In this document: piece after piece, positions 1-42,337 of the stretch
Position numbering within the stretch: the first letter of the stretch is position 1
Layout of the letters: each line of letters opens with the position of its first letter
Assembly (NCBI GenBank): GCA_002633005.1
Contig: NMRA01000189.1
Location: 635,169 to 677,505, forward strand
Direction: 5' to 3'
DNA: 42,337 nt
DNA from: Phoronis australis
Lineage: Eukaryota; Animalia; Phoronida
The notes under the pieces: generated by a model
Seen by the model: the letters and a program-made list of their open reading frames with translations, nothing else
Told to the model about the DNA's origin: nothing
Database searches by the model: none
Program-made: the position numbers and the translations under genes

Positions 1-1
1 A

Positions 2-583
2 AAGGTATTTTGGCGGTTTTACTAATGACCATGTGAGCTGGCCACTGAGACTATTACAGTGTGGGCAACTAAAGTCCTCGATGTCCAACGACGTCCACAA
101 GCTGTGCCACAACTCCTGCACAGTTATTTCTTTCCTTAGCGTTGGGAGGTAGACGGTCAACTCCCAGTCTATCTGTGTTTTTTCCTTTGTTGTTGAGCAG
201 TTATTACAACTCCTAGTTTGCTTCTTTACGTGTTGGAAGGTACTAGTAACCTCAGACGTTACATTATCAGCGTTGTGAGCAAGTGTGTCTACGTACCATT
301 GGTTCAGTAACCATAGTAAAAATTCATGGGCATCCTGTTGACTTCCATTGCCAAGAGAGTTGTTCTGTAATCTTAATTTATTCAAAATTTCAGACAGAGT
401 TGATGTATACCTTTTAGTTGCTTCATATGTGTTCACAAAGATGGTTTTCATATAGTTTTTCTTGTTGATATTGTATTTGTGCCAGTTGAGGTTGCATGAA
501 AAGATAGCTTGTAGTGTAGAGTTCACAAAACACGTGTTTCCAACATTGCAAAGACCAAATCTTTTATCTTTTGTTGATTTTTT
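2..583 (-). CDS. USP (peptidase C19) deubiquitinase-like domain, open to the window edge; C-terminal extension of the retrotransposon ORF
   Basis: Manual translation with no stop: KKSTKDKRFGLCNVGNTCFVNSTLQAIFSCNLNWH...LGNGSQQDAHEFLLWLLNQW...TFQHVKKQTRSCNNC...EDFSCPHCNSLSGQLTWSLVKPPKYL. It shows a Cys box (Cys codon 530-532), a QQDAHEF box (320-340) and two CxxC motifs (197-208, 56-67). The His box would lie outside the window. No Met precedes the Cys box in this frame. Confidence 0.9.
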
Positions 584-1058
584 TGTTTGTCTTCCTTGAT
601 ATCGGGGATGACGAAGTAGCTAATTGTATAAGGTTCTCTGTTGAGTCATGATTGAGAATAGTTTCAACTCCTCTTTGCGTTTCAATCACGGGCTTAGAAA
701 TGTTGCAGAGTTGCCATTCCGTAAATTGCTTGTTGTTTCTTGATAAATATATCGTATAGCTACATCTGAGAGCTGTCTGAGAGGCCGTTTGGTATGTTTG
801 TTTTTTGATTTCTTTGGGGACCTCGAGGAAATTCATTAGCTTCTTTAATGATTTGTAGATGAAGCCTCTACTGCCAACTTCAACAGGGAACAGGACTGTT
901 TGCCATCCTGCGTTTTTACATTCTTCGACAAGATTTGTATATTTCATTCTTTTCCTCAGGTGTGCCGATTCCATATTGTCTTCTGCTGGTATTGTAAGTT
1001 CTATTAAAACTGCTCTTTTTGCCTGAATTGACCATAACACAATGTCAGGTCTTAATTC
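564..1058 (-). mobile_element. 5'-truncated RLE-type non-LTR retrotransposon (Hero-like), endonuclease domain
   Basis: Translation ELRPDIVLWS...AVLIELTIPAEDNMESAHLRKRMKYTNLVEECKNAGWQTVLFPVEVGSRGF matches the PD-(D/E) RLE pattern (RPD...IELT.P.E...RK..KY..L...GW...PVEVG.RG) I recognise from Hero-clade elements. The RT domain is absent. Confidence 0.85.
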
Positions 1059-1745
1059 ATATGAAATGACTGATCTAATCCATATGATTAAAATGACTGA
1101 TCTGATTCATATGAATCAACTGATCTGATCCATATGAAATGACTGATCTGATACAGATGAAATACCTGATCTGATCCATATGAAATGACAGATCTGACTC
1201 ATATGAAATGAATGATGTGATCCATATGAAATGACAGATCTGACTCACATGAAATGACTAATCTGATCCATATTAAATGACAGATCTGATCCACATGAAA
1301 TGACAGACATGATTCATATGAAATGACTGATGTGATCCATATGAAATCACAGATCTGATCCATATGAAAGGACAAGTGTGATCGATATGAAATGAGTGAT
1401 CTGATCCACATGAAACGACAGATCTGATTCATATGAAATACCTGATCTGATCCATATGAAATGACAGACGTGATTCATATGAAATGACTGATGTGATCCA
1501 TATGAAATCACAGATCTGATCCATATGAAAGGACAAGTGTGATCGATATGAAATGAGTGATCTGATCCATATGAAACGACAGATCTGATTCATATGAAAT
1601 GACAGATCTGATCCCGATGAAATAAAATGAAATGACAGATCCGATCCATGTGAAATGACAGATCTGACCAATATGAAATGACTGATTCATATGATATGAT
1701 TGACCTGATTCATATGAAGTAACAGATCCGATTCCTATGAATCTA
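1057..1745. repeat. 23-bp minisatellite (consensus ATCCATATGAAATGACAGATCTG), about 30 copies
   Basis: Direct tandem repeat; diagnostic variants recur at a 161-bp period (blocks starting at ~1295 and ~1456). Confidence 0.95.
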
Positions 1746-1749
1746 CAGA

Positions 1750-1880
1750 AAATGCTCAATTGAGGCAATAGACTTTTCAGTTTTTACATATGAGTCAAAA
1801 GACATTGCTCAACTGAGTCAATACCGACTTCTCAGTTTATATTATGAGTCTATAGACAATGCTCAAGTCAGTCAAATACA
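1750..1880. repeat. Degenerate ~54-bp tandem repeat
   Basis: Recurring TGCTCAA.TGAG.CAATA..GACTT.TCAGTTT...ATGAGTC unit, 2-3 copies. Confidence 0.55.
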
Positions 1881-2026
1881 GTTCTTTCCAAAGAATCCTG
1901 ATAAGTTGTTTTCTCTAAGCTCACTAATTAACTGTTCAACACTATGTTATCAAGTAATACGTTTCATTGTCTGTGCATGAGTCTATAGACAATAGTGTTT
2001 TGAGTTTATACCAGTTACATACTTAC

Positions 2027-2238
2027 GGATTTCGAAAAATATTGCCTTTCTAAATTCTGTGATAGCATTTTGAAAATATAGGATGATAGGGCTGTCCATG
2101 GACGTTTTGAAGGTATAGTCTTTAACTGCCTGGGTACTCGCGACAATCTCTGCGACTTCTCTGTACTGATAAACAAGATGTTGATTGGACGAAGGGATAT
2201 TGGTCTGAATGGCAATCATTTCCTTGACTCGTGATAAC
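2027..2238 (-). CDS. TBK1: TBK1/IKKe-like kinase coding exon 9 (ubiquitin-like domain)
   Basis: AG/GT-bounded, 212 nt, phase 2 to 1; LSRVKEMIAIQTNIPSSNQHLVY...KTSMDSPII resembles the TBK1 ULD (QTKIISSNQELIY...KTTEENPIF). Confidence 0.85.
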
Positions 2239-3490
2239 CTGTAGTGACAACACTGACAGTGACAAAGACATGTTACAGGGAAATTGTACCAATTTCTGAT
2301 CAAAATAATTGTTAAAATAACCCTTTTTCATTTTTTAAGGTCTTTTAACACCATAACTTGAGAATGAGTACCCTCTGACACAGTGCCACCAGTACTGAAG
2401 AATGGCCCTGTGGAAATATGATGAATGACACATGGAATTCCGAGTGTGAACATCAATACACATGCTTGGCCGGAAGGTTACCCATCACATCGGCATCACT
2501 TACACGTGGCCTTTATGCACTGTACTTGTTTGGGCTTAAGCCAATAACCATGCTTCCCTTGTTTTTACTTCGATCACTGTCCGTTTTAATAAATTGCAAC
2601 TATGCAAATCAAAGGTGGTCGCCATCCTACGTAAAAGTAAACTGAAAGGGGTTTCCCAGATTTCAACCACTGGGAATGCCTGAATGATATGATGTCAGTT
2701 TCATTACTCTAATTCATGAGAAGCCTTCATGTTGACCGATATTCTACAGTGCTACCCTTCGGAGCACTGTGAATGTGTTCAGAGAATTGGCACACTTTTT
2801 CAAAACAGTCAACATGTGATGGTAACAAGTGGTAGAAAGCTTGAACATGGGAAGGCATTCATTCAGTGCTACTTATAGTTCATGGAAGAAAAGGGAAAAT
2901 ATTTTATTTGTTGGCCATATTTTTCCAAACTGTTGTCGGAGCTTTAGAATTCAAGAATTAAAACAATCGCTAATTATGACCAACAAAAGTGTTGCTGATT
3001 TTTGAAGACATAGACACGTGTATATTGGTCAAATTACAGCTATTCCTATTGGATGCCACTATTTGCTTAGAAATAAATTCACAGAATCTAACAAGCTCAT
3101 CCAACATATGAAACTTTTAACTTAGGTTTGTCAAGTAACTACATAAAACTAGTCTCTAAGTGGTCCTCACTGACATTTGGTGGTTTCAGGGCTAAGAAAA
3201 CACTGCCAGCCCGATGGCTACAGGCCAAGCACAACAAGTTAGCAGGTCACAGCGGAGTATTCCACGCACCAAGACTCTAGGAACAACAATGTGCTACAGA
3301 TGAAAAATAAAATAATTTCTTTGATGAAGGGAGCTATAAAGCACCTTTAATTACCAGTAAGTGGACAAAAACATCTCTCCAAACAATTTTACATCATGTA
3401 TCTGTGCTGTAGTTGAAGACCTCAGCACATACAATTAGATCAAAAAAATCGGTGGATATCCTGTTGCAAATTTCAACATTTCTCACTCAC

Positions 3491-3669
3491 GTGTCTTCCG
3501 GGTTGGCGTAGATTCTCAGTGAAGCACATGCACCCGTGTGGAACACATGCAAAATTAATTTGCTTGTAACTGACTTGACTTCTTGGAAGAAGTGCTCGTA
3601 TGACCACTTGCGTTGAGGATTGACCTCCAGTAGTCCTGCTATGACAGGTGTGATAAGATTACGTAGTCC
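3491..3669 (-). CDS. TBK1: TBK1/IKKe-like kinase coding exon 8 (end of kinase domain, start of ULD)
   Basis: 179 nt; GLRNLITPVIAGLLEVNPQRKWSYEHFFQEV...LHVFH...LRIYANPED; flanked by tttgtag and gtgagt. Confidence 0.9.
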
Positions 3670-3941
3670 CTACAAAGATACAGACAAGTGTACAATGTGG
3701 TTGCGATTCATAACCAACTCAGTTAATAACTTTCCAAAAATATTTGATTAATTTTCGTCAGTTTATAGATATGTATGGTGTAACTGGTCGGCTTTACACA
3801 GACAATAATTTTCACAGATTTTGAACTCGGCACAAATGAACAAAAACAAACAAAACCTGTATGACTTGGTATGCAATTAATTTTCAGCAGCGCACCCCAA
3901 GGCAAGCTAGCTCTGATGAAGAACTGCACTAGTCTATTTAC

Positions 3942-4211
3942 CTGAGAAAACAAGCAGGTGGAAGGGAGATCCCTACTCCACACTATAGGCCCCCCTTCTT
4001 TCTCTTGCACCCCAGAGATCACTCCTGGATCCTTCTTGTTGTGTATTTCAAACATTGTGTCCTTGTTTTTGCGTCCCCCGAAGGGGCGGAATGGCAGCTG
4101 GCCAACGGCAATGTGGTACAGGGTGACACCTAGCGACCAAAGATCAACTGATGCGTCAAATACACGGCCGTGACCTTGACCCATGACAGCACGCTCGTAG
4201 ACAGTGGGATC
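3942..4211 (-). CDS. TBK1: TBK1/IKKe-like kinase coding exon 7
   Basis: 270 nt; DPTVYERAVM...ASVDLWSLGVTLYHIAVGQLPFRPFGGRKNKDTM...GVISGVQEKEGGPIVWSRDLPSTCLFSQ, a segment diagnostic of TBK1/IKKe. Confidence 0.93.
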
Positions 4212-4825
4212 CTGGATGACAAAATTTTTTCAGACCTGAATTTTACTTTATAATATTTTATAATATTCATAATGACAAATCCAACGTGTCATGTCCAAAA
4301 AATAAAAACTGTGACAAGCTAATTTATTGTGCCTGTTATCAAGAAATAACTAACTGTTAGCTTGTTCCAAGTCCACGAATACACTCCAATCTGAGCAAAG
4401 AGAAATCTGAGGCCAGTTTTGTAATGAGAAGTGGCCCAAAACAAAAGATATTTTGACAAAAGATGGTTTTGAGCAGCACAGAGACACAACATCGCTTTTT
4501 AATGCCACAGTAACACATGAGCAACACTGGTACTATCAATGACAGATAACTATATGTCAAAAATACCATATCACTATTATCAGCGGTACAACTATTATCT
4601 GACTGAACTAGTGTTAGTTTTATCAGTGAAAACTTGCTCTCACAGGGATGCTACTCGCATACTTGTTATAATGAACGCTACATCAGCAAGCCAAAAATTG
4701 TTCTAAGTTCTAAGTACAACATAAAGTATGAAGCAATTTTATTATTTATTATTATATTTTATTACACCTACACAACACCTACAAGCTGCATTGCCATCAG
4801 AGTGTAAGCAAGGAAAACAAAGTTA

Positions 4826-6130
4826 GGGCTGTTCCAGCAAAATCGGTATGGAAGGGGGAAGGCAGTAGAAATAAAAATTCATGGGGCTGGTCTTCAGCAA
4901 AAAGCTCAAATTATGGGTGGTGGTTCTTGTAAGAAATGAAGCATTAAAACTGGGTAGTGTTTTTTGAACTCTCAGTGTTGACAGGTTGGTATTTTCGTCC
5001 AAACTCATCAAAATTTCACTTGGCAAATACCCTGACATGAAACAACCCCATGTTGCCAGTGTACACAGTGCAACATGTACACTAAGCCATTAATCAAGCC
5101 ATGGGCAACGTGATTACAAGTACATGTTCAACAGCAGTCATTTTAGAATGAAAATTTCTGCAACACTAAACTGGTGTTCACACAGATAAGAAAACTGATG
5201 ATTTTTATATAAAAAGTATGAGTAGTAAGATAACAGACAAGTTCCAATATTCACTTCATATAAAAGTATAAAAGAGTTCTTGGAGTTTCATAGATCCATG
5301 CAATTGAAAAAATCTTAATAGAAACTAGACACATGGCGAACAGAGACACCTGGTGGCTGCCAAAAGTATTGCTCACAGCTGTCTTTGAAAAGCAAGTTTC
5401 TGGTAACTGATGAGTTGTGATCTCACATGGAATTTTTCTGCACCCACAAAAACTTTGAGGTCAGCCCCTCTTGTTATTATCCTTTCTTGTCCATCAGTTA
5501 TCTCAAGAACCACTTGGCAGATCATGATGAAATTTGGTATAGAGTTACTTGGCAAGGATGCACCTGCACCAGGCGGGTTTGGCAACCTTGGTATCCCGTG
5601 TTGGCCACTTTAATTTTCAACAAGCCATTCCTTGTAAGTTGATTATCTCAAAAACTGCTTCACTGATCACTGACAATGAAAGTCGAAATAGAAGTACATC
5701 GCAAGAATGAGCCAGCACCAGTCAATTTTTGGATGCTGGATTGAACTACTGTCAGTGGCAACCCGTTAGTCAGCACAAGACAGGTTGATTATCTCAAAAA
5801 GTGCTAAGCACAACTGGAAATTTGGAACAAAAATATATAACAGGGATGGATGCGTTGACAGAAGTCATTTTCGTTTTGATTCGACCACCCTCTTGGCTAC
5901 TTTAGTTTTTGACTATATTGGACAAGACAACAAGTTCTTGTCTGTCAATCACCTAAGTTCTTAACAGGTCATCCTGGAGGCAATTTGTTTGCAAGTGTTG
6001 GATTTTATATTTTAAGCTATTAATTAAAAAATTATGGGTCATGGGTTGGAGAAATAAATGAAAAATATGGGCAGTGGGTACGAAATAAAAGTGCCTCCCC
6101 CCTCCCATACAGATTTTGCTGCAACAGCCC
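4826..6130. mobile_element. Non-autonomous PIF/Harbinger-like DNA transposon
   Basis: ~40-bp TIRs (GGGCTGTTCCAGCAAAATCGGTATGG... / ...CCATACAGATTTTGCTGCAACAGCCC) flanked by TTA on both sides (4823-4825, 6131-6133). Confidence 0.8.
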
Positions 6131-6288
6131 TTAGGGGTAACTATCTAATTTCCTGATTGAATGGTTCGCATGTTTTATTACCATGAGATCTCCAGGAATT
6201 ATTTTCATTTGCCATGAGTATTTTTTCAGTGAGTTTTCCACTTTTGAGTGGAAAACAATAAATAAGTGAGAGTCCCAGAAATACAAAC

Positions 6289-6382
6289 CAAGTATTCTTC
6301 AGTGCCATGCATGGACATAAAGTTTTCTTCTTCATGTTGAAGCTCTCTTGCAGCCCCAAAGTCAGAGAGTTTGTATATGTAA
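6289..6382 (-). CDS. TBK1: TBK1/IKKe-like kinase coding exon 6 (DFG, activation loop)
   Basis: 94 nt; YIYKLSDFGAARELQHEEENFMSMHGTEEYL; the Ser equivalent to TBK1 S172 is retained. Confidence 0.93.
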
Positions 6383-6818
6383 CTGAAACAACAGGGAATT
6401 TCATTACCAAACAGTGACCAAAAAATACTAAGTAATAAAAGCTAAAGCAAAAAAATCCTTAATTAAGGGTCACAAATTCGTCAATCTGCGACGAACCATA
6501 AAAGTGGAAATTATCACAGCATTTGTTTTAGAACCACATTTTTCCATAGACATCTTCACACACATTACTCAATAATCAACTACTCTCACTTGTTTCGAAA
6601 TCATGAACAGAGTATAATATGATTACAAAATACCATTTTGGTCCTTATAGAATGTAGAACCAGCGTCCTTTTCTCAATTATCAATGTCATTTTAACATCC
6701 TTTTTGGGAGACCCCCTCCCTACCACCTATTAACTGTAGATCCAAACTTTACATTTTCCTCTCCCTGAGCAACATTTCCACATATATAACTCCATAACAA
6801 GGAACGATCCCCAATTAC

Positions 6819-6909
6819 GTTTTATCCTCTTTTATTATTCGTAGTATGTTGCCTGGCTTGATGTCCCTGTGAACAACCTGTTTTGATTTCAAGTATTCCA
6901 AGCCCGCAG
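6819..6909 (-). CDS. TBK1: TBK1/IKKe-like kinase coding exon 5 (catalytic loop)
   Basis: 91 nt; AGLEYLKSKQVVHRDIKPGNILRIIKEDK; phase 1 to 2 fits both neighbours. Confidence 0.93.
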
Positions 6910-8309
6910 CTGAAATAAAAAATGGAAGCAAATACAGGCACAAGAAGACAAAAGAGCAAAAGAGGTTTCCGTATCTATGTGGTGTGTGAGCTGTTTTTTA
7001 CACTCATAAACCAACGGATATGATTGGAAATTAATTTCCAAGTTTCCTGTTTTGGTGGTCACATCCACTGTGTGGCATCCTCAATCATCAATGGCGAAAA
7101 CGTTTTCATGAGAGAAGTCGAACAGAGGGCAAAAGGGGGCTTTAACATTGCTGATCATGATTTCATATCATTACTGCATCTCTAAGAGCCTTCCTCATCT
7201 TCTAGTTTCTTTCAGTGACAATAGAGGGCACCATAAAGCAGCGAGTCACAATCACAACACATGACAAAAAGGGCTCATTCACTAAATAAGTCCATAATTT
7301 TTTTCCTTCCAAAGATATACATCCATTGTCTTGTTAACATTTTTCAGTCATGAGATTAAGTCAAATCAGCATTGCCTGGCTTTCAACAAGACCTCAACGG
7401 GGACGCACATTTTTGTAGTAACCCTTGATACAACACATTACCATACCCAAACAAATAACACATTTAACAGTCCACCTGTTTTTAAGCTCAACACGTTCAA
7501 TACATTTTGTTTGCTGCTCACGACTGTCAATGACAAAAACAACAAAATTCAATAACCATTTGTCAGAACTCAATTCATGTTATGTTTTGCTGGGAGTTCA
7601 ACAGAACGTTTTGTTGGGAGATCAATGAAAAAAATGTTTAGTCAATCAATAGGCGACCAAACATGAACAATGTTCAACTGTTTCCCATAAAGCACTTTGG
7701 ACCCAACTGATATGAAATGTCTGTAGTTCAAACAATGTCAACAGAACATTATATAAAATGACCTACACAAGAAATACAATCAGCCAATCACGTCTCGGGG
7801 CATTGCATCATGGGAGGAATGCATAATTTAATGTAACGCTTCAAAACCAACCAAAATTTAACAGAAAAGAAACTCGGAGGTCTTTTACAAAGGCAACAAT
7901 TTTACATCAAAAGTTGGATTATCTTGGAGTATTTTGAGACCTATAATTTGTATCCGCTTGCCGAGACTTCAACAAGAAGTCAATGAACGGTGTGGAAATT
8001 CCCGTGTTAAAAATAGCTGACACAAAACAAGAGTATTACTATAAGAAGCACATGTAAAAACAGTCATACTTTTGGAGCAACAAACAGAAGGTAAGCAACT
8101 TAGATACTGAAGTAATCATTTTTTCAGTTAGCAGACAGCTAGGTGCAGGAATTATCTTGAATTAGTTTCTCACAAAATTTGATGTAACTTCATGTTAGCC
8201 ATATAGTTACCCATTTAGCCAAAATTAAAACAGTAACTGTCTGGAATATCCTTCTGGTCTTTTTCAACATGAGATAGCATTTCTCATTTCACATGATTGT
8301 AATGTATTA

Positions 8310-8543
8310 AATATAATAACAGGCAGTGTGATACACGTTGTAGCAGATGTGCGCAGGCCTTACATGTGGGCCCATTGCACTGATCACCTGGAACCATTTT
8401 TATTCTTCATTAATTACGGTTAAAACCAAGCTGAGGAGCTACACACCTGTCTGAAGGGTTTAGCAGTGCGACCTGGTGGGACTCGAACCCACGACCTTGA
8501 GTAAAGAAAGCGGGTACTTATCACACCAGGCCAAATTGCCTCC
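8310..8543 (-). mobile_element. tRNA-derived SINE
   Basis: Minus strand shows an A-box-like TGGCCTGGTGTG and a B-box GGTTCGAGTCCC, followed by a ~150-bp body and an AT-rich end. Confidence 0.7.
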
Positions 8544-8928
8544 TCTTGTAATGTATTCCTCAGAGTAGAGTTCCTCGATCGTTTTCATAGCTATAGTCTC
8601 ACTGCAGGCTTCATTTACTACAGGTTGAAGGTGACAATTTTGATTTGACAAAGTTATCGTTGTATGGGACTTTGACTCATATGTTTGTTCACCACCTGTA
8701 TGTCACTTCCAAAATGTATAACAACCATACTCAAGACTTAAATTGCGCTCTAAACCAACACACTATTTGCTTTCATCACAACGAATTTCGAAAAAAGCAA
8801 AACGTGCAAGACAGATTTCCCCAGCTTAGCGTTCAACTGCAAAACCATACTTCATAACGTAGTCACCTTACTAATTCTAAAGATGAGTAAAATATCAAAC
8901 CACGACACTGCACACCACGAATACTTAC

Positions 8929-9058
8929 CTATGTGCATTAGCAACACGAGAAACTCATCCTCCGGCAGTCCATACATGAACTCTGGTTCATCCAGTACAC
9001 CGTAAACAGAGCCTCCATCACAATACTCCATGATGATAACCTGCTGACCTGTATTTAT
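8929..9058 (-). CDS. TBK1: TBK1/IKKe-like kinase coding exon 4
   Basis: 130 nt; INTGQQVIIMEYCDGGSVYGVLDEPEFMYGLPEDEFLVLLMHI; flanked by ttcag and gtaagt. Confidence 0.93.
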
Positions 9059-12045
9059 CTGAACAAGAATAACAGAACTCTGTCACACCTTTTTAAACAG
9101 ATAAGGTATTGTCCATTTAGACACATGTATGGGGAAGAGGATGATAGTTAACAGTCACTATACTCTCAACATTAAGGGGGCGTGCCACTATATCTAGAGA
9201 TAAGTTTATATTAGCAACAAGGGGAGTAATGCTACCAAGTATTAAGTTAACGTGCTTGAAATCACCATTTACCTTGTTTTGACACATGACTGCATTGTCT
9301 CCATCATTAAATATTTTTATATAGCACTGCATAATTATCCAATTGCAAATTCAATATCTCAAAAACGAGACAACAGAACATTTTTTTAATGGAAAGTTTC
9401 ACAGCTCCACGGACATGAGTGACGTAGGAATGTACACAGCACTAGTGTGTTATGTCCGCCAACACACTAGTTTTTTTTAACAAATTTGTGCCATATCCGC
9501 ACTTCTCAGATATCCTGCAGGAAGTGTAAAAACACATCACTTGCTCATACGTTGAAATTTCTGAATCACCACCAATGCCTCCTCTTTCTTTATTAGAACA
9601 CCATAAACCGTGGGAAAATGAGAAGCAACATCCAGCACCATTTCACACTTAACACAATGCAGGATGACTTATGCTGTGGTTGGTTGTCTCGATTTTACGT
9701 AGCATGTGTTGATGCTTATAACTTGGGATCAGCCAATTAAAATTTCGTCAGCTAGTATTTGCCAGTGATCTAATTTGACAGCTGATCTCGACTGGTAGAT
9801 GCAAGCTGTTAAGGTCATGTGGGACCCTAGAAGTGTCCGAATTTGGCCAGCTTCACATCTCAGAAACAGCTGATCCGATTCACATGAAACTTTCATATAA
9901 CTACGCTTTATGTGCTGATCTTTATAAGGTTTTAAAATGTTCGGATTTTGCAGGAGGGTTATCGAAATAGGACATTTATGTTATGATGTTCATGAAAAAT
10001 ACTTTGAAGTTGCATAAAATAAAAACTGTAACAGAAATTTTGAGATTTCATCCTTGTTAACAGCTATGAAAAAATAAAATATGGCCATTGTTCTTCAAAT
10101 GACGTAGCTTTCTTTTTTGCTCATTTTTACTAAAAATACACGATCACTTGACCTAATTAATAGAACAGTGGAATAAGTCAAAAACCAAATTCTACAGAAC
10201 TGACTTTCTATTTTCAGAAAATATAAATGTTACTGAGTTAAAATGTATAGTTTAGTAACTTTTTGGCAATGCATGTTCACTTGTCAATAAGGCACAAGAT
10301 AAACAAAAGCCAAAGTTCCACTCTTTAAATCAATACGGGTTGGTGCATTAGCATCCTATGACAGAAATAAACGTTAAAAGAAATTGCAGTCTTCAAAATA
10401 CCGAAATACTGCCTATGTGCTTTAGAATTGGATCTTGTGATACATACACCTTCAAAATAGGTCAATGTCCAATAACTAACTTAAACTCCCACCCCATTAT
10501 TCCAACTATTCTAATGCGTGAATAAGCCACTTTTTATCCATTGTCCAAAAGAAGACCAAAGAAAACAGTATTGTGTGCTTTACCAAACAGTATTGTTGTA
10601 GTTTGTAATCAATGCATGGGATCAATAGCAGAGTTCTTATTGACATTAAATCAAAGGTGTTTGTAAGCATTTTGGCAGAAATAATAACAGCAATACCCAG
10701 CTACCAACTTGAAGATGCTATTAAACCAGAACTGCACAACGTTGATTTCCATTAGCTCTCCCTCCATAAGCCTACCATTTCAATCTCCATCGCGGCTTCA
10801 GAGCAAACCAATCAGAGCAGGACACGTCATTCCAAGTACCAGGTGCACTTCAAAGCAACGTGGCCTATTCTCTGTCTGGATATTCTTTATGGTTCTTACT
10901 TCGATCATGACTAAGGTATTTAGCAGTTATTATTGTTTCATGACCTTCATGTCTAAGCATTGTCAGCAATATTTCCCCGTCACACAGTGGATCTGAATGT
11001 CTAAACAGTATTCATGTCTTTGACCCCGGTGCGATGAAAGCAACGTTTGAACCATGTGCACTGATTACACATGTCAAATTCTCTACGCATTGTTCTCAAT
11101 ACTGCCTCCAGTCAAGTCTCCACATGACTTTCGTTATGAACTATGCTGAACTGAATGTCTCCGTAGTATTAGTTTGTATTACAAATCAATGCTTGATGTT
11201 AACAAACAGCAAGCAATGCTCTGACAGCTGCTAACAGTCAAACTTTCTATCTTGTTTTAATTTGCCATTGCTCCACAGGCAGACGATTGTGAAAGCACTA
11301 CAGAGGAAGAAATACTAATCAACAGTCAAGAAGGAAAGAACCAAAGTAAGATGCCCTCTATTTTCCCATTTCTAAAGAAGTCCTTACTGAACAATGTGCA
11401 GACCTTGTCAGTGCGAATATTTTATCTCCTTTTCTTTATTGTCTCTTGCTTATTCCGTTCCTTAAGTGGATTCATGTCCATACTTCTATCATGCTGGAAA
11501 ACTCCAGAAGTATTTGAAGGTGCACACATGTAGGATTTGGTATTTTCTGTCAGCCTACCACACAGTAAAAGTGACATTTTACACGTAGCACTGAAGGTGA
11601 CAAAGTTTGAGGAGTTTTGATAAACAGTCACTAAACTAAAAAATTAGCACTCTTGTCTGGTACATAAAAAACAACAGAACAAAACATGGGAAGTGCAAAA
11701 CTCAAGACACTGCTGTGCAAAGTCAAGGAAATTGCAAGCAACTTGCATGAGATTACTCCTCAATTTTCACATGAAAAATTTTCACGTTTTTCTAGATCTG
11801 ACAAGAATCTAAATCGAGAGAACAAAACTCCTCTCTCAAAATTAACTTTCAGAAAATGTGCATAACTTTCAGGTAACTTCTGAAAGCCGTTTTAATATTC
11901 TATAAATTTATTATTTATCTATTAATGTGAAGAAGCCAGTATTACTTTTTATTTCTATTTCATTTCTTAAGAAGAAGCTCTTCAACTGAGTTACTGAAAA
12001 TGTGACTGCATCAAAGTAAGATATTCGTATTTTGCTAACCCAGTT

Positions 12046-12432
12046 GGGCTGACCAGTTTCCAGTTTCATTCACCATCAAGGTTTTTATTCGACATAGACT
12101 CAGATTAGCTTTGATCCTTTTGTATTGCCCTGTGTCTGTTTTTTATAATTTTGTATTCGACTATCCACTTTGAAGGTCTTGCAAAGGCCTCAACTTTCAA
12201 TCTTCAAACGACACTACCTTTCCATAATATATTTAGGAAAGAATCCACCAGACGAACTCATCGGGGGCTGACCTGATTCCAGTTTCAATCACCATGGTTT
12301 TTATTTTGGAATTGACTCAACATTCACTTTGATCCCTCTGTATGTATAATGTTGTTCTATAATTTGTTGTTTGAGTATCCACTTCGAAGGTCTTGCATAA
12401 GTTTCAACTTTAGACAACACCACCTTTCCATA
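12046..12432. repeat. Diverged ~219-bp tandem dimer (also present in copy B)
   Basis: GGGCTGACC...CCAGTTTCA.TCACCAT...CTTTGATCC...GAAGGTCTTGCA...ACCTTTCCATA occurs at ~12046 and ~12265. Confidence 0.75.
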
Positions 12433-12471
12433 TGGTAGGATTAATTGGCATGACTGTTAGACTGTGATTAC

Positions 12472-12612
12472 CTCCTCCTCCACACATATCGTCTTTACAA
12501 TATTAGGGTGGGCCAGTTTTTGTATAACAGCCAGCTCCCTCTGCTGGACATCGCGTGGACGCATGTACGAGTAGTTGTTGAACGTCTTGACTGCAAATAC
12601 GTCGCCATTTCG
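12472..12612 (-). CDS. TBK1: TBK1/IKKe-like kinase coding exon 3, copy A (VAVK lysine, alpha-C Glu)
   Basis: 141 nt; RNGDVFAVKTFNNYSYMRPRDVQQRELAVIQKLAHPNIVKTICVEEE. Confidence 0.92.
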
Positions 12613-13086
12613 CTAAAATAAATCAAATACTCATATATTAAACTTCGCTAACACCAGGAATAGTCATTTATGCCAAGCATAAAAAATCTGTTCTTGTAAC
12701 GTTGGCAACAGTTTGATGAATTCATCTCAATATAGTTCAACCATTAAGTGTCATGCGATAACTGAAATCTCTCTCACACAAATGCAAGCTCTACGACAGC
12801 AAAGCTTAGAATTATTTTGAAAATAAGAATGCAATACTTGGTGATGAAGAGATGACCACTACTACGTCATGAATCATGCGCTCACTGTCAGCATCGCATA
12901 CAGTAAGGACACGAGGAATTTTAAACAGTCCCAAACGAGAACAATATGCCACCACATATAAATATCATAGTGTATAAAAATCTATGCGATCCTTTAAAAT
13001 ATTAAGTATGATGTGAGACACGACCTGAATAACACGACCTGAATAACACGACCTGAATAACACAACTTTACTACAATCTCTACTAC

Positions 13087-13160
13087 CTTGCTTCTGCACT
13101 TATAAACCTCTCCTGTGGCGCCTCGTCCTATCACATCAGATGGGGACCAGATGTAATTGG
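13087..13160 (-). CDS. TBK1: TBK1/IKKe-like kinase coding exon 2, copy A (Gly-rich loop)
   Basis: 74 nt; (A)NYIWSPSDVIGRGATGEVYKCRSK; phase 1 to 0. Confidence 0.9.
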
Positions 13161-13859
13161 CTGAAAATGGTAAAGTAAAAGATTAGACATGGACATAAGC
13201 AGCACTAGTGTACCATGAACAGTTGATATATGCTACATGAATTTAGTTGACTATAACCTTGTGAAATTCAGGGAATTAATTGAAATGAGGACGCCCTGAT
13301 ACTTGACTTGACATTTGCTAGGTGAGGTTAAAAAAGAAGGGGGCTTTGTTTCACTATCTGAACATACTGAGAACAGAATCACAAGAAATGGTTCCTGGTG
13401 AATATCCCGACATTCTACAGTAGAGAGTACAGAAGTGGAAGTATGTAGGACAGTGGACTTTTAAGTACATTAATACCAGATCTTACTACAGAGTCTATTC
13501 TCTACACCTACAGTACAATGGCGAGTTTTGTAACAAAAAATGAATCGGTGTTTGAGACCTTATCGTCAAGTGTATTTAGCGAAATATATACACAATTTAA
13601 TCTCAGTAAAATTTATGTTTTCTCAAAGTAGACAGCTTGTAAAACTTGATTTTTGAATTTTTACCAATCTGCCATTAACAGGGTAACATGACTATACCTT
13701 TTTAGCATTTAAAAATATATTAAAGAGGAAAGGTACACTGGTAGCAATACAATGGCATCAATAAAATAATCGAATTTCATTTGATAATAAAATGAATGTT
13801 TTCAGTCATCCTGTTGAGTAATAAGATAGAAAAATTAATAAGTCTATTCCTAGACTTAC

Positions 13860-14370
13860 GGTTACATAGAGATGGCTACGTTACGTCCTCGTCTCGAGGA
13901 CTTCATCAGGCCACTGAGTTGTCACGCGACTCTACATGTGATCTGTCACAGTTTTAATCACGTACAGTTTGTGTATCAAAGGGTGATTGGAGTCAAACGG
14001 AAGATAGTGCACAAACTGGGTGTGGGGAAGCATACATTGGGGAAACCAAACAAGCCCTGAAAAGTCATATCAACCAACATCGTAGGCCCAGTTATGGGGA
14101 CTGCTATGACTCTGCAGTTTTTAGTCATATAGCTTCCACAGACCACTCTTTCGCCATGGAAGATGTCAAGATCCTAGATAGAGAGGAAAATTGGTTTAGG
14201 AGAGGGGTCAAAGAAGCTATTCACGAGAGAATTGAGAATCCTAGCCTCAACAGACAGGGGGGGCTGAGGTTTATCTTACCTAGGACGTGGAATAGGGCGC
14301 TGAAGATCCCGCGAAAACTGTGCGACAGATCACATGATGTGTCACGTGACAACTCAGTGGCCTGATGAAT
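13860..14370 (+). mobile_element. Penelope-like element 3' fragment (GIY-YIG end) with inverted pseudo-LTR
   Basis: AYIGETKQALKSHINQHRR...DVKILDREENWFRRGVKEAIHERIENPSLNRQGG; ~13902-13955 is the inverted copy of ~14313-14369. Confidence 0.85.
13873..13913 (-). ncRNA. Minimal type I hammerhead ribozyme relic in the Penelope pLTR
   Basis: Minus strand TGGC-CTGATGA-A-GTCCTCG-AGA-CGAGGAC-GTAAC-GTA-GCCA: stem I, CUGAUGA core, perfect 7-bp stem II and GUA cleavage triplet. The GAAA box reads GTAA. Confidence 0.75.
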
Positions 14371-15462
14371 TTCATTTGACATTAGAGGTCAAGATGAAAT
14401 CTCAAAAAACCTACGTGTTAGTTTTCTAAAATGATTATTTCGCTTTTATTTAATGCAACTTTTGATTTTCTTTCATAAAAATATTGAAATCCTAGTTTTT
14501 TGACAGCCCCTAATGCAAAAGTCCAACATTTTATAAACAATGCCCAACAACATTTTTAAGAACAGTATATATAAAGCATAGTATCGATCATCCACTTCTG
14601 AGATTTGATGTTCTCAAATTGGCTAAAATTTAGACATTTTTCTTGGGTCATACATAACCTGAAAGTGAATATAAGTGTGCCAATTTCTAAATTAAGCAAA
14701 CTTTTATTAAAGAAATTCAACAAAAAGTAAACCACGCCATTTTTACTAAGCTTGTTCTAAAATAATCTTAAAAATCTCAACAACATACGACACACTGTGG
14801 TGGAAAACTGAAACATACATTTCTCCATTTTTTATAAATGTTTTAAATATCATTTCTTTATTTTCATACCACAGCAACCATCAAACAATATTTAGAGGAA
14901 CTGCAGTCATTCAAAATTTAAAAGCCTTTGAAAGATACAAAGGNTCTAATTCATTTCTTAAGAAGAAGCTCTTCAACTGAGTTACTGAAAATGTGACTGC
15001 ATCAAAGTAAGATATTCGTATTTTGCTAACCCAGTTGGGCTGACCAGTTTCCAGTTTCATTCACCATCAAGGTTTTTATTCGACATAGACTCAGATTAGC
15101 TTTGATCCTTTTGTATTGCCCTGTGTCTGTTTTTTATAATTTTGTATTCGACTATCCACTTTGAAGGTCTTGCAAAGGCCTCAACTTTCAATCTTCAAAC
15201 GACACTACCTTTCCATAATATATTTAGGAAAGAATCCACCAGACGAACTCATCGGGGGCTGACCTGATTCCAGTTTCAATCACCATGGTTTTTATTTTGG
15301 AATTGACTCAACATTCACTTTGATCCCTCTGTATGTATAATGTTGTTCTATAATTTGTTGTTTGAGTATCCACTTCGAAGGTCTTGCATAAGTTTCAACT
15401 TTAGACAACACCACCTTTCCATATGGTAGGATTAATTGGCATGACTGTTAGACTGTGATTAC

Positions 15463-15603
15463 CTCCTCCTCCACACATATCGTCTTTACAATATTAGGGT
15501 GGGCCAGTTTTTGTATAACAGCCAGCTCCCTCTGCTGGACATCGCGTGGACGCATGTACGAGTAGTTGTTGAACGTCTTGACTGCAAATACGTCGCCATT
15601 TCG
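15463..15603 (-). CDS. TBK1: TBK1/IKKe-like kinase coding exon 3, copy B
   Basis: Same sequence as copy A; intact AG/GT. Confidence 0.8.
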
Positions 15604-16062
15604 CTGAAATAAATCAAATACTCAGATATTAAACTTCACTAACAGCCGGAATAGTCATTTATGCAAAGTATAAAAGATCTGTTCTTGAAACGTCAGCAAC
15701 GGTTTGATGAATTCATCTCAATATAGTTCAACAATTAAGTGTCATGCGATAACTGATATCTCTCTCAAACAAATGCAAGCTCAAAGATAGCAAAGTTTAG
15801 AATTATTTTGAAAATAAGAATGCAATACTTGGTGATGAAGAGATGACCACTACTACACCATGAAACATGCGCTCACTGTCAGCATCGCATACAGCAAGGA
15901 TACAAGGGATTTTAAACATTCCCAAAGGAGAGCAATATGTGACCACATAAATATAACAGAGTACAAAAACCTATGCGATCCTTTAAAATACCTAAGTCAG
16001 ATTTGAAACACGACCTGAATAACACGACCTGAATAACATGACATTTTTATGATCTTTACTAC

Positions 16063-16136
16063 CTTGCTTCTGCACTTATAAACCTCTCCTGTGGCACCTC
16101 GTCCTATCACATCAGATGGGGACCAGATGTAATTGG
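16063..16136 (-). CDS. TBK1: TBK1/IKKe-like kinase coding exon 2, copy B
   Basis: Differs from copy A by one synonymous change (GGC/GGT); intact splice sites. Confidence 0.8.
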
Positions 16137-16299
16137 CTGAAAATGGTAAAGTAAAGGATTAGACATGCACATAAGCAGCACTAGTGTAACATGAATGGTT
16201 GATATATGCTGCGTGAATTAAGTTGACTATAACCTTGTCAAGTTCAGTGAATTAAGAGACAGATAAAATTTGGATCTAATATTGCAATAAAAGTTACTA

Positions 16300-16478
16300 A
16301 AATTAGCGACTTTGCGTCCGTATCTCTAGGTCTTCATCTTGGCTTGTGATATTATCATTATTCTGGCCAATAGGTGGTGTTTTGACCAGAGGGCGTGGCA
16401 TTGACGTCAGAACACCATCCCATAAGTGTGACAAATCGAATCTTAAACCACCTCCTTTATTTAAAGAGGGACTCAGAT
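16300..16478 (-). mobile_element. Penelope-like 3' end fragment
   Basis: PSLNKGGGLRFDLSHLWDGVL, homologous to the C-terminus at 14240-14300, followed by a degenerate hammerhead-like motif at ~16305-16343. Confidence 0.65.
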
Positions 16479-16724
16479 GCACTGATATGAGTAAATGTAA
16501 CAATTTCATAAATGTTACAATTGTTACATTTTACATCATTGTTACATTCTAGGTTGCTTAGCCTCTCCTAAAATGTAACAAGTTGTTGCATTTTATGTAA
16601 TTGTTACATTTTACATCAATGCCCAATAAATGCACCATTGTTACATTTTACAAAACCAACATCATATTGCAACTATTATTAAAATCTCTTGGTCTATTTA
16701 TACCAACCTCTTGTCTATTTTATA

Positions 16725-17544
16725 CTGTCAAGACCATATGAACAGCACAGCGCCTACAATTATATTCACAATGGAAGAAGAGACAAATAACAGTCTCCCA
16801 TTCCTAGACGTACTAGTGACTCGTGTGGAAGGACAGTTAACGTCAGTCTACTAAAAGAAGACCCACACAGGACGATACCTCGACTTCAACTCCAACCACA
16901 CCACAGGAGTCAAGAAGGGTATATCAAATGCCTTGCATCAAGATCATAAGAAATCTGCGGTGATACAGCACTCCAAGCAGAAATGACCAACCTGACAGAG
17001 ACTTTCGAAGGAAATGGCTACCCAAGGGATTTCATCAAGTCGGCTTTATCGTCGCAGAGAAAAGAGAAAGTGGCAGAAGAACGCCAACTACAGACTATGT
17101 GCTTACCGCATATACCCGGAATAACCGAGAGGCTGGGACGCATATGTAAAGAATTTAAAATACGAACAGTATACTGCAGCTTAGACACACTGGGTCGGCG
17201 ACTGACAAAAGTCAGACCAAGAACTGACATAGGGAAAAAGAAAAATGTCATCTATGAAATGTGGTGAATCATATATCGGTGAAACATTAAGACCACTGGA
17301 GACGAGAATTGTTGAACATAAGAGGTGTTATAGAGAGGGTAATACCTCATCAGGGGTAGCAGAACATATGCGGTCGAAACGACACAATATCCAATGGAAT
17401 AAAATCCGAATACTTGACAGTGAAACAGGCTGGACCAAGAGAAAGACCAAGGAAGCCACGTACATGAAAGTACAAGGCAATGTCTTCAGTCAGCCAAGCA
17501 AACAACCAAGTGACACCTGGCTCAGTCTACTTAGGAAGGTTTAA
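16725..17544 (+). mobile_element. Degraded Penelope-like retroelement (RT C-terminus plus GIY-YIG endonuclease)
   Basis: IIFTMEEETNNSLPFLDVLV...*KKTHTGRYLDFNSNH; NGYPRDFI; LPHIPGITE; NVIYE...CGESYIGETLRPLETRIVEH; contains a stop and frameshifts. Confidence 0.9.
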
Positions 17545-18022
17545 GTATAATAAAATTCCCTCTAAGTAAATGGATGACTCCGTGGTGTAGTGGTTAAGGT
17601 GCTGGACTCAAATTATCTGTAGTACTCGAGTATTTTTGAATGAGGTGTGTAGCAAGAAAAATTTGGATACCAACCCATTTAGAGAGTGGACTGGGATAAA
17701 AAGTGACTCATTTAGGAAGTGATTTTTGGCAATAAAACACTTGACTGAAATAAATCAAACTATCGTGGACTAAAACGGGGTTTTTTTAAAACAAGTTGGC
17801 TTCCGAAAAAAAATTGTTATGGCCACCTGTTCCAGAAGAAATACGATTAATATTAGCCAAATACGATGTCATTGTTTCTGTTGTGCTTACCAATGGAAGC
17901 GTGTTTACTGTAATGCTTGGTTTATGACCTGTGTGCACCAACAAAAGATTGCAAGAACGTTTGAACAACAAACTTGTTACCTGATCATGGAAATTCTTTT
18001 TGTCTGAAGTTGAAACTGTACG

Positions 18023-18181
18023 CAGTGGCGTATTGAGAGGGGGCCAAGGAGGACTTGCCCCTCACACCTTTAAAATTCTCACAGATTCCACTTGGCAGTT
18101 CATGGGTGCCAATGTCTCATGGGTAAAATTCTGGCTAATACTCTGCCTCCCCTCTAACTCAGAATGCTGGATCTGCCCCTG
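18023..18181. mobile_element. MITE with CAGTGGCG.../...CTGCCCCTG ends
   Basis: Imperfect TIRs; flanks GTACG / GTACA suggest a 5-bp TSD. Confidence 0.6.
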
Positions 18182-18714
18182 GTACAACGGGGTACATTTT
18201 TGAATATACCAAAAACCTATTCATAAAACAATGGAAAGCACAAAGGGACACATCTATAAATTCTACCTGGCACATTTGACAGAATTTCATTCAAACAATC
18301 CGACAAAGAAGCCGTCAAGTGTGTGAACTGTTTTTTCCGTTTGACAAATACCATGCAAACTCTTGAAATATGACATGTCTTTCAGAAAATCTAACAATGT
18401 TACATTTCTCCCATGTGCATTGTAACAATTACATAAAGTGTAACAACTTGTTACGTTTTAGGAGAGGCCTAGCAACTAAAATGTACTAATGATGTAAGAT
18501 GTAACAAATGTTACATTTTACAGTATATCAATGCACTCATGGAGAGCTTCCTTTCGGTGCATTAACTTAAATGAGGACCTCCCAATACTCGACTTGACAT
18601 TTGCTAGGTATGTTAAAAGACGGGGACCTTGTTTCACTCTCTGAATATACCGAGAACAGAAATCATAAGACGAGAGCGCTTGGAGGAGCGACACTTGGCG
18701 AAGTTAACCGAAAA

Positions 18715-18990
18715 GACGACGATGGAGATGACGACGATGATTATGATGATGATGATGATAGTGGGGATTATGAGCAACACGATAACATCCATATGACTAG
18801 AGAAGATGTCAGAAATCAATAAGAAATAGGCTACTGTCTTGTTCAGTAAACCAAGCACTGTGCAGCAAATCGGTCAACAAATGAACAGCATTATCAAAAA
18901 AATCTCGAATAATTCGAAAAGTTAAGACGTCCTAGCGAAAAATGAAAAATATCTTATCAAAGCCAGTTAAAACTCTATCGAACTGTACAG
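18715..18990. repeat. (GAT/GAC)n microsatellite plus a segment duplicated at ~19490-19740
   Basis: Both copies share AAGAAATA.GCTAC.GTCTTGTTCA and AATAATTCGAAAAG...GACGTCCTAGCGAAAAA. Confidence 0.7.
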
Positions 18991-20694
18991 ATTTCTGATC
19001 GGTTAATATACATGGCAAGAAAATACCGGCACACAAAACTATTTGCAAAAAACGCCAAGTTTGACAATTTTTTCCCCGAAATAACCACTTTCCTGCAAGT
19101 GCTAGAAAAAGTCTGACTACAGATTCAGAATGCTCGTCCTCACTAGATTCTAACTATGTGGTCATAGCAAGCCTCTTACCAGCTACTTTTTTAGCAAATT
19201 TGATCCGTCTGACAGCCACCTGAAATCACACCCGGTTTCTCGGACAGCAAACGACAGGGATTGATAGCATATGACAGGCATCAGTTTGCATCAAAAGTAG
19301 GTAAAAACTTGGCTTTTCTCACAAGTAAATATGTTTCCTGGCAATTGTTGTCAACAATTTCCTCAAACCACCCGCCAAACCTGACACACGCCCTCAACAT
19401 AAATTTTAGGGACTAGAAAATGCTCTGTGGCCGCGGCCTGACTGTTCAGTGCTACCTACAGTCTTGAGCGACAATAGGCAAAATTAAGGACGATGATGAT
19501 TGTGATGATAAAGGTGGCGATGATGAACATCATAGCATTCATACGACGAACTTAGATGTCATAAATTAGTAAGAAATAAGCTACAGTCTTGTTCAAATAA
19601 ACTAAACCAACATCAATGCAGTGAGAGCGCTCAACAAAGGAACAGCGCTAACAGAAAATCTCAAATAATTCGAAAAGTAGACGTCCTAGCGAAAAAAGGA
19701 AAACATCCTCTGAAAGCCCGTTCCAAACTCTATCTAAATTGATAGTTTCGCAACAATCCATAATTTTTTCGAAAAAATTTAAATTTTGCATTTTTTGAAA
19801 TTCAAAGTCAAATAACTCGAAAACGGTAAGTCTGAGAAAAACGTTACCACAGAACTTTTGAAAGAGCCTACTTCAAGGAATCCACATGCAAAAATTCACG
19901 TCATTTGCTCTTCCCATTAAAAATGCGACACCAGAACGATTGAAAATGGGTGAAAATGTGCCAGAGCCGCCATCTTTAAAGTGACTTCCGGTTAAACAAA
20001 ATTTTATAAAAGCTGATCAATAGCAACAAACACGTGACCACTTTCAAAGTGATTGCTTTGCCAATGCGCCCTCTACAGGAGAAAACGTTTTTGGCCAGAT
20101 ATCGAGGTGCGCATGCGCCATTGTCAATATTTCCGCCATCTTTAACCGGAAGTCAACGCTTTTCGGCACAGTTGTAGCACGTGTTCTACAATAATCGTAC
20201 CAAGTTTCAGCTGTGTACTTCAAAAAATGCTTCCTCTATGAGCATTTGAATGTGAAATCGGAAACAAAATGGCCGCCACGTCCGCCATTTTGACCAAAAA
20301 CAATAGGCTTCCAGGATTTTCCGATCTACACGTCGTGTGCAAATGTCATGAAAATCGGACGAAAATTGCGACCTGTAGAGTGCGAAAAAAAACAAAAAAA
20401 CTTGACGACAGAGCAACATACATGGCGGAATTCGGAGAATTCTCCGAATTCCACCAAGTAACAAACTTGATGGAAGAGTAACATACTTGGCGAAATTTAT
20501 TTTGCTAAGTAAAACCATGAAGAATGTCAAAATAAATTGGAAACCGTACATCGACGGCAACTTAAAACACATTAGCAGTAACGAAAAATAGCACTTTGTA
20601 TCCTGTTTTGGCGGCCCGTGGAAAATCGGCAAACTCGGGCCTAGCAGCCAACTTTAGCAACTGCACTGGCACTAGGCAATTACATCCCCCTGGA

Positions 20695-21292
20695 TGGCGC
20701 AGGCATACATGGGCTATAGTACATCCCCACAAAAAGTTACTCATTTCAAAATACAGCAAATAAAATCAAATGAATCATACATAACACATACCATGACTCT
20801 GGATACGATTTAGTCAGCAAAACTTGAACAAATCGACAAAAATCTGTCGCCGTTTCTCTTACCGGGTGCCATTTTGAGGAAGTTACATGAAATCACGCAT
20901 GTTGACGAATAAAAAGTCCAAAGGACATTAATCTTACAAATTTCACCTGATACCTTCACATGCTATTTTGCAAGTGTCACGCGCTAGCATCACGTGCTTC
21001 GCTCAGTTTCGCGCTAGCCTTTGCATAACTCATGTGACCCAGTTGACATACTTGTGGTTATTGCGCGCGTGGTGAAAAAGTTAACGGCAACCAAAAAAGT
21101 GCAGTTGGAATTCTTTGCCACAGTCAACTGAATTCTCACAACTAAGCTTCATTGAAGATATGTATAGAAGTAGAAAGGACCAATGATGAAAGTAAGCATT
21201 TTTTAAATGATAGTTTTAAGTGTGGAATGTATTTTTGACAAGGTGAAAACTCAAAATCGGTGACCGGATATGGGTTACCGCCTGTTTAAAAT
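20695..21292 (+). repeat. Dispersed ~600-bp repeat, second copy at ~40900-41402
   Basis: Colinear shared blocks AGGCATACA.GGG, CCACAAAAAGTTA, ACGATTTAGTCA, AAAAAGTCCAA.GGACA, TCTTACAAATTTCACC, GTTTAAAATA. Confidence 0.8.
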
Positions 21293-21736
21293 ACATGTAA
21301 CGAAATGCGTACAGAAAGCGAATGGTAGTATTGTAGCCCCTAAATGGCTAACCGAGGGGCTACGTGTTGCCTACACTGGGATGGGCTTGCACGTGGGATC
21401 AAACAAAAGAATTTCATACATCACTCACATCCCATGATTCCAATCCAATGAATTACCAGTTACGGTTGAATTTCCTTTCAGAACGCATTTTTCTTTCTTG
21501 TGTTTCATCGTTTTCAGATGGTTTTCCGCGATTCGGCCACGCACGCCGTTATTGTCCCTCTGTCAACGTTTACAAAGCACAAACCCAGGTCTTTGTTGTT
21601 TGTGAACACATTGGCCGTTTCTTTTATCCTATTTTTTCACGAAATATTTGGCTACTCCAACCTCAACGCATTTTGGCCACAGAATCGCACTATTTGTCAC
21701 CGCGTTTAATACCATATGCACACGCCATCGATGAAC

Positions 21737-22472
21737 CAGGCAACCCCCGGGTGATAATTTTACATGTTTGACACACTTTTGAGCATGTCAAACGTGTAAA
21801 AAAGGTGTAATACGTGTCAAAATTGCCACGTTAACGTGTAAAACGTGTAAAAACATGACACGCTAGCATGTCAAACGTGTAAAATTTGCCACGTTTACGT
21901 GTCAAACATGTAAAATTTGCCACGTTAGGGTGTCAAACGTGTAAAAATTTGACACGCTAGTGTGTGGAACATGTAAAATATGATAGAACTTACCAATAAA
22001 GATACAATTTAAATAGGCTTGGCAGTTCTGAAAAGGCCACTAGGAGGTAATCACCCAATTTGAATGACTAAACATGTTCCCTTAATAACATCAAAGAATT
22101 TTCAACAAAAGTTTTCACTGCCTATTCAAATATCCAAATACTGAGTTAGAGTTGGTTTAGCTGTCAGAGAGTGCAGTTGTGTCAGGAGAGCACTTATGAA
22201 GTATGGTTTTCGAGTGTGGTGCAGCTCTAACAGAAGTTTGGTATGTATATACTCTGGTTGACAGTGGCTTGATAAAGTTTTCTTGCAAATGATACTTCTT
22301 TTAACAGGTAAGTTTGAGCGTGTCAAACATGGAGTATTGGAACGAAAATTACACGTTTTTGACACGTCTGACACGCTATATTTTACACGTTTGACACGTC
22401 ACGTTTTACACGTTCGACACGCTTTTAGGGCGTTCCAATACTCCACGTTTTTAGAGCGTGTTAGGTGCCCTG
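21737..22472. mobile_element. Foldback-like element with inverted arrays of ACGTGT(A/C)AAA
   Basis: The left array (21760-21980) reads AAACGTGTAAAA/GTGTCAAA; the right array (22320-22460) reads TTTTACACGTTT/TTTGACACG. Confidence 0.6.
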
Positions 22473-22713
22473 GCAATTACGATTTTCGTTCCTCCAAAAC
22501 GCCACGGTTAGAAACCAATTTACAGCGAAAATTTTAAGGCAAATCCGATTTTTTCCACGGACATATAACAAAAATGTGCGGAGGGAATTAAATAGAGGAA
22601 AAAGCGGAAATCCGCGTTTCCGAGAAAATTCCAAGCCTTGCAATATGCACATATAAATATGTGGGTAGCTAAAAATCATATTTATACAAGTTACATTAGG
22701 ATAATAAGCTTAC

Positions 22714-22744
22714 CTGAGCCTCTTAGTTGTCCAGTAACAGACAT
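22714..22744 (-). CDS. TBK1: TBK1/IKKe-like kinase first coding exon (MSVTGQLRGS); exon spans 22714-22769 including 5'UTR
   Basis: ATG at 22744-22742 and donor gtaagc; phase 1 fits exon 2. A strong acceptor (tttttgtttttcttcag) at 22770 implies an upstream non-coding exon. Confidence 0.7.
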
Positions 22745-22860
22745 GGAGAAGAAAGTCTTCACCACCACACTGAAGAAAAACAAAAATATTAGGCATTTTA
22801 ATTAGAACATGAGTATTATTTTAAGACAGTCATTACATTGCAGACATTCTAACACCTATA

Positions 22861-23472
22861 GGCCCTTTCATATTGACTTAACTCCGGTCTGAGCGGAGCG
22901 TCGACGTAAACAGCGGAGTTAACTGGACCGTTCATACTGGCTTCGGTAGTTTTAAAAGGACCATCGACGTAAAGGGTTGGTGACGCTGACGTCATCGCAG
23001 TTATCGCGAGGTAGCGCTGCACGCTAAGATTTTTTTCAATGTGACAATTTGGAACATTTAAATGTGTTAAGTGACATTAAACTCATTTTTAAATCGATTG
23101 GTTATCATTAAAGCAAAAAATAAGTAGTTACTCGTGACGGCACTACTCTGTAACTGTTGACGATAACAGTGGCACCTGGCGATAACTTCGATTGGACCGG
23201 AGTTAAGCGTTCATACTGCACCGCAGCGTCGATGTTAAATCCACCTATTAACTGCGATACTAACTGGATCAAAAACCGGACAATCGCCGCACAAATAAAA
23301 AAGTTCATGTTCAATTCAACGTTTCGATTGTCCGGTTTTTGATCTTATTGTGGCCAAAAACTGATTTGATATTAACTGGAGCTCTTAACTGCGATCCAGG
23401 ACCGGAGTTAAGCATTCATACTGACCGCAACTCCCCAAACCATCGACGCGTCGACGCTAGTATGAAAGGCCT
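22861..23472. mobile_element. Harbinger-like MITE
   Basis: TIRs GGCCCTTTCATA / TATGAAAGGCC with ATA/TTA flanks; internal repeats of GGACCGGAGTTAAGC.TTCATACTG. Confidence 0.65.
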
Positions 23473-25676
23473 TTATGACATATTAGTGTCACACCAATGA
23501 ATAGCCCATGTTTATTTACACTCACTGTAACCTAGGAACAACCAAGGATATAAAAGGCAAAGACATGCTGAGATGATCATGTTAAAACATTGTGCGGAAT
23601 GTGGTTGTTCAAGATTTTCTAGTTCAAGTGTCTATTTTGAAGGCACGCCTTTGGAAAATGGAACAGTTACCGGTATATTAACTATCTCAACAGTACATCA
23701 TTGGACACAATTACGAGCAAAAAGGTACGGTAATGATTTTTTAATGTTGACATTTCTATTATATCTGTATAAGCAGTATTATAAATAACCATTGTATTGG
23801 CTTAGCAACAGGAGCAAAATCTCATATTATTATTCTGCTACATAAAGAAAACTTTATTATCATTATCAAAGAAAAACAATCAGTTCCTTTAGCAAACAGT
23901 TCACTCACAGCCACATTCAATAGACCAAACGAAAAACAACAATTGTGATCACTAGTAGAAAAGTAAAATTTAAAGGCCCATTCATAATACAGAACTTTAG
24001 GATTACAATAAACAATGACATCATCACTAACAGTGTACAATTGTATTACATTATAATGAGAGTAAAGAAACAATAACATACAGTTGCTTCCATACTTTCT
24101 CACATCTCATACATGTACACAACATAGGGAAAATACCAGGGTCATCTTTTCACTGATCCTCATGAGGATTAGGGAGAGCATTTGAGTTCTGAAGTAAAGT
24201 TTTTGACATCATAAATGAGTGACTGTGTAAATGCAAGAAGCTTTCATGTTATATCCATGACATTTGACTTTAATTTGGGGGCAATTCCACAAAAAGGTCA
24301 AGTTCAAGACAAAAAAATTAAAATTGTGACTGTACTTACATTTCTGATCTCATCTGAAAGCTTAGCTCATTTTCTCTTGTTTCATGACCCATATTTGATT
24401 GCCCTATACCTTTCAATTTTTTGCCCAAATGGACCCATTTTTGGGGGTCACTTGACCTTAAAAAATTAGCTCGGTTTTCATGTTTGTTGCTAATTATTAT
24501 CATAAAAAGCTAATTATGGGACGGTATTTCTCTGTATTATCAAATTTCCACAATCACATGAAGCCCAAACTTTATAAAAAATATCATTTCAAATTTGGCA
24601 AATCATTGACCTCTTGGGGTCAAACATCAACTCCAGGATATCATGGTGCTGTACGTCCATCACAAAAAAACTGTTAAAAAGTTTAGTTACGTTAAAAGCT
24701 TTCAATCAAAAATAAAATATTTCATATTCTGTTTAACTTGTTACTTAATACTACTGACCAAAATTTTAGTTCCCAGAGATCATTCGTTAAGTCACAAATT
24801 GTACGTCCGTCATGTACGTTCGTTACACCCATGAAATTATAACTTTTCAGCCAATAAAAATAACCTTAGGTCTTATTTTTATTTCTAAACTTGCAGAAGA
24901 TATATTCAACTTCAAAAGCATTCGATGAAAAGTTATATTTTACAGAGTCATCTAGTTACTCTTATTAAAATTCAACTTGTTAAAATCAGACAGTTGGACC
25001 ACATTATAAAATGTAAATACAACAAAATGTTAATTTAATGCACTCATTGTTTTTCTGTTGCTGCCCCGTGTTTGTAAAGAAATACTTAGCTTTTGGAAAA
25101 TTCAAGATGCAAAAATATTCGTATAAAAGAATTCCTAAGATGCTCTGGAATATAAGTAAAAAGAGACCTATAAAGAAAACGGGTCAAGTTGTTGTTGTGC
25201 TGGAATCAATGTATTATTTCTACTCTGACTTTCTATGGTATGTTTTGTGTTGAAAAAGCCGATGCTGGGCATTTTTAAGTGGTAGCAACATGTCACCTAC
25301 TTTATTGAGCATTTTTGTCACACCTTCACTGACTGTAGTCACTCTTGTTGTGTTGTTCAGTGTCTTGGGTGGCTAGTACAAAATGATTTCATAACAAAAG
25401 ATTACATCGTCTTATGTTACATATTTTTATCAAAACAAGAATTTCGATCTTGAAATCTGTTTAAGAATGAGGCTAATTTTTTCTGCTGATCTTTCAAGGA
25501 GATTAAATCGGTATTTAGAAACGAAAGAGGAAATTGTTGGAGACCACGGGAAGAACAGAATGCAACTGAGAAGAATAAATATCTGCCAGAATATTCTCTG
25601 AAACTCTAAAAAATGCCACCGTGGATCAAGTAATTCATAGTTGTACCTGCGTGAACCGTGATGAAACATTATTCAA

Positions 25677-26995
25677 AGGCGAAGGCAACCTTTTTTCATG
25701 TCACTTTTAGTAAAAACAAGGTCTGTTGATTATCCCAGACATATTTTTCACTTAATTACAGCTTTTCGTAATTTAATTAATTTCTCGTCCTCTACTCCGG
25801 AAGTGACGTTTTGGGAGGCAAGAATTTTGCGCCAATTTCTTTTCATACAGTCCGACTCTGAGAGCAGTCGAGTCAGTCATTGTTCTACCTCTGCTGTGAT
25901 AAGTTCGGTCGTCGTTTGCTTTTGTTTACGAATCAGCCAACATACCACGCTGTTGCTGCGTACCAGGATGTACTCAATATCGTCTCACACGCGGTTTGGG
26001 TACCTTGCATCGCTTTCCGAAGGATGACACAATTCGCTGTACTTGGCTAGCTCGCTCGTGTGAAGAACGCAGCGCTACCCATTGACGCAACGCACAAAGC
26101 AGTGGCAAGCATGTTCAGCCGTCAGATCGCGACAGAGATATGTACGATGAATTGATGAAGGTCCCTGCGAAACAACGCCTGAAGAAGGGTTCCATACCAT
26201 TGCTGTTGATTCCCGGCAGTGCCCCGTCGCCACCCCCGAGAAGTGCGTTTTTGAAGCGAGAAGCCTCCGGCAAGCTGTGGCCACTATATACAGTGACTGG
26301 AGGCACTTCATCTACTGTCACCCATGCCTCCGAACGTACCCCATAGCGTGCAATTCCAGGAACTAGTAGTGATTCCCCGTATGCTGTTGTCTCTAGCCCA
26401 GAGCCTGTAAGCAGCCCAGCGCGATGTTGAGTAGTGGGAGTGAATACAGGCCCAGTTTGACACCCAGTGAAAAGGATAGTTCGTCATCCAATGAACAGAT
26501 CGGTGAGCCTATAAGTTTGATAAGTTTATTGTGGACTTGTATTGGAGCTATTTAGAAGGTGCCACGTGTGTGACGAGGGAGTCGCACGGCGGGATGTAAG
26601 CAGTTTTGGTGCTCAAGTCACCATCCACTGGGAGTGTGTCGTGGGACACTCGGGCAAGTGGGACAGTTCTTCCCGCTCTGTACGTGAGACGATAATGAGT
26701 ACATCTCGGTAGGCAGCAACAGCGTGGCATGTTGGCTGACTCGTAAACAAAAGCAAACGACGACTGAACTTATCACAACCGAGGTAGAACAATGACTGAC
26801 CCGACTGCTCTCACAGGCAGACTGTGTGAAAAGAAATTGGCGCGAAATTCTTGCCTCCCAAAACGTAACTTCCGGAGTAGAGGACGAGAAATTAATTAAA
26901 TTACGAAAAGCTGTAAATAAGTGAAAAATATGTATGGGATAACCAAAGAACCCTATTTTTGCTAAAAATGACATGAAAAAAGGTTGCCTCCGCCT
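25677..26995 (+). mobile_element. Kolobok-like non-autonomous transposon with ~300-bp inverted arms and a THAP remnant
   Basis: AGGCGAAGGCAACC / GGTTGCCTCCGCCT termini with TCAA/TTAA flanks. 25942-26202 reads PRCCCVPGC...LHRFPKDDTIRCTWLAR...KH...RLKKGSIP (frameshifted THAP zinc finger). Confidence 0.8.
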
Positions 26996-27878
26996 TTAAT
27001 GCCTATCTTCAAAACTGTAAAGAAGGAATGAGTTAAAAATCTCGATGACAAGCTAATCATGCAAATGACTAGATAAAGACCAACATCTGATAAGTTTATT
27101 AGCTCCATATATTCTTAAATCATAATCCTAAAGGTAATGTAACTTAATGTTTTGTTTCACACTGGAAGACAGCACAGTGTTTTGAATCAAAATATGAATA
27201 CTGTAAGTTGATGTCAACTAAACCATGCTTAACAAACTATCTTTAAAGGCAATTTTCTCAACAAGATAAAAAGATAAGAGAAAAGTTGATACACGCTTTG
27301 AAAGCTATGTTAATCATGCACTGTTCAGACTGACATTTTTTATGTTTGTCATTAAAGGACCTTCGTAGTATGCATCACCGCCGCACCAGCCAACAAACAA
27401 CAAGACTCAAACAGCAGTGACCACAAGATTAGAGTACTGAGCCATCTGCACAGCAGAATGGGCTTTGGTAGCAATTGATGTTCGATCACTTCATATCAAG
27501 GTATACTTGAAATAAAGGCAATGTAATGTAATGTTACAACTGCTTATGTTATCCAGTCTATCAGCAATCAAACCATTTAGAATTTCATCAATTTAGAACA
27601 CAATATTGGTAGACAAGTTATACACAAACTACCACAAAAAACAGTGTTTGTCCATGAAAATGGGTTTTCAACCGCAAAATATATTAGGGTATTAAGCTGT
27701 TGTAAAAGTACATCTAGGCAGTGGCAGATTAATTTTCTCGCCTTATACATCGCAATTTCATAAATTTACGTTTTTAGGACTTTGCCGTCTTCATTGTAGA
27801 TGAGGAACAGTAATGATGTGCTGGCCTTCGCTGAACAAAAACAGTCACCTGCCACAACGTATTTTGGCAATGCAAGGA

Positions 27879-29200
27879 TTATTACTCTGCACGTGTAAGC
27901 GCAGACTCCGCAGAGTACTGTTGTTCCTGGGTTTTCTTCAATTTTATTCTAATTCTTATTCTTATTACACTGCGCGTACAAGCGCAGAGTACTGTTGTTC
28001 CTGGGTTTTCTTCAATTTTATTCTTATTCTTATTCTTATTCTTATTACACTGCGCGTACAAGCGCAGAGTACTGTTGTTCCTGGGTTTTCTTCAATTTTA
28101 TTACTCTGCGCGTGTAAGCGCAGAGTACTGTTGTTCCTGGGTTTTCTTCAATCTTATTCTTCTTCTCATTCTTATTCTTCTTCCGACCAACTTTGAGGCT
28201 TAATAACTCTAAATTGGGTGTAGGTACGGTCTTTAAATTCAGCATATGACTTTTGACAGTATATAAATTTTGACTGGTTATATAATCATATTCCATATTG
28301 CACCGGAAGAGGTCGTTTGGTGCAAAGGTCATATAATTATATAATTTTCAAAATACTACTGCTCCTTCAGTTTTAAAGCTATCTTTTTCAAATTCGGTGC
28401 AAAGGTATATGTCAACATGACAATTAGTGCAAACATGGGGTCATTAGGTCCATTTTTCTTCTGAAAATTTGACCTTTTCAATCAGCAAATATTCTGATGT
28501 GTCAACCGTTAGACAACTGTGATTCTCAGCATTAAACACATTTTCCATGGACTTTGCAATAATTCTCCTAAAGATGATTAAAATGCACCGGATAAGGTCA
28601 ATTAGTGCAAAGGTCATGTAACGTTCAAAATGTTATATCTCTTACGTTTTTCAAGGAATTCTTTTCAATTTCAGCACACTGGTGTAAGTCAACATGCCAA
28701 GTGAATACTCTACTTTACTTTGCAATAGGCCTAACCAATCAGAAAAATAGGTCAAAGGTCATTGAGTGCAAACTAAAATTTTGAGCTAGCGACTTCAGAA
28801 TTACGTATCTGTTTACTAAGTGCGATTGAGTTTGAATTCTAAATTTTCAGGTCATTTGGTGCACCCATGGGGTCATTAGGTGCATTTTTCTTCTGAAAGT
28901 TTGACCACTTCATTCAGCTTGTATTCTGAAGTCCTTAAAGTAAAACATCTGTGATTATTACCATTAACCACACTTTTAATCGAGTTAGCAATTACTCCCT
29001 TATCGGGGCTCATAATGCACCGGAAGAGGTCAATTAGTGGAAAAGTCATCAAAAAATTAATATGTAATTTCTCCTACAATTTTAAAAAATTCCTTTTCAT
29101 ATTGGTAAACGGGTTGTTGTCAGTAACTTCCCATAATAATTCCAGTAATATGCACGCGCAGAGTCCGTTATTGTCACGCCGTGACAATAATCTTTCTAGT
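27879..29200 (+). mobile_element. Helentron-associated (HINE/DINE-1-like) element, copy 1, with a tandemly repeated 5' end
   Basis: 5' subTIR and hairpin ACTCTGCGCGTGTAAGCGCAGAGT, (TTCTTA)n microsatellite, internal repeated core, 3' subTIR CACGCGCAGAGT, hairpin TTATTGTCAC-GCC-GTGACAATAA, ending in CTAGT. Confidence 0.75.
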
Positions 29201-29811
29201 TACTCTGTGCATTTAAGCGCAGAGTTTTACTGTTCTACGGATTTTATCGTCTTATTACTCTATGCGTGTAAGCGCAGAGTACTGTTGTTCCTGGGTTTTT
29301 TTCAATTTTATTCTTCTTATTCTTATTCTTATTCTTCTTCCGACCAACTTTGACGCTTAATAACTCCAAAATGCTTGCAGGTATGTTCTTCAAATTTAAA
29401 ATATGATGTTAGGCAGTATATAAATTTCGATTCATTATATATTCATATTCCATAATGCACCGGAAGAGGTCGTTTGGTGCAAAGGTCATATAATTTTCGA
29501 AATGTTATATCTCTTACGTTTTTCAAGGAATTCTTTTCAATTTCCGCACACTGGTGTAAGTCAACATGCCAAGTGAATATCCTATTTTACTTCGCAATAG
29601 GCCTAACCAATCAGAAAAAATAGGTCAAAGGTCATTGGGTGCAAACTAAAATTTTGAGCTAGAGACTTCAGAATTACGTATCGGTTTACTTAGTGCGATT
29701 GAGTTTGAATTCTAAATTTTCAGGTCATTTGGAGCACCCATGGGGTCGTTAGGTTCATTTTTCTTCTGAAAGTTTGACCACTTCATTCAGCTTGTATTCT
29801 GAAGTGCTTAA

Positions 29812-30489
29812 AGTCCTTCTCTCACGCGTTGTTAACCCTTATTACATGGTTAGAAGATGTTATAAGGATCCAAGAAGTACCTACCCCATAACTAATACAC
29901 TATCCGTACTCGAAAACAGTTTAAATGAACGCGCCACTCACGATTCGCACCCGAAGAAACACCGCCATTTTGAACTTGCCGCGAACCCGGAAGTACAATT
30001 CATTCAGGAACCCAGGCCGAGAAAACGCCGTCAGTGCGACTNNNNNNNNNNNNNNNNNNNNNNNNNNNNNNNNNNNNNNNNNNNNAAACACCAATGCTAT
30101 TTTAACATACTAAGTACGCGTAACATTCCAAAAAAATCAACGACCACTAACTACAAACTATAAATACACTACATATGCAAACGAATCACGATATATTACT
30201 AATAAAACAAAATAATGAAGACTTTTCGAGCAAGCCAAAGCACATTCAGTTACAAGGAAAAAATGGCGACGTTCAGGACAAGTTCCTGAACTGATGAGCC
30301 AGAAATGTGGGTACGGAAATAACCGATAACAACCGGTAATCATACACTCAGAGAGAAGGGTCAAATACTGTTAAAAAATCGCTTTTGGCAAGAAAGGCGA
30401 AAAGAATATAAAGAAAGGGTGTCAAAAATAAGAATTTAAGTAATAAGTATTTTCGGATACTGGAACCACATGGGCAGTTTGCAAGGACT
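29812..30489. mobile_element. TTAA-targeting non-autonomous DNA transposon (Kolobok-like termini), containing an assembly gap
   Basis: TTAA-AGTCCTT...AAGGACT-TTAA; the equivalent site in copy 1 (~28936) has a single TTAA. Confidence 0.75.
30042..30085. other. Assembly gap (N run); single Ns also at 14944, 37228 and 39638
   Basis: N characters in the sequence. Confidence 0.99.
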
Positions 30490-31349
30490 TTAAGGTAAAA
30501 CATCTGTTATTTTTAGCATTAACCACACTTTTAATCGAGTTAACAATTACTCCCTCATCGGGGCTCATAATGCACCGGAAGAGGTCAATTAGTGGAAAGG
30601 TCATCAAAATACTAAAATGTAATTTCTCCTACATTTTTAAAGAATTCCTTTTCATGTGTAAACGGGTTGCTGTCAGTAACTTCCCAAAAAAATTCCAGTA
30701 ATACGCACGCGCAGTCTTTCTAGTGTTCAATGTTGCTCTGCTTTACTTTGCTAGCAGCCGTACTTGACTTTTAGCATTTCTGACATGAAAGTGCTTATTT
30801 TTTCTTAAAATCCTTAGTTGTCTTTAAGTGCTGAAATTTGTAGGGTTCTCTAGTCTAATATTCAATGTGAGGCCGAGCAGTGAACTCACAGTTCGTTATA
30901 GCTGCAAACATCAGACCACCTCATGAAGTTTTCACATAGGGTAAGTTTCAACTACCAAATGGCCAAAGCAACGTTTTTGACACATCAGTGTGTCAGGATT
31001 AGGTCCAACAAAGGCAACATTAAACAAGGAAGTCGGAAGGAAGTTGAACACATTGCTTAGGAACTGGAAGGGCAAATACGCTGGCCAAGGAAGTAGTTTA
31101 TGACACCAGAACATGGCTTGTAGGCAGTTAATAGTCAGACATATGGATCCTGACTTAACTAAGTGAAATACCTCTAAACAGTCTAAACAGATTTCAAACT
31201 AATTGATTAATCTAACGAGTAACGTCCACGTGATGTGACAAGGCGACGTTAAATCTAAGCAATCAACTGTGTGTGTGTCATGCAACTACAAGTGACATTA
31301 CTCTATCTAAAGCGGGACAATCTCAAAGACCACGCATACGCATTTTGTC

Positions 31350-31364
31350 AAGGGAAATTCCCTT
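31350..31364. promoter_or_regulatory. Near-palindromic NF-kB site AAGGGAAATTCCCTT
   Basis: Matches the kB consensus; lies upstream of the kinase gene in sequence not obviously repetitive. Confidence 0.45.
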
Positions 31365-31440
31365 TCATTACTTACTTTCGAATGTTATTACTGAGTAGAA
31401 AATGTTGCGACTAAATAGTTGGCATTACACCGGATATTCA

Positions 31441-32104
31441 TAGGTGGCACTGAACTGTTAGGCTGCGGCCGCGGCCAACATTGCAGTGCCAAAATATTAA
31501 AATTTTGGAGTAGGCCAAGTTTGGGGGCATTTTGTCAGTGAATGTGGTTATTTGTATTTGTGAACATGCTGAGAATGAAAAAAGGCCACTTTCTCGGCTG
31601 TAGCTACATTCTTCTTCAAGATGGTGGCCCCCTGTTTGTGTGCATTGGTGTGTAACTGTGTAAGCAACTGAGAACTTGGTCGCGATTTCAGGTAGCCCTC
31701 AAACAAGCCAGATTTGCAAAAAAAATAGATGGTTGACAGTACTTTTGAACCACATTTTTGGAATTGGTATGAAATTGACGTTCGGAATCTAATGTTGGCT
31801 TTAGTCGAACATCGGCAGGGAAGTGGTGGTTTTGGGGTGAAAAGTGCCGATTTTGCATTTTTTTGCCCTTATTTTTCTTAGTCTGGCTTGGTTTCCACTT
31901 TGAGTGAAAGGGTCAAAAGTAAAAGAGAGAATAAAGTTTCTGTGCTCATATGTAGAGCTTGTGATGTGAAATGACTCAAAACTTTTCTTTATTTGCCTGC
32001 AGTTTTTGACAGAGTGAAGAAAGGGTGAAGATTAGAATCAGAAGAGTCCATTGACGTGTATTCTGACAGGCAAACCCCTGAGAGAACTGTTCAGTGCCTC
32101 CATA
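31441..32104. mobile_element. Non-autonomous TIR element (TAGGTGGCACTGAAC... / ...GTTCAGTGCCTCCATA); related inverted copy at ~19000-19458
   Basis: Terminal inverted repeats; the GGCCGCGGCC...TTCAGTGCTACCTA end and internal blocks are shared with 19000-19458. Confidence 0.6.
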
Positions 32105-32339
32105 TTCGTGTGACGTTACTAGATAGTTGTTCTCGCTTTCACAAGGTGCGCTAGTGAAGGATACCGATTTTTAGTGGTGAAAAACGTAAAAATAAGCTTC
32201 CAGAGGACCCTCGCTGGTTCCCTGCGTCATTGCGTGCTGCTAGATGGTAGCCATAGACATTTGATGTCTATGATGGTAGCCAGCTGTGCTGGCTAGGCAC
32301 ATAGGGAACCAGCGAGACGGCGGGCCTTCTGAGATTTTC

Positions 32340-33840
32340 AAATGCAGACTCCGGCTTCTCATAATTTAATCAATTAGTCATCGCTGGTTATCAGCGAGTG
32401 AATTAGTTTTTCCCTATTCGGAAGTGACGTTTAGGGGGTATGGAATTTCCCAACATTTTGTCTCTGCGTTCGAGTTTACAGTGAGGATGTGTTCTACTGT
32501 TGTTTCCGTGCTGTTTCTCATAAATGTCATCGCCACTTCCCGTTGACGAGTATTCTACGACAAGCTAGGTTGTTACAGAATTCGTTGACGGCAGGTAGTA
32601 AATACGAATTTTGGATGTTGTAGTATGTCGTCTTGGAGAAAAAAATTGCTTTTACCGAATTCCACTCATGCAGTGTCTTCACCGACTGAAAGGTTTCCAG
32701 TAAACGCGGGAGCACGCCACTACCCGGGATATGGTAAAGTGGACCTCGGCATCCCAAGCGATGGAGGAACAACTTCCCATTTGCCCGAGTGTTCCGCGAC
32801 GCACTCCCACTGGATGGTGACCTGAGCAACCAGGCAGCCTATATCCCACCGTGTGACTCCCACGCCACTCACCTGGCACCGTCTAAATAGCTCCATTCTT
32901 TAGTTAAAACCACAATAAACTTTTCAAACTTTGGCTCACCGGCCTGTTCACTAGGTAACGAGCTGGGCCTGTATTCATTCCCTTACTGAACATCAGCTGC
33001 AGGTTTGCTTACCCGACGATTTCTGGGCTGAAGACAGCAGCAGTACTGAGGCGAATCACTTCTAGTTCCCGGAATTGTACACTCTTGGTATATTTGGAGG
33101 CACAAGTGACACTAGTAGCTGAAGTGCCTCGAGTCCGCTGTAGAGGCCACAGCTGGTAAGGGTTCTTGCTATAAAAATTCACTTTTTAGAGGTGGCGTAG
33201 GGGCACTGCCGGGAATCAACAGCGATGGTATGGCACCCTTCTTCATGGGTTGTTTTTTGCAGTAACCCTCATCACTTCCACGTAAATGTCTCGTAATCCG
33301 ACGGCCTACTCGGTAATTCTGTAGAGCTTTTGGACCACCACGGCGTTAGTTTTTAACTTGTTGGTGTTATCCAGATAGTCACATATTTATTTTTTGAATT
33401 TCTTGTACCCGTTACTGTATTTATTATTGTAATTACGTATATTATCAATTAAGCTAATAATAATAACAATATTAATGACAATAATAATAATGCGTTGCAT
33501 GGACGGGTAACACTGCCTTCTTCACACGTTAACGAATCAAGTACGTAAAGCGATGTAATGGCATACCCAAAGTGTGGTGAGACAATAATGAGTACATCCC
33601 AGTATGCAGCAATCGTGCAGCATGTTGACTGTCTCGTAAACAAAGGCAAACGACCACCGAACTTATCACTACCGAGGTAAAGCAATGACTAACTCGACGG
33701 CTCACAGTCAGACGTTATGAAAACTAAATGGCGGGAAAGTTCTAAACTCCCCAAAACATCACTTTTGGAATAGGGCATGACTAATTGATTAAATTAAGGG
33801 AAGCAGTAATTAACTGAAAACATGTCTGGGATTATCGCTT
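32340..33840 (-). mobile_element. Diverged relative of the Kolobok/THAP element at 25677-26995, in opposite orientation
   Basis: 33620-33830 resembles 26730-26940, and 32930-33260 is an inverted homolog of 26170-26530. The minus strand reads MLHDCCILGCTH...LHRF. Confidence 0.65.
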
Positions 33841-34699
33841 CATTTTGATCATCAAGCAAGGTACTGTTCCTGATAACCAGCAATTTTCCGGCAAAATTAG
33901 TCACCAAATCCGACAATTTCATTAGTTATTTTTTCACTTTTTGTCACGACATGGACCTTTAGCCATGGCTCGATAGCATCTGATAACTTTTCAATTCCAG
34001 TCTTAGAACAACTTTTTACAACCTACCAAGCTACATGCCGCTTGGACAGCAAGACATCTTTGTGTGTTAAATCATGTTACTGCATTTTACAGTGGCATTT
34101 GGTTTCTGAGTGTCTTTGTATAAATGAAAAGTTTAAGCCTTAATAATATGTGTTTACGGAATTTTTGAAAAACTGCTCCTAGCTAAATGTGTGTGCGTGC
34201 ATAAATCATTAGCCTTTTCAGCTGTTTCTGCAGTGATTCAGGTGTCCTACATGTATGTTTACCTGTTGGCCCTTTGTTAATTCATTTCTGGTCATTGAAG
34301 TGTTGTCTGAAGTAGTTACCTATACCTGTGCATTAAATTTTTGTTGCTGACAGTGTACATTTTACGCTCTAGGCGGACAATCCCACTTTTTGAAATTTCC
34401 CGCCATCCCGCCGCACCATCAACATGTGCCGCTTTTGTATACGGGGCGAAATTGATACATTATCCAATTGTAATTTCCCACGTGATATAGCTTTGTTTTC
34501 TTTGTTGGATTGATAATAAATTAGAAATTGGAAATTGGGACGTCTACTGGGTTTTTGAGGCACCCGCAATTTCCCATTTGACTTAGATGTTATGTCTCCA
34601 GTTCGACAAAAACGCTTTCAGGACGTTTAGTGTGTCAGCGAACATTTCACCCTTGCGTTTTGGCTAAGACCTAGATGGCTGATTTTTTATCCTGTTGTC

Positions 34700-35000
34700 T
34701 CGTAACTCAAATTCTTTGTTCCGTTTTCTCATTCTCGAATGTTCATAACTATGTAATTGGTGTTCAAAATAACATTGTCTCTTTGTCAAGAACATTTTTG
34801 TAGACCACTGTCTTTAGGAATATAACAGCTGGGAAAATGTGCTCCAATGTCTCTTGTTTACCATAACACACGCGGCAGCAGCATGTCTCCGATCACTCAC
34901 TAATTTTTAATATCTGAAACAATGAGTTTATTTATAAACGATTGTGGAAAGTTTTATACTGCAATCTATGTACTGATGTATCCACAGCACATTTCAAAAG
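34700..35000 (-). mobile_element. Degenerate L1/Tx1-like LINE ORF2 C-terminal zinc-knuckle fragment
   Basis: Minus-strand fragments LQYKTFHNRL...CCRVCYGKQETLEHIF (C..C....ET.EH pattern), with stops and frameshifts. Confidence 0.5.
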
Positions 35001-36150
35001 TACAAAATATGTGTTTGCTCGTTTTTTATCTGTCAGAAAGCCTTTACCTTCAAATTTAGGAGTAATTAGTGTAAAACATTTTGTGTAAATGGCACTGCTT
35101 CCTGAAGTTTTACTGTCGGAGGAACTGTATCAAAAGGTACTAAAGGTCCAGTTGCTACATAAAGATGTATAATTTTGGATGAATGGAGTTATTTATTCAC
35201 TGAGGAACTGTGAGGGATCCATATTCTAAATTCTTTGTATTGATAATCTTTTAAATCATTGAAATTATTTCCCAGCTGGTTTAATTAGTCATATGTAACC
35301 TCACTGGTTCATTTCCGTTTTTATGTTATTATTACACCCTGTTATTTCGCGGGTTCATCACCGCCACTCCTTGCGAAAGAGGCACTTAACTGGTCAGGAT
35401 GTCTACAAAGGATCCATTTTTGCGTATTTTGTGATTCGTAAATTTTGAGGGGTTGACAGACTTTTTTAAGTTTTAATTCAATGAATAAGCGATTTGTAAA
35501 GTTTTTAACTCGTATCATACAAAGAATTATTTTAGTTACTGGGGAAAAATGTACAAAAGGGCGACTTTCATGGAAGTTTCCTACAACGGAAATGGGTCAC
35601 TTTTAATTGTCGCTCTATCATTCTAAGACTCTCTAAACGCGGGTGTAGCCCACTTTAGCGGTAGCATAGTATTTCCCTAAGAACTAAGAATGCAGTAAAA
35701 GTGCAAGCACGAGTGGCGTCAAACTTGAGGTTGTTGCAACGATTCTACCAAGAGTCCCCTTATTCGGACAATCCCGAATCTTGACTCTTGCGGCAGATAC
35801 TCCCACTTTGAAACCAAATTTAAAGCATTTTGTCGCGTTTTCGTTTTCGTTAAAACCAAACATCATTTCAAGACTTCAGCTATCCTTAACGTCCCTGCGT
35901 CCGACGTGTTTGGCCTAATTTTGATTTAGTACGGAACAAGAGGGTGCTAAACTAATCCAGTGGATTAAGTGCCTGTATTTCTTCTAAGGGGACGCTTTTA
36001 ATCATTTTTTTATTTGAAGAAAGTACTGCATTGTCATGGACTGTATTTTAATGACAATATTCAATTTGGAAATGAACTTGTTTCGGAAATTTAATATTAG
36101 AAAATAAAAAGTTCGATTTACTAAAAAACACTGAAAAACGTGTAAGGAAG

Positions 36151-36186
36151 TAGGCAGTTTCATTTTCATAGGCAGTTTCATTTTCA
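36151..36186. promoter_or_regulatory. Tandem ISRE-like motif (AGTTTCATTTTC x2) next to an ETS-like GGAAGT
   Basis: Perfect 18-bp duplication TAGGCAGTTTCATTTTCA matching AGTTTCNNTTTC; the same 12-mer occurs inverted at 41687-41698. Confidence 0.4.
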
Positions 36187-36568
36187 ACAATTATTGCTTT
36201 TCGGTTAAATTCGATATTTGCCAAATCCAGCAAAACGCATTGAACGAGTTAATTGCATTCAAAATGGCGTAGTCCGGTCTCAAATTCTGGGACTTTTTTC
36301 GTTACAATTTCCCTAATGCTTTGTGTCAATTAATTACAGTTGTGTCAATGGAGATAAAAAACAGCAACACATTTAAGTTTCTTTAATAAAGTACCAAAAG
36401 TGTCCAGATACCGCTATTCGACTTATAAGTGCGATAATATCGATTGTTGAATCCCGATACGGTATACAACTTCAGTTCGATTATTGTTACATTTTTTTAC
36501 GTATAAAAAATACTGCTGTTTCTTGTTACTAGATGGTAAGTCATGACGTGGACCGTTTGTGTAGGGGA

Positions 36569-36660
36569 ATGGCAAGCAAACGATTCAGTTTTGAAGAACA
36601 AAAATTCCTTGGGCAATACTACTGGAAACTAAAATCATGAAGAAAGTGCAAAGACAACCT
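36569..36660 (+). pseudogene. Possible Tc1/mariner transposase N-terminal (DUF4817-like) remnant
   Basis: MASKRFSFEEQKFLGQYYWKLKS, then KKVQRQ after a disruption; the resemblance is short. Confidence 0.35.
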
Positions 36661-37098
36661 TTCCAGTTAAATGACATTTTATTTATTTAAGGACGTAGAC
36701 TTCTTTTTCGAAGTACGTCTTGTGAATTTAAACCACTAATTTAAACCCTAAGTCAATAAACGATTTATTGTCATTTGATATGAGAACATTTTGGAGCACT
36801 TTGTGGAGCTGTCCGACATTCATCAATATTCTTGAGACTTACTTCAGATAAGCAAAAATCTTTTAGTGTACTTAGCTATTTGGAGATCTGATGATAGATC
36901 GAATTTTCCCAATGTCAGCCGGCAACTAAGTTCATTGAAGCATCGTCATTTCTTGCAAGATTAGATTCTAATTGTCAAAAAATCATCTCTCAATCAGTCG
37001 ATTTTCGTAGATTAATAAAGATGTAAATCAGAAATCAACAATCGATTCCATGACCAATACATTTACCTTGATTTAATGACTTAATTCCTTTTTGACCC

Positions 37099-37227
37099 CA
37101 GGGGCGTATCCAGGATTTTTAGTTAGGGGGGTAGGGATGGAGGGGTCTCGAATTTTTGGGTTTGCGGACCTTTTGACCAAAAAAAACGGTAAACGGGGTT
37201 TGTTCAGGCCCTATGCATTGTTTATTC
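37099..37227 (+). repeat. CAGGGGCGTATCCAGG-headed repeat end, truncated by an N; inverted homolog at ~39500-39597
   Basis: TCTCGAATTTTTGGGTTT...GGGGTTTGTTCAGG..CTATGCATTGTTTATTC versus its reverse complement at 39501-39590. Confidence 0.7.
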
Positions 37228-39311
37228 NACTGAATCCCGTTTGTTAGTTGAAACAACAAATGTTGTACCTAAGTTAAAATGTAATGCATTTATTGTCATT
37301 TGCATTGTGAGTATATTTTTGGTCACTGTCCGAATTTCATCCTGTCCTTGAGAGTTATTTTGATAGGCAAAAATGGTCTTAACTGTACTTTTCTATTTGG
37401 TGGGCTGCAAATAAATTCACTGAAACATCATCAATTCTTACTAGATAAGCTTCTGATAGTCAAAAATCATTTACGAATCTGACGATTTTCGTAGATACAT
37501 AAACATGTAAATCAGAAACCAACGAATTCATTTATCAAAACGGAATGTAATAAGCAGTTTCCACAGGCATGCTCGCAGATTTTTGACGGGTGACCGGGGA
37601 ACATGGGAGATGGGGCATTCGTATTAAGATGTATTTTGCTTATTTCAGAGGCACCTACAACGGTTCACGATTTAAACTCAAAAAAACGCTGAAACCTTTG
37701 TTTATGATTGCGAGTACTTTGAGTACCCCCGTTCGACATGTACGTGGTCATCACTAATCGTAGCACCGACAGTCTTTTCGATATGTTCCAATTCCTTAAA
37801 GTAACGATCTTCAAAAAAATACAATTCTTGTGATACTATGGGAAAAAGCAACATTATTTTATAACTAACCATCGAAAATAGTCCTTTTGTGTAATTAACA
37901 AATAGTGGTCTTGCACGTTCTTCAAAATTCCACCTTTTCGATAGCGATGAATCGTATTGTATTTTTCACATTTTTGGTTGTTTGGGTCGAATGTCTTGAT
38001 ACTGCTGTGCTGTGCACGAATGTTTTGTGTTTTTGATAAATTTGGAATCTCAAGATTCCCTCGTGAATACTTGGCAGTGTTGGATTTACATGTATAGAGG
38101 GACAAAGGGATAATTCCCCCGAACCGCCCCACCGAGAGATGGTCCCTTCCAAAATGGGACACCTTAAGATGAAAGGCTAAACATTATTATGCTTCGAAAG
38201 AGTGTCAGTTCATTCCATCGTCGTGTGACCCTGCCAGAAGTGGCCTTCCTCAACATGAAAGCCGGTTGTAGGATTTGACAAAAAACACGAAAATAGAGGT
38301 AATCGATTTCAACATTGGCCCCTCTCTCCTGAGCGGCCCCTTTAGAATTTGCCAATAAAAACACGAAAAGGGTGGCCACTTGAATGTCATAAATGGCCCC
38401 CTTCTAGGGCTGAGCCCCTAGATATAAAAAGATCTATATTTTTCTCAAGTGATGTTGCAGTTTCGAGAAAAAAATAGAGCAACAGTTGTTTCCGTTATCC
38501 CTTGCAGGAGAGGCACTCTGTTGAAGAATATAGTTTTGCATTCGCAAAATTGTCTTTAAAACCGGTTCCTCTGAAAATTTAAACTTTTCTATTTTGGTCC
38601 AAAGTCACGATTTTATAGGCAGATTTTGATAAATAATGAAATAAGTAACATCAATACCGCTTAAGTTTAAGAATATCTGTGCAAGCTTTAAAAGCGTCAT
38701 CTCCTACTCAAGTCTAAAATTAAGCACAAGGTTAGTGTAAGTATCATAAACCCCGCTTGTAGTGAATTTAAGCATATCTTTACAAATATTCTGAAGTCAA
38801 CATCTCCTACTAGTGTCACTCACATAAATCCTGCTTAAATTTTAGAATAACTGTACAAGTTTAAAATCGCCATTTCCTAGTCTGGCTTAATATTAAGCGC
38901 AAGTGTAACATAAATCCCGCTTAAACTTAAGAATAGTTTTCCTTGTCAGATCACTATAAGAACGTCCAACGTAATGCCGATATATCATTTGTGCTGATCA
39001 CTAAGACATGACATGGGATTTAGCATGGCAAATACTTTTCATGAAACGTAAACCCGGTCGACTCAGAAGAGAGTGGGAAATAGCTGATTGCAGTAGTGGC
39101 TCAGGTTTGATTTTAAAAACAATGCTATAATTGACACATGCGAAAAGTAACTTTTAGTGAACTAGAGTAAAACTATACCTACTGATCACACGTGGAGCCC
39201 GATGATTCGACATTAGACAAAGAACGACTGACAACAAAGAATATCGCTGTAGCGCCGCAATTCTTTGTTGCCAGTGGTTCTTTGTTTGACATCTATCGGT
39301 TTTATTTCCCC

Positions 39312-39423
39312 CAGTGGCGGATCTAGGATATCGCAAGGGGGGGCCAACATTTTGTCCACGATTGTAGATGCGCATAGCACCGAATGGGGGGATGTCGGGA
39401 GGGCCCCCCTAAATCCGCCTATG
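39312..39423. mobile_element. MITE with 5-bp TSD (TCCCC)
   Basis: CAGTGGCGGATCTAGG...CCTAAATCCGCCTATG flanked by TCCCC on both sides. Confidence 0.7.
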
Positions 39424-42193
39424 TCCCCTATATACTCGAGTTTCCCATTCGTTTATGTGACCATTTAATAGTTTTGAGGGATAGGGCCTAATCGGGGGGT
39501 GAATAAACAATGCATAGACCCTGAACAAACCCCATTTACCGTTTTTTTTTTAGTCAAACGGACCGTAAACCCAAAAATTCGAGACTCTGCATCCCTACAG
39601 ATTACGCTGGGCGCGCGCGTCTGCCGAAATTTTGGTNGCTTCCGGTATTTATATACTTCCCACCTACAGTTACCCAACAGATACATGTATTCCCCAGTCC
39701 CAACGTTCCCAGATTTCAGTTGTTTTCCATGACTAATTGTTCTCCCGTCCCGACGTTCCCCCGACTCAAAACTCCTGGGGTCCGGTGCCCGATCCCTCCG
39801 ATGCCTCCCTGGCTCGATAACTAGTTCCGTTATAATTTGGATGTCATTTTAAGTTTCTTCATACTGGACAGTCAGAACTGTGTTTGTTTGTCTTCTATTT
39901 AAACCTGTAGCAAAAATTTTATGTTCACCGATACATTATGTTCGCGTACTTTTTTAAAAAAACTTCTACCTTGGCGATGATTTGAAACAAATTTTTGTAT
40001 GGTTTGTAATGTCAGTCAAAACAAAATTGCACCCCCTTAAGTGCATGGTTTTAATTATAAGTCTTCTAGATCTGTAGCCATCGGCCCATTCCCAGGGCCT
40101 CTATAAGGAGCGAGTTTAAGTTCAGGTGACCAAAACAATGTCAGCATTTCGTGACCGAATATCCGAAAGAGAACCCAAAATGTTTGAAAAGATTATTTTG
40201 TTTTTTGAGCCTGGACTATATTGCTAGACTACTTTGATTGCCGCAGACTGAGGACAGAGGGCAGGATTAACACCGGTTTTCATAGTCCAATCACAGTTCC
40301 AGCGGTCACTTTCAGGTACTTTCAGCCTCACTTTTGGCCCAGCTTTCACATGACAGATGTATGCAAAGCCAAAACAGAAAATTTTCAAAACAATGTTTCT
40401 GTACAACACTAAAATAAAGTCCAAAACACACTCTTCACTGCGTAGTATAAAACATAACGATCCAAAACCAGCATTTTCACTTCACATCGAGACTAAAGCA
40501 TGCACCTTGACATTTACACTAATACATTCATAAATAAATCAGCACTGAGAAATATTTCGTACCATGGCAGGACTGAATCATGAATAAGTCGAACAACAAT
40601 TTTTTGGTGCAAATGGTATCATATTTTTTTTGTATATGCCAAGTTTCTGTAGTGAAAAAGAATATCTAAGTGAATTTATTAAATATCCGAAGATTGAAAA
40701 TTCTTGGTTTGAGCGTATTTCATATCCTGAATAGCTTAAAATAAAGAATTGATTTTTTCCGTTTTGGCTTTCCACACGGCCGGAGATGCTTAGATCTGCG
40801 GCCAGTAAAGCACGTATATAGTGTGCCGTGTCCTGATGTCACAAGTTTACGCTGAAAACGTTTGCTAGTTGTTCATACTGTGAACTAGTTGGGCTTCAAG
40901 CGTAGGCATACAGGGGCGATAGTACATTCCCACAAAAAGTTAGGAATTTCAAAAAATCAGTGCACATGCAGTTATAATTAATACATATACCATAAGTCTG
41001 GAGACGATTTAGTCAAGAAATTTTTGAACAAATCGATGAAAATTTTTTCGCGGTTTGCGCGAGTTTCTCGCGGTGTGCCATTTTTAGGAAGTTACGTTAC
41101 TGAAATCGGCACGCATGACGTAAAAAGTCCAAGGGACACAAATCTTACAAATTTCACCAGATACCTTCCCATGCAAGTGCCAGGCGTTAGCCGAGTCACG
41201 TGACTCACTTGAAATACTTTGTTATGACGCCCGTGGTGAAAAAGTGGAGTTGGAATTCTTCAAAGTTACGTTAATTGTCGTAGCCGATAATTCACCGAAC
41301 ATACGTGTAGAAGAAGAAAGGAACACTTCAGTCATAGTTTCAAGTGTAGAATAGGTGAAAACTCTCAATCGGTGAGCGGTGGCCTACCACCCGTTTAAAA
41401 TAACACGTTCCTGATCTTTTGACTTCACCCTTCACAGAAGTATGCCCTGAAATCATTTCCCATGAAGAAACACGCTGAGTCCAATTTTACAACTAATGCG
41501 GATGCACAACCTTTACAAATCTAGCCAAAGTAAGGTGTTCTCATTTAAAATTCACGGCAATATCTCTCTTTCGAAGTCTTGCTTTTTAGCGAGGTCCTTG
41601 CGTTACTCCGCAGTGAACTGAGATGAGAGGATAGCTCATTGGTCCATCTTAGCGAAGTCAAAGTAGGTCAATCGCCGGCCGCCAGAGAAAATGAAACTGA
41701 TGACTCATTTTTATAGTCTAAATGATACAGTTATTTGCTTGCATTGCGGGATTAGGCCTACACTCGACAGAATACCCGAACAACTCTTGCAAATACTCAT
41801 TGAGGGGCCCGGCCGTAACCGCGGTGATCAGGCCGTACATGTATTCACCGCACATGTAACTTTCCCAGATATTTCCCGGTAAATGTTCTCCAAAGTACTT
41901 TAATGGACAAAGAGCAGTTTAAAGTGTAAATTGCAAGGTCTAAGTATGTTAAATTGTAATAATATTTTCAAGATATTGTTAGTTGGATATATCTTCTTCC
42001 AATTATCATGTTATTGTGTCTGTAGTTACGTTAAAAAGCGAAAATTAAAAAAAATCCGCGAAAAGTTGACCTTTGACACCGTGACATGGTGTTGGGGAAC
42101 ACAAACTAGATCAATATCCCACAATGCAGTTTACCGCCCATACAAAACAGTGGAAGACGAACAAGGAGCGTTCAATCTTGGCGTGATTTAGAC

Positions 42194-42337
42194 ATGGTAC
42201 ATCGGTGTGTGTGCGCCAACTGTGCTAACACCAGCCAGGTGGAAGGCGTGACCCTATTTAGGTTTCCCAAAGACAAGCATCTGGCCGCGAAATGGCACGT
42301 TTTCGTGTGCACTGCTCGTCATTGTAAAATGACTGTC
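42194..42337 (+). CDS. THAP-domain ORF start (transposon or host THAP protein), running off the window
   Basis: MVHRCVCANCANTSQVEGVTLFRFPKDKHLAAKWHVFV..., the C-x4-C...F.FP....W pattern; 48 codons without a stop. Confidence 0.75.
   Translation, partial: MVHRCVCANCANTSQVEGVTLFRFPKDKHLAAKWHVFVCTARHCKMTV

Follow-up and report, generated by a model that had tools for sequence, protein, structure and literature searches.

A lineage of RLE-type non-LTR retrotransposons carries a USP/C19 deubiquitinase (DUB) domain behind its RLE endonuclease, which is normally the last domain of such LINE proteins. As far as the sequences tell, this fusion is lineage-wide, and three types of cargo can be assigned to the same C-terminal slot: USP, an AMSH-type JAMM enzyme and a DarT-like ADP-ribosyltransferase. 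The analysis started from one copy in Phoronis australis (contig NMRA01000189.1 of GCA_002633005.1, positions 635,169-677,505 of the forward strand; this whole stretch of 42,337 nt is the window). That copy is dead, being both 5'-truncated and frameshifted. A sequence-only reading had proposed that a retrotransposon lineage had captured such a DUB C-terminal to its RLE. Sister copies that read through from RLE into USP, and full-length relatives that include the His box, now bear this out.

The window copy belongs to a multi-copy family, occupies positions 1-1056 of the minus strand and crosses the left window edge. The catalytic part of its restriction-like endonuclease (RLE; 708-1056), which is of the PD-(D/E)xK type, contains the motifs RPD (1052-1038), ELT..E (1001-981), K..KY (953-939), EVG.RG (EVGSRG, 881-864) and ALRCSY..YLSR (ALRCSYTIYLSR, 773-738), the first three of which are invariant across the RLE alignment A1. 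A linker of about 50 codons (557-707), whose length differs between copies, leads into the first 60% of the USP domain (2-556). This part includes the Cys box (556-527) with the predicted catalytic Cys codon at 532-530, QQDAHEFL (340-317), two CxxC pairs (208-197 and 67-56) and PPKYL (16-2), while the His box lies past the left window edge. All these motifs sit on the minus strand, at the places and in the order of the earlier description. RLE and USP do not share a frame in this copy, a point that goes unmentioned there. A TAA (564-566) closes the RLE frame (564-1106, minus strand). The USP frame (2-619, minus strand, open at the window edge) is one base off, shifted by a surplus base in a run of seven T (578-584, plus strand).

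The assignment of the domain is supported by profile and structure searches. Pfam UCH (PF00443), a profile of 254 positions, matches the USP frame at E 1.6e-17 (64 bits, cut-off 23.9) with its positions 1-148, and the 11 PDB sequences found at E<=0.001 are USPs without exception, the top ones being weak matches to USP46/USP12 (E 2e-10). The predicted structure of the half-domain is weak (pLDDT 59.8), and its listed Foldseek matches are USPs only. Because the copy is 5'-truncated, neither an RT nor a zinc knuckle (CCHC) was found in the window by tblastn with seven relatives, whose matches are confined to 44-1091. No second copy of the first 1,060 bases was found elsewhere in the window.

Sister copies were compared across eight sequencing runs from three studies, as contigs in X1-X5 and as RNA reads in X6-X8. 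One T of the 578-584 run is missing from sister copies in all eight. Contig depth without the extra T amounts to 49.3 of 49.3 in X2, 74.9 of 79.1 in X3, 58.9 of 62.3 in X4, 25 of 25 in X5 and, in X1 (79.9 in all), 31.7 for a gap at 578 and 48.1 for one at 583; the corresponding RNA reads number 29 of 32 (X6), 28 of 34 (X7) and 11 of 11 (X8). Since sister copies lack the extra T, the frame break belongs to the window copy or its assembly; the base may have arisen by mutation in this copy or through an error of assembly. The frame of the family runs uninterrupted from RLE through the linker into USP. At some sites the window stands almost alone against the other copies; of the seven such sites in USP, tallied from 40 of 233 variant rows, five alter an amino acid, which fits a window copy in decay. 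Length also varies: copies differ by 3-nt indels at 632 and 751, and 51 nt of the linker (627 to 679) are missing, with the frame kept, from some DNA contigs and RNA reads. Splicing is not supported as the origin of this gap, which has AT..GC ends and occurs in DNA.

The copies are dispersed, 5'-truncated and 3'-enriched, the pattern by which an RLE-type non-LTR retrotransposon is recognized. Contig depth is 60-129 over USP and 27-53 over RLE (X2, X4), while the single-copy level, taken from contigs that match window 3011-3455 without a difference, is about 3.5-3.9; such depth is not a copy number and is read only as repeated, with the 3' end commoner. Loose ends on the 5' side of other copies lie at 195, 290, 809, 874, 892 and 1005, with different flanks, and the family probably has no fixed target. 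Longer copies run past 1056 with other sequence (loose end in X2, X3 and X4) and, read by eye, keep the RLE frame and the usual pre-RPD peptide, so the window copy is cut at 1056. One observation counts against the original proposal: X3 and X4 contigs depart from the window sequence at 599-601, just ahead of USP (depth 27 in X4), and end before any rejoining is seen. They may come from copies whose linker is longer, or from a subfamily that has a different 3' end and no USP.

The element is also seen in RNA. A first mate on the plus strand marks minus-strand RNA, because the reads over the TBK1-like exons described below, the strand control, show it; X6, which has no strand control of its own, borrows that of the same study. 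By this mark 5%, 11% and 15% of the element RNA depth is sense and 85-95% antisense, the latter probably from copies within host transcripts. RNA reads with fixed loose ends at window 857, 894-896 and 1005 were observed as well and point to a few diverged truncated copies, antisense inside host transcripts.

At its truncation point the window copy adjoins a 23-bp minisatellite in the flank outside the element (1058-1741, no strand assigned; by TRF, period 23 with 24.4 copies at 1058-1623 and period 69 up to 1741). Targeting of minisatellites by the element was considered and is not supported, the 5' flanks of other copies being mutually different. Minisatellites in the window lie at 1058-1875, 21804-21983 and 27909-28183, with periods of 23, 53, 31/63 and 56/80. 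On the element's strand, the minus strand, follow exons of a host TBK1-like (TBK1/IKK-epsilon-like) kinase gene at 2042-4229 (~3941-4229, 3489-3668 and 2042-2236; PDB TBK1 E 1.3e-27, Pfam TBK1_ULD E 6.8e-6). They are joined by spliced RNA with CT..AC ends, and the outer exon edges are approximate. The element probably sits inside a later intron of this gene, the remaining exons of which would fall past the window edge. A high-copy repeat (2350-2790, contig depth 100-380) lies within a TBK1 intron. Further away, two plus-strand stretches (13958-14365 and 16950-17544) look by eye like remnants of Penelope-type GIY-YIG endonucleases; their frames gave no Pfam match at E 0.01.

The complete architecture is found in relatives. 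Searches with the RLE gave 2,880 relatives at E<=0.001 and, among full-length proteins, P0002, a protein of 1,523 aa with RT, knuckle, RLE, linker and an entire USP with His box, whose RLE is 44% identical to that of the window. In relatives with 44-52% RLE identity, RT and CCHC knuckle stand ahead of the RLE in one ORF, and in cargo-bearing relatives the linker spans 65-160 aa. When longer proteins were searched by words for the window USP, one host USP36/42-like protein was all that came up, and no relatives of the window USP or of P0002 were found in viral contigs.

Three sets of relatives, which partly overlap (L001 is the same as P0128), give an impression of how widely cargo is spread. 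The best 120 of 242 full-length relatives comprise 13 with USP (one partial), three with JAMM (one partial), three with a DarT-like domain and 101 without cargo. Nine of the best 150 of 2,880 RLE relatives have a USP, and these are nine of the 11 in this set that extend at least 150 aa past the RLE (cargo was checked in 30 picked rows and also in all 150). The best 80 of 257 metagenome loci hold 14 USPs, each starting in the RLE frame, eight DarT-like domains downstream and one JAMM elsewhere on the contig; many of these loci stop too soon after the RLE to reveal cargo. The shares are not population frequencies, because the query alignment is enriched in carriers and many loci end early. A shared tail after the stop was not seen in related loci. 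As 101 of the best 120 full-length relatives do without cargo, the DUB is dispensable for the clade.

Besides USP, two other enzymes occupy the slot. STAMBP/AMSH-like JAMM domains stand C-terminally in P0011, P0012 and P0013, which are closely related to the window element; they match STAMBP with E 4e-55 and have an intact metal motif in three of four cases. In L002 the JAMM lies at 196-720, upstream of the RT ORF, perhaps as part of a tandem or circularly assembled repeat. With a DUB of an unrelated class in the same position, it seems to be the removal of ubiquitin itself that is selected. In a separate clade, DarT-like domains (PF14487, E down to 1e-25) follow directly past the RLE, both in proteins (P0053, P0104, P0113 and P0203/P0278) and in metagenome loci (L019, L022, L030, L034, L038, L070, L073 and L076), and the motifs YHFT, VRLS and QAE occur in all seven domains checked. 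P0278 combines RT, RLE, DarT and USP, the last two in tandem, in a single ORF of 1,738 aa. The DarT-like cargo implies that the slot is not about ubiquitin alone. Behind some DarT-like domains lie Cys-rich or low-complexity tails without a Pfam match (L019:3100-3627, L038:2450-3016 and the C-terminus of P0104).

Can the history of this cargo be traced? The RLE of the window falls into a clade with mixed USP, JAMM and cargo-free members (15 rows, support 98, P0033 left out), and a second tree recovers the same mixed clade (17 rows, support 98, P0037 not included). USP carriers appear at no fewer than five places of the RLE tree, and an AU test that set 32 carriers as one clade apart from the 41 remaining rows rejected their monophyly (p 2e-46, one short row omitted), a result compatible with repeated gain as well as with repeated loss. 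Inside clades the USP tree mirrors the RLE tree, and inheritance has therefore long been vertical. The deep branches of the USP tree are unresolved, the window row sits on a long branch, and P0001 is the only host/Helitron USP sequence in the comparison set. With one clade close to USP8 and the others matched only weakly by cellular USPs, at least two USP captures and one JAMM capture are suggested; the history may alternatively consist of a single old capture together with losses and uneven rates of change.

The USP itself shows the marks of a maintained enzyme. Among 27 near-complete domains, whose pairwise identity ranges from 18 to 80% (median 25%), the catalytic Cys, the His and the oxyanion Asn are present in all. 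The third catalytic residue is Asn in 15, Asp in nine, Ser in two and Tyr in one, and is followed by Asp in every case. For the window family, the catalytic triad is taken over from relatives that are 25-27% identical. The complete domain of L001 is modelled with the thumb-palm-fingers fold of a USP (pLDDT 79.7, pTM 0.80, TM 0.79 to USP21). The cargo domains have their fold and catalytic residues in common with cellular USP8, USP2, USP15 and USP21 and with STAMBP/AMSH, and differ from them in that the elements carry the bare catalytic domain alone (245-333 aa), intronless in the loci read. On these grounds the domain is very probably an active deubiquitinase.

Selection on the domain is found to be purifying in relatives. 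Across the 10 pairs that five related loci form, pN values are 0.18-0.24 for USP, 0.18-0.26 for RLE and 0.38-0.61 for the linker. Silent sites are saturated (pS 0.70-0.89 in USP and RLE alike), so the USP is under constraint equal to that on the RLE. Two of the five loci have a stop further upstream, and stops are present in L044 and L051. dS is saturated in nine of the 10 USP pairs; the sole computable dN/dS is 0.13, and the close pair L061/L068 gives 0.29 from few changes. The window USP is at most 27% identical to any USP domain in the comparison set and matches solved structures only weakly, which argues against a fresh retrocopy. Affinity to cellular enzymes varies among clades: one matches USP8 with 227 bits (E 2e-66), and the others reach about 42-106 bits to solved USPs (USP8/2/15/21/36/46).

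Among described elements, one close counterpart is the HERO clade. Membership of the element in Hero is likely, on indirect signs. The window RLE shares 41-48% identity with unlabelled RLE proteins from fish and a bivalve; the fish-named RLE rows are cargo-free and make up a clade of their own. Among solved RTs, R2 is the best match for most relatives tested and L1 for P0018. According to the available sections of three accounts (PMC4640811, PMC9004415, PMC10294476), Hero is reported from fish and bivalve groups, and HEROTn and HERO-1_BF have, like the relatives described here, a single ORF with RT, CCHC knuckle and C-terminal RLE; these sections make no mention of a protease in Hero. A fixed target is mostly absent from the clade and some families sit in microsatellites (PMC4640811, available part); here the copies have many different 5' flanks and the window copy abuts a minisatellite. 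Unlike the described HERO elements, the present lineage adds a linker of the length given above and a USP, JAMM or DarT-like domain after the RLE.

Captured proteases are known from other transposons, as far as the accessible portions of the literature go. NeSL and Utopia-1_TSP are RLE LINEs that have likewise captured a protease acting on a ubiquitin-like modifier (PMC4640811), there an N-terminal Ulp1 of the C48 SUMO-protease type and here a C-terminal USP/C19 or JAMM. Some ORF2p (Dualen/RandI and others) share with our element a DUB fused in a non-LTR retrotransposon ORF (PMC13405545) and differ in DUB class (Josephin or OTU), in its N-terminal position and in clade. Helitron-like HLE2 elements of subgroups c and d have a UCH domain (PMC11417382), a Trichomonas transposase (XP_001314237.1) has Peptidase C19, and Ginger1 has a C-terminal slot that holds either OTU or Ulp1 and in this resembles the exchangeable slot here (both PMC2836005). 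These three also bear a USP-family or other DUB, but are DNA transposons, whereas the window element is a retrotransposon. The initial list of transposon proteases (Ulp1/SENP and OTU) was therefore incomplete, USP having been published for HLE2 and the Trichomonas transposase. In the literature searched, which further included parts of PMC7650587, PMC7599744, PMC13580325 and PMC13708176 and had repeat databases outside its scope, there was no description of an RLE LINE that ends in a USP, JAMM or DarT domain. What appears to be new is thus the C-terminal USP on an RLE LINE, DUB-bearing transposons as such being already known; the chance that the layout is already recorded in repeat databases, subscription papers or a 2025 inventory is about one in three.

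What might the domain do? USP and ubiquitin form a textbook pair. Our preferred reading, to which we give an even chance, is that at the level of the family the tethered USP likely takes off the ubiquitin which the host attaches to the protein or particle of the element itself. The family ORF would be translated as RLE, linker and USP with the domain kept tethered; a ubiquitin-like GG site is missing from 11 of 12 linkers, and the USP presumably stays attached to the element protein. The tethered enzyme would then strip ubiquitin from the protein or particle, which might evade destruction long enough to integrate. The choice of substrate is itself an evenly balanced call. USP8 and AMSH are both endosomal enzymes, which hints at an endolysosomal or autophagic route. 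A precedent is human LINE-1 ORF2p, which is ubiquitinated by TRIM41 and then degraded, as stated in the available part of a review (PMC11868049). This precedent is mammalian and from a different LINE clade, which weakens the analogy, and the mostly antisense element RNA, the predominance of cargo-free relatives and the DarT-like cargo in the same slot also count against protection in cis.

A broader reading concerns the slot as a whole. One wide branch of the Hero-like LINEs may possess an exchangeable C-terminal slot for counter-defence, filled repeatedly and independently by USP, AMSH-type JAMM or a bacterial-type DNA ADP-ribosyltransferase, sometimes in tandem; we regard this as tentative, at somewhat less than an even chance.

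The active DUB could instead work in trans at the insertion site, on histone H2A/H2B or DNA-repair factors, and so ease integration or resist silencing. Fusion beside the endonuclease would place it at nicked DNA, DarT-like domains belong to a DNA-modifying family, and the best fold match and several sequence matches are to USP21/USP2, with USP21 on an H2AK119ub nucleosome among the PDB matches. The best-resolved donors, however, are USP8 and STAMBP/AMSH, the endosomal enzymes, and USP21 matches at about 22% identity assign no substrate. We consider this action on chromatin unlikely, while noting that Bao et al. proposed that Ulp1/OTU domains of transposons take part in DNA repair (PMC2836005, available part).

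Viral DUBs damp ubiquitin-dependent host signalling, and the element's DUB might likewise damp those pathways of innate immunity or RNA sensing that signal through K63 or linear ubiquitin chains. The preference of AMSH-type JAMM enzymes for K63 chains would suit such a role, and compact USPs of large DNA viruses form the next-nearest Atlas clusters (0.83, a lead only). LINE proteins, on the other hand, are scarce and work in cis, so that a substrate close by fits better, and the TBK1-like neighbour is one insertion site among many flanks and no evidence. A signalling role is accordingly rather improbable.

It is very improbable that the USP is neutral cargo, be it from a one-off retrocopy, from template switching onto a host USP mRNA, or from two domains placed side by side by accident in the assembly. 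RLE and USP are out of frame in the window and most relatives lack the USP, but the frame is intact in the sister copies, which are repeated, proteins of 18-80% identity share the layout, constraint on the USP equals that on the RLE, both trees match inside clades, and chimeric relatives are implausible given their number and different sources. Equally improbable is a programmed ribosomal frameshift, or a self-processing USP, that yields separate RLE and USP products: the shift site is an A-rich run on the coding strand, yet sister copies lack the extra base in 8/8 runs, relatives have RLE and USP in a single frame, and 11/12 linkers lack the GG dipeptide.

The suggestion that ubiquitin pathways limit transposition is an old one. 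A selected, catalytically intact DUB behind the RLE, found in many lineages, together with a second DUB class, makes it testable. RLE proteins are in current use for gene insertion; the fusion shows that they tolerate large C-terminal domains, and it suggests that a tethered DUB might prolong the lifetime of an RLE protein in cells. The lineage is also a source of minimal, divergent USP domains of 245-333 aa, and it carries a warning for annotation, as some 'expanded USP genes' of invertebrates may be LINE fragments. If the reading of an exchangeable counter-defence slot is true, ubiquitin-dependent disposal of retrotransposon particles would be an old and general host defence that LINEs counter enzymatically.
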